This document shows positions 1 to 53,292 of a stretch of 53,292 bases of DNA, piece by piece. Source of the DNA: a virus (Duplodnaviria > Caudoviricetes). The notes under the pieces are model-generated. The model did not search any database. It saw nothing but the letters and a program-made list of their open reading frames with translations, and had not been told where the DNA came from. Numbering within the stretch: position 1 is the stretch's first letter; each line of letters starts with the position of its first letter. A program made the translations under genes and the position numbers. The stretch spans positions 1-53,292 of the IMG/VR virus record IMGVR_UViG_3300045977_000215. The stretch is one strand, 5' to 3'.

Positions 1-127
1 CAGGACGACGGGCGGCCGCTGGTGGATCAACTCATGGGAGATCGGTGATGGATCGGCTTCCGGATCTGACAGCGCTGCGCGACCTGTTCGACTACGACCC
101 GGATTCCGGCCAGTTGTTGTGGCGCGC
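1..127. repeat. Terminal direct repeat, left copy (circular assembly overlap)
   Basis: Identical to 53166-53292; the exonuclease stop and HNH start read continuously across the junction. Confidence 0.97.
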
Positions 128-539
128 GCGTGGCCGCAAACGGCGCCGTGGCTGCAAGGCGGGCACACCAGGGGCCAGGGGGTACATCTACGTCCCGGTG
201 CTCGGCCGACGCGTGAGGGCGCACCGGGTGATTTGGAAGTGGGCGCATGGTTGGGAGCCGCCAGAGATTGACCACCGGGACGGTAATCCCGCCAACAACC
301 GGCTCGCCAACCTTCGTCCCGCGGCGCATCGTCTCAACGTCCGGAACGCGCGTCGCCGGGCCGGTAAGTCACTCCCGAAGGGGGTCTCGTTCCACCGAGC
401 GAGCGGAAAGTATCAGGCCCGCGTGCGACTGGATGGGCGCTTGCACCATCTCGGCGTCCATGTCTCGCCGGAGATAGCCCACGCCGCCTATGCCGAGGCC
501 GCGCTCCGCCTTCATGGCGAGTTCGCGAGGATCGACTGA
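48..539 (+). CDS. HNH homing endonuclease with C-terminal AP2 domain
   Basis: AHRVIW...IDHRDGNPANNRLANLR (HNH_3 motif); KGVSFHRASGKYQARV...HLG...AHAAY...LHGEFA (AP2); ATG overlaps the upstream TGA. Confidence 0.93.
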   Translation: MDRLPDLTALRDLFDYDPDSGQLLWRARGRKRRRGCKAGTPGARGYIYVPVLGRRVRAHRVIWKWAHGWEPPEIDHRDGNPANNRLANLRPAAHRLNVRNARRRAGKSLPKGVSFHRASGKYQARVRLDGRLHHLGVHVSPEIAHAAYAEAALRLHGEFARID

Positions 540-1534
540 TGGCGTTCGAGTTCCGGCCAGCGACCCGCGAGAACGTCTCGCTCTTGATCGGCATCGCGGG
601 CCCATCCGGCAGCGGCAAGACGTATTCGGCGCTCCGCATGGCGCGCGGCATCGCCGGAGAGAAGCCGTTCGCCGTCATCGACACGGAGGCGGGCCGGGCG
701 CGTCATTACGCCGACCAGTTCCGCTTCGATCACGGCGACCTCCGGGCGCCCTTCCGGCCCGACGCCTACTTGGACGCCATCCGGGCCGCGGAGGAAGCCC
801 ATTACCCGGTGGTTGTCGTGGATTCCTTCTCGCACGTCCACGCGGGCGAGGGCGGGGTGCTCGACTGGCAGGAGGAGATTCTCGACGAGATGGTCGCGCG
901 CGCGCAGCAGCGGGGCCAGAAGCGAGCAGAGTGGGAACTCCGGGAGTCCTACAAGCGGTCCGCGTGGATCGAGCCCAAGATGTCCTACAAGCGGATGGTG
1001 CAGCGGCTCCTCCAGGTGCGGGCGCATCTCATCCTGTGCCTGCGCGCCGAGGACAAGATCGACTTCGTGAAGGGGGAGGACGGCAAGACGAAGGCCGTCC
1101 CGATGGAGACCCTCGCCGGATTCCGCGGCTGGATTCCCATCTGCGACAAGCGCTTGCCGTTCGAGCTCACGGCGTCCGTGCTCATGCTGCCGGACCGTCC
1201 GGGCGTCGCGATCCCCATCAAGGTGCAGCAGCAGCACCGAGAGATGCTCGCCAACGATGCGCCCGTGAACGAAGAGACCGGCCAGCGGCTCGCGGCGTGG
1301 GCCAAGGGCGCGCCGCCGGTCCCGGTCGAGGCGCCAGCGCCGACGGTGCTCGACCAGGTGCGCGCCGAGCTGGAGCGGCGGCACCCGGGCAACACGGACA
1401 AGGCCAAACAGTCGAGGGGGCTGCTGGTCGCGCGCGCCTTCGGCGTCGACTCGTGGGCCGCGGTCCAACGCATGGACCCGGCACTCCAGGCCGATGGGCT
1501 GGCGCGCCTGCGGGCGATCGAGGACGCGGCGTGA
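539..1534 (+). CDS. AAA_24/Sak4-like phage recombination ATPase
   Basis: Walker A GPSGSGKT, VIDTEAGR, Walker B VVVDSFSH; lies next to the RecE-like exonuclease across the origin. Confidence 0.85.
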   Translation: MAFEFRPATRENVSLLIGIAGPSGSGKTYSALRMARGIAGEKPFAVIDTEAGRARHYADQFRFDHGDLRAPFRPDAYLDAIRAAEEAHYPVVVVDSFSHVHAGEGGVLDWQEEILDEMVARAQQRGQKRAEWELRESYKRSAWIEPKMSYKRMVQRLLQVRAHLILCLRAEDKIDFVKGEDGKTKAVPMETLAGFRGWIPICDKRLPFELTASVLMLPDRPGVAIPIKVQQQHREMLANDAPVNEETGQRLAAWAKGAPPVPVEAPAPTVLDQVRAELERRHPGNTDKAKQSRGLLVARAFGVDSWAAVQRMDPALQADGLARLRAIEDAA

Positions 1535-1785
1535 CGCCCCGCGCACGGCCGCCACTCCGCACCGTGCGCGCCGGCGAGCATGCGGAACTCCTCGCGCGGC
1601 TCCACGCGGACGAGGAGGCCCTCCGCGCGCTGGTGACGGTGCTGGACGAGGCAGACCTGGCGCGCATCAGAATCTACTCCGTCGTCGGCGACCCGTCCGT
1701 GCGCGCGCTGGTGGTCACGCTCGTGGACCAGCTCGCCCCCGCCCTGCGCGCGGCGCACGAGGCGCTGGGGGACATCGCGCCGTGA
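1531..1785 (+). CDS. Hypothetical protein
   Basis: GTGA overlap with upstream stop; helical, GC3-rich codons. Confidence 0.6.
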   Translation: MTPRARPPLRTVRAGEHAELLARLHADEEALRALVTVLDEADLARIRIYSVVGDPSVRALVVTLVDQLAPALRAAHEALGDIAP

Positions 1786-1943
1786 TGCGATCGGCTACGC
1801 TCTCTCGCACCAGGATCCCAATCGACCGCGGGGATGGCGACGCCATGACCTTCCGCGACTTCGCCCGCTCGTGGGTGAGCTGTAGCGCCCACTCGCTCGT
1901 GTTCCCGTCCGCGGCGACCTTGGTCGCGCGGTGGAACACATGA
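1785..1943 (+). CDS. Small hypothetical protein
   Basis: Coupled by TGATG and ATGA overlaps on both sides. Confidence 0.4.
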   Translation: MRSATLSRTRIPIDRGDGDAMTFRDFARSWVSCSAHSLVFPSAATLVARWNT

Positions 1944-2254
1944 CCCGGTGCAAGGGCTGCGGCGCCGAGGTGCTCTGGCGCAAGACGCCGGCCGGGCGCT
2001 ACATCGCGCTCGACCCCGGGCCGGAGCTGTTCCTGCGCCTGATCCCGACTGCGGAGGCGACCGACGAGGAGCGCGCGGCCCCGCGCCGGACGATCGTGCA
2101 ACCAGACGTGCGCGTGGTGGTCGGCCACGAGGTGCCGTCGACGTCCACGCGCGGGGCGCCGGTGCGCGGGCGGATTGCGCACTGGGCCACCTGTCCACAG
2201 GCGAACGCATTTCGACGGAAGGAGACGAGCCCAGATGCCCAGACGCCGCAGTGA
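1940..2254 (+). CDS. Small putative Zn-binding phage protein
   Basis: CKGCGAEVLW..T..GRYIALDP ... HWATCP pattern. Confidence 0.7.
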   Translation: MTRCKGCGAEVLWRKTPAGRYIALDPGPELFLRLIPTAEATDEERAAPRRTIVQPDVRVVVGHEVPSTSTRGAPVRGRIAHWATCPQANAFRRKETSPDAQTPQ

Positions 2255-2388
2255 CGACGACGACCAACCGCCCCTCGTGCCGCTGAGCGAGGAGGAGATG
2301 CAGAAGGCCGGCAAGCGGCTGGCGAAGCTCACGGGCGAGCTGGCCGCGATGGAACTGGACCACGCGGAGATTCGCAAGGAGCAGAAGG

Positions 2389-2448
2389 GTGACGCTCCTC
2401 TCCTGCCGCGTCTACGGCCTGCCGGTCGCCCAGGGCCGCCCGCGATGA
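2389..2448 (+). pseudogene. RusA-like N-terminal relic
   Basis: GTG frame reads MTLLSCRVYGLPVAQGRPR-stop, resembling the RusA N-terminal G-x-P-V-x-Q-G-R-P-R motif. Confidence 0.55.
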
Positions 2449-3284
2449 CCAAGCGGGTGGACGACGGCGCCGTGATCGAGGCGTATCGGCGCACGGGGAG
2501 CGTGCACAAGGCCGCGCGTGAGGTTGGGCTCAATCACTCCTCTGTCCATGAGCGCCTCATCCGCCTGGGCCTGAACAAGCCCGCCAATATTCTCACTGGG
2601 GCTGAGGTGGAGCGGCTCCGGCTGGAATATCGCATCTTCCGGGACGCTGGCCGTCTCGAAGACCTTGCGCGATCCATGGGGCGCAACAAGACGTTTCTGT
2701 GTGCCCGCGCGCGCGCCCTCGGGCTCACGATCAGCCGTAATGGAGGACCGAGGCCGTGGCTCGGCAAGTGGAAGTACATGAGTGAGGAGGCGGCGGGCGT
2801 CCTGTTCGACCGATTCCGGCGGTCGAGCTTGGGGCTGGAGCGATTCTGCCGCAAGACACACTTCGACTCTCTCGGATTTAGTCGGACGATGCAGCGCCAC
2901 TTCCCGGCCGAATATGAGGCCGTGATCGAAGCAAAGGCGCCCCGGCAGACGCTCTACCGGCTCGGGCGCGCGTTTGAGTACCGCGTGCGGGATGACCTCA
3001 AGGGATACCACTACTTCGTGCTCCGATCCCCCCGATCGCTGTCCCCCGTCGACCTCGTGGCGATCCGGCGCGGGGCGGTGCTGTTCGTCCAGTGCAAGCG
3101 AGGTGGCGCACTCGGCGTCGGGGAATGGAACGAGCTGTTTGCTCTCGCCGGGTCGGTTGGCGCTATCCCGCTGTTGGCCGAGATGCCGGTCTCTCGGGGC
3201 ATCACATACTGGCGCCTCCTCGACTTCAAGGATGGGACGAAGAGGGCGCAGCCTCGCGGGGCCTACCAGCCGGAGCATGCGTAA
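2445..3284 (+). CDS. HTH-domain protein fused to Hjc-type (PD-(D/E)XK) Holliday junction resolvase
   Basis: N-terminal HTH (GSVHKAAREVGLNHSSVHERL); C-terminal GRAFEYRVRDDL...VLRSPRS.SPVDLVAIR...LFVQCK; frame is also open upstream to ATG 2235. Confidence 0.8.
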   Translation: MTKRVDDGAVIEAYRRTGSVHKAAREVGLNHSSVHERLIRLGLNKPANILTGAEVERLRLEYRIFRDAGRLEDLARSMGRNKTFLCARARALGLTISRNGGPRPWLGKWKYMSEEAAGVLFDRFRRSSLGLERFCRKTHFDSLGFSRTMQRHFPAEYEAVIEAKAPRQTLYRLGRAFEYRVRDDLKGYHYFVLRSPRSLSPVDLVAIRRGAVLFVQCKRGGALGVGEWNELFALAGSVGAIPLLAEMPVSRGITYWRLLDFKDGTKRAQPRGAYQPEHA

Positions 3285-3374
3285 ATGAGCAAGGGCTACG
3301 ACCTGGCGCCGGGGGTGGCGATCACGGTCACCCGGATTGTGGACGAGCCGGCGCTGGTCACGAGGACGCCATGA
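3285..3374 (+). pseudogene. RusA-like C-terminal relic
   Basis: MSKGYDLAPGVAITVTRI resembles the RusA C-terminal K-x-Y...P-G-V-x-I-T-V strand. Confidence 0.5.
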
Positions 3375-3526
3375 GCGATCGCGCCCACACGAAGACCGAG
3401 CATCCCTGCGAGGACTGCGGCCGGCCCTTCCTCGGCCTCCCCGTCGCGCGCTACTGCCCGGCGTGCCGCTGGCGGCATCTCACCGACCGCGGGCCGATCG
3501 CGGCGACCGAGGGGGTGTTCCGGTGA
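3371..3526 (+). CDS. Small zinc-finger protein
   Basis: CEDCGRPF...RYCPACR. Confidence 0.6.
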   Translation: MSDRAHTKTEHPCEDCGRPFLGLPVARYCPACRWRHLTDRGPIAATEGVFR

Positions 3527-3569
3527 GCGCCCGCCGCGCGCTGGGTCGGACCGGGGTTCGGGTGGGGCG

Positions 3570-3917
3570 ATGAGCTTCCCCGCGCGCTTCCCCGGCCGCT
3601 GCGCCCGCTGTGCCGGGCCCATCCGCATGGGCGAGCTGATCGACTACGACCGGGCCACCAAGAAGGCGTGGCACCCGTCGTGCCCGGAGCAGGGCGCGCT
3701 CCCGATGGAGGGGCGGGAGCCGGGCGAGGTGGTGGCACCGAAGAAGCGGGGGGCGGCTCGGCGGGCTCGATCGACGGGCGAGATCGCCGGCCCGCGCGTG
3801 GTGGAGGAGCACGGGCACGCGGACGTCGTTACCTGCGAGCACTGCGGAGGCTCCGCGGCGGGGCGGCCGGTTGTGCACGTGGACTGCGCGGGGCGGCTCG
3901 GGGAGGTGCCGTTCTGA
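3570..3917 (+). CDS. Zinc-ribbon hypothetical protein
   Basis: ARFPGRCARCAGPI..GE.I.Y...WHPSC; CEHC. Confidence 0.65.
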   Translation: MSFPARFPGRCARCAGPIRMGELIDYDRATKKAWHPSCPEQGALPMEGREPGEVVAPKKRGAARRARSTGEIAGPRVVEEHGHADVVTCEHCGGSAAGRPVVHVDCAGRLGEVPF

Positions 3918-3918
3918 G

Positions 3919-4794
3919 ATGGGGAAGACCTACGGCCAGCCCCGCTACCATGCGCTCTTCGATGACTTCTGGTTGGAGCCGAAGCTCGATGGGTGCTCGC
4001 TCGAGGAGCGTGGGTTCGCGGTGTTCCTCTTCTCCAACAAGCGGCTCCGGCCGTCTGGCATCTACCGCATGACCGACCTGCAGGCGGCCTCTGACCTCGC
4101 CATCCCGGTCAAGCGCGTCACGGCGTTCATGGCCGACCTTGCCCGTCGCCGGTTCATCGTCCGCGACGGGCTCTGGATTTTCGTCGTCGGCTACTTCGCT
4201 CTCCAAGCCAAGCAGCCCTTTCTGCTGAAGGGCGCCGAGTACGATGTCGGCGCGTGCGACTCCATTCCTATCCTGACCGCGTTTGGCGAGAAATATCAGC
4301 ATCATCGCCAATGGTCGCGCGACCGTCTCGCGACCCTCTCACTACGGTCGAAGGAAGATGCACCTTCACCTGCACCTTCACATTCACCTGCACCTAACAC
4401 ACATGTGGGCGCCGTCGGCAATCGCGGGGCGACCCTCGGCCCGAACGGGCGTGTGTGTGTGTCCACCGAGGATGGGTTCGATCGCTTCTGGGCACTGCTC
4501 CCGAGTGCCCGGAAGGTGAACAAGCCGGATGCGCGGAAGGCGTGGGCGGCGGTACAGCCCGACGCTGCACTCACCGAGAAGATCCTGACCACGCTGGCGG
4601 ACCAGCTCACGTGGCCGCACCTCTTGCAGGAGGACTTCCGGTATTTCCCGCATCCCCACCGCTGGTTGGCGAAGCGACGCTGGGAGGACGAGCCCGGGCA
4701 GCCGGACGGCCTGGAGCACAACCGCGGACAGTCGCGCCGGAGCGCGAACGCCGCGTGGGCCGGACGAACCGAGGCGAAGGACGTGCAGCTATGA
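3919..4794 (+). CDS. Phage replication initiator (replisome organiser)
   Basis: C-terminal FDRFWALLP..RKVNKPDARKAW...PHPHRWLAKRRWEDE; low-complexity central linker; directly upstream of DnaC-like gene. Confidence 0.8.
   Translation: MGKTYGQPRYHALFDDFWLEPKLDGCSLEERGFAVFLFSNKRLRPSGIYRMTDLQAASDLAIPVKRVTAFMADLARRRFIVRDGLWIFVVGYFALQAKQPFLLKGAEYDVGACDSIPILTAFGEKYQHHRQWSRDRLATLSLRSKEDAPSPAPSHSPAPNTHVGAVGNRGATLGPNGRVCVSTEDGFDRFWALLPSARKVNKPDARKAWAAVQPDAALTEKILTTLADQLTWPHLLQEDFRYFPHPHRWLAKRRWEDEPGQPDGLEHNRGQSRRSANAAWAGRTEAKDVQL
4359..4395 (+). repeat. Short tandem repeats (TGCACCT/TCACC) in initiator linker; candidate origin iterons
   Basis: tgcacct-tcacc-tgcacct-tcacat-tcacc-tgcacct. Confidence 0.4.
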
Positions 4795-5342
4795 CCGAGG
4801 AGCGAAATCCCTACGATGACTGGGACCGGAAGATGGGCCTGCCGCAGCGGTTGATGGCGGCCAGCCTCGCGCACTCGAGCCGGGAGACCGCGGCGTTGGA
4901 ACGCGTCCGACGCTACCTCGCCGACGAGTACAAGGCTGGCGCATGTCTGGTGCTGAGCGGGCCAACGGGCGTTGGAAAAAGCTGGGCCGCCGCAGCGTTC
5001 TTCCGCCACCTTGGCGGCGTGGCAAAGCGGTTCATGTATTTCCCGGGTCTGTGCGGCGCCTGGCTCGACCCGGAACGGAGGACGGACGCGCTGGAGCGCG
5101 CGAAGACGGCGCCGTTTGTGGTCTACGACGACTTTGGGACCGAGTACGCGAAGGAGGGCGGGTTGGTCGACGCCTTCCTCGACGAGATGATCTGGTACCG
5201 AGAGGCCGAGGCGCTGCCGTGCATGTTCACGACGAATCTCACCTCCGAGCAGTTGCGCAAGCGGTTGCCGGATCGGCTCATTGACCGGATGCGGGGCGAT
5301 TGGGGGCACGTGTTCGAGTGTCCGGGCGAGAGTCTGCGGTGA
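4791..5342 (+). CDS. DnaC/IstB-like helicase loader ATPase
   Basis: GPTGVGKS, VVYDDFGTE, FTTNL...RLIDRM. Confidence 0.88.
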   Translation: MTEERNPYDDWDRKMGLPQRLMAASLAHSSRETAALERVRRYLADEYKAGACLVLSGPTGVGKSWAAAAFFRHLGGVAKRFMYFPGLCGAWLDPERRTDALERAKTAPFVVYDDFGTEYAKEGGLVDAFLDEMIWYREAEALPCMFTTNLTSEQLRKRLPDRLIDRMRGDWGHVFECPGESLR

Positions 5343-5508
5343 AACGCCTGAGCGCCGCGGTGGTGCAGGAGCGCGCGCCGCGATGACCCGAGCGAGCGAG
5401 TCGCCGAGGGCGGGGGCCCCTGGCGATCGGGAACGAGCGGCGGCTCAGGGCGGCCGAGTTCCGGGAGCAGATGGCGCGCATCATGACGCGAGGAATGAGG
5501 AGTCAAGC

Positions 5509-5682
5509 ATGACCGACACCGAGACAGTCTGGCTCGTCTGGTCCGGCGAGTACGACGCTCGTGGCGTGCTGTTCGTCGCCACGACGCTGGAAGCCGCCGT
5601 CGCCCACCTCAAAGCCATCTATGCCACCCCCGACGTGGGGACCTGGGGTGCGGTGGGAACCCAGGACGATGCCAGGACGTAG
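5509..5682 (+). CDS. Small hypothetical protein
   Basis: GAGGAG RBS; VWLVWSGEYD..GV. Confidence 0.55.
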   Translation: MTDTETVWLVWSGEYDARGVLFVATTLEAAVAHLKAIYATPDVGTWGAVGTQDDART

Positions 5683-6142
5683 AACCCTCCGCGGCTCGTA
5701 TCCCCGTACCCTGGGAAACCACTCCGGCTGGCGAGGACGCGAATGGCGTAAGCGCTACCGGGCCCTCCTCCGGCAGTTTCCCGCCATCGAGCCCTCAGAA
5801 CATCTCCGCCTGGAGGCCTCCCGCGTCGCCGCCAGGTGGGTCATCTGGATCGACTCCCAGATGGACCTCACCAACGCCCAACATCGTAAAGAAACAGGCA
5901 AAGGTAGGCGCTCTACACGACAGGAAATACGCCAACTCCAGAAGCGCGAAGGCCTCAATGATGACGCCTACCAGAAAGCGTTGGGATGGCTGACTCAAGC
6001 ATCAGTTGCTGCCTATGAAGGGCCCCGACCAACGACAGGAGCCGAGTTGCTATCCAACGGCGTTGCGGAAAGACATGATTCAGCACACAAGGTGTATGAT
6101 AATAAAGCAACGTCAAATCAGGAGGATACAAATGCGGAATGA
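5669..6142 (+). CDS. Hypothetical protein, possible terminase small subunit
   Basis: Basic N-terminus and helical body; only candidate of suitable size upstream of TerL; positional inference. Confidence 0.35.
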   Translation: MPGRRTLRGSYPRTLGNHSGWRGREWRKRYRALLRQFPAIEPSEHLRLEASRVAARWVIWIDSQMDLTNAQHRKETGKGRRSTRQEIRQLQKREGLNDDAYQKALGWLTQASVAAYEGPRPTTGAELLSNGVAERHDSAHKVYDNKATSNQEDTNAE

Positions 6143-6148
6143 CGTTGC
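6046..6148. promoter_or_regulatory. Putative res site / autoregulated resolvase promoter
   Basis: AT-rich island with repeated GTTGC/GCAAC half-sites; perfect inverted repeat GCAACGTCA (6107-6115) / TGACGTTGC (6140-6148) flanking RBS and ATG; TATGAT at 6095. Confidence 0.55.
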
Positions 6149-6716
6149 GAATGTGGGGGGGTTTATCGGCTACGCCAGAGTCTCCACGCATGACAAGCAG
6201 GACGTCTCCCTCCAGGTCGACGCCTTGCGGTCGGCTGGGTGCGAGGTCATCCACGAGGAGAGGGCCTCGGGTGGACGTAGGGATCGGCCAGTCCTCCTCA
6301 CGGTCTTGGATGGTCTACGTCCAGGGGATGTCCTCACGGTGTGGAAGCTCGACAGGCTCACCCGTTCACTCTCGGACATGCTCTGGCTGTTCGAGCGCAT
6401 CCATGCCGCGGGGGCTGGCTTCCGATCGCTCACCGAGGCCATCGATACCACCACGCCGGCCGGCCAGATGCTCGCCCACATGCTCGGGGCCTTCGCCCAG
6501 TTCGAGCGGGCGATGATCACGGAGCGGGTGCGGGCAGGCGTCCAGGCCGCCAAGGCTCGGGGCGTCCAGCTCGGGCGCAAGCCAAAGCTGGGCTACCACC
6601 AGCAGCAGGAGGCCAAGCGGCTGATCGTGGCGGGACAGAGCCAAGCATCGGTGGCTCGCCTGCTCGACGTCGACGCCTCGACGATCTGCCGGCTGGTCGC
6701 GCGCGCCGGGGCATGA
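6132..6716 (+). CDS. Small serine recombinase (resolvase/invertase family) with C-terminal HTH
   Basis: IGYARVST..Q..SLQVDAL, GDVLTVWKLDRLTRS, FAQFERAMITERV..G...A..RG...GRKP; GGAGG RBS. Confidence 0.95.
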   Translation: MRNDVANVGGFIGYARVSTHDKQDVSLQVDALRSAGCEVIHEERASGGRRDRPVLLTVLDGLRPGDVLTVWKLDRLTRSLSDMLWLFERIHAAGAGFRSLTEAIDTTTPAGQMLAHMLGAFAQFERAMITERVRAGVQAAKARGVQLGRKPKLGYHQQQEAKRLIVAGQSQASVARLLDVDASTICRLVARAGA

Positions 6717-6788
6717 CCACCCCCGCCGGTCGTTCTTGGCCGAAACGCGGCTGTGCGAGTCAATACCCTTTTTTTCCGGAGGCTTGGG

Positions 6789-7193
6789 ATGCGTCAGACG
6801 AATGAGCAGAGGGAGTACCGGGCGGAGTTGGAGGGGCATATCAGGCAGTCCGGCGAGCGGTGGCGGATACGGAGAGACGACGAGGGATATGCCTACATTC
6901 CCGGTAAGTATGGGCGGATTGAGTATTACGGGGCGGACGGGGATGGCGTGAGGAGGCTGCGGGTCTACACGCACAGCATGCGGGTGGAGAGGGCGCTGGA
7001 GAGGATGGGGGGGCTGAGGGTGCAGCAGCGTGGCGACCACGAGGCTCGGCTGTCGTGGAACCCCCGTACAGAGGCAGATGCTGGGGCGCTGATGGCGGTC
7101 TGCGCGTCGATCAAGGCCCGGGTACGGCGTCGGAGCACTTTGGGGCCCGGAACCCATCCTGTACGGGGGTTTGGGGTGGCGAGGGGAGTATGA
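6789..7193 (+). CDS. Hypothetical protein
   Basis: GGAGG RBS; ATGA coupling to next gene. Confidence 0.65.
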   Translation: MRQTNEQREYRAELEGHIRQSGERWRIRRDDEGYAYIPGKYGRIEYYGADGDGVRRLRVYTHSMRVERALERMGGLRVQQRGDHEARLSWNPRTEADAGALMAVCASIKARVRRRSTLGPGTHPVRGFGVARGV

Positions 7194-7417
7194 CGTGGCG
7201 CGCCTGGTCACCTCCGGCGATTCCGTGGCCGCTGGAGCGATGGTACACGGTGGCCGAGGTGGCGGCGCAGCTGGGGCGGAGTTCATCGCGGGTCTTGACG
7301 CTGATCAAGCGGCACAATCTGCCGCGGCGAAAGGTCCGCCAGGGGAAGCATCCCCGGCGAGTGGTGGAGGTGAAGGGGACGACGTTGCGGAGGCTGCAGG
7401 AGATCACGCGGCGATGA
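7190..7417 (+). CDS. Small winged-HTH (excisionase/MerR-like) DNA-binding protein
   Basis: WYTVAEVAAQLGRSSSRVLTLIKR. Confidence 0.7.
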   Translation: MTWRAWSPPAIPWPLERWYTVAEVAAQLGRSSSRVLTLIKRHNLPRRKVRQGKHPRRVVEVKGTTLRRLQEITRR

Positions 7418-7529
7418 CGATGTCCCCATACGGGATCACCCTTCCGCTCACGCATGCACTGACCCATTCGCCTACCCCTAGCATTCTGACGTAGTCTCCC
7501 GCCTACCACCTGTGGCATACGCGTAGAGC

Positions 7530-9104
7530 GTGGCCACCAGTCCGCGTCTGCCCACCATCGTGGAATTCGTGCGCACGATGCTCGGGCTGTCGCTCTCGCC
7601 GGCCCAGGAGACATTGCTGCGCGCGATCTACGGGCTGCCGCTGGAATCCGCGGAGCAGGAAGCGATCTTTCAGCAGTGCACGGGGCGGGGGACGTATACG
7701 CCCGGCAAGCCCTTTTCCGAGGTGACGGTCCTGGCGGGCCGGCGCAGTGGGAAGGATTCGCGGATTGCGGCGCCGATCGCGTGTTACGAGGCGATCTTCG
7801 GCGGGCACGAGCCGTATCTCGGGCGGGGGGAGGCGGGGGTGATTCCGCTGGTGGCCCAGGACGAGCGCGGGACGCGGATCGCCTACAAGCTGATCCACCG
7901 GTATCTCACGGACTCGCCGCTCTTGAGCCGGATGGTGAAGGACGTGCGGCAGCGCGAGATCGACCTCACGAACGGCCTGTCGGTCTATTGCTTCGCGTGC
8001 TCGGCGAAGTCGCTCCGGGGGTGGGGCTCGCCGGCCGCGGTCATGGACGAGGTCGCGTTCTTCCGGACCGAGGCGGGGACCGTGGTGGACGACGAAGTGC
8101 AGTCGTCGATCCGCGGGGCCGGGGTCGCGTTTCCCCAGCAGCGCCTGGTGAAGATCAGCACGCCGAACGGGAAGAGCGGTGTGCTGTGGGAGGACTTCAA
8201 GCGCTACTGGGCCCAGGACGCCGCGGATGTGCTGGTGTGGCACGCCCCGACGACCCTGATGAATCCGACCGTCACCGACGAGCGACTGGCGCGGGAATAC
8301 CGGCGCGACGCCAAGAAAGCGGGCCGGGAGTACGAGGCGCTCTTCGTCGACGACGTCGAGGCGTTTCTGACGCAAGCCCACATCGAGACGGCGATCGCGC
8401 ATGGCCGGTCCACGGACCTGGCGCCGATCGCGCCGCGGCCCTACTACGTGGCGGGGGTGGACCCGTCCGGCGGGGTGCGCGATGCGTTCGCGCTGTCGGT
8501 GTGCCACGTGGAGGACGGGACGCGGATCGTCCAGGACCTCGTGCGCGCGTGGAAACCCTCACGGACGGAGAAGGCCCGGCTGAGTGAAATCTGCGCGGAG
8601 ATCGCCGCGCTGATCCGGCCCTACGGGATCGCGTCGGTGACGGGTGACAAGTACGCCGCACAGTGGGTGAGCCAGGAATTCCAGCGTGTCGGGGTGTCCT
8701 ACACGCCCTACGACGGCGACAAGTCGAGCGCGTATCTGGCCTTCGAACCGTTCATGACCTCGGGTCGGGTCGAGGTGATCGACGACGCCGAGCAGGTCCG
8801 CGAGCTGACGTTGCTGGAAAAGCATCTCCGCGTGGGGGGGAAACCGCCGCGGATCGATCATCCGAAGGGCAGCCACGACGATCTGGCCAACACGCTGGCG
8901 CTCTGCGTCGCGACCCTGGCGCCCAATCTCTCCCCCGCGGTCGATGTCAGCGTGGCGCCGCCGACCGAGCTGGTGACGCGGCCGGGGATGCGCCTCGGCC
9001 AGGCGCCGGACCTGGAGGACCCCGACCGGACAGGCCGCACGCCGACGCGGTTCTGGTCCGAGCGCGGGCGCGCGCGGTTCTGGCGGCAGGAGGTGGCCGC
9101 GTGA
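7530..9104 (+). CDS. terL: Terminase large subunit
   Basis: Walker A AGRRSGKD, Walker B VMDEVAF, coupling motif ISTP, nuclease AGVDPSGG...HDDLAN. Confidence 0.93.
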   Translation: MATSPRLPTIVEFVRTMLGLSLSPAQETLLRAIYGLPLESAEQEAIFQQCTGRGTYTPGKPFSEVTVLAGRRSGKDSRIAAPIACYEAIFGGHEPYLGRGEAGVIPLVAQDERGTRIAYKLIHRYLTDSPLLSRMVKDVRQREIDLTNGLSVYCFACSAKSLRGWGSPAAVMDEVAFFRTEAGTVVDDEVQSSIRGAGVAFPQQRLVKISTPNGKSGVLWEDFKRYWAQDAADVLVWHAPTTLMNPTVTDERLAREYRRDAKKAGREYEALFVDDVEAFLTQAHIETAIAHGRSTDLAPIAPRPYYVAGVDPSGGVRDAFALSVCHVEDGTRIVQDLVRAWKPSRTEKARLSEICAEIAALIRPYGIASVTGDKYAAQWVSQEFQRVGVSYTPYDGDKSSAYLAFEPFMTSGRVEVIDDAEQVRELTLLEKHLRVGGKPPRIDHPKGSHDDLANTLALCVATLAPNLSPAVDVSVAPPTELVTRPGMRLGQAPDLEDPDRTGRTPTRFWSERGRARFWRQEVAA

Positions 9105-10762
9105 GTCTCCCGCGCTGGCTCGCCTGGCTGGCCCCCACGCCGGACCCGCGCGTGCTGGACCTCGAGGCGCGCCTGGCCAGCGTGGAGGCGCAGACGGAGA
9201 CCCGCGTGCGCGAGGCCTTCGCCATGGGCGCCCTCCGCGCCGAAGACCAGGCCGACCTGGCGCAGGGCTATCGCCGGCTCTCGGATGCGCAGGGCAAGAA
9301 TCCGTGGCGCCGCGATCTGCAGCCCCTGGCGCAGGACCAGATGCAGCGCCTGGTCTACTGGCTCTGGGAGTCCAATCCCCTCGCCAAGTGGCTCATCGAG
9401 ACGCCGGTGAATTTCATGCTCGGCGAGGGCGCCTCGGTCATCAGCCAGAACGATCAGGTGCGCGCGGTGATCGAGGCGTTCTGGGGCGACCCCGTCAACC
9501 AGCTCGACCGGCGGCTGCGGACCTGGGCGCGAGAACTCCTGCTCTACGGGGAACTGTGCCTGCCGGTGTCGGTGAATGCCATTGACGGGCATGTGCGGCT
9601 CGGCTACGTCGACCCGCTGGCGATCGACGAAGTGGTGACCGATCCCGATAACGCCTTGATCACGACGGCGGTCCGCATCAAGTCCTCGGTCACGGGCGGC
9701 CCGAAGCAGCTCCTGAAAGTGATCCGCGAGGACACGCGCCGCGCCTCCTCGACGCACGGTCTCCTGATGCCGAACGCGATGCTGGAACGCGATCTCGCCA
9801 CCGGCGAACCCTACGCGGGGGCGTGCTTTCTGTTCCAGATCAATCGCGTGTCGAGCGCGCGGCGCGGCCGGAGTGAATTGCTGCCGGACATCGACTGGCT
9901 CGATGGCTTCGACGCATTCCTCTTCGACTCGATGGACGCCGCCAGCCAGTTCAACACCTTTCTGTATGACGTGACGCTGGAGGGCATGAGCGAGGATCAA
10001 ATCCGCGCGTGGCTGGCCAACAACACGCGGATGAAGCGCGGGATGATCCGCGCCCACAACGAAAAGGTGAAGTGGGCCGAGGTGACGCCCGACCTCAAGG
10101 CCCAGGACAAGGACGCCTACGCGAAGCTCCTCCTGAGCTTCATCCTCGGTGGCCATTCGATCCCGCTGCACTGGTACGCCAGCGGCGAGGGGGTGTCGTT
10201 CGCGAGCGCCAAGGAGATGGGGCTCGTCCCGGTGAAGGCGTTCACCAGCCTCCAGCAGGAAGTCCGCCGACTCATCGCCGATCTGGTGCGCTTCGCGATT
10301 CATCAAGCCATCCGCGTCGGCGCGTTGCCGGAGACCGTGGTCGTCGGGCAGGTCGACGCGGCCGGATCCTCCACGGCGATCACGGCGCCGACGGACTGCG
10401 CCTTCACCGTCGTCCTGCCGGAACTCTCGATGCGCGACCAGGCGGCCATCGTCGCCGCGATCAACGGGTTGACGGCCGCGACCCAGCAGGTCGTGGCCCT
10501 CGGCTGGATGCGTCCGGAGACGGCGGCCCGCGTCCTCGCCAACATGTATTCGCAGCTCGGCATGGACATCAAGCCCGAGGAGGAGTACACGCCGGGCGCC
10601 GGGCCGCAGGGTGCCGCGCTCCAGGACTACCCCCAGCAGGACCTCCAGCGCCTCATGGCGCAACTGCAACGGGTCGGGCGCGGCGATGGCGAGAACCTTG
10701 GCCAGCCGAAGGACGATCAGACCGCGCGCCGCGCGAGTGTCGCCGCGGGGGGATCGGCATGA
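9101..10762 (+). CDS. Portal protein
   Basis: Position after TerL; ~553 aa; NPLAKWLIE...GELCL...LGYVDP...RGRSEL. Confidence 0.85.
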   Translation: MSLPRWLAWLAPTPDPRVLDLEARLASVEAQTETRVREAFAMGALRAEDQADLAQGYRRLSDAQGKNPWRRDLQPLAQDQMQRLVYWLWESNPLAKWLIETPVNFMLGEGASVISQNDQVRAVIEAFWGDPVNQLDRRLRTWARELLLYGELCLPVSVNAIDGHVRLGYVDPLAIDEVVTDPDNALITTAVRIKSSVTGGPKQLLKVIREDTRRASSTHGLLMPNAMLERDLATGEPYAGACFLFQINRVSSARRGRSELLPDIDWLDGFDAFLFDSMDAASQFNTFLYDVTLEGMSEDQIRAWLANNTRMKRGMIRAHNEKVKWAEVTPDLKAQDKDAYAKLLLSFILGGHSIPLHWYASGEGVSFASAKEMGLVPVKAFTSLQQEVRRLIADLVRFAIHQAIRVGALPETVVVGQVDAAGSSTAITAPTDCAFTVVLPELSMRDQAAIVAAINGLTAATQQVVALGWMRPETAARVLANMYSQLGMDIKPEEEYTPGAGPQGAALQDYPQQDLQRLMAQLQRVGRGDGENLGQPKDDQTARRASVAAGGSA

Positions 10763-12459
10763 TCGCCCGGGTCACGTTGCAGTCCACGCCGCAGGAACGA
10801 TTCATCGAGCAGATCGCCGCGATTCGCCGGCAGCTCGACGCCTTGCCCGCCGAGGCCGTGCGCGCGCTGACCGAGGAAGTCGACCGCGTGCGGCGCCAGG
10901 TGCTCGCCGAGATCGCCGCCGGACCGGAGGGATTCCCAGAGTACCGACTCCGCGACCTCGCCCGACGCCTCGCCGATGTGCTGGGCCAGTTCGCCGCGCG
11001 CTACGAGACGGTCCTCGGCCCGATCCAGGCGCAGATGTATACCGCGGGGGCGGAGCTCGCCGCGCGCCCCCTGGTGGACGCCGGGGTGACCTACGCCGTG
11101 CCGCAGATCACCCGGCGGCAGCTCGAGGTGCTGCAGGGCTACCAGGCCTCCCTGATCTCCGGCGTGGCCGAGGACACGGTCCGGGCCATCACGTCGACCC
11201 TTCGACTCGGCGCCCTCCGGGGCGAGAGCGTGCCCGAGATTCTCACCCGCGTGGCCGGCCGCCTGGACGATCCGGGCCCGTTCGGTACGCTGGCGACCCG
11301 CGCGGAAGCGATCACGCGGACGGAGCTCGGCCGTGCGCAGGCCATCGCGACCCAGGCCGGCCTCGACGAGACACGGCGCTTTGTCCCCGATCTGAAGAAA
11401 CAGTGGCAGCACTCTGGCAACCGCGGGCCGTACCGCCGGCTCGGGCATGTCGAGGCGCACGGGCAGACCCGGGACGTCGACGCGCCCTTTCGCGTCCGGC
11501 CGGCCCCGGGCCACCGCTACGAGAACCTCATGTTCCCGCGGGATGCCGCAGCCAGCCCGGAGAACTCCGTGTTTTGCTTTCTGCCGGGAACACTGGTGAG
11601 CGGCCGGTTTGTCGGCGCGCTAAAAGCCAGGTACGCGGGGCCGGCGCGGGAGATCAAGACCGCGCGGGGACAGCGGTTGCGCGTCACACCCAATCACCCC
11701 GTATTGACCTCGGACGGTTGGCTCCCTGCGGGCGAGATTCAGGAAGGCCAGGCACTGCTCGGCTATCGCGGGCATGAGAACGGGTCGTTTTTGGGGCTGG
11801 GGGATGTAGATGCCCAGGACCGACCAGCCAGCATCGAGGATGTATTCCAGGCGCTCTCGGTTCAGTCCGCCCCACTGCCCGCCCCCTACGCCATGCTGAA
11901 TCTCCATGGCGATCAAGTCTGGACATATGGCGATGTCCAGGTTACGGGGTCCTACCGGGAACTGTTGCTCTACCGCGACGCCCGCGCCGCGGAGGAGCGC
12001 AGCGAGTTCGTCCTCATGACGGAACCGTCGATGTTGTCCGGCGTACATGCTCTGAGCCCTCAACGTCTTGGTCGCCAGGCTATCTCGCTGGCCGGTTCTG
12101 GCCGCGTGGGCGTTGGCGTATTGACGTCGCGCCCTGTCGGGCTCGGCCCGAAGCCGGGCCCACACGAGATGTCCAGCGTCGGCACTTCCTCGGAGCTGGA
12201 CGCCGCGCTTGGTGAAGTGGCCCGTCAACGCGCAGCGGGATATCCCGGTGTCACGGCTCAGCTTGAGGAGCGATACCCCGGCCTGGTAGAGGCCGATCAG
12301 GTCGTCAAGGTTCGGGATATCGAGCATCGCGGCCATGTCTACGACCTCCAGTCGCCGATGGGGGTGCTCGTCGCTGACGGGATTATAGCCAGTAATTGCG
12401 GATGCATCTCCGTTCCCTGGCGCGAGGAATGGGCCGGCGACCTGGGACGCGCCGCGTGA
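10759..12459 (+). CDS. MuF/SPP1 gp7-like head morphogenesis protein, intein-containing
   Basis: RAEAITRTELGRA, KKQWQHSG..R..H...HGQ, LMFPRD; terminal NSVF/CGC motif split by a Hint intein. Confidence 0.9.
   Translation: MIARVTLQSTPQERFIEQIAAIRRQLDALPAEAVRALTEEVDRVRRQVLAEIAAGPEGFPEYRLRDLARRLADVLGQFAARYETVLGPIQAQMYTAGAELAARPLVDAGVTYAVPQITRRQLEVLQGYQASLISGVAEDTVRAITSTLRLGALRGESVPEILTRVAGRLDDPGPFGTLATRAEAITRTELGRAQAIATQAGLDETRRFVPDLKKQWQHSGNRGPYRRLGHVEAHGQTRDVDAPFRVRPAPGHRYENLMFPRDAAASPENSVFCFLPGTLVSGRFVGALKARYAGPAREIKTARGQRLRVTPNHPVLTSDGWLPAGEIQEGQALLGYRGHENGSFLGLGDVDAQDRPASIEDVFQALSVQSAPLPAPYAMLNLHGDQVWTYGDVQVTGSYRELLLYRDARAAEERSEFVLMTEPSMLSGVHALSPQRLGRQAISLAGSGRVGVGVLTSRPVGLGPKPGPHEMSSVGTSSELDAALGEVARQRAAGYPGVTAQLEERYPGLVEADQVVKVRDIEHRGHVYDLQSPMGVLVADGIIASNCGCISVPWREEWAGDLGRAA
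11620..12336 (-). CDS. Antisense intein-nested endonuclease: N-terminal HTH + DUF559/Vsr-like nuclease (238 aa)
   Basis: LIGLYQAGVSLLKLSRDTGISRCAL (HTH); EDELAALL...EQQFPVGPRNLDIAI...IAMEIQHG...RLEYILDAGWSVLGI; GGAGGT 7 nt before ATG. Confidence 0.8.
   Translation of the reverse strand: MAAMLDIPNLDDLIGLYQAGVSLLKLSRDTGISRCALTGHFTKRGVQLRGSADAGHLVWARLRAEPDRARRQYANAHAARTGQRDSLATKTLRAQSMYAGQHRRFRHEDELAALLRGAGVAVEQQFPVGPRNLDIAICPDLIAMEIQHGVGGGQWGGLNRERLEYILDAGWSVLGIYIPQPQKRPVLMPAIAEQCLAFLNLARREPTVRGQYGVIGCDAQPLSPRGLDLPRRPRVPGF
12337..12387 (-). promoter_or_regulatory. Antisense -10 box and Shine-Dalgarno for the nested endonuclease
   Basis: Minus strand reads TATAAT (12387-12382) ... GGAGGT (12349-12344) cgtagac ATG; no clear -35. 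Confidence 0.65.
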
Positions 12460-12640
12460 GCCCGTCCAGAACCCCCGAGCCGCGCCGGCCCGTGGCGGCG
12501 TCACCGCCGACGCCGGTGAGTCCCCCGGCGCCCCCGCCACGGGTCCGGCCGGCGCTGATCCCGAAACTGAGCGCCCTGCATCTGGCGGGATTACCGCATG
12601 ACGCCGAGCGGTGCCCGACGTGCCGCACCGAGGAGAAACC

Positions 12641-12850
12641 ATGATGGACGAGAAGACACCGACCCCGTCGCCGGAGGCGCCCATGTCCGAGGCGCTCGCG
12701 GACAAGCACTACGAGCAACGCCGGGCCGGCCTGCTCCCGCCCGATGCCGCCGCGGATCAGAAAGTCCTCGCCGCCCGGGACCGGAAGGCCAAGGACGCTG
12801 CGGCCGCGGCACTGGCCGAAGCGGCCCGTCGCGCAGCCCGGGGCCGGTAG
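12641..12850 (+). CDS. Small hypothetical protein
   Basis: GAGGAG RBS; helical Ala-rich sequence. Confidence 0.6.
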   Translation: MMDEKTPTPSPEAPMSEALADKHYEQRRAGLLPPDAAADQKVLAARDRKAKDAAAAALAEAARRAARGR

Positions 12851-12859
12851 GCCGCCGCG

Positions 12860-15379
12860 ATGATCCGGCAGGAGGGCGGGAAGTGGGTCCTGCGGTCGCG
12901 TGACGGCGACAAGGTGCTGGGCCGGTTCGACTCCGAAGACGACGCCACGCGCCACGAGGCACACGTCTCTCGGTTCTCGGAGGCGGTGGTGGCCGCCTGG
13001 CATGCGCGCCAGCCGGACTCGGTCGACGCCTGGCGCGTGAGCGAAGTCTTTGACGACGTCGCCGTGGTGTCAAAAGATCGGATGTTCCGCCGCGTGCCCT
13101 ACACGATCGAGGGCGACGCGGTGACGTTCGGATCGCCCGTCGAGATCAACGTCCACTTCGAGGAGATCGGCGAGTCGACCCCACTCGGCCGGCCGACGGA
13201 GCCCACCGGCTCGACCTGGGAGGTGCGCGTCCTGAAATTCGGTCGCTCGCTCAACGGGTGGCTCTGGACTCGGGAGGCCGGCGAGAAGCTCCTAGCGCAC
13301 CTGAGCTCGGCGCCGGTCGGGTGCTACGCCTACCAGGGCGTGACCGCGCACGCGGCCGAAGAGGCGGTGCTGTCGGCCAACGGGCCGGTAGTGCGCAACG
13401 TCGTCGGCGATATCCAGGCGCCCCGGCTCGAGGCGGACGGCGTCTATGCCCAGTTGCACATCCACGAGGACGCCGGCTGGCTGAAGACGAAGCTCCTCGG
13501 TCTGCAGGCTCGCGGCGTCGTCGATAAGGTGCTCGGGCTCTCGATCGATACCCTCGCCGGCTACGTCCCGGTGCAATTGCGCGAGGGCGCCACGAAGGCC
13601 ATCAAGGAGATCGGCCGGCTGATCTCGGTGGATATCGTCACCTCGCCGAGTGCGGATGGCCGGTTCGTGCGGGCTACGGCCGGACCCTTGCTCATGCCCC
13701 ATTCCACCACCACGCAGGAGGACCTCATGACCCGCGAGCAGATTCTCCAACTCATCCAGGCCAATCGGCCCCAGCTCCTCGCGGGCCGGGCGATCGAATC
13801 CATCACCGACGAAACCCTCCAGCTCTTGCTCGGCGACGCCATCAAGCTTGCCGCGCCAGCTCCTGCGCCGGCCCCGACGCCTCCGCCGCCCTACCAGGGC
13901 GGCGCGGGGACACCGCCCGCTCAAACGCCGCAGTGGGCGGCCGACATGGAACGCCGCTACGCCGTCAGCGTGACCCAGGCGCGCGTGGTCGAGGCCCTGG
14001 CTGGCGCCGTCACGCTGTCGGAGCTGGCGCGCGAGCGCGTGCGCAAGGCGTTCGTGGACAAGGTGGCGGACGCCGCGGAGATCGCCGCGCGCATCCAGGA
14101 AGAGCGGGAGTACCTCGCGGCGCTGTCGGGGTCAGGGGAGATTCGCGGCTTCGGCGCGACCCGGACGGAAGTGCTCGCGGCCCCGCTCGACAAGGTGCAG
14201 GCCGCGATGGACAAGATGTTCTTCCAGGACCTGGAGCCGGGGAGCCTCGACCTCGCGCGGTCCTTGGCGAATTCGCCCTTCACGCCGACCGCGCGCGCTC
14301 GGCTGCTGGAGTCCTACAAAGCCCGCGATGCCGCCATGAGTCGCGACCCTGGTCTGAAGTTCAAGGGGCTGCGCGATGCCTACGCGACCATCACCGGCGA
14401 CGAGGACATCACCGGGCATGTCGTGCGCGCCCGCGCCTCGGAAGCCATCCTCTCCACGACCTGGGCGGACATCCTCGGCAACACGCTCTATCGTCGCCTC
14501 TTGATGGATTACGCGCTCCCGCAGTACAACGAGCGCTCCATCTGCGACTTTGGCACGGCGCCGGACTTCCGGACCCGAGAAGTCGTGCATCTGAACTACT
14601 TCGCCGATATCTCCACGGTCGATCCGGAGTCTGCGGACTACACGGAGATCGCGGCGCCCGGGGACGACAAGGTCACCTATGCGGTGACCCAGCGCGGGAA
14701 CATCCTGACCATTTCGCGCAAGACGATCATCAACGACGATCTGAGCGCGGTCTCGCGGCTCGTCGGGCGCCTGGGTCGCTCCGCCCGCCGCACCCTGGCC
14801 AAGCACATCTGGGCCTTCTGGAACACCAATGCGGTGTTCGATGTCGATAGCGTGGCGTGGTTCAACGCGGCCCACGGCGCCAACACCTCCACGACGGTGC
14901 TCTCCGCGGATGCGACCGGCGCCGCCGCGGTCCGCGTCGGCATCACCGCCCTGATGAATATGGCCGAGCCGGGCTCGACCGAGAAACTTGGCATCCCGGA
15001 CCTCAATCAGCTCTGGCTCGATGTGCCGATCGCGCTCTGGACGGTGGCGGATGCGCTGAACCGCGCGCCGGAATTCGGCGCCGGCACCAAGAACCTCGTG
15101 TCGGGTCTCTTCGGCGCCAATAACGAGCGGGTGAACGCGAATCCGCTCCTGACGGATGCGACCGACTGGGGCGTCCACATGTCACCGGGCACCAGCGGGC
15201 GCGAGTCGCTGCGCGTGGACTTCCTGCAGGGCCGCGAAGAGCCTGAGTTCTTCCTGGCCGACCAGCCGACCGTGGGCCAAGCGTTCATCGCGGACAAGAT
15301 TCAATACAAGATTCGTCACGAGTACGGCGGCGACCTCATGGACTACCGCGGCGCCTTCAAAGCCATCGTGGCCGGCTAA
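12860..15379 (+). CDS. Fused prohead protease-scaffold-major capsid protein (Mu gpT-like capsid)
   Basis: N-terminal protease-like region (VGDI...LGLSID...SVDIVTSPSADGRF), Pro-rich linker, C-terminal FLQGREEPE...YKIRHEYGG..MDYRG. Confidence 0.85.
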   Translation: MIRQEGGKWVLRSRDGDKVLGRFDSEDDATRHEAHVSRFSEAVVAAWHARQPDSVDAWRVSEVFDDVAVVSKDRMFRRVPYTIEGDAVTFGSPVEINVHFEEIGESTPLGRPTEPTGSTWEVRVLKFGRSLNGWLWTREAGEKLLAHLSSAPVGCYAYQGVTAHAAEEAVLSANGPVVRNVVGDIQAPRLEADGVYAQLHIHEDAGWLKTKLLGLQARGVVDKVLGLSIDTLAGYVPVQLREGATKAIKEIGRLISVDIVTSPSADGRFVRATAGPLLMPHSTTTQEDLMTREQILQLIQANRPQLLAGRAIESITDETLQLLLGDAIKLAAPAPAPAPTPPPPYQGGAGTPPAQTPQWAADMERRYAVSVTQARVVEALAGAVTLSELARERVRKAFVDKVADAAEIAARIQEEREYLAALSGSGEIRGFGATRTEVLAAPLDKVQAAMDKMFFQDLEPGSLDLARSLANSPFTPTARARLLESYKARDAAMSRDPGLKFKGLRDAYATITGDEDITGHVVRARASEAILSTTWADILGNTLYRRLLMDYALPQYNERSICDFGTAPDFRTREVVHLNYFADISTVDPESADYTEIAAPGDDKVTYAVTQRGNILTISRKTIINDDLSAVSRLVGRLGRSARRTLAKHIWAFWNTNAVFDVDSVAWFNAAHGANTSTTVLSADATGAAAVRVGITALMNMAEPGSTEKLGIPDLNQLWLDVPIALWTVADALNRAPEFGAGTKNLVSGLFGANNERVNANPLLTDATDWGVHMSPGTSGRESLRVDFLQGREEPEFFLADQPTVGQAFIADKIQYKIRHEYGGDLMDYRGAFKAIVAG

Positions 15380-15400
15380 CGCGAGAGGAGCCACACCCCC

Positions 15401-15793
15401 ATGGCCGCACCAAACTTTCCAGCGCTGGGGTCCAGCATCGTCCCGGTGGTCATCACGCTGCAAGGCACCATCGCGGCGGCGACGATCGCCGATATCGTCA
15501 AGTTCAACATGCCCTTTGATGCGTGGCTGCTCTATGCGACCTGCTGTGCCCAGGCGAAAGGCGGGACGCAGGGCACGTCGACGCTCACCGTGCTCAATGC
15601 TGGCCAGGCCGTGACGAACGCCATGGACCTGGCGACGCCGGCCGCCAAGACGGTAGTGGAGGGGACGCTGGTGGCGGCCGAGCAGGATATCGCGAAGGAT
15701 GCCGCGGTCACGGCGGACCTCGTCATCTCGGGGGGCTCGGCCCCGACGCTGAGCCACATCACCATCACCCTCTGGTTCCAGCGCCGGGGGTGA
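15401..15793 (+). CDS. Putative capsid decoration protein
   Basis: Immediately after MCP; beta-rich 130 aa; GAGGAG RBS. Confidence 0.6.
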   Translation: MAAPNFPALGSSIVPVVITLQGTIAAATIADIVKFNMPFDAWLLYATCCAQAKGGTQGTSTLTVLNAGQAVTNAMDLATPAAKTVVEGTLVAAEQDIAKDAAVTADLVISGGSAPTLSHITITLWFQRRG

Positions 15794-15797
15794 TCGC

Positions 15798-16466
15798 GTG
15801 ATCTCCGACTGGCAGACCTTGGTGGAGGCGAAGGTGCAGGACACCGCCGGCATCCTGTCGGCGATGGACTACATCAACGCCATCGCTGAGGCGGTCGGTC
15901 TCTACTCCGACGACTATCCGCGGGAGCGCGTGACCACAATCACCGGAAACGGCGTGGCCATGGACTTCGCGCTCCCGGCCGACGCCACCGACGTGGTCAG
16001 CGTCGAGTACCCCGTCGCTCAGCAGGAACCGGAGTATCTCGACGAGGACGACTGGCTGGTCATGACCCAGCCGGACGACACGCAGATGCTCCATCTGACC
16101 GCGCTGGTGCTGCCGAATGCCGCACCGGCGCGGGTCCTCTACAGTGCCCCGCATAGCGTGACGGCGACGGTCGACACGGTGCCGCTGGCGGATCGAGGGG
16201 CCGCGTCGAATCTGGCCGCGGCCGTCTGCTGCCGTCAACTCGCGGCGTATTACTCGCAGACCTCGGACTCCACCATCGCGGCGGACGCGGTGAACTATCG
16301 GACGAAGAATCAGGAGTATCTCGCCCTGGCGCGCGCCTACGAAGAGGCCTACCAGCGGGCCGTCACGGGCGGGGGACGCGCGGCCAGTGTCAGCAAGGAC
16401 GTCGAGGATGTTGCGATGTTCGCCCAGGGGTCTGGCGTGCCCCGCTTCTACCACGGACGGCGATGA
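15798..16466 (+). CDS. Putative head-tail adaptor
   Basis: Position and size; acidic sequence. Confidence 0.6.
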   Translation: MISDWQTLVEAKVQDTAGILSAMDYINAIAEAVGLYSDDYPRERVTTITGNGVAMDFALPADATDVVSVEYPVAQQEPEYLDEDDWLVMTQPDDTQMLHLTALVLPNAAPARVLYSAPHSVTATVDTVPLADRGAASNLAAAVCCRQLAAYYSQTSDSTIAADAVNYRTKNQEYLALARAYEEAYQRAVTGGGRAASVSKDVEDVAMFAQGSGVPRFYHGRR

Positions 16467-16963
16467 TTACCTACACCGTGCGGACAGCCGGGCCGATCTT
16501 CTCCGGATCACTCGCCCAGCGGTTCGATGCCGAGATACAGGGAGAACTCGCCCAGCTCGGCGCGCTGGGGCAGCGGCTCGTGGTGCAGGGGACACCGCGT
16601 GGCATCGCGGCCGGCGGCGGCGGGTTGGCCGGCTCGATCAGCATGGCGATGCGGGGCACACCGGCCGCGCGGGAGTCCGTCGTGTCGTCGTCGCTCTTCT
16701 ATGCGCCCATAGTCGAGGTCGGCCGGCGACCGGGTCGCAGACCGCCCGTCGAGGCTATCCTCTTGTGGACGCGCCGCAAGCTGTCGGTGCCTGCGCGGGA
16801 TGCTCGGCGCGTCGCGTTCCTCATCGCCCGCAAGATCGGCCGGTCCGGGTTCAGGGGCTCGCACATGTTCCAGCGGGCCGCCGAGCGGATATCGCCGATA
16901 GCGTCAACGCGGTGGGCCGCGCTGGGCGAGCGGCTGGCCCGCCTCGGCAATGGGACGGCCTGA
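16463..16963 (+). CDS. HK97 gp10-like neck/tail completion protein
   Basis: TP.G..GGLAGSI...YAPIVEVGRRPG...IARKIGRSG...MFQRA. Confidence 0.75.
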   Translation: MITYTVRTAGPIFSGSLAQRFDAEIQGELAQLGALGQRLVVQGTPRGIAAGGGGLAGSISMAMRGTPAARESVVSSSLFYAPIVEVGRRPGRRPPVEAILLWTRRKLSVPARDARRVAFLIARKIGRSGFRGSHMFQRAAERISPIASTRWAALGERLARLGNGTA

Positions 16964-17463
16964 TGGCCCTGGCGGATATCCGGGCGGCGGTGAAGGCGCG
17001 CATCGAGGCGGTGCCTGACGTCGGGAAAGTCTGGCCCTATGAGCCGCACGTCACGCGGACCGAGGACCGGGAGACGTACTTCGTCTCGCATAACGAAATC
17101 CGCGCCTGGACTATTACCCGGGAGTCGACCCAGGAGATGGATACCGGCCCGCGGACCCACGATGACGCCATGGCGGCCGTGAACTTGGCGACGCATGGCC
17201 TCGTGCTCCGGCACTACCGCTCGATGAACGGGCATGCGGCCAGCGAGGAGGCGTTTCAGGACGCCATCGAGGCCGTCCGCGATGTGCTCCGCTACGAAGA
17301 GCGGAGCCTGCTCGGGCTGCCGTCGGTCCACACGTGCGGTCCGCCGTCGGTCCGGATCGCCGAGGCGAGGATGCTCGGGATTGCCGGCGCCGGGGATGCC
17401 CTCGTGCATTACGCCGAGGTGTATCTGCCGGTCGTAGAGTCGGTGAGCCCGCCGTGGCCATGA
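16963..17463 (+). CDS. Putative tail terminator
   Basis: MALADIRAAVKARIEAV start; position in neck module. Confidence 0.6.
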   Translation: MALADIRAAVKARIEAVPDVGKVWPYEPHVTRTEDRETYFVSHNEIRAWTITRESTQEMDTGPRTHDDAMAAVNLATHGLVLRHYRSMNGHAASEEAFQDAIEAVRDVLRYEERSLLGLPSVHTCGPPSVRIAEARMLGIAGAGDALVHYAEVYLPVVESVSPPWP

Positions 17464-17708
17464 AGGACACCCTGCGCATCCGGCGTGACGGCTGCCAGGT
17501 GCATGTGACCCTCAAGGGCCGCATCCAGGCCGTGCCCTTTCCGCGCCTGCCGCGGATCGAGGCCGCGGGCACGGTCATCGGCGACCTCGTGGATGTGGAC
17601 TTGCGACTGACGGCCGACGAGGCGTGGAAGGCCGGCGAGATGTTGCAGGAACTGGCTCGACAAGCGGAGCGCTATACCCGCGACCTGGTCGCGACACCGG
17701 GCGCGTGA
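17460..17708 (+). CDS. Hypothetical protein
   Basis: ATGA overlap with upstream gene. Confidence 0.55.
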   Translation: MKDTLRIRRDGCQVHVTLKGRIQAVPFPRLPRIEAAGTVIGDLVDVDLRLTADEAWKAGEMLQELARQAERYTRDLVATPGA

Positions 17709-17720
17709 GGAGGGGATGAG

Positions 17721-18230
17721 ATGAATGTCACGGGCTCGGTGTCCATCGTTGTCGATCTGGTCGCGAGCAAGACCATCGCGACGGGGCTCACGCCGTCCGT
17801 CCCGGTGCGCAAGACCTTCAGTTGGCCCATCACCAACGGCACCGGCGCCGACCAGGCGAACGAACTCTATGTGGCCGAGCGGACGGTGCCCACCGGCGCG
17901 ACGGACTCGCTCGACTTCTCGGGGACCTTAACCGATCTGTTCGGGGATACCTTCGTGCTCGCGAAGCTGAAGATGATCGCCATCAGCAATCGCACGACGA
18001 GCACCACGAACCTCACCATCCAGCGTCCGGCCGGCGCGACCGGCGTGCCGATCTTCGGCGCCGTGAGCGATGCCCTGGCCCCGCTGACGCCGGGCAATGC
18101 GATGTGTGTGTGGTATCGGGCCGCCGCGGGCATTGGCGTGACGACCGGCACGGCTGACATTATCGAAGTCGTGAACTCCGCGGGCGCGTCGAACACCTAC
18201 GACATCATTGCCCTCGGCACGGACGCCTAA
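17721..18230 (+). CDS. Putative virion structural protein
   Basis: Strong RBS; Thr/Gly-rich beta protein (GTGADQAN...LTDLFG). Confidence 0.65.
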   Translation: MNVTGSVSIVVDLVASKTIATGLTPSVPVRKTFSWPITNGTGADQANELYVAERTVPTGATDSLDFSGTLTDLFGDTFVLAKLKMIAISNRTTSTTNLTIQRPAGATGVPIFGAVSDALAPLTPGNAMCVWYRAAAGIGVTTGTADIIEVVNSAGASNTYDIIALGTDA

Positions 18231-18257
18231 GGCTCGGGCGGGGAGGGAGACCAGACC

Positions 18258-18680
18258 ATGCCAGCGTCACTTGCAAAAGGCACCGTTGTCCAGACGGAGA
18301 CCACGGAAGGCAGCGGCATCTACACGACGATCCCGCTGCAGACGAATCTCCAGGGGCCGCAGTTGACCTCGACCGAGCACAACGTGTCCTCGCATGACAC
18401 GGTGGGCCTCGTGATGGAATTCCTCGGCGGCATGATCGACCCCGGCTCGATGACATTTTCCATCTGGGAAGACGTCTCGCTCGCGGCCCATCGCCAACTC
18501 GTCGCCGACAAGCTGTCTCTGGTCCAGAGGAATAACAAGAAGCTCTGGCCGAACGGGTACTTTCAGACGCTCCGGTCATATGTCCGGGATTACAACCCGA
18601 CGCACGGTGTCGACGCGCCGCACACCGCGCAAGTGCAGCTCCGCTGCACCGGGTTGCCTGGCGTGATCACTGCGCCGTAA
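18258..18680 (+). CDS. Tail tube protein (siphovirus type)
   Basis: VSSHD...EFLGGMIDPGSMTF...LRCTGLP pattern; upstream of chaperone and TMP. Confidence 0.8.
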   Translation: MPASLAKGTVVQTETTEGSGIYTTIPLQTNLQGPQLTSTEHNVSSHDTVGLVMEFLGGMIDPGSMTFSIWEDVSLAAHRQLVADKLSLVQRNNKKLWPNGYFQTLRSYVRDYNPTHGVDAPHTAQVQLRCTGLPGVITAP

Positions 18681-18828
18681 AGCGATTCACCCGCGGCCTT
18701 CCCGGCGTCGGCCCTCCCTCCCGGGGGCTGCCCGCGAGTGGCCGAATAGCGCGGCACCGGGAGCGGCTGGCCGCGGAACCGACTACCCGGGCCCCGGCAG
18801 CGGGTCCGGCCGAAGGGGGAGATGAGCG

Positions 18829-19269
18829 ATGAACCTTGTGCCGACCACCGTCCTGCTGGATCGCGAGCGCGAGCTGCGCTTCGACTACGACGCGATTGAT
18901 TCTCTGTCGAGCCTCCCGCGGGTGACGCGCGACGGGATGTCGCCGTTGGAAATCTGGGGCCAGGCCAACGGATTTCAGACGCAGGCGATGGCCATGATGT
19001 TGTGGGCCGGGTGCCGTCACGCCGACAAGAATCTCACCCTCGACGACATGCGCCGTATCCTGCGCTCCGCGCTGAAGGGTGGGCGCACCACGCACAAGGA
19101 GCTGAACGGCAAACTCAATGCCGCGATGAACCAGTCGGGCGTGCTCGGCATCTTCAACCCGGCGCTCTCGCCCGATGCGGATGACGCGGATGAGGAAAAC
19201 CCTACTCCAGCGCCGGCGATGACGCCGATCGCGTCGAGCTCTGGCGACAGCAGGCCGCACGGCGAATAG
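18829..19269 (+). CDS. Tail assembly chaperone (gpG-like)
   Basis: LDRERELRFDYDAI...MLWAG..H; position between tube and TMP. Confidence 0.8.
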   Translation: MNLVPTTVLLDRERELRFDYDAIDSLSSLPRVTRDGMSPLEIWGQANGFQTQAMAMMLWAGCRHADKNLTLDDMRRILRSALKGGRTTHKELNGKLNAAMNQSGVLGIFNPALSPDADDADEENPTPAPAMTPIASSSGDSRPHGE

Positions 19270-19652
19270 CCGAGACACGCCGTGTCGCCATCCGCCTCCT
19301 CGGCATCTCACACCGCAAGTTCGGGCGGTGTACGCCCATCGAGATCGAGGAGCGCATCGAGGGCGCGAAGTGGCGCCTACAACTCCGCTACGACCTCGCG
19401 GCATGGGGAGTCCTGCAGGCATTGGCCAAGCATGAGGGGGGACGCATCGCCCTCAGAGACCTGCTGGGGCGTGAGCCGATCGACTTGGACCCGCGCATCA
19501 AGCCTGTGCGGGAAGGGCCGACGCGAGAAGAAATAGAGATGTTCGAAAAGGCCGGTAGCCCAGGCGGGGTGATGACCGAGGAAGAGATCGCGACTGCGTA
19601 TGACGAGCTGATCCCGCCGTCGCATCGGCATCTGTTCGCGCTGGAGTCCTGA
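19194..19652 (+). CDS. Tail assembly chaperone extension (gpT-like) reached by -1 frameshift
   Basis: Slippery GGAAAACCCT at 19194-19203; -1 frame is open from there to 19652 and reads LLGISHRKFGRCTPIEIEERIEG. Confidence 0.75.
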   Translation, partial: GKPYSSAGDDADRVELWRQQAARRIAETRRVAIRLLGISHRKFGRCTPIEIEERIEGAKWRLQLRYDLAAWGVLQALAKHEGGRIALRDLLGREPIDLDPRIKPVREGPTREEIEMFEKAGSPGGVMTEEEIATAYDELIPPSHRHLFALES

Positions 19653-22600
19653 TGGCCACTACCGCGAACACGGTCGAGCTTCGGATCGTCGCGAGCGGTG
19701 CCGACCAGGCCGCGCGCCAGCTCCAGGGTGTTGCCGCCGCCGGAGCCCATGTTGGCACGGTCACCACGTCGGGCGCGTCTCAGGCGTCCGCCGCCCTCAA
19801 CGGGCTGAGCGGTTCCCTGAAAGGGGTGCAGGGCGCCGCCGCTAACGTCAGCACGGCGATGCAGACGGCCGGCCTCAACACCGGCATGCTGGGCCAATCA
19901 CTCGCCGCGCTCGCGACGCCGCTGGGCGCCGTAGCTGTTGCGCTCGGTGCGGTGGCCAGCGCAGCGATAGCTGGCGTCCGCGCTATGTCGACCAACGCCG
20001 ACGAAGTCAAGCGCCTCGTGGCCGTGTCCGGGCTCAGCGCGGAGGCGGCCGACAATCTGGCCGATACGTTCCAGCTCCTCGGCAAGGACAGCACGGCCCT
20101 CACGAACGCGATGTTCAAAATGGGCACCGAGATCGACGGCGGCGGGAAGGCGCTGGCGAAGCTCGGCGTCAATCTCCAAGACAGTAGCGGGGCGCTCAAG
20201 AGCGAAGGCGAATTGTTCCTCGAAGTGCGCGACCGCATCTCGGAGATGGGCAGCGCAAGTGAGCGGAGCGCCGCGCTGACGCAACTCTTCGGGCGCGCCG
20301 GTCGTGAGTTGGCCGACGTCATGTCCCTCTCGCGTGAGGAATTCCGGCGCGTCGCCGAGCAAGCAGGCGCGTACAGCGAGTGGAACGAGACGCTGCAAGC
20401 TCAGACGGTGGAATACCAGCGCGCGCTCGCGGCGCTCGGTCTCCAGTTCGACGCCTTGGCGCAGACGATCGGGCGGACGGTGATTCCGCCGCTGACGGAG
20501 TTCCTCCGGTACCTCTCGGAGGTGATCGCCAAGTCCAAGGACCCGATCGACTTCGTCATTCGGTTCACGTTCGGCGCGAACCCGTTGACGGAAATATCGT
20601 CGGCCATCCGAGCCCAGATCGACGCGGTGGGCGAGGCGCTGTTCCCGACGATTCGCGCCAAGATTCGCGCGCAGATCAAGGCCGAGATGGACGCGGCCGG
20701 CGAGTTCGCGCGGGAACTGGCGCGCGGCGAGTCGATGTCGACCATGGGCGCGACGGCGCAGCGGACGCCGTTTGTGCCCAAGGTCGACGACCAGGCGATG
20801 AAGCGCGCGGCCGCAGAAGCGGAGAAACTCGCTAAGCAAATTCGCGACATCGACGAGGCGCTGCGCGAGGCATCAACGGGATTTGATGCCGCCGTGCTGG
20901 AGGCCGGCTGGCAGCGCGTCGAGTCTGGCCTGGAGAAAGCCTACCAGCAGGCCGCCGAGATAGACGCCCTGCTCGCATCGATCCCGGCCGACTTCGATGC
21001 GGCAATGCTGGAAGCCAAGTGGGCGCGCGTCGAGGCAGGGATGGAGCGCGCCGTAGCACAGGCGCAGGCCATCGACGCGGCGCTCGCCGCGATCACAGAC
21101 GACTTTGACGCTGAGGTCCTGGAGGCGGGCTGGCGCCGACAGGAGGCCGCGCTCGACAAGGCGGCATCGCGCTCCGAAGAGTACGCGACATCGCTCGCGA
21201 TCATCGGCGCGCAGGCGCAGATTCTCGGACGAGACTTTGATGCGACGGGTGCGCGCATCTCGATCCTGCAAGGGCACCTCAACGCGCTCCTGTCGGCGAG
21301 CCGCGGTGAGATCACGCCGGCTATCGCGGAGCTGGGCGCGACGATACGCATGGAACTCGCCGACCAGTCCCTCTACCAGTCCATCGAGCAGGGCTTTCTC
21401 TCCATCACCGACACGTTCTCGAAGATGGCGACGGGGCTGATTCAGGGCACGCTGGATATCGCGGACGCGTTCAAGAATCTCGGCCAGTCGCTGCTCATCA
21501 ACTTCGTCAACGTCGTCCTCCACGAAGTCTTCGATCCGATCCTGAAAGCCGCCGCGTCCTTCGTCTCCGACCTGCTCGGCATGTTGCTGGGTCGCCAGAG
21601 CACCGGCGCCGCGGGCGGCCTGCTCGACGCGATCGTCGGCGCGTTCTCGGGCGCAGGCGGATTGGGCGCGAGCACGGGCGGCGGCACCATCAACCCCGAA
21701 CTGCTCGGCGCGGGTGCGACTGGCACCGGCGGCGGCTTCGGCATGGTCGCTGACGTCGGTGGTTACCTGGCCACGGCGTACTCTGCTGCCGCGTGGGCGC
21801 TCGATAAGTTGGGCATCGCGAAACTGCCGTCCATCCTGGACCTCGTTGGCAAAGGGCTTACCTATGTAGGGGAAGCTGCCGGGCTGATTACACCGGCGGC
21901 CACGGCTGCGTCGGCTGAATTCGCAACGCTGGCAACGTCACTCGGGCTGGCCGGTACAGCCGCGGCGGCCGCCGGAGCAGCGGCGGTATCCATGAGCGGC
22001 GGCGTGGTGGGGCTCACGTCTGCGGTCGGCGCCTTCGGTCCTATCGCCACGACCACGGCCGAGGCGATCATCGTTGGCGGCGGCGCGTTCGGTGCCACCG
22101 CCGGAGGCACGGTCGGGAGCGCGGCGACCGGCGCCGCAGCATCGGGAGGCATCGCGGGCGGCAGTCTCGCGGTGATGGGCGCGGGCTTTGTGCTCGGGCT
22201 GCCGTTCATCCTCAAAATGCTGCAAGACTTCGGGGTGCTCGGCCGCAGTCACGCTGACGTCCTGCACGAGAGATTCCAGGGGGCTCGGGCGGCGCAAGGT
22301 GTGCTGATCGATGTCAACGCGGCGCTGCCGGACCTGACGCTGCAGAAGGCGCAGACCGATGCGAGCGTCCGCGGCAATCTGGCCTTGCTGGGGAGTTTCG
22401 CGACCTTCTGGCGCGATACCGCCAAGGCTGAGCTTGAGGCGGGCATGGGTGGCGCCGGTCAGGAGTGGCGCCTGGCGCTCTCCAACAAATTCATCGAGCA
22501 GCTCGGCGAGCTGGATATCGCGGCGGACTGGAAAGCCGCGATGGATTTAGGCCGAGAGAACACGGGGATCGGCCTGCTCCACGGCACCGTGCCGTTTCAG

Positions 22601-25063
22601 GACGTGGGCGCATGGGAGAAAGTGCTGGAAGCGTACTCCGACGTCTTGGCCGTCCTGCTCGCCAGCGCCGACGTCGAGCGAAGGCGCGCGGAGGAGATCG
22701 AACGGTTCAACCGCGAGGTCAGGCCCGGTCTGATCGCGGACCTCCTTGGCGATCCCGTCCAGATCGCGCTCCTGCTCGACCTGCCCGCCCTCGCGCAGGA
22801 AGGCGAGGAGACGGCCGACACCATGACGCGCATGGTCGTCGCGCTGGACGGCATCGGCCAGGCGATGGACATGCTCGGCGTCCGCGCCGCCCAGCTTCGC
22901 GGCGACCTCGATATCCCGGCGCAACTGGTCGAGCGTCTCGCGGAGATCGACAAGGCGATCGACATCGCCAACGTTGCGCCCGTCACGACACAAGACCCGG
23001 CGAAGATGAACGCCGCGATCCAGGACCTCATCACCCTGGAGGAGCAGCGTCTGGCGCTGATCCTGGAGACCACCGCCGCGCTCCGGTCCCAGATGCAGGC
23101 GCAGGCCGCGTCGCTCTCTAGCGGATTCGTCGCGCTGGCGCAGGCCGCACCGGTGCTCAATGACCTTGGTATCGCCGTCTACAACATGACGTATGCGCTC
23201 GGCGACGTCATCAACATCCTCGGCGAGGTGGGCGATGCCGCGGGCCAGCTCGCCACCGTCGGGAGTCAGGTGGCGGCGTTCGCCGCCGAGATCAGCGGCG
23301 CCGACCCGGCCGTGATCCTGGGGAGTGCCCGGGCTCTGGCCGCTGGCCTCAGCGCCACGGCGGCCAGTGTCAACGCGCTGGAGGATGCCCAGCAGCGCAT
23401 GGCCGGTCTGACGCAACTCCTCGGCGCCCTGACGACGGGCTACCAGGAGGCGACCGCAGCCCTGGCCGCCCACTTCGCCGAGCTCCAGGCGCAGGAGGAA
23501 GCCCTCCACGCCTCCAGGATCGACGCTCTGCAGTCGGAGGTCGATGCGGCCACCCGGATCGTCGAGGCGTACTACGGCTCCCAGAGGGACGCCCTGACGG
23601 CGCTCCTGGCGACCTCTCGCCAGTTCTCGGAGTCCGCTCGACGCGTCCGGGATCAGATACTCGGCATCCAGCTCGCGCCTACCACGTCGGCGCTCAACCC
23701 GGCGGATCGACTCGATGTGGCCCTGACCGAGCTAGGCGCCGCCTTCGCCAAGTTCCAGGCGACGCCGACCGCTGAGTTGGCCGACCGTGTCGGCGAGCGC
23801 GTGGGGCAAGCCCTGACGGCCGCCGGCGAGGTGTTCTCGCGGCCCTCGCCGGCCTTCGCCGCGTTGAGCGGTGACATGATCTCGATTCTGGAGACGGTGG
23901 CGGCGACCGCGGAAGCGCGCGTCGTCCCCGAGGAGGCGTCGCGGATTCTGCTGGCGTCGATCGACGCCTCGGAGACGGCCGCCCTGATCGAGCTGGGCGC
24001 GATCAACTCGGCCACGGCCGCCACAGAGGCCTACCTCAAGGGCACCCTCACCAAGGAGAATCTCGACCGGCTGCAAGACCTCGGCATCATCTCGCTGGCC
24101 CAGAAGGAGATCGCGACGGCGCTGGGTTCGCCGCTGACCGTCGAGACCGGTCTCAAGGAAATCCTCTCGGGCCTTGGGCTCTCACCCGAGACGGAGCAGT
24201 CGCTCAACGCCATCGCCGGCGTAGTGGCGGCCGGCAGTAGCGCGGCGCAGGCGATCAAAGACCTGAACACCGACCACGCCGCGAAGCTCGACGCCATCGC
24301 TGAGGCTGAGGCCGCGTGGGGCGCAGTGCTCAACCTGGAGCTAGCCAACATCGCGGGTCAGATCGTCGGCACGACAGCCGAGGTGCTCGATGTCGCCACC
24401 GAGGTAGGCGTAGTCAACTCGACGCTCTGGCACATCAGCACCCAGACGAACGGCATCTGGGGCGCGGCCAATGCCCTGTTGACTGAGCTGGTGACGACGC
24501 GGGCCGACCTCGTGCGCGTCATCGGGACCGCACCGGTCGATCAATTCATGCGCGACAGGGCCAAGGAGACCGCGGATAGCCTGCAGAATCTGCGCGAGTC
24601 GATCCATGGGTCACTCTGGCTGCTCGTCAGCGGACGGCTCGACGCCATCCTCGATCAGGGCGGCCCGCAGGCTGTGGCCGACGCGCTCAAGGGGCCCGCT
24701 GAGCAGACGGCGAGGAACACGTCGCTCATCGCGGCCAACATCTACTGGATGACCCACGCGCTGCGCGGGGGCATTGGCTTGGAACAGGTGGCGCTTCCGC
24801 AAGCCGCCACGGGGATGTGGGACGTCCCGCGCGACCAGGCGGTCTTCGTCCATCGCGGCGAGATGATCAAGCCCGCCGCCGCCGCTGAGTGGGAGCGCCG
24901 CGGGGGCCTGTCCGTCCAGACGGCGTCCGGATCGCGCACTGAGACAGAGCGCTCGGTGAATATCACGCTCAACATCTCCGGCGCGGACGATCCCCGGCGC
25001 GTCGGCGACGAAGTGATCCGTCGACTCCGGCGCGAGCTGGGGTTGTACGGGAAGACGCTCTGA
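19652..25063 (+). CDS. Tape measure protein
   Basis: 1803 aa, Ala-rich helical with hydrophobic mid-segments; C-terminal AATGMWDVP...VHRGEMI. Confidence 0.92.
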   Translation: MATTANTVELRIVASGADQAARQLQGVAAAGAHVGTVTTSGASQASAALNGLSGSLKGVQGAAANVSTAMQTAGLNTGMLGQSLAALATPLGAVAVALGAVASAAIAGVRAMSTNADEVKRLVAVSGLSAEAADNLADTFQLLGKDSTALTNAMFKMGTEIDGGGKALAKLGVNLQDSSGALKSEGELFLEVRDRISEMGSASERSAALTQLFGRAGRELADVMSLSREEFRRVAEQAGAYSEWNETLQAQTVEYQRALAALGLQFDALAQTIGRTVIPPLTEFLRYLSEVIAKSKDPIDFVIRFTFGANPLTEISSAIRAQIDAVGEALFPTIRAKIRAQIKAEMDAAGEFARELARGESMSTMGATAQRTPFVPKVDDQAMKRAAAEAEKLAKQIRDIDEALREASTGFDAAVLEAGWQRVESGLEKAYQQAAEIDALLASIPADFDAAMLEAKWARVEAGMERAVAQAQAIDAALAAITDDFDAEVLEAGWRRQEAALDKAASRSEEYATSLAIIGAQAQILGRDFDATGARISILQGHLNALLSASRGEITPAIAELGATIRMELADQSLYQSIEQGFLSITDTFSKMATGLIQGTLDIADAFKNLGQSLLINFVNVVLHEVFDPILKAAASFVSDLLGMLLGRQSTGAAGGLLDAIVGAFSGAGGLGASTGGGTINPELLGAGATGTGGGFGMVADVGGYLATAYSAAAWALDKLGIAKLPSILDLVGKGLTYVGEAAGLITPAATAASAEFATLATSLGLAGTAAAAAGAAAVSMSGGVVGLTSAVGAFGPIATTTAEAIIVGGGAFGATAGGTVGSAATGAAASGGIAGGSLAVMGAGFVLGLPFILKMLQDFGVLGRSHADVLHERFQGARAAQGVLIDVNAALPDLTLQKAQTDASVRGNLALLGSFATFWRDTAKAELEAGMGGAGQEWRLALSNKFIEQLGELDIAADWKAAMDLGRENTGIGLLHGTVPFQDVGAWEKVLEAYSDVLAVLLASADVERRRAEEIERFNREVRPGLIADLLGDPVQIALLLDLPALAQEGEETADTMTRMVVALDGIGQAMDMLGVRAAQLRGDLDIPAQLVERLAEIDKAIDIANVAPVTTQDPAKMNAAIQDLITLEEQRLALILETTAALRSQMQAQAASLSSGFVALAQAAPVLNDLGIAVYNMTYALGDVINILGEVGDAAGQLATVGSQVAAFAAEISGADPAVILGSARALAAGLSATAASVNALEDAQQRMAGLTQLLGALTTGYQEATAALAAHFAELQAQEEALHASRIDALQSEVDAATRIVEAYYGSQRDALTALLATSRQFSESARRVRDQILGIQLAPTTSALNPADRLDVALTELGAAFAKFQATPTAELADRVGERVGQALTAAGEVFSRPSPAFAALSGDMISILETVAATAEARVVPEEASRILLASIDASETAALIELGAINSATAATEAYLKGTLTKENLDRLQDLGIISLAQKEIATALGSPLTVETGLKEILSGLGLSPETEQSLNAIAGVVAAGSSAAQAIKDLNTDHAAKLDAIAEAEAAWGAVLNLELANIAGQIVGTTAEVLDVATEVGVVNSTLWHISTQTNGIWGAANALLTELVTTRADLVRVIGTAPVDQFMRDRAKETADSLQNLRESIHGSLWLLVSGRLDAILDQGGPQAVADALKGPAEQTARNTSLIAANIYWMTHALRGGIGLEQVALPQAATGMWDVPRDQAVFVHRGEMIKPAAAAEWERRGGLSVQTASGSRTETERSVNITLNISGADDPRRVGDEVIRRLRRELGLYGKTL
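20846..21170 (+). repeat. Three 111-bp (37-aa) repeats in TMP
   Basis: FDA.vLEAgW units start at 20882, 20993 and 21104. Confidence 0.85.
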
Positions 25064-25133
25064 TGATCTGCCCCCATCTGCGGCCAGCCGGCGCGCTTTG
25101 CCGGGGACGCCTAGAGCTGCAGGGACGGAGGCC

Positions 25134-25271
25134 ATGAGACGGCAATCAGGCTGGGGCTATATAGCGATGGAGCATGCCTACTTTGATTGGATCTTCAGCC
25201 CCGAGTATTGGACGGCATGCCCACCGGGCGCATCACCATCGTGGGCGCGCGGTATATGGCGGCTGGGCTAG
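25134..25271 (+). CDS. 45-aa aromatic-rich small ORF
   Basis: GGAGG close before ATG; stop abuts next ATG; below the ORF-track size limit. Confidence 0.4.
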   Translation: MRRQSGWGYIAMEHAYFDWIFSPEYWTACPPGASPSWARGIWRLG

Positions 25272-26084
25272 ATGGCGAGCCAGTCTTACATCTCCTTCTC
25301 CAACCTCGCGAAGACGGCGACGATCACCGTCTCGTCGGAAGCCAGCGGCTATCCCAAGGCCAACCTCCAGGAGCCGGAACTCCTCGGCCTGCCCTGGCGC
25401 GCCACGGTGGCCACGGACTCGTGGATCGTGATCGACCTCGGCAGCGCAATTCCCTTCGATCGCCTGTCGCTGATCGGCGCCAACGTCACCAGCGTCAAGA
25501 TTCAGCAACACACCTCCGACTCGTGGGGCGCGCCCGCGTACGACTCCGGCACGCTGACCATCGGCCGCGATCCCGACCAGCGGCTCTATCGCCTGACGGT
25601 GGCGAGCGGCGGAAATTTCACGCGCCGGTTCACGCGCATCGTCATCCCGACGCAAACGCCGGTGAGCGGCTCCACGTTTGAGCTAGCGGGCATCCACCTC
25701 GGAAATTTCACCACTATCCCGCACGGCATCGCCGTCTTCCCAGGCTATCGCGCCGCCCGCGCCAGACCCTTCGTCTCGCACCGGGCGCAGCTCGGCGGGT
25801 GGAGCGTGGCGTACCCGAGCGGCGACACCTTCTCGACGCCGCGCTATTCCAGGTTTGCCGCGAAGAGCACCACGACGCCAGGCATCGGCGACGAGTACGC
25901 GTCGTGGCTCGCGATCGACCGCCAGATCGACGCGGCGCCCAAGGGCATCTTCTGCCTCGCGCTGCCCTGGCTCGGCCCGGGCGCCGTGGGGATGTTCCGC
26001 CAGGTGAATGACCACGACTGGCAGGACGACGGCGCCACGGTCATGCGAGACGCCTGGGACCTCGACGAAGCGAGTGTCGGCTGA
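25272..26084 (+). CDS. Putative distal tail protein
   Basis: First long gene after TMP; discoidin-like W..IDLGS motif. Confidence 0.55.
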   Translation: MASQSYISFSNLAKTATITVSSEASGYPKANLQEPELLGLPWRATVATDSWIVIDLGSAIPFDRLSLIGANVTSVKIQQHTSDSWGAPAYDSGTLTIGRDPDQRLYRLTVASGGNFTRRFTRIVIPTQTPVSGSTFELAGIHLGNFTTIPHGIAVFPGYRAARARPFVSHRAQLGGWSVAYPSGDTFSTPRYSRFAAKSTTTPGIGDEYASWLAIDRQIDAAPKGIFCLALPWLGPGAVGMFRQVNDHDWQDDGATVMRDAWDLDEASVG

Positions 26085-26809
26085 TGGCCATCTTCACCTT
26101 CGTCCGGCGACACCTGGCCATCTTCGGGTTCTCGCCGACCGCACCCGGAGAACCCGACGACCTCAACGGGCACATGCTGGAGGACGGCCTCGGCAAGGAT
26201 TACTGGGGGCAAATCTACCTGGACTCCGAGGCCACGAATGAGGCGTTGAGCAATGATGGCCGCGCGTGGACCAACTGCCCGCTGCGGTACTCGCTGATCG
26301 CGAGCTCGGCCGCGATCGCCAACACCACCACGCCGTCGTACTTCAGCAAGACGATCACCATTCCGGCGCCGTCGGCCAACTTCCTCGGGATCAACGTCGC
26401 GGGGACGATGGTGCGCGTGACCGCGATGGGATCGATGGGGACGAAGGCGTCGTCGCCGGGCGGTCTTGTCAACGCGGGCATCTACCGCCCGACGGGGAAC
26501 CTGGTGTTTGGCGAAGCGGGCGCCGTCCCGGCATTCGCGGGGGGCCTGGGCGGCGCCGGGTGGGCGATCCAGTCGATTAGTACAGTGCGGACCACGGGGG
26601 CGAGCGGTACGATGTCGCGGGGTGCGCTGTCGAGTTTCCCCGGCGTCGTGGGAACCTGTCAGGCCGCAGGCACGCTCACCACGATCGACATGACGGCCGC
26701 CATCGAGATCGGCGTGGCGTGGGCCTGGGCGACGGCCGACGTCGCGAACACCGCGACGCTCACGCAACTCCTGGTCGAGATCGCCTACCCAGGATCGACG
26801 GTGAGCTGA
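26084..26809 (+). CDS. Putative tail/virion protein
   Basis: TGATG coupling; Gly/Thr/Ala-rich beta composition. Confidence 0.6.
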   Translation: MAIFTFVRRHLAIFGFSPTAPGEPDDLNGHMLEDGLGKDYWGQIYLDSEATNEALSNDGRAWTNCPLRYSLIASSAAIANTTTPSYFSKTITIPAPSANFLGINVAGTMVRVTAMGSMGTKASSPGGLVNAGIYRPTGNLVFGEAGAVPAFAGGLGGAGWAIQSISTVRTTGASGTMSRGALSSFPGVVGTCQAAGTLTTIDMTAAIEIGVAWAWATADVANTATLTQLLVEIAYPGSTVS

Positions 26810-26823
26810 GAAAGGAATAGCCC

Positions 26824-27231
26824 ATGGCATTTCAGGCTTCTGTCGCCGTCCGCAACGCCAAGCTCGACGCCGTGGAAACGGCCATTGGCACTTCGGCCGT
26901 GCTCAAAATCCGCACGGGCTCGCAGCCGGCTTCCGTGGCGACCGCGGATAGCGGCACGGTGCTGGCCACGGTCAATCTACCGTCCGACTGGATGGCGGCC
27001 GCGTCGAGCGGCACGAAGGCCATGGCGGGAACGTGGCAGGACAGCTCGGCTGATGCGACCGGGACGGCGGGGCACTACCGCATCTACGCCAGCGACGGCA
27101 CGACGGCGCATTTGCAGGGCAGCGTGACGGCTACGGGCGGGGGCGGGGACCTCACGGTTGATAGCGTGAGCTTCACGGCCGCGCAGTCCTTCACCATCAC
27201 CTCCTATACCTGGACCGAAGGGAACGCCTAG
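26824..27231 (+). CDS. Small virion structural protein
   Basis: VRNAKLDA...LKIRTG...ADATGTAGHYRI...QGSVTATGGGGDL; AAGGA RBS. Confidence 0.7.
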   Translation: MAFQASVAVRNAKLDAVETAIGTSAVLKIRTGSQPASVATADSGTVLATVNLPSDWMAAASSGTKAMAGTWQDSSADATGTAGHYRIYASDGTTAHLQGSVTATGGGGDLTVDSVSFTAAQSFTITSYTWTEGNA

Positions 27232-27240
27232 CAGCCGACT

Positions 27241-30200
27241 ATGGCGATCACCGTCACGCTGCGCTCGCAAACAGCAGACGCGACCGACGCCTCGTTTTAT
27301 GGCATTGCGAGCGTAACGCCCTCGTCCAATAAGCTCAGCCTGTTGGCCGTCACGTCGCATCGGGGCACTGCGACACCGACGGTGCCAACCGTGACGGGCT
27401 GCGGGCTTACGTGGGTCCAGGTCGCGACGGTCACCTACAACACGCTGGCCTCGGCGGACTCGCGCCTCACGGTGTTTCGCGCGATGGGCGGCTCACCGAC
27501 CGAGGGGAACATCGTCGCGGATTGGTCCGGCGTGACGCAGCAATGCGGGCTCCTGAGCTGGGCCGAAGCGGATGGCGTCGACACGGGCGGCACCAACGGC
27601 TCGGCGGCCGTGGTGCAAGCGGTCACCAGCGCGTCGAACGCCGCCACGTCCATCGGCGCGTCGCTCTCGCCCTTCGGCGACGGGACGAACAATGCCGCCT
27701 GGGCCGTGGCGACGCACGACGGATCGGTCTCCGCCATGACCGTCACGGCGAACGGCTACACGGAACTCGGGACACAGCAAACGATCACGGCGCCCAACGC
27801 GCGCATCGGCTCGGCGTGGCGAGTGGGGGACGCCGATCCATCCTTTACCTGGACGGCCAACCGCGACGTCGCGATGATCGCCGTCGAGATCAAAGCCGCC
27901 GCAACCGGTGTCACCGGCAGTGGCGCGGTCACCTTCGACGGGATGACCTCCAGCGGGGAGGGTAGTGTCGGCGGCGGCGGTGGCGCGGCCATCGACCAGG
28001 GCTACGACTTTCGGGCGTCGGAACCATACGTTACCGATGCTGATGGCGAGATATGGGTCGGCGGTGGCACGGCGAATGGGTGGTCGACCGATGATGTCAA
28101 CGCGACGGACGGTAGTACGGGCGTGGACTACCGACTCGCCGGGAGTTGCTGGATTGAGAACGACGGCACGCAGGGGACGTACTCGATCACCTTGCCGTCG
28201 ACCGGGACATTCACGATTCGCATCGCGGCCGGCGCAGTAAGCTTTGCGTCAGATGAACAGTTCGTCCAGATTCAGGATGACACAACGCCGGTCCTCACTA
28301 TCAATCAGGCGGCCGGCTATGGGATCGCCCAGTTCTACGACGCGACGAACACGCTCCGGACTAGTGCGTCGGATTGGGTCAGCAACAACGCCTCGGTTGA
28401 TCTGACCTTCACGACCACGACGCTGCGCATTCTCCTCGGCACGGCTGGCTCAAACCCGAGCACGTGGTCCGCTATCGCCCATCTCCACATCTTCAGCGCG
28501 GGAGGGGGGGGCGGTGGCCCGGTCGAAGGCGTCGGCGCCGTGACCTGGGCCGGGATGACGTCCAGCGGGTCCGGCATCGGGCCGGGCGGGTCGTCCGGCA
28601 AGCCCGCGCAGGGCGCGACGGTCAACGCCGCGCATGCCCTGGCGCCGGTCCACTGTTGGCTCATGGATGAGGCGACGGGCCGTCCGCACGATATCGGCAC
28701 GGCGGCCTTGCCGCCGCCGTCGCTCGACACGCCGACATGGAGCACGGTCGGCGGCTTCGGGGCGGTCACGCAATGGGACGGGACCAAGCACACGGAGTAC
28801 GGGACCGGCAATCTCCTGGCGGGCTCGACGAAGTTCACCATCGTTCTGTCTGCGAAGCCGGACGCGACGCTCGGATGGAACCAGACCGGCGCGTTTCTCT
28901 CGAAGAAGGTCTCGGCTGGGTCTGGATTCATCCTGATGTTCGGCCCCAGTGCGTCCGGGTTCACGTCGTCGATGTGGTTCGAGGTCGGCATCGGCACCAC
29001 CTACGGCATTGATTACGGGTGGTATGTTCCCACGCCGAGCGGCACTCAGCAGCAGATCATCGTGGCCTACGATGCCGCGCGCGCGGCCGGCGACCGCGTG
29101 CGCCTCTACATCGACGGGACGCAGATCACCGATGGCCACAACGGCGGTAGTCCGGTTTCCGTCGAGGGCACGCCGACCGTCCCGAGCGATACGACGACGA
29201 TGATCAAGCTCGGCGAAGGCGCGAAGTGGTCGGAGACGCAAGACGGCAAGGAGTTCAAGGGCGACCTCGGCTATCTCTACATCATCAACAACTTCTTCCC
29301 GACGGCCGGCGAGGTCGCGTCCCTCGCGAGCAACCCGTTCCCGTTCGCGCGCACATCGCCGCTGCTCACCGCGATCTCGGCGACCGGGCTCACGAACACA
29401 ACGGCCACGATCACGTGGACCACCGAGGTGAACGCCACCTCGCGTGTCGAGTACGGGATTACGGATTACGCGCAGTCCGCCACGGATGGCGCGCTGGTCA
29501 CGGCGCACAGCATGCCGCTGTCCGGGCTCACGCCGAATACCGTCTACCAGTTCCGCGTGAAGTCGACGGCGAGCAGCGTGACGGCCACGTCGGGACATTT
29601 CAGCTTTCAGACGACGCCGACCCCGGCAGTGCTCGGGCCGGTCCTCATCGATAAGCTCAGTTCCACTAAGGTGCGGGTCTCCTTCGCGTCGGACATCCCG
29701 ACCACGGCTGTCGTGGACTATGGCGTGACGGTCGGCTACGGGAGCCAGGTCACCGATACGACTCTCCAGACATTGCACCGCATCATGCTGTCTGGTCTGT
29801 CTGCCGCGACGCCGTATCACATCCGGGCCACGGTCACCACGGCGAGTCTCGTGAGCACGCTGTCGCCTGACCGTGTGTTCCAGACCACCATTGCGGACAT
29901 CGTGGCGCCGGCTGCCATCACGAATCTGTCGGTGCTCGCCAACCGGATCGCCCAGAACGGAGTCCGTCTTCGGTGGACGGCGCCTGGCAGCGATGGCACC
30001 ACCGGGCGGGCCGCAACCTACACGGTGAAGCGTTCCACGGCGATGATTAACGAAGGGAACTTTGCTGCGGCGACAACGGTCGCCCAGACGATCGACGCGA
30101 CGATGGCCGGTGGGACGGAGGAGGTGATCGTCCCAGGACTCAACCCGTCGACCACGTATTTCTTCGCGGTGAAGACGACGGACGCAGAAGGCAACACCTC

Positions 30201-33200
30201 GGCTGTCTCGAACATCCCGTCGACGACGACGCTCGCTGGCCGCGCGGCGCAAGACGTCTGGGGTGGCGATACGCGTATCCAGTCGCCGACCGGCATCAAT
30301 GTCGGCTGCACGTTCTCGGGTGTGTCGACCGGGATGACGTCGACCGTCTTGACGCACGCGGGCGCGAGCTTCCCGATTGATGGCCGCCTCGTGGGCAAGC
30401 TCATCTGTCCGAACACCGCGTTTGTGGACGCACCACCGAATAACCGACAACTCTGGTACCGGATCGCCAGCAACACCGCCACCACGATCACTATCGTGGG
30501 AGGGCCCGATGGCGCGCTGACCGATCACGCGACGTCGGGTAACGCCTACATGATCACCGGCGTCTTCCGAGTCGAAAAGATCGGAGACCAGTGGTGGTTC
30601 ATCGATCCGGAGGGCTACGCCTACTGTCATCGGGGCGCGGTGGGCGTGGTCGACAAGTTTGGCGGCGGCTTCGAGACAACCAACGTCTACACGGCGATCT
30701 ACCTGGAGACTGCGGCCGGGACGAAGACGGCCAACCTGCGCCTGGAAGGTGCGTCATGGGCCATGGACCCAGCGGCGGCGCCTGGCGATGTTATCGACTC
30801 CAGCGGCGTCACTTGCCAAGCCGTCAACGACAAGATGTACATTGGTCACTCCCGCCCCTTCGCCGAGACGTACTTTCAGATGAGCCAGGTGGGTGTGGGT
30901 GGGGCGATCCAGTGGTACTACTCCATCAGCGGCGGCAGTGGCTGGCAACTCCTCGGCGTGGGCGGGGCGACCGGGCATCCGTACAACACGCTCGCGTTCT
31001 CCGGCAATGCGAACTACACCGATCAGTCCTGGGCGTTCCACATCTCGGATACGGGAACGATTCAAGGCAATGGGCAGGGCTACAACGGGCTCCGGGTCTC
31101 GTGGTTTCGTCCGGAGCAGTATCCGGCGCCGACGGATTGGGCTCCGGTGACGCTCTCCGGCACGGACGGCGTCGCTCGGTACTATCTCCGTGGCGTCGTG
31201 ACCACGCAGTTCACGACGGACCCGAAGGTCAATGCGTGCTTCGATTGTACGCGTCAAAGCCAGTTGATCGACCTCAAGTATCAGGGGGCCTCCGTCTCGA
31301 TCGGCCAAGGGCTCTGGGATCAGATGAGAGGGTGGGGTCTGACGGGGTGCGGCTACTCGTCGAGCTACGCCGACTACGCGATGGCGGCCGGGCTCGTGCG
31401 GCATGCCCCGATCTGGCATCACACCAACGTGACGTATAACGCCGAGCCGATCGTCAAGAATATGTACTCGCAGGTTCCGAACTCGGGCTCGCCTGATATA
31501 GGGCGCTCCATCTACGGGGTGTCGACGGGTCTGACGGCCACGACGTTGACCGATAGCACGGCGCCCTTCGGGGCCGTCAATAGTCTCGTGGGCAAGCGGA
31601 TGGTGCCGAACACCGCCGCCGATAACTCCACCTTCTCGTATTCCTATCCGATCGTCTCGAACACCTCTACCGTGGTCACAATCTCTGGTGGGGATACGGC
31701 CAGCATGCTCGACCATGCGACCGTCGGCGACCAGTGGAAGATCGCGATGGAGATCGGTCGCGAGCAGGTCGACGTCTGGGAGCCGAGCCTGTACGACAGC
31801 GCCGGGGACATCCTAAACTATCCACCGTCCAGTCCCTACGTCTGGTGGCACTTCCGGCCCAATCCGAATGTCCTCTTCTACGTCACCGACGAGCCCGACT
31901 TTATTTACGGGATGTCCTGGGAGTACGAGCGCACGCACATGATCTATTGCGTGGCCGCGAGCAATCCCTATCGCGTCGAGAACCTCAAGCACGGGCCGGT
32001 CGGGGGTGGAGATCACCGGCTCTTTGCCAAGTACGCTTGGCGCGACTATCTGAGATACAAGTACAAGCCCGCGGCCGAGTCGAAGACGCCGCTGACGCGC
32101 GAGTCGACGGTGCCGCTGTACACCTACACCGGGAGCGCTGACGATAACACGGCGCTCACCAATCTCAACGCCGCGTGGAACACGGCCTACACCACGTGGG
32201 ACACGCAGAGCGGCAGCATCGCGGCCGGGACGAACGCCTGGAAGTGGGACAACACGACCGGAACTGGATTTATGGATGAGAACGGCATCCACCTCGTGAC
32301 GACGTTCCCGCCACTGGCCAACGGCAGCGTCGGCGCGCACGTCAGCTATGACAACCTGGAGGCCAACTGCCGGACCCAGGCTATCTACAACGATATCCGC
32401 GACTTCTCGGCACTTACCGCGAGCAAGTACACCTACATCGTGTACGACCAGCTTCACGCGCGATCACCGAACCTCGTCGCGAGCTTCTTCTACGGACCCT
32501 CGCCGGAGCAGGCGCGGGCCATCAACGAATATGCCGATATCGAATGGACGTCGACCAGTCCGCTCCTGACGCGCGCCGAGAATGCCGCGGCGAATAATAC
32601 GGCGCTCCCTGGCCACGTCGTATATCGCTATTTGAACGACCACGAGAGGCCGCTCTACTACGAAGTCTATACGATGTGCACGCAGGACTCGCCGATCAAC
32701 TACGGCGGCGTGGTGTCGTCGGTCTCCTACTCCAGCGGCACCAACCGTACGGAGATCACCTGGACGCTGGGGCAACCGCTCCTGATCAGGAACAGCGTCG
32801 ACAAGTTCATTCACGTCGTCGAGAGCGACACCGCGCACCGGATCGTCGATTTCGTGGGGACGACCCTGTACGTTGCCGGAGATCAAACCGCGTTCGTGGC
32901 GGTCGGGAACACCATCGAGGTTCCGGATGCTATCGCGCTGGCCTGGGGCTATCCTGACTGGCCGAAGACGCATGCGTCGGCAGCCGCCGCGGAGCGCGAC
33001 GAGCTGTCGTCGCTCGTCATGACCGCGCGGGCGCCAGACGGGACGTACCCCGTCGCCGGCATCTCGAAGTGGGGATTCCAGGACAACCCGCAGATGCTCG
33101 GCTATGAGACCTCGGCATGGGGGTGGAACACCTCGCAATTCAACGCCTACGACGGCATTGAGAACGTCGTCCCGGCCACGAAGGACGCCAACGGCGTGTG

Positions 33201-33624
33201 GCGCGGTGGCGAGTACAAAGCCTACGGCGATTACGTCACCACCATGCGCGCGTTCATGCTGAGCCTAGAGGACACGCTGGTCCTCCGGACCACGGTCCCG
33301 CTGGCGCCGACCTTCGTGAGCACGACGGCAGTGACGTGGGACGCCAACGAGCTGGAGACCTTCAGCGTGGCGACGGCCGGGAGTCCACCCGCCGCCATCA
33401 CGCTTGATGCCGGATCGCTCCCGGCTGGGACGGCGCTGCTGAGCAACGGAGACGGCAGCGCGGTCCTCGGGGGCGTGCCGACCGTGACCGGCACGTTTCC
33501 TATCACGCTTCGCGCGACGAATTCAGCCGGGACTGTCACCCAAGCATTCACGATCCATCTGGGCGCGGCCCCGCCGAGTCCGACGCTCGTGACCAGAAAA
33601 CTATTGCTCGGAGTAGGAGCGTAA
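27241..33624 (+). CDS. 2127-aa multidomain virion protein: LamG-like, FN3-like, GH-A-like glycoside hydrolase and Ig (He_PIG-like) domains
   Basis: VRLYIDG...FKGDL (LamG); ATITWTT..ATSRVEYG, LSGLTPNTVYQFRV, LRWTAPGSDG (FN3); FRVEKIGDQWWFIDPEGY and LNAAWNT (GH50/GH42-like); GSLPAG...GTFPITLRATN. Confidence 0.8.
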   Translation: MAITVTLRSQTADATDASFYGIASVTPSSNKLSLLAVTSHRGTATPTVPTVTGCGLTWVQVATVTYNTLASADSRLTVFRAMGGSPTEGNIVADWSGVTQQCGLLSWAEADGVDTGGTNGSAAVVQAVTSASNAATSIGASLSPFGDGTNNAAWAVATHDGSVSAMTVTANGYTELGTQQTITAPNARIGSAWRVGDADPSFTWTANRDVAMIAVEIKAAATGVTGSGAVTFDGMTSSGEGSVGGGGGAAIDQGYDFRASEPYVTDADGEIWVGGGTANGWSTDDVNATDGSTGVDYRLAGSCWIENDGTQGTYSITLPSTGTFTIRIAAGAVSFASDEQFVQIQDDTTPVLTINQAAGYGIAQFYDATNTLRTSASDWVSNNASVDLTFTTTTLRILLGTAGSNPSTWSAIAHLHIFSAGGGGGGPVEGVGAVTWAGMTSSGSGIGPGGSSGKPAQGATVNAAHALAPVHCWLMDEATGRPHDIGTAALPPPSLDTPTWSTVGGFGAVTQWDGTKHTEYGTGNLLAGSTKFTIVLSAKPDATLGWNQTGAFLSKKVSAGSGFILMFGPSASGFTSSMWFEVGIGTTYGIDYGWYVPTPSGTQQQIIVAYDAARAAGDRVRLYIDGTQITDGHNGGSPVSVEGTPTVPSDTTTMIKLGEGAKWSETQDGKEFKGDLGYLYIINNFFPTAGEVASLASNPFPFARTSPLLTAISATGLTNTTATITWTTEVNATSRVEYGITDYAQSATDGALVTAHSMPLSGLTPNTVYQFRVKSTASSVTATSGHFSFQTTPTPAVLGPVLIDKLSSTKVRVSFASDIPTTAVVDYGVTVGYGSQVTDTTLQTLHRIMLSGLSAATPYHIRATVTTASLVSTLSPDRVFQTTIADIVAPAAITNLSVLANRIAQNGVRLRWTAPGSDGTTGRAATYTVKRSTAMINEGNFAAATTVAQTIDATMAGGTEEVIVPGLNPSTTYFFAVKTTDAEGNTSAVSNIPSTTTLAGRAAQDVWGGDTRIQSPTGINVGCTFSGVSTGMTSTVLTHAGASFPIDGRLVGKLICPNTAFVDAPPNNRQLWYRIASNTATTITIVGGPDGALTDHATSGNAYMITGVFRVEKIGDQWWFIDPEGYAYCHRGAVGVVDKFGGGFETTNVYTAIYLETAAGTKTANLRLEGASWAMDPAAAPGDVIDSSGVTCQAVNDKMYIGHSRPFAETYFQMSQVGVGGAIQWYYSISGGSGWQLLGVGGATGHPYNTLAFSGNANYTDQSWAFHISDTGTIQGNGQGYNGLRVSWFRPEQYPAPTDWAPVTLSGTDGVARYYLRGVVTTQFTTDPKVNACFDCTRQSQLIDLKYQGASVSIGQGLWDQMRGWGLTGCGYSSSYADYAMAAGLVRHAPIWHHTNVTYNAEPIVKNMYSQVPNSGSPDIGRSIYGVSTGLTATTLTDSTAPFGAVNSLVGKRMVPNTAADNSTFSYSYPIVSNTSTVVTISGGDTASMLDHATVGDQWKIAMEIGREQVDVWEPSLYDSAGDILNYPPSSPYVWWHFRPNPNVLFYVTDEPDFIYGMSWEYERTHMIYCVAASNPYRVENLKHGPVGGGDHRLFAKYAWRDYLRYKYKPAAESKTPLTRESTVPLYTYTGSADDNTALTNLNAAWNTAYTTWDTQSGSIAAGTNAWKWDNTTGTGFMDENGIHLVTTFPPLANGSVGAHVSYDNLEANCRTQAIYNDIRDFSALTASKYTYIVYDQLHARSPNLVASFFYGPSPEQARAINEYADIEWTSTSPLLTRAENAAANNTALPGHVVYRYLNDHERPLYYEVYTMCTQDSPINYGGVVSSVSYSSGTNRTEITWTLGQPLLIRNSVDKFIHVVESDTAHRIVDFVGTTLYVAGDQTAFVAVGNTIEVPDAIALAWGYPDWPKTHASAAAAERDELSSLVMTARAPDGTYPVAGISKWGFQDNPQMLGYETSAWGWNTSQFNAYDGIENVVPATKDANGVWRGGEYKAYGDYVTTMRAFMLSLEDTLVLRTTVPLAPTFVSTTAVTWDANELETFSVATAGSPPAAITLDAGSLPAGTALLSNGDGSAVLGGVPTVTGTFPITLRATNSAGTVTQAFTIHLGAAPPSPTLVTRKLLLGVGA

Positions 33625-33631
33625 AAGGGCC

Positions 33632-34342
33632 ATGGCCGACAATGTCACCGCGAACGCAGGGACCGGCGGCTCCACCTTCGCCACCGATGATATTAGCGGA
33701 GTCCACTACCCGCGGAGCAAGGTCGTCTGGGGCTCGGATGGCGTCGCGACGGATACAGCTGATAGCGGAGGATCGAGGCTCCCGGTCAAGGTCGGCGACG
33801 CGCTCCCGGCCGGCACCAACAACATCGGCGACGTCGACGTGCTCACGATGCCGGGCGTGGTCGGCGACGTGGCGCATGACGCCTCAGACTCGGGCAACCC
33901 GCTCAAGATCGGCGGTGTCGCCAGGACGACCGACCCGACTGCCGTATCCGCGGCCGGGGATCGCGTCAACTTCATCGGGGACACGCTCGGGAAACAGGTG
34001 GTGCTCCTGGGCGCGGTCCATGATCGCCACACGAACGGCAAGGGGACCTTCACCAACTCGACCGCGGCCGACCTGATCGCGGCGGCTGGCTCTGGCGTCA
34101 AGATCGTTATCACGAATGTCCTTGTCACGAATGCCCACGCGACGGTCGGCACCAAGGTGGAGATTCGGGACGGGACGACGATGAAGGTACAGGGGTTTGC
34201 GGCCGCTGGGGGTGGCGGCTTCGCGCTGTCGCCAGGCGTGCCGATCATGATCAGTACGGCCAACACCGCCATCACGGGTCGCTGCGCCACCACGGGCGCT
34301 GACGTGGACATCTTCGTCAGCGGATACACGATCAGCAACTAA
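33632..34342 (+). CDS. Putative virion protein (MADN-type N-terminus)
   Basis: N-terminal motif shared with 36624 ORF; Gly/Thr/Asp-rich. Confidence 0.65.
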   Translation: MADNVTANAGTGGSTFATDDISGVHYPRSKVVWGSDGVATDTADSGGSRLPVKVGDALPAGTNNIGDVDVLTMPGVVGDVAHDASDSGNPLKIGGVARTTDPTAVSAAGDRVNFIGDTLGKQVVLLGAVHDRHTNGKGTFTNSTAADLIAAAGSGVKIVITNVLVTNAHATVGTKVEIRDGTTMKVQGFAAAGGGGFALSPGVPIMISTANTAITGRCATTGADVDIFVSGYTISN

Positions 34343-36426
34343 TGCACCTCACGCATCTCGTCCTCTACTCGTTTCTGTCGGGCGCCGGGGCGCCTGGCCT
34401 CACGCCTGTCGCGCGAGAGGTGCCGCAGAGCGTAGAGTTTCTCGTCCAAGTGGGCGACGTCCGCATCGGGACGTGGGCGCACGTCGGTGCGTCGTGGCTC
34501 CTGACGCCTGAGTTGTGGCTCACCACGCCGGACGCGTGGCTAAGCTTGCGCCCATCCTACCGGCCCGCGCTGCTCGATCCGGGCGTGGTGGAAGTGCGCC
34601 TGCAACGGACGTCGTACGGATTCCAAGACGTCTCCCTCTGGCGGTTCACCGTCGACAACCTCGACGGGCGGTACAACGCGCTGTGGAACGCGCAGGGCCA
34701 GCCTGTCACGCGGTGGCGCCACGATCGCCGCGCGAGCCCTCCGGTGACCATCGAGGAATTCACTGGCGTCCTCGATCGCGTGACCATCGGCGACGGGCGC
34801 GATCCCGGCATCCTCATCTGCGAGGCGACGAGCCAGGATTTGAGTGCGCTGGACACGCTGATCCCGGCGCGCCTGACGAGCACTGACCTCTTCGGCGAGT
34901 CGTGCCCCGAGCCGGGCGTGCCGATCAAGAAGGTCATCGGCGACGCGAAGAAGGTACGCCTGCCGTACGTGATTGACGACACCGTCCAGAGCATCTTTTG
35001 GTACGGGCCGCTCGAAGGCTCGGTCACCATCACGGCCGTGTACCGCAACCGCATCGGGACGGATCAGGTGGAGCAGCTCGACCCCTCCGAGTACGAGGTG
35101 GCGTACCACGAGACGCTGCGCTGGACCGCGGTGCGCACCTATCGGCGCCAGTCGGCCACGGGCGGGGGATTCCATGCGCTGTACGCCGACGTCTCGTCAC
35201 CGGCGACCGAGCGTAGTCCAGCCGTCGCGCTCGGGCTGCTGATGAATGATCCGACGTGGGGCTGTGGGCAACCCGTCGATTGGGCCGCCGTCATGACCGA
35301 GGCGGCGCTCCTGCCAGCGGAATTGCGCGTCGACGGCGTCATCGGGTGGGACGAGCAGCAGCGCCCGGCCCGCGACTACCTCGACTGGATACTCATGCTC
35401 CGCGGCGGCCGGCCGGTGCTGGATCGCGAGCGCGGCTGGCGCGCCGAGTTCGACTCGCTCGCGGCGACCGAATCTATGATGGTGCTCCGCGACGACGCCG
35501 GCCCCGGAGAGCGGACGCTGCTGGAGATCGGCCAGCGCGAGATGCCGCCACTGAACGAGCGCGTGAAGACGCTACGGCTCCGCTACGGGTGGGACGATCC
35601 CACGCAAGCGCTCCTCTACTCCGCGGCGGACCGGGCGGTGAGCGACAAGGGGCGCGTGGAGATCATCGAGAATCCGATGCTGAGCGACCCGACCTCGGCG
35701 GACCACGCGGCACACTACATCGCTCTCCGCAAGGGCGACGAGGCCGACCTGGTGCGGGACGCCGTGGTCCACGAAGGCGGCCGGCGCATCCGCCCGGGGG
35801 ACATCGTCCACGCGATCTGCCCGCAGCTCCAGATCGACGGTGAGGATCGCCTGGTGATCGGGGTGGCGCTCGACGCGGGCCGCCAGCGTCTCCACCATAT
35901 CCGGCACTCGCCGGCCAAGTACACGCACGTGGCGGGCGCGCTGCCGACGCCGCAGGTGCTGACGGCTGCCGGCGGCGCGCTCGTGGCGCCGTTCGGCAAC
36001 GTCAATACGGCCGCTGACGCCGTGGAGAACGCGGTGCGCATCGTGACCGCGGATCTCGAGGTTGCGGAGGTCGACTTCGCCGGAGACCAAGAGATTGTCT
36101 CCACCCTGTTCCAGTCCGAGGGCGGCGCGGTCATGATCTTCGCGTCGGCCACCATGCAGGACTTCGTGCCGAGCTCCGGGGCGCCGTCGGTCTCCATCAA
36201 GATCATCGTGGACGACTTCGCGACGCCGACGAATAGCGTGGTGACGCCGACCATGAGCCTGCCCGCGAGCTGGGCCGATCCGGCCGAGTTCCGGCACGCG
36301 CTGCTCGATATCGACGTGACGGTGCTCTCGCGCGGGACGCACAAGATCACGCTGCAAGGCGTCGGGGGTGGTGGCACGTGGACGGCGTTCGGCCCGCGTA
36401 TCACGATCGTGGAGTTTCGACGCTGA
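34342..36426 (+). CDS. Putative tail hub/baseplate protein
   Basis: 694 aa; VDNLDGRY, F.G.lD.V, IRPGDIV motifs typical of tail hub proteins. Confidence 0.6.
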   Translation: MHLTHLVLYSFLSGAGAPGLTPVAREVPQSVEFLVQVGDVRIGTWAHVGASWLLTPELWLTTPDAWLSLRPSYRPALLDPGVVEVRLQRTSYGFQDVSLWRFTVDNLDGRYNALWNAQGQPVTRWRHDRRASPPVTIEEFTGVLDRVTIGDGRDPGILICEATSQDLSALDTLIPARLTSTDLFGESCPEPGVPIKKVIGDAKKVRLPYVIDDTVQSIFWYGPLEGSVTITAVYRNRIGTDQVEQLDPSEYEVAYHETLRWTAVRTYRRQSATGGGFHALYADVSSPATERSPAVALGLLMNDPTWGCGQPVDWAAVMTEAALLPAELRVDGVIGWDEQQRPARDYLDWILMLRGGRPVLDRERGWRAEFDSLAATESMMVLRDDAGPGERTLLEIGQREMPPLNERVKTLRLRYGWDDPTQALLYSAADRAVSDKGRVEIIENPMLSDPTSADHAAHYIALRKGDEADLVRDAVVHEGGRRIRPGDIVHAICPQLQIDGEDRLVIGVALDAGRQRLHHIRHSPAKYTHVAGALPTPQVLTAAGGALVAPFGNVNTAADAVENAVRIVTADLEVAEVDFAGDQEIVSTLFQSEGGAVMIFASATMQDFVPSSGAPSVSIKIIVDDFATPTNSVVTPTMSLPASWADPAEFRHALLDIDVTVLSRGTHKITLQGVGGGGTWTAFGPRITIVEFRR

Positions 36427-36608
36427 TGCCGTGCCCATCGTGCGGCTGTGGGACGAGCGACATGCTCTGCGCTTGGCACATCGAGCTGGTGGTGCCGTGG
36501 CACGAGTCGAACAAGATCATGTGCGATTTCTTCCACCGCGGCGTCGTGCCGTGCCGGCTCGCCGAGAGCGAGCGTGAGCCGGAGCACACGGCCCCGATGA
36601 GCCAGTAA
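36426..36608 (+). CDS. Small Cys/His-rich protein
   Basis: CPSCGC...C..H...C.FFH; TGATG coupling. Confidence 0.55.
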   Translation: MPCPSCGCGTSDMLCAWHIELVVPWHESNKIMCDFFHRGVVPCRLAESEREPEHTAPMSQ

Positions 36609-36623
36609 AAAGGGGGGGCTGGA

Positions 36624-37004
36624 ATGGCCGACAACCTCACAGTGACATCCGGCAACACCGGGTCATGGACGGCAGCGACGGAGGACATTGGCGGCGCCCA
36701 TCACCAGCGCATTGTCCCGTATCTGCGGAGTAACGCGACGACGACCGGCTTCAACGCCACGACGTCGTCGAGCGCGGCGTTGGCAGCCAATACAGCACGC
36801 CGCGGGCTCATGATTCAGAATATGTCGGATACGGATGTCTTCGGCGCCTTCAATGCGACACCGGTCGCGACGGCCGGATCAGAGGTGGGCTTCCTGATCG
36901 CGGCGCGCGGATACGTGGAGTTCTTCACCATGGTCGACACGCGGGCGGTCAACGTCATTCATGCAGACGCAGGGAACAAGCGTCTGCTCATCACGGAGTG
37001 GTAA
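36624..37004 (+). CDS. Putative virion protein (MADN-type N-terminus)
   Basis: MADN...ATEDIGGAHHQR; ANTARRGLMIQN. Confidence 0.65.
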   Translation: MADNLTVTSGNTGSWTAATEDIGGAHHQRIVPYLRSNATTTGFNATTSSSAALAANTARRGLMIQNMSDTDVFGAFNATPVATAGSEVGFLIAARGYVEFFTMVDTRAVNVIHADAGNKRLLITEW

Positions 37005-39107
37005 ATGCGCAGAGTTCTCACGCTGTTGATCCTTCTGGTCGCGGTGTCGCCAGCCTGGGCGCAGGTGCAGTACGATCGGGACACTGCCGCGACCGCAAAA
37101 GACAAACTCGATATGGTCGGCTGCGTCCGACGAGACGCGACGTCGGGCGCCACCGTCACCACGGACGGGGACCGGGCGCCCTGCATCGTGGACGCGAACG
37201 GTATGCTGTGGGTCACGCTCGGCACCGTCGCGACCGCCATGCCGTACTCCACGAGCGGCACCCTCCAGAGCGCGGCCACGGCGAACGGCAACGGGACGAC
37301 GCTGGCCACCGCGAATCTCGTGGCGGCCGTGCTCACTGTCAACTGCGCCTCGTGCTCCGGCGGCACTACGATCAACTTCGAGGGGACGGAGGACGCCACG
37401 AACTTCGTGGCGCTCCAGGCGCACCAGCTCGGCACCAATACCATCGCCACGACCACAGCCACGGCGGGCCTGACCTATTGGCATCTCCCGGTGGCTGGCC
37501 TCCAGTCTATCCGGGCGCGCATCTCGGCCTACAGCGCGGGGACGGTGACGATCACGGGCCACACCTCGGCGAACGACACGCGGGCTCAGGTGATGAACGC
37601 GAACGTGGTGAACACGCCGACGGTAACGGTCGGAACCTTCCCGGACAACGAACCGTTCAACGTGGCGCAAATCAACGGCGCGACGCCGCTCATGGGCACG
37701 GGCAACACGGGGACGGGCTCGCTCCGGGTCACTATCGCCACGGACCAGGCGCAGTTGACAAACGCGCTGAAGGTCGATGGATCGGCGGTCACGCAGCCTG
37801 TAAGCGGGACCGTCACGGCCAACGCCGGGACAAACCTCAACACGAGCTCGCTCCTGACGACGTCGGCCCATGACGCGGCGTTCGGGACGGCGGGCACGGC
37901 GGATGCTCAGGTGCGCTCGATTCAGGGCATCGCGTCGATGACACCCGTCCAGGTGAGCCAGGCCACCGCCTCCAACCTCAACGCCACGGTGGTCGGCACG
38001 GGCACGCTGGCCGTCCAAGTGGACGGGGCGGCTCTGACCGCGCTGCAACTCATCGACAACCTACCCAACACCATCGGCTCGACGACCTCGGGCCAGAGCG
38101 GCGCCCTGGGGCTCGGCGCAGTCACCACGGCCGCGCCGACCTACACTACGGCGCAGACTCACCCGCTATCCCTCCAGACGGATGGCGCGCTACGGGTCGC
38201 CGGCGCAGTCTCATGCTCCAATTGCACCGGGAGCGGTGCCAGCCATACGGACGACGCGCTCTTCACCGTGGCGTCTGGCGCCGTGGCGCCAGCCGGCTTT
38301 CTCTTCGACGACGCCGGGCCGGACTCAGTGAATGAGGGCGACGTAGGCGTGGGGCGCATGAGCGCCAACCGGGTGCCCTACGCGACCATTCGCGATGCTG
38401 CCGGCAACGAGCGCGGCGTGAACGTGACGGCTGGCAACGCCCTGGTGGTCGACGGGTCTGCGAGTACGCAGCCGGTGAGCGGCACTGTCACCGTCGGAAC
38501 GTTCCCGGATAACGAGCCGTTCAATGTCTCGCAGATCAATGGCGTGACGGTCCTGATGGGGGCCGGCAATACCGGCACGGGATCGCAGCGTGTCACCGAG
38601 GCGACGGACAGTCAACTCTCGGCCGGGGTGGGCGCGACGGGCGACGCGGCGGCGACAGCTGGAAGCACCGGATCCGTCACCGCGAAGCTCCGGCTGATGA
38701 CGTCTCAGCTCGACGCCATGTCGACGACGTTGACTTCGATCGCCGCAGACCAGACCGGCGCGTCGGTCCACTACCGGACGAGCGCGGGCGCGACCGAAGA
38801 CGAGCACGAGATCAAAGGGACGGCCGGGCGTCTGTTCAGCGTCACGGTGACCAACACCAACGCCGCGGCGCGATATCTACGGTGCTACAACCTGACCGCG
38901 GCTAACACCACCCCGGGCACGTCCACGGTGTTCTTCGGGCTGGCCATCCCGGGCGCCACCACGGGCGCTGGCTTCACGACCAACTTCGGGCCGGCCGGTA
39001 TAGCGTTTGGCACGGCGCTAACCTGCGCATTTACGACCGGCGCGGCGGACACTGACGTTGCCGAGGTGGCGGCGAATGAGATCAAGGCCGTCTACGCGTA
39101 CAAGTGA
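37005..39107 (+). CDS. Signal-peptide-bearing fibre-like protein with internal repeats
   Basis: MRRVLTLLILLVAVSPAWA/Q; duplicated TVTVGTFPDNEPFNV.QING...GNTGTGS and VDGS..TQPVSGTVT. Confidence 0.75.
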   Translation: MRRVLTLLILLVAVSPAWAQVQYDRDTAATAKDKLDMVGCVRRDATSGATVTTDGDRAPCIVDANGMLWVTLGTVATAMPYSTSGTLQSAATANGNGTTLATANLVAAVLTVNCASCSGGTTINFEGTEDATNFVALQAHQLGTNTIATTTATAGLTYWHLPVAGLQSIRARISAYSAGTVTITGHTSANDTRAQVMNANVVNTPTVTVGTFPDNEPFNVAQINGATPLMGTGNTGTGSLRVTIATDQAQLTNALKVDGSAVTQPVSGTVTANAGTNLNTSSLLTTSAHDAAFGTAGTADAQVRSIQGIASMTPVQVSQATASNLNATVVGTGTLAVQVDGAALTALQLIDNLPNTIGSTTSGQSGALGLGAVTTAAPTYTTAQTHPLSLQTDGALRVAGAVSCSNCTGSGASHTDDALFTVASGAVAPAGFLFDDAGPDSVNEGDVGVGRMSANRVPYATIRDAAGNERGVNVTAGNALVVDGSASTQPVSGTVTVGTFPDNEPFNVSQINGVTVLMGAGNTGTGSQRVTEATDSQLSAGVGATGDAAATAGSTGSVTAKLRLMTSQLDAMSTTLTSIAADQTGASVHYRTSAGATEDEHEIKGTAGRLFSVTVTNTNAAARYLRCYNLTAANTTPGTSTVFFGLAIPGATTGAGFTTNFGPAGIAFGTALTCAFTTGAADTDVAEVAANEIKAVYAYK

Positions 39108-39889
39108 TGATGATGAGACGCCTACTACTCATATCGGCGCTGATCGTAGGATGTCCCGCGGCGGCATGGGCGGCAGTCGCCTTCGACGCCTTCGGCTACG
39201 AGCGGTGCATGGTGACAGGCGCCACGTGCACCAGCGACACATCGAACACGTACGCCATCACGGTAGGAGCCGGGTCTGAGCGACAGTTAGCGGTCTTTGT
39301 GTTCATCGGGTGCTCGTCTGCGAGTACGGCCCCGGCCATATCAGGCGTGACGTATGCCGGCCAGGCGCTGACCCAGATTGCCGCAGTGAATCCCCACCAG
39401 GCTCGTCGGGGGGAGCTGTGGGCTCTACCGGCCGGTACCGAGCCAACCAGCGGGACCAACAACGTGGTGATCACGCTCGCCGCAGCCCTCAGCACGAACT
39501 GCGGCGGGAACGGGTCAATGCAGAGTGGGGCGATCTCGGCGACAGGAGTAGACCAGACAACGACCTTCACCAGCAGCAATACGAACTCAGGCACGAGCAC
39601 CACGCCCACAGTCACCCTCTCCTCTAGCGGGGCGAATGACCTGGTGGTGCATGCGGTGTGCGCTGGAGACGGTATCACCAGCACAGCGGAAGGCACGGAG
39701 CGATGGAACGACGATAACACGCTCAGCAGTTGCGGCTCCTCTGGTGGAGCGACCGTGCCGGGTGGAGACACATCACTTGCATGGACCGTCCCGAGCGACT
39801 CGTGGATTATGCTCGGGGCATCCTTCAAGGCCTCCGGTGGGGCTGCGGCCGGAGCCAGTCGCCAAATGCTCCTCGGGGTAGGGCCATGA
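39104..39889 (+). CDS. Signal-peptide-bearing beta-rich protein
   Basis: RRLLLISALIVGCPAAAWA/A; C-terminal RQMLLGVGP; exact start among consecutive Met codons is uncertain. Confidence 0.7.
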   Translation: MMMMRRLLLISALIVGCPAAAWAAVAFDAFGYERCMVTGATCTSDTSNTYAITVGAGSERQLAVFVFIGCSSASTAPAISGVTYAGQALTQIAAVNPHQARRGELWALPAGTEPTSGTNNVVITLAAALSTNCGGNGSMQSGAISATGVDQTTTFTSSNTNSGTSTTPTVTLSSSGANDLVVHAVCAGDGITSTAEGTERWNDDNTLSSCGSSGGATVPGGDTSLAWTVPSDSWIMLGASFKASGGAAAGASRQMLLGVGP

Positions 39890-41199
39890 GCATAGCTGTC
39901 GCCATACTCCTGGGGCTGCTCGCGGCGGCGCCTGCCAGCGCGGCCGTCCTCGTGGCGGCGAGCTGCAGCAATGCCGATGTCCAGACCAAGGTCAATGAGG
40001 CATCGAGCGGCGACACAGTGCAGCTCCCGGCTCCCTGTACGCCGACGTGGTCGGCTAACGTCAGTATTCCGTCCACCAAGGGCATTACGCTCGACGGTGA
40101 CGGCGCCACCGTGGCCGGGAAGGGCGTGACGATCGCGCCCCATGCCACGGTCTCAACCCGAGTGACGAACTTCACATTCTCGGCCACCGGAGTTGAGGAT
40201 CTCATCAGAGTGACCGGGACGAGTCTTACCACGGCGCGGTGGCGCCTGGACCACGCGACCTTCACCGGCGACGCGCATCGGATGATCCGCGTCGATGCCT
40301 CGCCGGGCCTCATCGATCATGTGACGTTCACGGCGCTCGGCTGGGCGTCCGAGTTCATTCACGTTGAGGGGTGGGGCTCGTCGAGTAGTGCCGGGTGGAC
40401 GAACGCGCATACGCCCGGCAGCGACGAAGCGGTCTATATTGAAGACAGCACGTTTACGACCACGTCATCCGAGAGTGGCAATGCGTGGATACAATCCTAT
40501 TACGGTGCGCGGATCGTGTACCGATACAACACCTTCAACTACACAAAGACGGATGCCCACGGCACGGCCGGCAACATCGGGACTCGATGGTGGGAATTCT
40601 ACGGCAACACCTTTGATCTCGCGGGCGGCGCCAACCCTGGCGGGAGCGCGATGAATCTGCGGGCGGGCAGCGGGATTATTTTCGGCAACATCCGCGTGGG
40701 GAATCCTGGGCAGGTCGGGCTCTGCGAGGAAGACTCTGGCTACCCAGCGCTCTATCAGATCGGCCGTGGTCAAGATCAGTCCCTGTACCCCGCCTATGCC
40801 TGGAACAACGGCACATTCAGCTATGGTATCAATAGCTGCGAGGCGACGCCGGCTGCGAATATGGTGGCTTTGAATCGCGACGTGTACGTTGATACCGGCG
40901 CATCCTGCACCGCCGGTGGCGCCTGTACGACTGGCGTGGGGAGCGGCACCACGCTCCCGACGACCTGTACGACCAACACCGGATTTTGGAAGACGGACGA
41001 AGGCGAGTGGTGGGCGGCGAATGCCGGCAACGATGGCCGGCTCTACAAGTGTACGTCCACCAACACCTGGACGCTCTACTACACGCCGCTGATCTATCCG
41101 CACCCGCTCCAGGGCGTCGCAGGAGGCTCGCCGCAACTCCCACTCGCCACGACGCGCCCGGTAGTGTCGTCACGGCCGCTGGCGACGTCACGACCCTAA
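39886..41199 (+). CDS. Signal-peptide-bearing right-handed beta-helix (pectin-lyase-like) protein
   Basis: MSIAVAILLGLLAAAPASA/A; SGDTVQLP; IDHVTF, IEDSTF, YRYNTF, FYGNTF coils. Confidence 0.7.
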   Translation: MSIAVAILLGLLAAAPASAAVLVAASCSNADVQTKVNEASSGDTVQLPAPCTPTWSANVSIPSTKGITLDGDGATVAGKGVTIAPHATVSTRVTNFTFSATGVEDLIRVTGTSLTTARWRLDHATFTGDAHRMIRVDASPGLIDHVTFTALGWASEFIHVEGWGSSSSAGWTNAHTPGSDEAVYIEDSTFTTTSSESGNAWIQSYYGARIVYRYNTFNYTKTDAHGTAGNIGTRWWEFYGNTFDLAGGANPGGSAMNLRAGSGIIFGNIRVGNPGQVGLCEEDSGYPALYQIGRGQDQSLYPAYAWNNGTFSYGINSCEATPAANMVALNRDVYVDTGASCTAGGACTTGVGSGTTLPTTCTTNTGFWKTDEGEWWAANAGNDGRLYKCTSTNTWTLYYTPLIYPHPLQGVAGGSPQLPLATTRPVVSSRPLATSRP

Positions 41200-41212
41200 G
41201 GAGACCACGCAC

Positions 41213-41662
41213 ATGGCCAATCTCGTCTACAACAAGGGTCTGGAGGAACTTGGCAAGGCGCTTACGGACCTCGACGCCTCAGACCTCCGCATGCTGCTCG
41301 TGCAGTCGACGTACACGGCGAACAAGGATCATCTCACCGTCGATGACGGCACGGCCAACGACCCGGCCAGCCACGAGGTGAGCGTCAGTGGCTACGGGCG
41401 CCAAGCTCTGGCGAACAAGGTGGTGACGCGGGACGATACCAACGATTTTGCGTATCTCGATGCGGACGACGTTGTATTTGTGACGCTGGCCACGGGCCAG
41501 ACCGTCGGTGGCGCGGTGCTATTTCGCCATACGGGTGCTGACGGCACCGCTGTGCTGATCGGATTTTACGATCTCGCGGACACCCCAACGAATGGTGGCA
41601 ATATCACAGTTCAATTCAACACGCCCGCGAACGGCGGCGCACTCAAGCTGGAGAGTCTGTAG
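41213..41662 (+). CDS. Small virion structural protein
   Basis: AAGGAG RBS; MANLVYNKG...LDADDV.F...TPTNGGNITVQF. Confidence 0.7.
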   Translation: MANLVYNKGLEELGKALTDLDASDLRMLLVQSTYTANKDHLTVDDGTANDPASHEVSVSGYGRQALANKVVTRDDTNDFAYLDADDVVFVTLATGQTVGGAVLFRHTGADGTAVLIGFYDLADTPTNGGNITVQFNTPANGGALKLESL

Positions 41663-41699
41663 GGCTGAGGCCGATGCATGATCTTGGCGTGGTGGCCTG

Positions 41700-42248
41700 A
41701 TGCTGTTACTGCTGCACACCCTACCCGGGGCAGGGGATACCACGCTTGCCGCCGGGGCGCAGACGGTCCGCATCAGTGCCCCCACGGTGACGCTCGTGCC
41801 TGGGTCCGTCACCCTGGCGGCGGGCGCACTCACCATCCGCGTCTCCGCCCCGACCGCGACGCTCGTCCCGACGGGCGGGGGCGTCCTCGCGGCGGGCGCG
41901 CTGACAGTGCGGGTCTCTGCACCATCGGCGCAGATCGTCGGTGGTCCGGTGACGGTAGCGGCGGACGCGCTCAGGGCGCGTGTCACGGCTCCCGCAGCGA
42001 CGGTCGCCACAAGCATTGCGCTCGCCGCTGGGCTGCAGCGGGTCCGCGTCACACTCCCGGTCGCGACGCTCGTTCCTGGGGTCACTACGCTGACCGCGGG
42101 CCTGCTCGGCGTGCGGGTGATCCTGCCGGCCCTCGGCCAGCCCATCGGGCCGGAGAATCTCCTGTCGGAGCCGGTCGAGCTGATCGCCGACGACGACGCG
42201 GTTTCGATGGTCGCCGACGATGACACGATCTTACTCTTGGTGACCTAG
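41700..42248 (+). CDS. Repeat protein (~6 x 23-aa LAAGAL.vRVsAP units)
   Basis: Repeats visible in translation. Confidence 0.7.
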   Translation: MLLLLHTLPGAGDTTLAAGAQTVRISAPTVTLVPGSVTLAAGALTIRVSAPTATLVPTGGGVLAAGALTVRVSAPSAQIVGGPVTVAADALRARVTAPAATVATSIALAAGLQRVRVTLPVATLVPGVTTLTAGLLGVRVILPALGQPIGPENLLSEPVELIADDDAVSMVADDDTILLLVT

Positions 42249-42260
42249 GGGGGGACACAC

Positions 42261-42602
42261 ATGGCCGCTGCGAGCGACATCGTGCGCACGGTGGGAGATC
42301 GACAGCTAGCGATCCGTGGGGCATTCAAGCGCCGCGTGAACGGCACTACCACGCCGATGGACCTGACCGGCGCCACGATCACGTTTCGCATGGTGGAGGC
42401 GCTGGCGCCGCATAGCGTCGTCGTCAACTGGAGTGCTGCGGTCATCCAGGACGCGGCCGAAGGGCTCGTGTATTACGCGCCGACTGCTGGTGACGTGGAC
42501 ACCGAGGGCACGTACCTGGCCTACTTCCGCTCGTCGCTGGGCGGACTCGACCTGACGTTGCCGACCGCTGGCTTCCAGGTGCAGCTCGTGGCGGCGAAAT
42601 GA
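42261..42602 (+). CDS. BppU N-terminal-like baseplate upper protein domain
   Basis: MDLTGATITFRM...DAAEGLVYY...DVDTEGTY. Confidence 0.65.
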   Translation: MAAASDIVRTVGDRQLAIRGAFKRRVNGTTTPMDLTGATITFRMVEALAPHSVVVNWSAAVIQDAAEGLVYYAPTAGDVDTEGTYLAYFRSSLGGLDLTLPTAGFQVQLVAAK

Positions 42603-42823
42603 GCGAGCGCCTTATCATCACCACGTCCGCCATCGGCGTGGCCCATTTCTTCGCCTTCTGGACGCCGGACGGCTGGCGCCTGCTCCGCGCGTATGAGACG
42701 CCACCGACGCATGGTCGGTGGGTGGCGCTCTCCGATCTGTGGCGCTACGACGTCGGCGCCATCGACGCCGACGAGGCGCGCCTTGTCGCGTTGGCGCCGG
42801 CCACATCCGATCCGTGGGCATAA
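42599..42823 (+). CDS. Hypothetical protein
   Basis: ATGA coupling. Confidence 0.5.
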   Translation: MSERLIITTSAIGVAHFFAFWTPDGWRLLRAYETPPTHGRWVALSDLWRYDVGAIDADEARLVALAPATSDPWA

Positions 42824-42845
42824 CACCAACCCGAAAGGAGCGTCC

Positions 42846-43868
42846 ATGATCGTCGGGCTCTTGATGATTGCCGTACTACTCTCCTTCGCCACACCTGCCC
42901 TCGCCGCGCTCCACTGCGTGCAGGGCACCATCCGGCCACCCTCTCGGTGCGAGGCCATCTACGATTCGATCTACGCCGCGCAGGATGCGGCCGGCCCTCG
43001 GGATGAGGTCCGCGTGTTCGGCACGACGCTGACGCCGACCACCGTCGTGCTCAAGGCGCGCAAGCTGACCGGGCACCGGGCCGTCCTGGACGCGCGCGAC
43101 AATCCCGGCGTGGTGCTCCACGTCGGCGACCTGGAGGACGTCTCCACCTTCGACCTCGACGATCTGACCATCCTGCACCCGGGAACCGCTGATGCTGTCG
43201 GGGTGCGATTCGCCCAGCTCGACGCGAGCGCCGGGACCACCGGGCTCGTCATCGAGGGGCCACGCGGCGGGCAGGGGATCGGCGTGGACGTGATCCCGGG
43301 CGCCGGGCGCGTTGATGTCAAGGGCAACGTCTCGACATCCATCATCTCCGGCGTCGGCGTGGGTATTCGCGTGACCGATGCGGTGGGCCGATTCAGCGCC
43401 GACGGCATGGTGATCCGCGACGTCAAGACGGGACTCCAGACGACGGGCTTCTACCTCGACGGCAGGGATCACTCCGGCCTCGGGCAGATATTCCGCAGCG
43501 AGATCGCCTGCCAGCGGCCGGAGTCCATCGGGCTCCATGAGATCAGCCCAGCGCTACAGGATCACTCGCGCCTCAACATCCACTCCTGCTCAGTCGCGGT
43601 CCAGATCGAGTGCCGGCCGGGCTACGGGTGCGGGCGCGGTGGCGCCTATGACTTCCTCACCATCGCGACCTCGCCATGCCCAGAGGCCAAGCCTGGCCTG
43701 CCGGCGGTGTGCTCGCCCTGCGTGGCCGTGCGGACGGTGCAGGAGGACGGCACGGTGCTCGACGGCCACCAAAATGATCCGACGTGCGGGAGCAATTGGG
43801 ACGCGCAGACGACGATTGACGCCGTGAAAATCACGCCGCACGCGACGATCTGCCGCAAGGTGTTCTGA
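42846..43868 (+). CDS. Signal-peptide-bearing Cys-rich beta-helix-like protein
   Basis: AAGGAG RBS; MIVGLLMIAVLLSFATPALA/A; YDSIYAAQDAA...DEVRV. Confidence 0.65.
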   Translation: MIVGLLMIAVLLSFATPALAALHCVQGTIRPPSRCEAIYDSIYAAQDAAGPRDEVRVFGTTLTPTTVVLKARKLTGHRAVLDARDNPGVVLHVGDLEDVSTFDLDDLTILHPGTADAVGVRFAQLDASAGTTGLVIEGPRGGQGIGVDVIPGAGRVDVKGNVSTSIISGVGVGIRVTDAVGRFSADGMVIRDVKTGLQTTGFYLDGRDHSGLGQIFRSEIACQRPESIGLHEISPALQDHSRLNIHSCSVAVQIECRPGYGCGRGGAYDFLTIATSPCPEAKPGLPAVCSPCVAVRTVQEDGTVLDGHQNDPTCGSNWDAQTTIDAVKITPHATICRKVF

Positions 43869-43892
43869 GCCGGCCGCTGCGGCCGAGGATGA

Positions 43893-44213
43893 ATGCCCGA
43901 GCAGGAGCCGGGATGGCTGAGCGATGCGACGCGTAGACTCCTGGCCGAGCATGCGGCGATCCTGGCCCGTCTCCATCGCGCGGAGAGCGATCTTGCGGAC
44001 TCGATGCGCGAGCGGATCGCCAGCGATGCGCTCGCGGCGCGAGAGCATCGCGAGCTCCGCGATGAGTACCTCGCGGGATTCAAGGCGATCGAAAAGAAAC
44101 TCGAAGGGTTGAAGATGTGGGCCATCGGCGTGCTCGGGGCACTTGTGATCAATCTGCTGATCTTCATCATCAACCAGATGGGCAAGGTCCTTGCTGCGAT
44201 CAACCCTCGATAA
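43893..44213 (+). CDS. Coiled-coil protein with C-terminal TM helix (holin/XhlA-like architecture)
   Basis: MWAIGVLGALVINLLIFII. Confidence 0.55.
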   Translation: MPEQEPGWLSDATRRLLAEHAAILARLHRAESDLADSMRERIASDALAAREHRELRDEYLAGFKAIEKKLEGLKMWAIGVLGALVINLLIFIINQMGKVLAAINPR

Positions 44214-44970
44214 GCTGGCGGTGCTCGGCCGGAGTGGCGCGCTCCTCGCGTCGGTCTCGGGCATTCTCCTGTTCGCGTTGCTCGTGCCGTTCACGCTGCG
44301 CCAACTCTACTGGCTCACGGAGTCGGAGCGGATCGTGGAGGAGACGGCCGACCCGGTGATACTAGATTTTCTGGCCGATCCGAATGTAAACCCGCCGGTA
44401 CCGCGCGACACGTGGTCAGCGGGCCAGACATTTTACGTCGAGCGGACACTCTGCGTCTACAAGCAGGTGACGGGTGTGGTGGAGCGCACGATCGTGGACA
44501 CGGCGCGCATCCCGATCAATCCGATTCAGCTCTCGACGCTGCTGTATCTGGACGCCTCGGCCTATGACGCCACCGGCCGATTGCTTCGGCCGCCGTGGTG
44601 TGGCAAGCGGCTCTCCGAGGTGACGGTGCCCACGCTGTTCGCCGGAGCCTCCGGGCCGGCAGCGCTCCACGCACGGATAGACGCGCATCTCAATCCGCTC
44701 AAGCCACATGTGTTCATTACGTTGCGTCCGGCCCGGTTCATTCTGTCGCATGTCCCGGCGCCGCGCGTGGATGATGCCGAGGCCAAGGCCTCGCGCGAGG
44801 CACTCGACGTGCGCACGCTGCTCATCACGCGCCGGCTCGACTTGCTCATGGAGCGATTCCGCGACGCCGAGCGGCATCTGGAACAGGTGCAGGCGTACCA
44901 GCGGCAGCTCGACAAGCACCTCCGTGCGCAGCGCGTGCTCCCGCCTGCGCCGGGAACAGGAGAGCGCTGA
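44191..44970 (+). CDS. Membrane-anchored hypothetical protein
   Basis: N-terminal TM helix; resembles 45457 ORF; start uncertain. Confidence 0.6.
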   Translation: MLRSTLDKLAVLGRSGALLASVSGILLFALLVPFTLRQLYWLTESERIVEETADPVILDFLADPNVNPPVPRDTWSAGQTFYVERTLCVYKQVTGVVERTIVDTARIPINPIQLSTLLYLDASAYDATGRLLRPPWCGKRLSEVTVPTLFAGASGPAALHARIDAHLNPLKPHVFITLRPARFILSHVPAPRVDDAEAKASREALDVRTLLITRRLDLLMERFRDAERHLEQVQAYQRQLDKHLRAQRVLPPAPGTGER

Positions 44971-45134
44971 TGGCCTCGTCTGACGTGACGGTGCGCGTGG
45001 CGGTGTCGCCGGACCTGGAGGCGCTCGCGAAATGGGTCCGCGCGGAGAACGCCGTCCGGCAGTGGCTCTACCTCCCGCACTGCGCGGCCCGGCCCCTCGA
45101 GCCGGCCCCGGAGGAGATGGCAACCACGCCATGA
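44970..45134 (+). CDS. 54-aa hypothetical protein
   Basis: TGATG and ATGA coupling on both sides. Confidence 0.45.
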   Translation: MASSDVTVRVAVSPDLEALAKWVRAENAVRQWLYLPHCAARPLEPAPEEMATTP

Positions 45135-45460
45135 CCGACGATGACGAGCTGGAGAAGCTGCGGCGACGTGTGGCGGACCTGGAGGGCGCGATCCTCGCGC
45201 AAGGCGAGCTGATCCGCGCCATCGTAGAGGGCCGCGTGTCGCTGGCCGAGGCCCGCGTGACCGCGCGTGTGTGCCAGAGCGAGGCCGCCGCAGTGCCCGG
45301 GCGCTACCTGCTCGACGTCATCGCGGGCTTGATTATCGCGATCGTGGCGATCGGTGGGCTACTCTACTATCTGGTGGTACATCCGTGGCCGGCGTGGGGC
45401 ATCTACATCCCGCCGCCGCATTCGTCCCAAATCCCAACCGAGGAGGCATATCGAGAATGA
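45131..45460 (+). CDS. Coiled-coil protein with TM helix
   Basis: VIAGLIIAIVAIGGLLYYLVV. Confidence 0.6.
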   Translation: MTDDDELEKLRRRVADLEGAILAQGELIRAIVEGRVSLAEARVTARVCQSEAAAVPGRYLLDVIAGLIIAIVAIGGLLYYLVVHPWPAWGIYIPPPHSSQIPTEEAYRE

Positions 45461-46125
45461 CTTGGCGAGGCGCACTCTACACGTTCGCGGCGACCGCACT
45501 TATCATCGGCGCCGGCACGGCCTACTACGCGGTGGCCGTCCAGCCGGACCCGTCTGTCCGCACCATCCCCATGAGCTGGCAGAATCGCGACACCGCACGG
45601 CCCGTGCTCAATCTCGGCGTCGACGCCAAGGGCTTGACGCTCGACCAGTACGTCTCGCAAGGCGGCAAGTCGCAGGACTACCGGCCCGTGGAGACGTCCA
45701 CCGTGCGCGCGGGAGGGATGATGTTCATCCTCCGCTACCAGGAGTTTCGTAACAAGCTGGCCGAGCCCATGATCCAGAGGCGCTTGCTCTGCGGGAAGGT
45801 GACGACGGGGCGGAACGGGGTGCCAGTGGTCGACGTGGATGGCATGGTGCCGTATGACCTCGGGGCGATCCCGGCGCCGAGTCGCACCGATGGCGCCGCG
45901 GTCAAAAATCACCCGACGCCCATCCCGCGGTGGGTGATGCTCGACGGCGCGGGCCAGGCCATTGCGACGCCGCGGACGTGCGTGTACAGCGCGTCGGCGA
46001 AATTTATTAAAAATCCGGTGCAGTCGGTGGACCTCAACTTCGCCAGCGTTGCCGTGACGGTGGCGCCGCCAGCTGAAGGCGCGCCGGCTGAGCGGACGGG
46101 GGCGGGGAACAACGGCAAGCGATGA
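45457..46125 (+). CDS. Membrane-anchored hypothetical protein
   Basis: GAGGAGG RBS; N-terminal TM helix. Confidence 0.65.
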   Translation: MTWRGALYTFAATALIIGAGTAYYAVAVQPDPSVRTIPMSWQNRDTARPVLNLGVDAKGLTLDQYVSQGGKSQDYRPVETSTVRAGGMMFILRYQEFRNKLAEPMIQRRLLCGKVTTGRNGVPVVDVDGMVPYDLGAIPAPSRTDGAAVKNHPTPIPRWVMLDGAGQAIATPRTCVYSASAKFIKNPVQSVDLNFASVAVTVAPPAEGAPAERTGAGNNGKR

Positions 46126-46141
46126 CAACAGGAGGCGACCC

Positions 46142-46378
46142 ATGGGCATCATCGGCGCGGTTGTGGCGAGTAGCATGAGCCTTCTTGGGCTCGTCATCTT
46201 GCTCATCGCCATCGGCGTGGGACTGTGGGCGCTGAACACCTACGCTGCGGCGATCATCGACCCCAAGATTCTGACCATCATCAACGTCGTCGTGGTCGGG
46301 GCGGTGATCGTCTGGCTGCTCTATCTCGTCGGCCTGCTGCCGATCGGCGCCGCCATCCCTGTGCCGAAGGTGCAGTGA
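46142..46378 (+). CDS. Small two-TM membrane protein
   Basis: AGGAGG RBS; LLIAIGVGLWALN...IDPKILTIINVVVV..VIVWLL. Confidence 0.7.
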   Translation: MGIIGAVVASSMSLLGLVILLIAIGVGLWALNTYAAAIIDPKILTIINVVVVGAVIVWLLYLVGLLPIGAAIPVPKVQ

Positions 46379-46599
46379 TGCCGGCCATCGATTGGGTGTC
46401 GGTCGGGCAGGGACTCCAGGCCAGCGTGCGCCCGATCGTCACGTTCATCTTCGCCGCGGCGATCGTGCTGGGCTTCCTCCAGGGGCGGCTGTCAGGCGAG
46501 ACGTTCATGGGGACGGCCGGCGTCATCATGGCGTTCTGGTTTGGGCAACGGGCCGAGCAGAGGACCGAGCAGCGCGCGGAGCTCCGGCCGGAGAAGTAG
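46378..46599 (+). CDS. Putative holin
   Basis: SVRPIVT...two TM helices...IMAFWFGQR plus charged tail. Confidence 0.6.
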   Translation: MPAIDWVSVGQGLQASVRPIVTFIFAAAIVLGFLQGRLSGETFMGTAGVIMAFWFGQRAEQRTEQRAELRPEK

Positions 46600-46624
46600 G
46601 GCGCGCCCTCGACGGCCTTCGTCG

Positions 46625-46882
46625 CTAGCGCCCGACCCAGCGATAGCCCATGAGTTCGCCGGGCACGGGCTCCCATCCCAGCTCGCGCATGCACTTATTC
46701 TTCAGCGCGCCGCCGATTGCCTCCCCGACGAAGGGGACGGGGACGAAGGCATAGCCGATGTTCTCCCACCGACAGACCTCGTAGGCGCCGGCCAGCTTGT
46801 CGGCGTTGCCGTAGCCCACGACCTTGGGGCCGCAGCCGACAACAACCACGGCGAGGAGCGCGAGCGCGACTAGGCGCCTCAC
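46625..46882 (-). CDS. Lipoprotein
   Basis: MRRLVALALLAVVVVG/C lipobox; GTGA coupling. Confidence 0.65.
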   Translation of the reverse strand: MRRLVALALLAVVVVGCGPKVVGYGNADKLAGAYEVCRWENIGYAFVPVPFVGEAIGGALKNKCMRELGWEPVPGELMGYRWVGR

Positions 46883-47157
46883 GGATCGACGCCCTGCACG
46901 GTGTAGCCCTTCGCCTTCATGCAGGTGACGTAGCCCATCTCGTAGTCGCTCTTCGCCACCTGGTAGCCGATGAAGCCGGACAGCCAGCCCATGCCCTTCG
47001 CGTCCTGAGCTTGCTGCTCGCATGCCGCTTGATCCTGCGCCGTCTGGGCCGTCGCCGCGCCGGTGCGCGAGACGGGGTACTTCTGCGGGGCGCCAGAGAT
47101 CGAGCAGCCGGCGAAGACAAGGGCGGCGATGACGAGTGCGGCCAATCGTGTGCTCAT
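46879..47157 (-). CDS. Lipoprotein
   Basis: MSTRLAALVIAALVFAG/C; GAGGAG RBS; C...CMKAKGY. Confidence 0.75.
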   Translation of the reverse strand: MSTRLAALVIAALVFAGCSISGAPQKYPVSRTGAATAQTAQDQAACEQQAQDAKGMGWLSGFIGYQVAKSDYEMGYVTCMKAKGYTVQGVDP

Positions 47158-47528
47158 GCTTTTCTCCTCTCACGCCGCTGCTGCCGGAGCGCATCCCGTC
47201 GCTCGCGGGGGAAGGTCCCCCGCGCGGGGGCGGGGTCGGCAAGGGGCTTGCGGGGCGACGTGGCGTCGAGCGGCGGCGCGGGCTCCACAGGTGGCGATCG
47301 GAACTCCAGGCGTTCCCGGGCGAGCGGCATCGTCTCGGCCGATGCGACGAGCAGGGCCATGAGCCGGGCCGTGCGGACGTGCATCGTGAGGATGTCCAGC
47401 AGGGCGGCAGCGTCCAGCTCCATGCAGAGCGTGAGCCCGTCCCACACCTCCACAATGGCGCCCGGGCGGATCGGCTGGCGCCAGCCGTCTGCGCTGAGGT
47501 AGCAGTCGATCCCGATCACCGGGGCCAC
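47154..47528 (-). CDS. Hypothetical protein
   Basis: Between repressor and lipoproteins; ATGA coupling; start uncertain. Confidence 0.4.
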   Translation of the reverse strand: MAPVIGIDCYLSADGWRQPIRPGAIVEVWDGLTLCMELDAAALLDILTMHVRTARLMALLVASAETMPLARERLEFRSPPVEPAPPLDATSPRKPLADPAPARGTFPRERRDALRQQRRERRKA

Positions 47529-47618
47529 CGGCGGGCGGCTGCGGAGCGTGGTCGAACGTGGCCCGTGGGCTGCGGGCCGGTGAACGACCGGTGCTGCACG
47601 ATTGTTTCCACGCCATCG

Positions 47619-48098
47619 CTAGGCGGCCAGCGGCCAGGCGACGTCGGGTGTTGACATAATGCTTCGTGACGGACGCGGCCGGCGGGGCTGAGATCGACGT
47701 GCCACACCATCGGTGGTGGTGGTGGGCAGCGGCTCAGGCCGCGCATTCCCGTTCGCGCCGCGGAGAGGGCGCGGACCGCGTCCGGACCGCCGGGCCGGGG
47801 CAGGGGCGAGAGGCTTGGGGCCGCGGCGTCGTGGCTCCATATACGATGCAGGCCGTTCGCCGATGGCCCACTTCGCGCCGTCATCGTTGATGACCTTGAG
47901 GATATCGCCGATGGGGAGCGTGTAGAACGCGCAGAAGCGCGCGATCCCCGCCAGGCCGTACTCGCGCGACTCGCCGCGCTCCCATCGCAACACGGTCGTG
48001 TAGGGGAGCCCCGTTGCCGTCGCCATGTCGCGGGCGTTGCCGTGGTGGCGCTCCATGATGAGGTGATGCACGAGCATCGGGAAGCTCTCGACCTTCAT
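47619..48098 (-). CDS. Putative immunity repressor (XRE HTH)
   Basis: MATATGLPYTTVLRWERGE; GGAGG RBS; divergent from Cro-like gene. Confidence 0.75.
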   Translation of the reverse strand: MKVESFPMLVHHLIMERHHGNARDMATATGLPYTTVLRWERGESREYGLAGIARFCAFYTLPIGDILKVINDDGAKWAIGERPASYMEPRRRGPKPLAPAPARRSGRGPRPLRGANGNARPEPLPTTTTDGVARRSQPRRPRPSRSIMSTPDVAWPLAA

Positions 48099-48124
48099 AC
48101 CAGCCCTCCATCGGCCGGATAAAT

Positions 48125-48229
48125 CCGCCACCGTGGCGGTGATTCACCCTACACCAGAACCCGGAAGTTGACTACCGGACGCCGGGCGTAATTTTTATCT
48201 TGACGTAGTATCACCACCGTGGTTATATC
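48125..48229. promoter_or_regulatory. Genetic switch: two palindromic operators and rightward promoter
   Basis: CCGCCAC-C-GTGGCGG (48125-48139) and ACCAC-C-GTGGT (48213-48223) share CCACCGTGG; TTGACG (48200) ... TTATAT/TATATC (48223-48229). Confidence 0.7.
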
Positions 48230-48237
48230 CGCCCGTG

Positions 48238-48465
48238 ATGCTCACCTACAACCGCGTCGCCATCCGGACCCTTCGGCTCGCACGGGAGATCGACACCGAT
48301 ACCCTTGGCCGTCGCGCTCGCCTGACCGGCCGCGCCATCCGCGCCATCGAGCGCGGCTCGATTCCTCGCGCCGACACCCTCGGCCGCATCGCGTCGGTGC
48401 TCGGCGTGGGCGTAGAGACGTTCTACGTCCAGCGGACTACCAAGCGGGCGGGGGTGACCGCATGA
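48238..48465 (+). CDS. Cro-like XRE HTH protein
   Basis: IRTLRLARE...LGRRARLT...IRAIERG..PRADTLGRIASVLGV; start directly after promoter (possibly leaderless). Confidence 0.8.
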   Translation: MLTYNRVAIRTLRLAREIDTDTLGRRARLTGRAIRAIERGSIPRADTLGRIASVLGVGVETFYVQRTTKRAGVTA

Positions 48466-48716
48466 CGTCTCGCCGGATCGCCGAGTGCGAGGTGTGCGGC
48501 GCGGAGATTCACCCTGAGCGACTCGCCGAACTGCGCATGGTCGTGACCGTCGCCGGCCAGGATCACGACCTCGGGGGGAGTGGCGTGCCGCGCTCGGCGG
48601 ACCTCTGCTCGCCGGCGTGCGCCTTGTTGCGCGCGTGGGCGCTGATCGAAAGAGCGTACGGCCGCCCGCTGATGGACCCGCGCCAGGCCGCGGCGCTGCG
48701 CGAGGGGCTGGGGTGA
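48462..48716 (+). CDS. Zn-binding hypothetical protein
   Basis: CEVCG...DLCSPAC. Confidence 0.6.
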   Translation: MTSRRIAECEVCGAEIHPERLAELRMVVTVAGQDHDLGGSGVPRSADLCSPACALLRAWALIERAYGRPLMDPRQAAALREGLG

Positions 48717-49450
48717 TGGCTGGTCCGCTGATCCTGTCCATCTTTCCGGGCATCGACCTCCTGGGCCGCGCGTTCGAGGAGGTGTGGCCAGAGGCATGCG
48801 TGGTGCGCGGGCCGGACCTGCTCTGGGGTGGAGATATCCGCACGTTCCATCCGCCGGCCGGGCGCTTCGATGGCGTCATCGGCGGGCCGCCGTGTCAGGC
48901 GTTCTCGCGGCTGCGGCATCTCGTCGAGCACAACGGCCACGCGGTCGCGCCGAATCTGATCCCGGAGTTCGAGCGGGTGGTGTCCGAGGCGAAGCCGGCG
49001 TGGTTCCTGATGGAGAACGTGCCGGCCGCGCCGGCGCCGAGTGTCGCCGGCTACGACGTCTACACGCAGATGATCCAGGACTGCCACGTCGGGGGCGAGA
49101 CGCGCCGGGTGCGGGCGTTCTCGTTCGGCCGTGCGTGGGGCCGCGGGCCGCTGTCGATCGAGTGGGCGGCGCTCCACACGAGCGACCCGATGCCGGCAGC
49201 ACTCGCGGCTGGATTCGATGCGGGCGGGAAGGGAGGGCGAGAGCGTGCCCGGACGGCGGCGTCCCTAGGCCACAAGACGCTGGCGACTCTATCGGCGAGC
49301 CTGCAGGCTCAGGGGCTGCCGCCGGACTTTCTCGCCGAGGCGCCCTTCACCGTGGCCGGAAAGATCAAGTGCGTCGGGAACGGTGTGCCGAGGAAGATGG
49401 GCCACGCCGTCGCCAAGGCCGTACGGCGTGCGGTGGAGGTAAAGGCGTGA
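48716..49450 (+). CDS. DNA (cytosine-5)-methyltransferase, compact
   Basis: Motif I LSIFPGID, IV GGPPCQAFS, VI MENV, VIII TRRVR, X VGNGV. Confidence 0.9.
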   Translation: MAGPLILSIFPGIDLLGRAFEEVWPEACVVRGPDLLWGGDIRTFHPPAGRFDGVIGGPPCQAFSRLRHLVEHNGHAVAPNLIPEFERVVSEAKPAWFLMENVPAAPAPSVAGYDVYTQMIQDCHVGGETRRVRAFSFGRAWGRGPLSIEWAALHTSDPMPAALAAGFDAGGKGGRERARTAASLGHKTLATLSASLQAQGLPPDFLAEAPFTVAGKIKCVGNGVPRKMGHAVAKAVRRAVEVKA

Positions 49451-49638
49451 ATCGCACCGGCGCGCCGAGGATGCCGCGCGTCCGGATCGTCTGCGACCGG
49501 TGCGGGCGGGACGTGCCCATCCAGCGCGGGCATCGCTATCGCATGCATCGCGTCGAGCCCTACGCGCAGGGCCGTCCCACGCCCGCGTGGTGCGCGAACA
49601 GCGGGATGCGCGTCGTGCCGGCATGTGGGAGTGCGTGA
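49447..49638 (+). CDS. Small Zn-finger protein
   Basis: CDRCGR...H...C..SG. Confidence 0.55.
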   Translation: MNRTGAPRMPRVRIVCDRCGRDVPIQRGHRYRMHRVEPYAQGRPTPAWCANSGMRVVPACGSA

Positions 49639-49778
49639 TGGATAGCCCGATGTGGCCGCTGGCGCTCGGCCTGTCGCTCGCGTGCTGGGCCATCGTCGTG
49701 GCCGTCGTGCTGCTGGCGCTCGGCGAGAAGGCGGTCATGGCGTGGGCGGAACGCAATGACGACGAGGAGACAGCATGA
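49638..49778 (+). CDS. Small membrane protein
   Basis: Single TM helix; TGATG coupling. Confidence 0.5.
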   Translation: MDSPMWPLALGLSLACWAIVVAVVLLALGEKAVMAWAERNDDEETA

Positions 49779-49907
49779 GGAAGGGACTCGCGGCAACACT
49801 CTTGGCTTGGCAATTTCTACTGCTCCCGCATGAGGGGCCGCCCACCGTCGTCGGTCCGTTCCGGACCGAGCAGGGCCGCCGGGGCGCTGAGGATCGACGT
49901 ATGGACT

Positions 49908-50072
49908 TCGCCGCGGGGCTCGGTGGAGACCGGGCGCCGGAATTGGCCGGCGCGGTGGGGCGGAGGGCTAGGAACCTCCCCACGCCCGCGGCGATGCCCT
50001 TATTGGGGGCGGCAATCGAACTGGATACACGCCTGGATACGATACCGCCACCCACATCCCGCGGCGCTTTTT
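49908..50072. ncRNA. Candidate structured RNA (cloverleaf-like)
   Basis: 10-bp closing stem 49908-49917/49985-49994 enclosing hairpins; a further stem and a T-run downstream. Confidence 0.3.
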
Positions 50073-50102
50073 GACCACGTTAGAGCATTTGGAGGAGGCG
50101 CG

Positions 50103-50282
50103 ATGAGCCCGCTGGCCTACGAGTTGGAACGCGATGCCCTGCGGCTGGCGCGCGCCGCCCTGGCGCCGTATCCGCTGCCGTCTCGCGTCGTGCGCGAGGA
50201 GGAGACGGCGACGCTTGCGGAGACGCTCCGGCGCGTCGTCGTCGAGCATCTCGAATCGCTGGGCCTGGAGGTGGCGCGGTGA
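50103..50282 (+). CDS. Small hypothetical protein
   Basis: GGAGGAGG RBS. Confidence 0.6.
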   Translation: MSPLAYELERDALRLARAALAPYPLPSRVVREEETATLAETLRRVVVEHLESLGLEVAR

Positions 50283-50476
50283 CGCTCTGGGACGTGGGCT
50301 TCGCGTACCTCGCGGCATGCGCGGGCTTCGCGGTGGGCTGGGCCTGCTGCACGCTGCTCCATCGCTGCCCGCCGCCTGTGGGGATCGGCGATCTTGACGA
50401 CGCCTATCGCCGCGGCAAGGCGGATCGCGATGCAGAGCTCGCCGCGGAGATCGGCGCGCTGGAGCGGATGCTGTGA
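50279..50476 (+). CDS. Small membrane protein
   Basis: N-terminal TM helix; AYRRGKAD; GTGA coupling. Confidence 0.55.
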   Translation: MTLWDVGFAYLAACAGFAVGWACCTLLHRCPPPVGIGDLDDAYRRGKADRDAELAAEIGALERML

Positions 50477-50694
50477 GCCCGCGCGTGCTGACGGATGAGT
50501 GGCGGCCCGTGCCGGGATATCTCGGGCTCTACGAAGTATCCTCGGCCGGGCACATTCGGTCGGTGGGGAGGTTCCGCGATGGAGTAATTCAGGCGACGCC
50601 AATCCAGAGCATGAGTATCCGTGGTTCTTCGGCGGCATCAGCGACGCGGAGTATGCCGAGCACGTCCAAGGATGGTTGGAGGAGTCGGCGATGA
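50473..50694 (+). pseudogene. Truncated NUMOD4 homing endonuclease
   Basis: EWRPVPGYLGLYEVSSAGHIRSV with no HNH domain following. Confidence 0.7.
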
Positions 50695-51002
50695 TCGTAC
50701 GTCTCAGCGTCAAGCCTGGGGCGCGCCCGGTGACTGTCGAGGCCGTGGCCGCGCTGGGCGGCTTGGCTCTGCACCGCGACCCGTGGAATCGGACCGCGTG
50801 GGCGATTACGCATCTCGCGTCCGGGCAGCGCGCGTTGGAGTCTCAGTCGCGTCTCGCCGGCCTGCGCGGGCTGGCGGTGCTCAATCAACCGGGGGTGGAC
50901 TGGCGCCGGCGGGACATCCCGATCCAGGCCCCCCAGGCGTACGCGCGGGCGCATGCGCGCGCCAAGGCCGCGGTCGAGGCGCTCGGCGAGGAGGCGTGGT
51001 GA
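50691..51002 (+). CDS. Hypothetical protein
   Basis: GGAGGAG RBS; LALHR...WAITHLASG. Confidence 0.6.
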   Translation: MIVRLSVKPGARPVTVEAVAALGGLALHRDPWNRTAWAITHLASGQRALESQSRLAGLRGLAVLNQPGVDWRRRDIPIQAPQAYARAHARAKAAVEALGEEAW

Positions 51003-52066
51003 TGGCCACCGTCCCGCGCCGCGCGCTTCTGGGCGCCGGCCTCTTCGCCGGCCTCTGGCCGGCCGCCCGCCCGCCCGCCGAGGCGCAGAGCCGCCATGCT
51101 CACGCCCTTGACCACGGCGCCTGTCGCTTCGAGCCGGGCGACGGCACCTACGGATTCCTGCGGCCGCACAATGGCGATGGCCTCCAGGTGGCGGGCCGTC
51201 GCTACGAGATTCCGTGGTTGGGCGATGGCGGGAGCGCGCCGTGTCGCATCGCGAGTGCGGACCTGGCGCCCGGACAGACGTATTTGATCTTCGCCACGGT
51301 GCAGGGCGGCGTCCTCCAGCTCGTGGCGCTCCCGCACCGGCCGCGGATGCACGCGCCGAGTCTCACCCGCGGCAACCGCGGCGTGGAGGTGCTCGCGCGT
51401 GACGGGCGCCCCGTGAGCGACGAGCACACGCTCGTGGGGATGATCGCGACGCACCCCGTGGATAAGACGTTCGCCGCGAACGGCTTTCGCGGGACGTGCC
51501 TCTCCTGGTTCCATCGCGCGAATCTCTACGTGAGCGATGGCGGTGGGTGCGTCGAGGTGACGCGCGCGCTGATGGCGGAGCACGGCGTGTGGAATGACTA
51601 CCTCCAGATGCCGCACGTCAACCTCTGGGCCGCGCAGTGCCGAACGCGCAATGTGGACCTGGGAGGCCACCGGGGCGAGGACTCGCCGCCGTATCCATCT
51701 GGCCTTCCGGTCCTCGCGTGGGATACCAGCGGGCGGGGGCGGCTCGGCGCGTCGCAAGCCGGGTGCAGCATCATGGTCGGCCACAACGGCGGCATGTGGG
51801 CCGATGAGGGGGTGATCGCGGGCGCGGTCCCTGGCCTCGATAGCGGGCCCTACTTCGGGAGCCCGGTCGGCGGCGGCAGTCCGGTGCCTCACCAGCCGAC
51901 GTATACCGGCGGGTGGCATTCCCTCGACGGCGGCACCAGCGGCTCCCTCTGGGGGCGCGAGGGACTCTCGCAGATCACCGTCTGGGCCTCCTGCTCGTGG
52001 ACGACGGACAATCCCGCCGCGCGGGCCGCGATGTGGCTCGTGCCGTGGGTGTGGACGGCGGGATGA
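51002..52066 (+). CDS. Twin-arginine signal protein with tail-fibre-like domain
   Basis: MATVPRRALLGAGLFAGL...AEA/Q; GVEV...TLVGMI.T...F...SWFHR. Confidence 0.6.
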   Translation: MATVPRRALLGAGLFAGLWPAARPPAEAQSRHAHALDHGACRFEPGDGTYGFLRPHNGDGLQVAGRRYEIPWLGDGGSAPCRIASADLAPGQTYLIFATVQGGVLQLVALPHRPRMHAPSLTRGNRGVEVLARDGRPVSDEHTLVGMIATHPVDKTFAANGFRGTCLSWFHRANLYVSDGGGCVEVTRALMAEHGVWNDYLQMPHVNLWAAQCRTRNVDLGGHRGEDSPPYPSGLPVLAWDTSGRGRLGASQAGCSIMVGHNGGMWADEGVIAGAVPGLDSGPYFGSPVGGGSPVPHQPTYTGGWHSLDGGTSGSLWGREGLSQITVWASCSWTTDNPAARAAMWLVPWVWTAG

Positions 52067-52302
52067 GGCCGCGTGTGTCGGAGCCGGTGGCCGAGCAGGA
52101 CCGTGAGGACGCGGCCCGGCGCGCGGATCAGGCGCGGGACGATGCGGCGTATCGGGCGCTGAGCGATGAGAAGCACGCGGCGATGCTCGGCACGTTGTCA
52201 TCGTGGGAGTGGGAAGGGCGTGCATGCGAGCCGCTGGACGAGTGGACGAGCCCGGAGCCGGAATTGGCGCCGGACGCCCGTCCGACGAGAGGCGACACAT
52301 GA
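52063..52302 (+). CDS. Acidic hypothetical protein
   Basis: ATGA coupling on both sides. Confidence 0.55.
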   Translation: MRPRVSEPVAEQDREDAARRADQARDDAAYRALSDEKHAAMLGTLSSWEWEGRACEPLDEWTSPEPELAPDARPTRGDT

Positions 52303-53213
52303 TCGATCGCCCCGGCTGTTACGCGATCAGCGCGGCCGAGTACCACGCGGACCCCGTGGCGACACCGTCGCTCTCCTCGTCGGTCGCGCGCATGCTCCTG
52401 GCGCAGTCCCCGTATCACGCCTGGTACGCGCACCCGAGGCTGAACCCGGCGCACGTCCTGCAGTACGCGGACCGCTTCGACCTCGGCACGGCGGCGCACG
52501 CGTACATCCTCCAGGGCGCCAGTCCCTTCGCGGTGGTGGAGGCCGACTCGTGGCAGACCAAGGCTGCGCGGGAGCAGCGAGACGTGGCGCGCGCCGCTGG
52601 CAAGGTCGCGATCCTCGTCGAGCAGTGGTGCCGTGTCCAGGCGATGGCGCGGGCCGTGCGAGCCCGCCTCCTGGTGCACGGCGCCTCCCCGCGCCCGCTG
52701 GCCGATCCCGGCGAGGCCGAGCAATGCCTGGTCTGGCAGGACACGGGCGGCGTCTGGTGCCGCGCGCTGCTCGACTGGCGGCACATCGGCGCCGACGTGA
52801 TCGATGATCTCAAGACCGTCGGCGGGAGCGCTGAGCCGGACGCCTTCATCCGGGGCGCGCTGTACCGCGAGCGGTACGACCTTCAGGCGGCGTTCTACGC
52901 CCGCGGCTACCGCGCGGTGTTCGGACGCGAGCCGGCGTTCCGCTTCGTCGCTGTCGAGCAGGAGGCGCCGCACGCGGTCTCCGTCGTCGGGCTCGCACCG
53001 CTGGCGATGGATGTCGCCGATCGGGCCGTCGCCCGGGCGATCGAGCAGTGGCGCCGCTGCGTGGCGAGCGACATCTGGCCCGCGTACCCGCGCGCAGTCT
53101 GCTATGCGGAGGCCCCGCCGTGGGTGGTCGCCGAGGAGGAGGCGCGCCAGTATGCGGCGCGCGCGCAGGACGACGGGCGGCCGCTGGTGGATCAACTCAT
53201 GGGAGATCGGTGA
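52299..53213 (+). CDS. RecE/ExoVIII-like PD-(D/E)XK exonuclease (DUF3799-like)
   Basis: YHAD...LSSS...SP.H...GTAAH...E...W...CRALLD...IDDLKT...YDLQAAFY...FRFVAVEQEAPH. Confidence 0.9.
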   Translation: MIDRPGCYAISAAEYHADPVATPSLSSSVARMLLAQSPYHAWYAHPRLNPAHVLQYADRFDLGTAAHAYILQGASPFAVVEADSWQTKAAREQRDVARAAGKVAILVEQWCRVQAMARAVRARLLVHGASPRPLADPGEAEQCLVWQDTGGVWCRALLDWRHIGADVIDDLKTVGGSAEPDAFIRGALYRERYDLQAAFYARGYRAVFGREPAFRFVAVEQEAPHAVSVVGLAPLAMDVADRAVARAIEQWRRCVASDIWPAYPRAVCYAEAPPWVVAEEEARQYAARAQDDGRPLVDQLMGDR

Positions 53214-53292
53214 TGGATCGGCTTCCGGATCTGACAGCGCTGCGCGACCTGTTCGACTACGACCCGGATTCCGGCCAGTTGTTGTGGCGCGC
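53166..53292. repeat. Terminal direct repeat, right copy
   Basis: Identical to 1-127. Confidence 0.97.

What the first reader, a model, noticed from the sequence alone, without database searches (positions are those of the whole stretch)
11575..12396. Intein whose putative homing endonuclease is encoded on the antisense strand
Seen: the MuF gene carries a 274-aa intein (CFLPGT...TPNHP...VYDL...IIASN/C). Its central ~170 aa show no LAGLIDADG or HNH motif. The opposite strand holds a 238-aa ORF (12336-11620) wholly inside the intein, with an N-terminal HTH and a C-terminal EQQFPVGPRNLDIAI...AMEIQHG...YILDAGWSVLGI segment (core at 11970-11890). Established: that pattern resembles DUF559/Vsr-like endonucleases, and canonical inteins carry their endonuclease in-frame between blocks B and F. 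Inference: this is a two-strand selfish element. The sense frame splices out to keep the virion protein intact, while a separately expressed antisense nuclease drives homing. I do not know of a description of this architecture but cannot check the literature.
Basis: partly seen in the sequence, partly recalled or inferred. Interest (0 to 1): 0.95.

Follow-up and report, generated by a model that had tools for sequence, protein, structure and literature searches.

The report
Intein with antisense homing-endonuclease gene
A self-splicing protein insert (intein) in a phage head-assembly gene carries, on the opposite DNA strand of the same codons, a real gene for a DNA-cutting enzyme that probably spreads the insert; the layout is real and widespread, but a 2025 preprint already described it in other phages.

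Summary
Window 11575-12396 (+) is a 274-aa intein (Cys1 ... Ser-Asn/Cys+1) in a MuF head-morphogenesis gene. Intein-free homologues 68-74% identical in the exteins read straight across the junction.

The 238-aa ORF 12336-11620 (-) lies inside the intein, codon for codon on the other strand. It is a real gene:
- AlphaFold2 gives it pLDDT 93. The sense translation of the same central DNA gets pLDDT 30-41.
- Its best PDB fold matches are I-Bth0305I and Vsr, and its family profile hits a DUF559-like nuclease.
- All 23 related loci examined keep both frames open, including 40-47% GC relatives where chance is 5e-8 or less.
- Between close phage pairs, substitutions in the central part fall on antisense third positions; in the exteins they fall on sense third positions.

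The nuclease start codon and Shine-Dalgarno motif are the reverse complement of intein block F codons.

Transcription of the antisense strand, DNA cleavage and homing are inferred, not shown.

The architecture is not new. bioRxiv 10.1101/2025.01.02.630785 reports antisense Vsr-like endonucleases in actinophage minor-capsid inteins. This copy is a new member, apparently outside actinophages. The family is large (1346 cluster representatives) and also occurs in Salmonella, Pseudomonas, Vibrio and Cronobacter phages.

The parts
10759..12459 (+). MuF-like head morphogenesis gene: 566-aa precursor (P0154), 292 aa after splicing
   Evidence: phrog_15127 and phrog_2468, head morphogenesis; P0154
11575..12396 (+). 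Intein, 274 aa, from Cys1 to Asn274 (penultimate residue Ser)
   Evidence: (intein-less alleles read across the junction)
11575..11781 (+). N-terminal HINT splicing lobe (about aa 1-69); block B TPNHP is at 11686-11700
   Evidence: aa 25-68 align to Pho RadA mini-intein residues 81-127; pLDDT 82-93
11782..12282 (+). Sense-frame insert (about aa 70-236) with no endonuclease fold; aa 128-235 are predicted disordered
   Evidence: sense less conserved than antisense here
12283..12396 (+). C-terminal HINT lobe (aa 237-274) with block F GHVYDL (12331-12348) and block G IIASN
   Evidence: (pLDDT 80-95)
12397..12399 (+). +1 Cys codon of the C-extein, the splice acceptor
11620..12336 (-). Antisense homing-endonuclease gene, 238 aa (P0002): ATG at 12336-12334, TAG stop at 11622-11620
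12345..12349 (-). GGAGG Shine-Dalgarno-like motif 8 nt upstream of the antisense ATG; it is the reverse complement of block F codons for D-L-Q
   Evidence: purine-rich motif at the same place in the 14 of 19 relatives where the automatic motif search placed the start
12208..12309 (-). Helix-turn-helix DNA-binding module of the endonuclease (aa 10-43)
   Evidence: helices 10-18, 23-30, 34-43; HTH_58 in 18 of 50 members, HTH_7 in 12 of 50
11725..12021 (-). Vsr/DUF559-like nuclease domain (aa 106-204); invariant D134 at 11935-11937 and E145 at 11902-11904
11620..11796 (-). Part of the endonuclease ORF (aa 181-238 plus stop) encoded opposite the intein N-lobe, including block B; both frames are constrained here
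   Evidence: (pLDDT 85-98)

Best explanation
This is a two-strand mobile element in a phage MuF gene. The plus strand encodes one continuous 274-aa class-1-type intein. Its two HINT lobes (about aa 1-69 and 237-274) excise it from the MuF precursor and restore ...ENSVF-CGC.... The roughly 168 sense residues between the lobes are mostly a tolerated, largely disordered linker whose main requirement is to contain no stop codon. The minus strand of the same codons encodes the functional cargo: a 238-aa protein with an N-terminal HTH and a Vsr/DUF559-like PD-(D/E)xK-type nuclease domain (conserved E108, D134, E145, R162). Its ATG is the reverse complement of the block F His codon. Its GGAGG ribosome-binding motif is the reverse complement of the D-L-Q codons. 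Its last 58 codons run back through intein block B. Shown here: both frames are open and under purifying selection across the family, the antisense product has a confident nuclease model, and intein-free alleles exist. Inferred: the antisense strand is transcribed from its own promoter; the nuclease cuts intein-free MuF alleles near AACTCCGTGTTT/TGCGGATGC in a co-infecting phage; and recombinational repair copies the intein and nuclease together (homing).
For: AF2 gives the antisense protein mean pLDDT 93.2 and pTM 0.76. The sense precursor scores pLDDT 30-41 over intein aa 128-235, while its HINT lobes score 80-95. The top three Foldseek hits of the antisense model are 3r3p_B I-Bth0305I, 1vsr and 1cw0_A (prob 0.97-0.99). 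The sense model matches only mini-inteins. The family profile hits 3hrl_A (deposited as 'Endonuclease-Like Protein') at E 1.6e-4. Pfam DUF559 hits 18 of 50 members and PF18741 hits 31 of 50. The antisense family has 1346 cluster representatives at E<=1e-3 and 674 at E<=1e-10. The antisense ORF is intact and codon-aligned to an open sense frame in 23 of 23 loci. P(no stop) in either frame is 1e-7 to 1e-14 in the 40-47% GC relatives. On a sense-built alignment of 16 sequences the antisense frame is still the more conserved over intein aa 75-149 (BLOSUM62 1.21 vs 0.75, p 1e-3) and aa 205-254 (0.84 vs 0.48, p 0.017). Single-coded controls go the other way: N-extein 0.46 vs -0.34, intein aa 1-16 1.52 vs 0.03, intein aa 255-274 2.14 vs 0.67. 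In the close pair Vivi2/Affeca, extein differences at sense codon positions 1/2/3 are 7/5/94 and central differences are 41/11/26 (p 1.6e-14). In ViaConlectus/Keitabear, changed central codons are synonymous/nonsynonymous 54/38 in the antisense frame against 16/76 in the sense frame (p 1e-8). Intein-less alleles. Start codon and SD.
Against: There is no direct evidence of antisense transcription or translation. Sigma-70-type promoter scans found nothing above the shuffled background in the window or in three relatives. Nearly all genes of this phage are on the plus strand. The metatranscriptome data are contigs and carry no strand information. In the window itself the open antisense frame is only weakly significant (P about 0.02), and GC by codon position is ambiguous (0.74/0.51/0.71). 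The window's own protein hits no Pfam family. It differs from the family consensus at 5 of 34 columns that are at least 80% conserved (S52A, E55G, K58V, Y131R, V144M), so this copy could be weakened. The Foldseek E-values are modest (0.012-0.07). No conserved histidine follows E145, unlike what I recall for Vsr, DUF559 and EDxHD enzymes.
Confidence: 0.85

Rival explanations
1. The antisense ORF is a by-product. High GC content and codon-aligned mirroring of a conserved sense-frame domain keep it open and make it look conserved, and the real endonuclease or linker domain is in the sense frame.
For: The window has 67.5% GC and many long spurious ORFs. Openness within the window alone has P about 0.02. 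The sense frame shows some conserved motifs in the insert (EDVF, DFHGD, GxVxVV) and moderate pLDDT of 58-82 for intein aa 79-127.
Against: Relatives with 40-53% GC keep the antisense frame open against P of 1e-4 to 1e-14. Central substitutions between close pairs are mostly synonymous in the antisense frame and nonsynonymous in the sense frame. AF2 gives pLDDT 93 for the antisense protein against 30-41 for the sense centre. The sense motifs are exact mirrors of the nuclease motifs YNxDxA and AVEV (read from the sequence). No nuclease fold matches the sense model.
Confidence: 0.03
2. The family is a true two-strand element, but the window's copy is a decaying relic. The intein still splices and is inherited vertically, while its antisense nuclease is inactive or not expressed.
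For: The window's copy shows 5 of 34 deviations at well-conserved columns, including Y131R and V144M next to the catalytic D134 and E145. It has no Pfam hit of its own and no promoter-like site. In a high-GC genome an unselected antisense frame can stay open for a long time. The preprint reports vertical-looking inheritance for some VSR-like groups (section 15).
Against: All 6 invariant residues are kept, and the ORF, the ATG and a perfect GGAGG are intact. The same Arg at position 131 occurs in other intact members (2 of 50). The AF2 model of this very sequence is confident.
Confidence: 0.3
3. The antisense protein is real but is not a homing endonuclease. It could be, for example, a DNA-binding regulator or a nuclease used in phage-phage or phage-host conflict that merely shelters inside the intein.
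For: Cleavage specificity is untested. The family lacks the conserved histidine I recall for Vsr and EDxHD enzymes. The HTH modules vary from none to three.
Against: Every locus fetched with the antisense protein as query (22 of 22) has it inside, or directly attached to, this intein at the same MuF site, and so does the one Salmonella-phage locus examined that was found with the sense query. Intein-free alleles exist among close exteins, as expected for homing. Its best structural match is a proven homing endonuclease. The preprint reports horizontal-transfer patterns for two VSR-like intein groups (section 15).
Confidence: 0.08

Closest known systems
Anti-sense VSR-like HEN inteins of actinobacteriophages (Gosselin, Arsenault and Gogarten, bioRxiv 10.1101/2025.01.02.630785; abstract and sections 8, 15, 28 read, plus term searches)
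   Same: A full, contiguous intein in a phage minor capsid (MuF) protein, with a Vsr-like homing endonuclease ORF on the antisense strand. The in-frame insert has no recognisable structure. Their antisense model matches Vsr 1CW0, and HHpred matches 3R3P. My tblastn hits include PhagesDB phages (Vivi2, Malisha, Sejanus, ViaConlectus).
   Different: Their survey is restricted to PhagesDB actinophages. This window is an uncultivated soil phage whose capsid relatives are Mu-like phages of Gram-negative bacteria and a cyanophage. I also find the element in Salmonella, Pseudomonas, Vibrio and Cronobacter phages and in a Methylococcaceae MAG. [quoted passage not shown] Here the ORF runs 58 codons into the N-lobe, through block B, and takes its ATG and SD from block F. 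Their supplements, which list which phage carries which HEN type, could not be opened.
Fractured genes: split inteins with a free-standing Vsr-like endonuclease gene between the halves (Dassa et al. 2009, PMC2677866; abstract and term-search passages read)
   Same: A Vsr-like putative homing endonuclease associated with an intein, mainly in phages, and expressed as a separate protein rather than as an intein domain.
   Different: There the host gene and the intein are split into two genes and the nuclease gene lies between them. The passages read describe 6-69 bp overlaps with the downstream gene, and the words 'antisense' and 'complementary strand' do not occur in the text. Here the intein is contiguous and the nuclease is on the opposite strand, overlapping it completely.
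I-Bth0305I, EDxHD family (Taylor et al. 2011, PMC3239194, search listing and abstract start only; PDB 3r3p)
   Same: It is the best structural match of the antisense model (prob 0.99, TM 0.58 normalised to the target). I recall its two-part layout of an N-terminal DNA-binding region and a C-terminal Vsr-like catalytic domain.
   Different: It is encoded in a group I intron of a phage recA gene. Sequence identity in the fold alignment is 12%. The motif histidine (recalled) has no conserved counterpart here.
Anti-sense LAGLIDADG inteins (Gorbalenya 1998; Gogarten et al. 2002), known to me only as cited in the preprint, sections 8 and 15
   Same: The homing endonuclease is encoded on the strand opposite a contiguous intein.
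   Different: The nuclease family differs (LAGLIDADG rather than Vsr-like). The hosts are Synechocystis dnaX, a Chloroflexus SpoVR-like gene and some actinophage minor capsid genes.
Canonical bifunctional inteins such as PI-SceI or PI-PfuI (recalled; PI-PfuI 1dq3 appears among the weak fold hits)
   Same: A HINT splicing domain interrupted between its lobes by the homing function, inserted at a conserved site of an essential gene.
   Different: In canonical inteins the endonuclease is an in-frame domain of the same polypeptide. Here the in-frame insert is a filler and the enzyme is a separate protein from the other strand.

Membership tests
Intein (HINT protein-splicing domain, class 1 type) | N-terminal Cys or Ser nucleophile at position 1 | tested here: met
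   Cys1 at 11575-11577. It is nearly invariant (at least 90%) in the 56-sequence alignment A3 (C273).
Intein (HINT protein-splicing domain, class 1 type) | Block B TxxH motif | tested here: met
   T38-P-N-H41-P. N312 and H313 are invariant and T310 nearly invariant in the 56-sequence alignment A3.
Intein (HINT protein-splicing domain, class 1 type) | C-terminal Asn followed by a Cys, Ser or Thr +1 residue | tested here: met
   ...IIASN/C. N546 and C547 are invariant in A3.
Intein (HINT protein-splicing domain, class 1 type) | Penultimate His (common, and from recall not obligatory) | tested here: not met
   The residue is Ser273. Relatives have either SN or HN.
Intein (HINT protein-splicing domain, class 1 type) | HINT fold | tested here: met
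   The top Foldseek hits of the precursor model are mini-inteins 2lqm, 2imz and 6frg (prob 1.00). phmmer hits the Pho RadA intein at E 2e-5. Pfam Intein_splicing scores 33.9 bits, just under the 35.8-bit cut-off.
Intein (HINT protein-splicing domain, class 1 type) | Precise in-frame insertion relative to intein-free homologues | tested here: met
   P0256-P0258 (68-74% identical exteins) align without the 274 residues and read ...VFCGC....
Intein (HINT protein-splicing domain, class 1 type) | Protein splicing activity | not testable with these tools
   This needs expression of the precursor and detection of ligated MuF and free intein.
Vsr / DUF559-like PD-(D/E)xK nucleases | Vsr-like alpha/beta nuclease fold | tested here: met
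   The top three Foldseek hits are 3r3p_B, 1vsr and 1cw0_A (prob 0.97-0.99, TM to target 0.56-0.58), though the E-values are only 0.012-0.07.
Vsr / DUF559-like PD-(D/E)xK nucleases | Sequence-profile membership | tested here: inconclusive
   The family profile hits 3hrl_A at E 1.6e-4. 18 of 50 members hit DUF559 and 31 of 50 hit PF18741 at E<=0.01, but the window's own protein hits neither.
Vsr / DUF559-like PD-(D/E)xK nucleases | Conserved acidic catalytic residues on the core sheet | tested here: met
   D134 and E145 are invariant (50 of 50) and E108 is present in 46 of 50. All three are present in the window.
EDxHD homing endonucleases (I-Bth0305I) | Conserved His of the E-D-x-H-D motif (motif recalled, not taken from a call) | tested here: not met
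   No position between 146 and 160 has a conserved His; the commonest residues there are Q, T/S, G and N.
Homing endonuclease gene (functional class) | Resides within a self-splicing intervening element at a conserved site of a host gene | tested here: met
   In 21 of the 23 loci examined it lies inside the intein, which sits at the conserved CxC (in most members NCRC) site at the end of the MuF domain. In the other two, the duplicate contigs L019 and L020, it lies in a relic intein just downstream of MuF (only L019 is among the 23).
Homing endonuclease gene (functional class) | Presence/absence polymorphism of the element among closely related host genes | tested here: met
   Intein-free alleles are 68-74% identical to the window's exteins. 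The nearest intein-bearing relative, P0155, is 56% identical overall.
Homing endonuclease gene (functional class) | Site-specific cleavage of the element-free allele and biased inheritance | not testable with these tools
   This needs cleavage assays and co-infection crosses.
Homing endonuclease gene (functional class) | Expression of the ORF | tested here: inconclusive
   A GGAGG lies 8 nt upstream of the ATG. No promoter-like site was found. RNA-library contigs cover the region but give no strand information.
Anti-sense VSR-like HEN intein (architecture of the 2025 preprint) | Contiguous intein with a Vsr-like ORF on the antisense strand within the intein | tested here: met
   preprint section 8.

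The most novel reading that the evidence does not exclude
The element is not an actinophage curiosity. It is an ancient dual-coding module found in phages of several bacterial phyla, with at least 1346 protein clusters at 50% identity. Its two genes are physically interlocked. The nuclease takes its start codon and ribosome-binding site from the reverse complement of intein block F (H-V-Y-D-L-Q/E). Its last helix and tail are written through the N-terminal splicing lobe, including block B. Its variable number of HTH repeats (none to three) expands and contracts without ever closing the sense frame. Neither the intein nor the nuclease can then be lost or replaced independently. That would explain why this intein family always carries this nuclease, and it would make the family one of the largest and best-supported cases of long (0.7-1.1 kb) antisense overlapping genes in prokaryotic viruses. 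The breadth beyond actinophages and the interlock are not in the preprint text I read, and my literature searches found no other description.
Probability: 0.55. Interest if true: 0.6.

Novelty: new member of a known kind. Interest (0 to 1): 0.5.

Why it matters
Inteins are taught as single polypeptides whose endonuclease is an in-frame domain. Here the mobility enzyme is a separate protein written backwards through the same codons. That gives a natural system in which about 240 codons are read on both strands, with selection measurable in each frame.

It also bears on how inteins acquire endonucleases: invasion by a free-standing nuclease gene, the 'splicing first' view. And it bears on annotation, because none of the 11 phage-database records I fetched annotates the antisense gene at that place.

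The same element sits in easily grown phages of laboratory hosts (Gordonia terrae, Mycobacterium smegmatis). So antisense expression, cleavage and homing can be tested directly. For this window specifically, the value is confirmation and extension of a recently reported architecture, not a discovery.

Tried and rejected
GC by codon position within the window: the exteins show GC3 of 0.90, but in the intein sense positions 1 and 3 are both about 0.7. This is compatible with dual coding or with foreign origin and was not used as evidence.

Promoter and terminator scans of the window and of ES2, Vibrio H2 and a Salmonella phage: nothing exceeded the shuffled controls. One TTGACT-18-TATTAT site lies about 46 nt upstream of the Vibrio H2 antisense ATG, but two sites were found where 2.4 were expected.

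RNA evidence: four soil metatranscriptome runs hold parts of the stretch, X7 with 16.8-kb and 36-kb contigs across it. They are kept as contigs, so they give no strand, ends or expression level, and DNA carry-over cannot be excluded. I claim no evidence for or against antisense transcription. Six DNA runs may be the source sample and are not independent.

I considered that sense residues 79-127 (pLDDT 58-82) belong to the HINT fold, which would make the nuclease core doubly structured. I rejected this as unsupported. In the Pho RadA mini-intein alignment, query residue 68 is followed directly by query residue 237, and the conserved sense motifs there are mirror images of the nuclease motifs. 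The AF2 signal may be a ghost of antisense covariation.

I checked hits that covered only 41-56% of the sense intein (P0183, P0193, P0228), hoping for inteins without the nuclease. They are the same family with longer central inserts, so they did not help.

I read passages of the phiCbK genome paper (PMC3556154). Its inteins are in TerL and RNR and are unrelated to this case.

I did not run complex prediction or the protein-atlas search because no claim here needs them.

I did not establish whether truly free-standing relatives, with no intein trace on the other strand, exist. The preprint says they do. Every top hit I inspected still carries the YGVI/YRVI-type tail that mirrors block B.
Full report
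WHAT IS THERE. The window is a whole IMG/VR virus record of 53,292 bp with direct terminal repeats and 67.5% GC. Nearly all of its genes are on the plus strand. A MuF/SPP1-gp7-type head-morphogenesis gene lies at 10759-12459 (+) and encodes a 566-aa precursor, P0154 (PHROG head-morphogenesis families). Residues 273-546 of the precursor (window 11575-12396) form a 274-aa intein. It has Cys1, block B T38-P-N-H41-P, block F GHVYDL and a C-terminal IIASN, followed by Cys+1. Pfam finds only Intein_splicing (E 3.3e-8, 33.9 bits against a 35.8-bit cut-off). phmmer finds the Pho RadA and Mtu RecA inteins. The AF2 precursor model matches only mini-inteins in the PDB (2lqm, 2imz, 6frg; prob 1.00). Three intein-free homologues, P0256-P0258 (293-294 aa, 68-74% identical), align on both sides of the intein and read ...ENSVFCGC.... 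The boundaries are therefore exact, and the site is polymorphic for the element.

THE ANTISENSE ORF. From ATG 12336 to TAG 11622-11620 the minus strand encodes 238 aa (P0002). Each of its codons is the reverse complement of one intein codon, from sense residue 254 back to residue 16. In a 67.5% GC genome this frame is often open by chance. Given the phage's codon usage, the probability of no stop is only about 0.02, so the window alone proves little. The relatives decide the matter.

RELATIVES. tblastn with the antisense protein hits 35 phage records, 32 of them over at least 80% of its length, always on the strand opposite the MuF gene. They include Pseudomonas, Cronobacter, Vibrio, Gordonia, Mycobacterium and Rhodococcus phages. 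The sense intein hits 83 records, 44 of them Salmonella phages. The one Salmonella phage I opened has the same antisense gene, too diverged for the first search to find. More loci came from IMG/VR, JGI metagenomes and a Methylococcaceae MAG. In 22 of 22 loci examined (counting the window and some duplicate contigs) the antisense ORF is intact and codon-aligned to an open sense frame. L028 makes it 23 of 23. In the low-GC members this cannot be chance:
- L009 (40% GC): 25 antisense stops and 22 sense stops expected, none seen, P 1.8e-14 and 7.7e-13.
- Vibrio phage H2 (47% GC): P 3.5e-11 and 4.6e-8.
- Cronobacter phage ES2 (53% GC): P 1.3e-4 and 2.1e-3.

An exhaustive HMMER search finds 1346 cluster representatives at E<=1e-3, 674 at E<=1e-10 and 51 at E<=1e-30. 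Many are 230-240 aa and align end to end. The longer ones have two to four matched stretches, which are repeated HTH modules.

WHICH FRAME IS SELECTED. I ran three independent tests.
(a) Structure. With a 50-sequence alignment, AF2 gives the antisense protein mean pLDDT 93.2 and pTM 0.76. The model has a three-helix HTH (residues 10-43), a helical linker and an alpha/beta domain (strands 123-128, 131-137, 142-148, 172-178; helices 160-168, 188-204). With a 56-sequence alignment the sense precursor has pLDDT 30-41 over intein residues 128-235, while its HINT lobes score 80-95.
(b) Matched column conservation in 16 non-redundant loci. Even on an alignment built from the sense proteins, the antisense translation of the same codons is the more conserved over intein 75-149 (BLOSUM62 1.21 vs 0.75, p 1e-3) and 205-254 (0.84 vs 0.48, p 0.017). 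Over 150-204 neither frame is conserved (0.02 vs 0.05). In single-coded controls the sense frame wins clearly: N-extein 0.46 vs -0.34, intein 1-16 1.52 vs 0.03, intein 255-274 2.14 vs 0.67. Over intein 17-74, where the nuclease tail overlaps the N-lobe, the sense frame wins (1.74 vs 0.93) but the antisense value stays high. The antisense-built alignment gives the same picture.
(c) Close pairs. Between Gordonia phages Vivi2 and Affeca the exteins differ at sense codon positions 1/2/3 by 7/5/94. The central intein differs by 41/11/26, so changes shift to sense position 1, which is antisense position 3 (Fisher p 1.6e-14). Changed central codons are synonymous/nonsynonymous 12/46 in the sense frame and 29/29 in the antisense frame (p 1.7e-3). 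For ViaConlectus/Keitabear the figures are 16/76 and 54/38 (p 1e-8). For ES2/BR313c they are 21/111 and 47/85 (p 4e-4).

Purifying selection therefore acts on the antisense frame in the centre and on the sense frame in the splicing blocks. The sense centre is constrained mainly to stay open.

WHAT THE ANTISENSE PROTEIN IS. The top three Foldseek hits of its model are the catalytic domain of homing endonuclease I-Bth0305I (3r3p_B; E 0.012, prob 0.99, TM 0.58 to the target) and E. coli Vsr (1vsr, 1cw0_A). The family profile hits PDB 3hrl_A (deposited as 'Endonuclease-Like Protein') at E 1.6e-4 over positions 104-194, and its N-terminus gives weak hits to transposase- and resolvase-type HTHs. Scanned one by one, 31 of 50 members hit PF18741 (REase_MTES_1575), 18 of 50 DUF559, 18 of 50 HTH_58 and 12 of 50 HTH_7. 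The window's own protein hits nothing at E<=0.01. Invariant residues are S22, R49, W59, D134, A143 and E145. E108, Q125, Y131, N132, R162 and W171 are conserved in at least 90% of members. No conserved histidine follows E145. In this it differs from what I recall of Vsr, DUF559 and EDxHD enzymes, so I file it as Vsr/DUF559-like by fold and not as an EDxHD member. The window's copy keeps all six invariant residues but departs at 5 of 34 columns conserved at 80% or more (S52A, E55G, K58V, Y131R, V144M).

HOW THE TWO GENES INTERLOCK. These points are read from the sequence.
- The nuclease ATG (12336-12334) is the reverse complement of the CAT codon of His254 in block F GHVYDL.
- Eight nucleotides upstream on the minus strand lies GGAGG (12349-12345), the reverse complement of the D-L-Q codons.
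- An automatic search for the mirrored block-F motif placed the start in 14 of 19 loci. At that place all 14 show a purine-rich motif, ranging from GGAGG or GAGG to weak GAAA. Eleven start at ATG, one at GTG and two at an ATG one codon later. The other five starts were set by eye.
- The nuclease stop is the reverse complement of a Leu codon in the conserved sense motif (G/A)LK..Y.G at intein residue 16.
- The last 58 nuclease codons, covering helix 188-204 and the tail ...GQYGVIG... (pLDDT 85-98), are written through the intein N-lobe. YGVIG mirrors TPNHP of block B.
- The conserved sense motifs in the insert, DFHGD and GxVxVV, are the mirror images of the nuclease motifs AVEV and YNxDxA.
- Comparison with the Pho RadA mini-intein places the sense insert at about residues 69-236.

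MECHANISM AND ITS STATUS. Shown: two overlapping, selected reading frames; a HINT fold on one strand and an HTH plus Vsr-like nuclease on the other; a precise insertion polymorphism. Inferred:
(i) MuF is made as a precursor from the late operon and the intein splices out.
(ii) A minus-strand transcript starting in or beyond the C-extein region (12337 to about 12860) is translated from the block F ATG.
(iii) The nuclease recognises and cuts intein-free MuF alleles near AACTCCGTGTTT/TGCGGATGC in a co-infecting genome.
(iv) Repair copies the whole module.

I found no promoter and no strand-resolved RNA. Whether the window's slightly deviant copy is active is open; I give the relic reading about 0.3.

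WHAT IS KNOWN. I ran seven full-text searches. They turn up one description of this architecture: Gosselin, Arsenault and Gogarten, bioRxiv 10.1101/2025.01.02.630785, version of 20 October 2025. I read the abstract, sections 8, 15 and 28, and term-search passages. Among 784 PhagesDB inteins they report 63 with non-canonical endonucleases, including 'anti-sense VSR-like' HENs. They state that minor capsid proteins are invaded only by inteins with non-canonical HENs. Their antisense model matches Vsr 1CW0 (Z 10.6) and 3R3P by HHpred (E 4.6e-5), and the in-frame part matches nothing. They cite Gorbalenya 1998 and Gogarten et al. 2002 for antisense LAGLIDADG inteins, and Dassa et al. 2009 for Vsr-like nucleases between split-intein halves. 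I saw the Dassa abstract and term-search passages; the word 'antisense' does not occur in that paper. The window is therefore a new member of a kind described very recently.

What I add to the preprint text I could read:
- Occurrence well outside actinophages. This phage's capsid relatives are Mu-like phages of Gram-negative bacteria and a cyanophage. The element is also in Salmonella, Pseudomonas, Vibrio and Cronobacter phages and in a Methylococcaceae MAG.
- The size of the family.
- Quantitative two-frame selection tests.
- The finding that the nuclease ORF is not outside the splicing domain but borrows its translation signals and its last third from it.

VERDICT. Expression and homing are untested. 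The novelty claim is not upheld. Interest is moderate (0.5): the biology is attractive and now testable in laboratory phages, but the architecture is already in print as a preprint.

Noticed in passing
L019 1366-3014 (identical arrangement in L020, a contig from another metagenome): The MuF ORF (2178..3014, minus strand) is complete without an intein and ends ...ARCVREFLPHFD.... Directly downstream is a 271-aa ORF (1366..2181) that is a 5'-truncated intein lacking Cys1. It ends ...ILVHN/CVREFLP, a duplicate of the C-extein start. It still carries an intact antisense nuclease ORF (1489..2139, GTG start). This looks like a relic or transitional form between an intein-borne and a free-standing endonuclease gene.
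   Followed up: partly
L002 2342-3187; L009 2501-3517; L004 1239-2114; L008 and L015; L027 1384-2010: The number of N-terminal HTH modules in the antisense nuclease varies. The REQ3 copy (L027) lacks the HTH region. The window has one module. By eye, the Vibrio H2, L004, L008 and Vivi2/Affeca copies have about two, and the Methylococcaceae MAG copy (L009) about three. Each expansion lengthens the sense-frame linker without introducing a stop, even at 40% GC.
   Followed up: partly
L025 (Affeca) 1324-2166 and L026 (Keitabear) about 1490-2238: Section 15 of the preprint names Affeca, Keitabear, Sedona and 'Angelicase' (cluster 47) among the endonuclease VII-like, frame-3 HEN inteins. In the MuF inteins of Affeca and Keitabear I see an intact antisense HTH plus Vsr-like ORF with the YNLD...AVEV motifs, and no obvious frame-3 ORF of 60 aa or more. 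Either cluster 47 refers to something else or the classification differs. The supplement was not available to check.
   Followed up: partly
window 11575-12396 compared with 10801-11574: GC at the third codon position falls from 0.90 in the exteins to about 0.71 in the intein, and overall GC falls from about 0.73 to 0.65. This fits dual-coding constraint, recent acquisition from a lower-GC donor, or both.
   Followed up: no
window 12460-12860: A gap of about 400 bp lies between the MuF stop and the next large gene. It holds a possible 79-aa plus-strand ORF (12611-12850, Ala/Lys/Asp-rich). This is the only room for a minus-strand promoter for the nuclease. One weak terminator-like hairpin lies on the minus strand at 12674-12659.
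   Followed up: no
window 12860-15379: An 839-aa ORF whose C-terminal 40% (residues about 500-839) resembles Mu gpT-type major head proteins of Gram-negative phages and of a Microcystis phage. The N-terminal 500 residues found no match in that search and may be a fused protease or scaffold.
   Followed up: no
L004 51-2624 (minus strand); proteins P0183 and P0228: Some MuF proteins that carry this intein have long C-terminal extensions after the MuF domain (857 aa in L004). P0183 and P0228 carry a precomputed Pfam PF18810 domain, whose name I did not look up.
   Followed up: no
window 9500-14000 in runs X7-X10: Soil metatranscriptome libraries from three samples contain contigs identical to this phage. 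In X7, 16.8-kb and 36-kb contigs at depth about 16 meet near 12490-12508. So the phage, or its DNA, was present in those RNA preparations.
   Followed up: partly
GenBank phage records under L001-L003 and L021-L028: None of the 11 deposited annotations I fetched lists the antisense nuclease gene at that place. The intein-bearing MuF gene is variously called hypothetical protein, capsid maturation protease, minor capsid protein or head morphogenesis protein. In one further Salmonella phage record, seen only in the search listing, it is called an NAD+--asparagine ADP-ribosyltransferase.
   Followed up: no

Follow-up and report, generated by a model that had tools for sequence, protein, structure and literature searches.

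A likely 5′ control region for an antisense homing-endonuclease-type gene within the splicing blocks of a phage MuF-gene intein

How might a gene be expressed when it lies entirely inside an intein, on the strand opposite the protein that splices? The question is posed by a virus of the Caudoviricetes (IMG/VR record IMGVR_UViG_3300045977_000215), whose whole analysed stretch of 53,292 nucleotides we call the window, and our answer, which we hold to be likely, is that positions 12334–12387 make up the 5′ control region of a homing-endonuclease-type gene on the strand opposite a MuF-gene intein. Synonymous codon bias spells, on the minus strand, GGAG 7–9 nt and (TGn)TATAAT 26–51 nt before the ATG; the sites that carry this bias are a Leu in intein block F, written CTC, and an Ile-Ile pair between blocks F and G, written ATT-ATA and often preceded by a Thr or Ala written NCA. 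The features concerned are collected in Table 1.

Table 1. Coordinates in the window of the MuF-like gene, its intein and the elements on the opposite strand
Feature	Positions	Strand	Basis
MuF-like head-morphogenesis gene, intein-containing precursor	10759..12459	+	relatives' annotations and profile matches
Intein, 274 aa, Cys1 (CFLPG...) to ...GIIASN	11575..12396	+	translation, profiles, alignment to solved inteins
Intein block B, T-P-N-H (TxxH; T38 to H41)	11686..11697	+	aligned to VTPSHPVL of the Pho RadA intein
Start of intein block F, V-Y-D-L-Q (gtc tac gac ctc cag)	12337..12351	+	MuF/intein frame
Intein block G, G-I-I-A-S-N with terminal Asn	12379..12396	+	sequence and translation
Antisense ORF, 238 aa plus stop	11620..12336	-	translation, family profiles, relatives
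Antisense stop TAG, complement of intein codon 16, Leu CTA	11620..11622	-	sequence and translation
Start codon ATG, complement of the His CAT preceding block F	12334..12336	-	translation, relatives
Shine–Dalgarno GGAGG, 8 nt before ATG	12345..12349	-	sequence, relatives' codon choice
Predicted transcription start	12373..12377	-	placed about 7 nt after the -10 hexamer
-10-like hexamer TATAAT, complement of Ile-Ile ATT ATA	12382..12387	-	sequence, relatives

The intein and the gene on its other strand

Relatives of the host gene carry the labels MuF-like, minor capsid or head morphogenesis, and its own reading frame has a predicted start at the ATG at 10759 and a stop codon at 12457–12459. The product matches Pfam Phage_Mu_F weakly (E 0.082) and the PHROG 15127 'head protein' at 8.6e-16, the latter match lying on the intein part. 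The intein has the nucleophiles and terminus of class 1 (Cys1 at 11575, Asn274 at 12394–12396 and Cys+1 at 12397), with Ser, not His, as its penultimate residue; PF14890 (33.9 bits, cut-off 35.8) and TIGR01445 (20.2, cut-off 24.5) both score below their cut-offs, and the solved inteins that match it are Pho RadA (E 2.1e-5) and PI-MtuI (E 0.008). GC3 is 0.72 in the window's intein vs 0.90 in the exteins, with medians of 0.64 vs 0.71 over 72 cluster representatives. A blastn search of 7500–15400 against phages gave no match, and a tRNA scan found none.

Nested wholly within this intein, the antisense ORF begins at block F and ends over blocks A/B, with its signals in blocks F and G. Its layout is an N-terminal helix-turn-helix (HTH) followed by a putative PD-(D/E)XK nuclease core (Vsr/DUF559/MTES_1575-like), in which N132, D134 and E145, with a putative catalytic role, are invariant in 57 family sequences and present in the window. 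The family profile matches the catalytic cores of 3HRL (E 1.8e-6), of I-Bth0305I from the EDxHD family (3R3P, E 0.0025) and of Vsr (1CW0, E 0.11), the likeness to the last two being weak; PF18741 is found in 39 of the 57 members and DUF559 in 15 of the 57, while a search of the window's own nuclease protein against Pfam and NCBIfam models gave no match. The opposite strand under block B encodes the conserved nuclease C-terminal motif GQYGVI, and CTA, the codon behind the antisense stop, makes up 2.7% of the window's Leu codons.

As a gene the antisense ORF is genuine and conserved, with 345 relatives in IMG/VR, and 1346 representative clusters (50% identity) match the nuclease at E ≤ 1e-3 among 1.84 billion proteins; hosts of the family include phages of Gordonia, Mycobacterium, Rhodococcus, Pseudomonas, Vibrio, Cronobacter, Salmonella and E. 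coli, as well as prophages. A tblastn search with the ORF matched 35 phage records, and in all seven of those fetched the match runs antisense to an annotated MuF-like CDS. Codon for codon the ORF is aligned with the intein frame, their second positions facing each other, and it avoids TTA, CTA and TCA, the codons that would put stops into that frame; indeed, the sense frame across it is open in 99 of 99 loci, and over 72 clusters codon usage predicts 402 sense stops where none is seen. As to annotation, the antisense gene is unannotated in the seven records fetched from the first search and in that of phage Snoke, and the PK2 record alone annotates it, as a hypothetical protein.

Jersey-like phages allow a look at the intein as an insert: 58 of 348 records cover at least 80% of the gene, spanning 1860 nt, and most of the other 290 span 1044 nt, short of exactly 816 nt. 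The distribution of the intein in these phages is sporadic.

Two samples of relatives underlie the counts below. The first, the best 80 of 345 hits to the window's protein family, yields the 72-cluster counts; these leave out L007, L058 and L063 (cut at the locus end), L077 and L098 (short flank), L012 (REQ3; block F WAFDST, no His-start by pattern) and L011 (Vivi2; terminal RNC missed by the pattern). The second is pattern-based, conditioned on TGGAG plus a fixed spacing, and its counts are among the matches listed. Null expectations come from 400 synonymous resamplings under each of three codon-usage models, with amino acids kept. Binomial P values overstate independence, since the clusters are related by descent; the effects persist in 59 groups at 50% and in 23 groups at 40% protein identity.

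Start codon and Shine–Dalgarno sequence at block F

Minus-strand positions 12351–12334 read CTGGAGGTCGTAGACATG, that is, GGAGG, a T, a 7-nt spacer and ATG, so that a purine-rich core lies 8 nt before the start; SD scoring uses the motif of the 16S 3′-end tail. The GGAGG is the complement of Leu CTC plus one flanking base on each side, the C that closes Asp GAC and the C that opens Gln CAG. The initial annotation had read a strong SD and an ATG out of the block-F codons; the GGAGG and its 7-nt spacing are borne out, but the ATG itself is 12336–12334, just outside the block, and the Val codon begins at 12337. Read from 12336 the minus strand is open for 238 aa, while from 12337 it is out of frame.

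Taken alone, the window would not be persuasive: its minus strand holds GGAGG 65 times and CTC makes up 47.7% of its Leu codons, so in this genome by itself the SD is not beyond chance. The significance of both the SD and the TATAAT comes from the relatives. Across the 72 clusters every antisense start faces a His codon that lies at block F or immediately ahead of it (ATG in 64, GTG in 8; CAT makes up 40.5% of extein His codons). In 49 of 58 clusters the block-F Leu is written CTC, hence GAG on the minus strand, vs about 27–28% expected; CTC serves for 11 of the 65 remaining Leu codons in this stretch, and it is still used in 12 of 14 cases where the GAG cannot be antisense-coding. An SD core is found in 48 of 72 clusters vs 24–34% under synonymous resampling, a level that none of 400 resamplings reaches; it is absent in the other 24 of the 72, seven of which (7/72) have an SD score of 0. 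A start placed two codons farther from that block leaves the GGAG of block F at a distance of 16–17 nt, and lineages with a shifted start, L041 and L046, have a new GGAG at the right distance, made from other codons.

Individual phages illustrate the range: the sequence is TGTGCTATAAT...GAGGTTATAAACATG in E. coli phage Snoke and in Salmonella phage PK2, Vivi2 reads TTGCAAGGTGAACACATG, and one variant among the Jersey-like phages is without GAGG. The check proposed with the original claim, synonymous variation in homologues, supports its core, with the block-F Leu constrained, even if several lineages lack an SD.

The thought that the conserved GAG might be a Glu codon of a longer antisense protein was considered and rejected: an in-frame stop lies within 60 nt of the start in 35 of 72 clusters, and in 25 of 72 the stretch from the nearest in-frame stop upstream up to the start contains no ATG, GTG or TTG. 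The predicted fold of the leader (12376–12310, minus strand; -17.5 kcal/mol, z 0.29) gives no sign of a hairpin sequestering the RBS.

The TATAAT hexamer in block G and the competing readings

The same annotation had described a perfect TATAAT arising from the Ile-Ile codons of block G (GIIASN), with ATA as an unusual codon and no consensus -35, and on all three points we concur. The hexamer is at 12387–12382, with 45 nt separating it from the ATG; over 9209 codons (15 stop-to-stop frames with GC3 of at least 0.82) Ile is ATC 355 times, ATT 52 and ATA 13 (3.1%), and from the window's Ile frequencies the prior for ATT-ATA is calculated at about 0.004; the best -35 at 16–18 nt from the hexamer scores 2/6. 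An extended -10 TGn is likewise absent in the window, where GGC precedes the hexamer. A two-hexamer promoter scan, which requires a -35 and ignores extended -10 elements, gave 0 sites in 10500–13500 and none at the Snoke site. TATAAT occurs once in the 53-kb window, counting both strands, and shuffled versions contain a mean of 1.25, with at least one in 68 of 100; its mere presence is therefore unremarkable, and what matters is its place and strand.

It is on place and strand that the relatives speak. A perfect TATAAT lies 12–80 nt upstream of the start in 19 of 72 clusters vs 3.5–5.8% expected, which 0 of 400 resamplings reach, and its density is 3.9 per kb in these upstream windows vs 0.057 elsewhere in the loci, about 68-fold; on the sense strand of the same 12–80 nt windows it does not occur. 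The distances from the start take at least eight different values, from 26 to 51 nt. Ile-Ile is written ATT-ATA in 12 of 26 instances between blocks F and G vs 6 of 77 elsewhere in the same frames. Among the matches listed in the pattern sample, the Ile-Ile hexamer is TATAAT in 35 of 60 clusters, 27 of them with TGn, and in the 53 pattern clusters not near the first sample the figures, again among matches listed, are 31 and 24. In the first sample TGn accompanies 6 of the 19 TATAAT clusters, and one locus, L066, carries TTGACA-16-TATAAT. The block-G hexamer is nonetheless far from universal. Its position in the window is common to seven other first-sample clusters, but at its two free positions the 49-cluster fixed-length class has T 17/G 19/A 8/C 5 and A 16/G 18/T 13/C 2, and two Jersey-like phages have TATAAC in its stead. 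The claim that SD and -10 are both kept in blocks F and G by synonymous choice is supported by the excess of Leu CTC, SD and TATAAT, and is tempered by the variation of the block-G hexamer; the wider claim that the element carries its own expression signals gains from their enrichment in relatives and loses from a window without -35 and TGn.

Could the open frame be no gene at all, just the non-functional shadow of a domain in the intein's own frame? A register-matched antisense frame is often open in GC-rich DNA, of course, and GC by codon position cannot separate the strands, because the two frames lie with position 2 opposite position 2; yet the frames also stay open at 37–47% GC, where 8–22 stops are expected, substitutions in two close pairs concentrate at antisense third positions (21/10/55 and 37/10/68 at positions 1/2/3), the HTH and nuclease domains are recognised in the antisense reading only, and the sense-strand middle of the intein has no match in the PDB. 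This reading is already disfavoured, and we consider its chances next to negligible. Equally already disfavoured, and in our estimation very unlikely, is the idea that the motifs are by-products of a conserved VYDLQ and II, of AT-richer foreign DNA and of shared ancestry, with no selection for expression. It draws on the facts that Ile-Ile always yields DATDAT, with four of six positions fixed, that His always yields ATG or GTG, that intein GC3 is below that of the exteins and that the clusters are related to each other; what it leaves unexplained is that resampling with amino acids kept, even under pooled block F–G codon usage, in none of 400 rounds reaches the observed values, that the Leu site gives G in 40 of 49 fixed-length clusters while the adjoining four-fold sites vary freely, that TATAAT is found at many positions on one strand only, and that a further codon supplies the TGn enrichment through its third base (Thr before Ile-Ile is ACA in 25 of 31 cases among the pattern-sample matches listed). 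One might also suppose that the bias serves the sense strand, rare ATA and CTC codons slowing ribosomes near the intein C-terminus or shaping the MuF mRNA, and the rare codons ATA, TTA and CTA are indeed enriched between blocks F and G; but it is ordered hexamers that are favoured there (ATT-ATA 12 vs ATA-ATT 3, plus the NCA before), CTC is not rare in the loci at 27–28% of Leu, and L041 and L046 gain a GGAG at the right distance from other codons, all of which makes this reading very unlikely indeed.

A contender to be taken more seriously, although we still think it unlikely, accepts the gene, its start and its SD as functional and holds that the TATAAT at 12387–12382 is not a working promoter here, the gene being either silent or transcribed from another minus-strand start, whether in the upstream C-extein or downstream genes or at a promoter of a phage- or host-specific type. 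With no TGn and a -35 of just 2/6 the window promoter would be weak by E. coli rules; moreover, the two-hexamer scan is empty, one TATAAT per 53 kb equals the shuffle level, and the TGn present in 27 of 35 TATAAT relatives (among the matches listed) is missing in the window. On the other hand stand the low prior of ATT-ATA under the window's codon usage, the recurrence of the same block-G position in seven other clusters and in 35 of 60 second-sample clusters (matches listed), and the lack of any further TATAAT on that strand in the whole genome.

If 12334–12387 is the control region that we favour, host RNA polymerase would use a -10-only promoter (in relatives, an extended -10 promoter) and start at about 12375 of the minus strand, and a leader of roughly 38 nt would bear the SD from which ribosomes would begin at 12336; the placing of the transcription start rests on sigma-70 promoter geometry. 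The nuclease would then cleave MuF alleles that lack the intein, doing so at the conserved N|C(R/K/G)C site, and repair would copy the intein. Promoter, SD, ORF and stop (12387–11620) all lie inside the intein (11575–12396), and the element would therefore move with its whole expression cassette. Five metatranscriptome runs share words with the stretch; the four examined consist of unstranded contigs without ends, and one run contains the whole region in contigs of 17 kb and 36 kb, possibly DNA. The earlier suggestion that nuclease expression could be 'early' we retain as conjecture, as we do any antisense effect of its transcript on MuF mRNA.

A bolder reading, which we entertain only tentatively and consider rather doubtful as a whole, is that the opposite strand has a share in dictating even the amino acids of the splicing motifs, in which case the intein would be a two-strand cassette complete in itself. 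The His that precedes block F would exist as the complement of the nuclease start (the His at this place is absent in two solved inteins), Leu-Gln would be held as CTC-CAR for the sake of GGAG, and Ile-Ile with its Thr or Ala NCA might be held for TGnTATAAT.

Known systems and significance

The closest described relatives are the anti-sense VSR-like homing endonucleases in actinophage minor-capsid inteins of Gosselin, Arsenault and Gogarten (bioRxiv 10.1101/2025.01.02.630785). As presented in that preprint's main text, their layout is that of the window, a contiguous MuF intein with a Vsr-like ORF on the opposite strand, and the host protein MuF, the opposite-strand nuclease and the Vsr/EDxHD-like assignment are common to both. 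Unlike those actinophages, the window is from an uncultured soil virus, and the family, in which we find Gordonia, Mycobacterium and Rhodococcus phages of the sort surveyed there, reaches beyond them to Pseudomonas, Vibrio, Cronobacter, Salmonella and E. coli phages and to prophages. The terms 'promoter', 'ribosom' and 'start codon' are absent from the main text of the preprint, whose supplements may contain detail. Dassa et al. 2009 (PMC2677866), in the parts dealing with fractured genes, describe split inteins whose halves are separated by a free-standing gene for a Vsr-like endonuclease. A Vsr-like nuclease tied to phage-gene inteins and having its own control elements is common to those genes and the window, but they have three coding regions on the same strand, a split intein and a 27–51-nt non-coding spacer, whereas the window's intein is contiguous, its nuclease antisense and non-coding DNA absent.

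Nesting as such is older. The Synechocystis dnaX intein with its anti-sense LAGLIDADG endonuclease (Gorbalenya 1998; Gogarten 2002, as cited in 10.1101/2025.01.02.630785) likewise holds a nuclease ORF outside the intein's frame, in that case of another nuclease family and in another host gene; the dnaX ORF is termed '+2' in a 2026 preprint (10.64898/2026.09.14.751524), which also speaks of putative SD motifs, and the passages on the dnaX ORF contain no promoter or synonymous-site-constraint analysis for this intein. I-Bth0305I is described as intron-encoded, unlike the intein-nested nuclease of the window, whose family adds one or two N-terminal HTH modules. In phage ShiLan (PMC11855218), going by the account of its hidden HNH nuclease ORF within a methylase gene insertion, the host frame stays open as in the window, but the ORF is on the same strand, in frame 3 and with a GTG start; its authors detected no RBS and invoke leaderless translation. 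Our literature search, which covered the main text of the actinophage preprint, found no paper on promoter or SD signals inside intein splicing blocks.

What, then, would all this mean? Descriptions of inteins with a nuclease on the opposite strand are very recent and left its expression open; here, in more than 100 lineages, synonymous codons in the intein's catalytic motifs spell a start, an SD and an (extended) -10 for the other strand. Either strand meanwhile keeps clear of codons that would terminate the other's frame. Nature here offers an unusually clear example of bases that answer to three constraints at once, those of a protein-coding frame, of a second such frame on the opposite strand and of regulation. 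It would also account for the way in which a mobile element, though limited to a splice-exact insert, expresses a gene of its own. It also bears on annotation, the antisense gene being missed in most of the phage records examined. E. coli and Salmonella phages belong to the family, and alleles with and without the intein occur among them, which opens the promoter, the RBS, homing and timing to direct bench tests. If the bolder reading is true, promoter, RBS, ORF and stop would form a two-strand cassette between the splice junctions with no non-coding base, a promoter used by host polymerase would allow the nuclease to be produced early, or from a prophage, independently of the late head operon, and the nuclease transcript would extend in antisense across the MuF and portal messages.

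The intein and the predicted signals opposite it

The window has terminal repeats and is a whole virus record of 53,292 bp, present in DNA runs of a soil metagenome, and its plus strand carries 14 of its 15 long, high-GC3 frames. The intein in the MuF-like gene scores slightly below curated profile cut-offs (33.9 against 35.8 for PF14890; 20.2 against 24.5 for TIGR01445), and its block B can be aligned to solved inteins (Pho RadA, E 2.1e-5; PI-MtuI, E 0.008); a PDB search with the middle of the sense frame (about residues 70-235) gave no match at E <= 0.1. The initial annotation read TGGAGGT and ATG on the minus strand, with a TATAAT hexamer 45 nt away, and these letters are indeed there; the start does lie beside block F, at the complement of a His codon and not at 12337. 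Since the antisense stop lies opposite a Leu codon of the N-terminal splicing region (CTA, 2.7% of the window's Leu codons), start, stop, Shine-Dalgarno (SD) and -10 all fall inside the splice junctions, and the whole stretch from hexamer to stop lies within the intein.

Positions of the host gene, the intein and the antisense features in the window
Feature	Position	Strand	Remarks
MuF-like head-morphogenesis gene	~10759-12459	+	after terminase- and portal-like ORFs
Intein, 274 aa, interrupting the MuF-like gene	11575-12396	+	Cys1 (CFLPG...), block B T-P-N-H, block F VYDLQ, block G GIIASN, then Cys+1
Predicted -10 hexamer	12387-12382	-	TATAAT
Stretch with predicted SD and start codon	12351-12334	-	CTGGAGGTCGTAGACATG
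Antisense start ATG	12336-12334	-	complement of the His codon CAT preceding block F
Antisense ORF, 238 aa	12336 to TAG at 11622-11620	-	open from the ATG
Antisense stop TAG	11622-11620	-	complement of intein codon 16, rare Leu CTA

Given the amino acids, the SD is unremarkable inside its own genome, because CTC makes up 47.7% of the window's Leu codons and the minus strand holds 65 copies of GGAGG. The ATT-ATA spelling of Ile-Ile is improbable: ATT accounts for 12.4% of Ile codons and ATA, rightly called unusual by the initial annotation, for 3.1%, which by arithmetic gives a probability of about 0.004, and the hexamer is the sole TATAAT on both strands. As had been noted, no -35 is evident upstream; the extended -10 element, TGn, is also absent (the Ala codon is GCC), so that the predicted promoter is weaker than the TGnTATAAT form usual in the family. 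Folding the predicted leader gave no notable structure. GGGGGGATCGGC precedes the MuF ATG at 10759, and GAGGAGAAACC (12630-12646) stands before a short plus-strand ORF (MMDEKTPTPS...) downstream of MuF, which suggests SD-type starts for the phage's own genes. Of the contigs from two low-depth metatranscriptome runs that match a 4.5-kb stretch perfectly, most lie inside the antisense ORF (12039-12357, 11501-12121), one of them having its end at 12357, in the interval from the predicted transcription start to the SD; these runs were chosen with words from the same region and the contigs are unstranded, making this a lead only.

The antisense frame as a gene for a putative nuclease

Unlike GC by codon position, which does not discriminate the strands here because the sense and antisense frames are in register, homology and substitution patterns are informative on whether the antisense ORF is a gene. 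A tblastn search with it matched 35 phage records (Pseudomonas, Gordonia, Rhodococcus, Cronobacter, Vibrio, Mycobacterium), and all seven that were fetched place the match antisense to a CDS annotated as MuF-like, minor-capsid or capsid-protease, the ORF itself being annotated in none. Scanning by alignment gave 345 relatives from IMG/VR, the best 80 of which were kept, and six from GTDB genomes. With phmmer, 1.84 billion representatives yielded 1346 clusters at E <= 1e-3, of which 674 reach E <= 1e-10, many of equal length and with the same starting residue. The intein-frame triplets are open across the ORF in 99 of 99 loci (some repeat a contig), even at 37-47% GC, a range in which 8-22 stops would be expected from ordinary codon usage; the antisense ORFs of 72 clusters together hold no TTA, CTA or TCA codon where 402 are expected. 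Differences at antisense codon positions 1, 2 and 3 number 21/10/55 and 37/10/68 in the two informative close pairs, and in 99.96% of 2415 pairs conservation is higher in the antisense than in the sense reading, in alignments built on the antisense proteins.

The family's proteins combine one or two helix-turn-helix (HTH) modules with a core, GPYNxDLA...VAVE...R..YIL..GW, in which N132, D134 and E145 are invariant across the alignment. The family profile matches 3HRL (E 1.8e-6), I-Bth0305I (3R3P, E 0.0025) and Vsr (1CW0, E 0.11); PF18741 is found in 39 of 57 members and DUF559 in 15, and the ESM Atlas neighbours are viral DUF559/HTH clusters. No profile model matched the window's own protein alone. 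The number of N-terminal HTH modules differs among relatives, with blocks of ~50 residues present or absent and the intein frame opposite them open throughout, and some proteins found by phmmer reach 330-420 aa with three to four matched stretches. Rhodococcus phage REQ3 (L012, 2465-3007) has a short antisense ORF, 181 aa from its ATG, lacking an HTH module, and a block F of WAFDST in which the usual His-Val-Tyr-Asp is missing; this member may be divergent or in decay. Its minor-capsid intein is the smallest class 3 intein in the list of a recent preprint (bioRxiv 10.1101/2025.01.02.630785).

Synonymous choice in blocks F and G

Seven of 99 loci were dropped (three cut at the locus end, two with short flanks, and REQ3 and Vivi2, missed by the search patterns), leaving 92, which group into 72 clusters (85% nucleotide identity, positions -100..+90). 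In every case a His codon, located at block F or 1-6 codons ahead of it, faces the family-conserved start (ATG in 64 clusters, GTG in eight), and extein His is CAT in only 40.5% in the same loci. This His looks like the shadow of the antisense start codon, since two solved inteins have Trp or Arg-Thr there.

In 49 of 58 clusters the Leu of V-Y-D-L is written CTC (CTT in five; CTG, TTG, TTA and CTA once each), against an expected 27-28%; for other Leu codons a few residues off, the CTC count is 11 of 65. Among 49 clusters of identical geometry the third base of the V-Y-D-L Leu is fixed, with minus-strand G in 40, and scatter is seen at the four-fold sites of adjacent Val, Gly and Ala; AAGG is found in four of the five CTT clusters. 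Where minus-strand GAG cannot be coding (an in-frame stop, no start codon available), CTC is used in 12 of 14. An SD core (GGAG, GAGG, AGGA or AAGG, 3-12 nt before the start) occurs in 48 of 72 clusters, against 24%, 27% and 34% under synonymous resampling that keeps every amino acid and draws on extein, intein and pooled block F-G codon usage, respectively; none of 400 runs under any null reached the observed value.

Perfect TATAAT 12-80 nt upstream is present in 19 of 72 clusters (nulls 3.5-5.8%; 0 of 400 resamplings reach it), and a match of at least five of six in 48 (nulls 28-42%). Their distances to the start range over 26-51 nt, with eight or more different values among the 19 sites; eight sites, including the window's, are at the block-G Ile-Ile, and six follow TGn. 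TATAAT density is 3.9 per kb in the upstream windows against 0.057 per kb over the other 262 kb of that strand. Of 26 Ile-Ile pairs lying between block F and the terminal Asn, 12 are spelled ATT-ATA and one ATC-ATC; for the 77 pairs elsewhere in these reading frames the counts are six and 31 (Fisher 4.6e-5 for ATT-ATA). One locus (L066) has perfect TTGACA, 16 nt, TATAAT, then GGAGG and ATG, about 33-61 nt upstream of the antisense start, in sequence terms a full consensus promoter inside intein-coding DNA. The effects persist when the clusters are pooled by protein identity into 59 groups (50%) or 23 groups (40%).

From block F+4 to the terminal Asn, Leu is TTA in 16 and CTA in 14 of 65 codons (72 cluster representatives), placing minus-strand in-frame TAA or TAG just upstream of the nuclease start; such a stop lies within 60 nt of it in 35 of 72 clusters. 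These stops could block N-terminally extended products, or may merely reflect an AT-rich promoter region.

A second sample was drawn from IMG/VR with a pattern (an Ile-Ile hexamer in any spelling, then 31 nt, then TGGAGRTYRTANAYATG) that matched at least 118 stretches; 80 of these loci form 60 clusters of 25-69% GC. Of the nine possible Ile-Ile spellings, TATAAT is found in 35 of the 60 clusters, 27 of them with TGn directly before it, and in 31 of the 53 outside 85% of any first-sample locus (24 with TGn). The TG comes from Thr preceding Ile-Ile, ACA in 25 of 31 Thr codons. Matches to -35 are mostly at or below three of six; a poor -35 is expected for extended -10 promoters.

Culturable relatives and earlier descriptions

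Searching phage records with the intein protein gave 83 matches, among them 44 Salmonella phages and the E. coli phage Snoke, in whose record the intein is annotated. The sequence in Snoke and in PK2, a Salmonella phage, is ...ATGTGCTATAAT...TTCGAGGTTATAAAC-ATG, and in both the antisense ORF ends at intein codon 2 (L099/L100, 1204-1206). Among the Jersey-like Salmonella phage records seen, only that of PK2 lists the ORF, as a 'hypothetical protein', and the intein-bearing MuF gene is labelled head morphogenesis, structural protein or 'NAD+--asparagine ADP-ribosyltransferase'. Of 348 records matching the Snoke/PK2-type gene, 58 cover at least 80% of it, and in most others two separate matches together span 1044 nt, shorter by exactly the 816 nt of the intein. 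Such sporadic occurrence is what a homing element would be expected to show. The signals are not strictly conserved, with TATAAC (Ile to Val) in two of six fetched members and CTCTAGG for TTCGAGG, losing GAGG, in one.

The opposite-strand nuclease-in-intein architecture is already known: the preprint on anti-sense VSR-like endonucleases in actinophage inteins (bioRxiv 10.1101/2025.01.02.630785) itself cites earlier anti-sense LAGLIDADG cases. In 'Fractured genes' (PMC2677866), by contrast, the Vsr-like gene is on the same strand, between split-intein halves, and a 2026 preprint on a dnaX intein (10.64898/2026.09.14.751524) gives putative SD motifs for a same-strand ORF. A literature search, with preprint supplements outside its reach, found no description of expression signals written into splicing blocks. 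The window element belongs to this recently described kind. That an SD and a -10 are written into blocks F and G, as the initial annotation proposed, is plausible for the window phage as predicted signals, its hexamer having neither TGn nor -35, and on synonymous-site evidence is strongly supported across the family.
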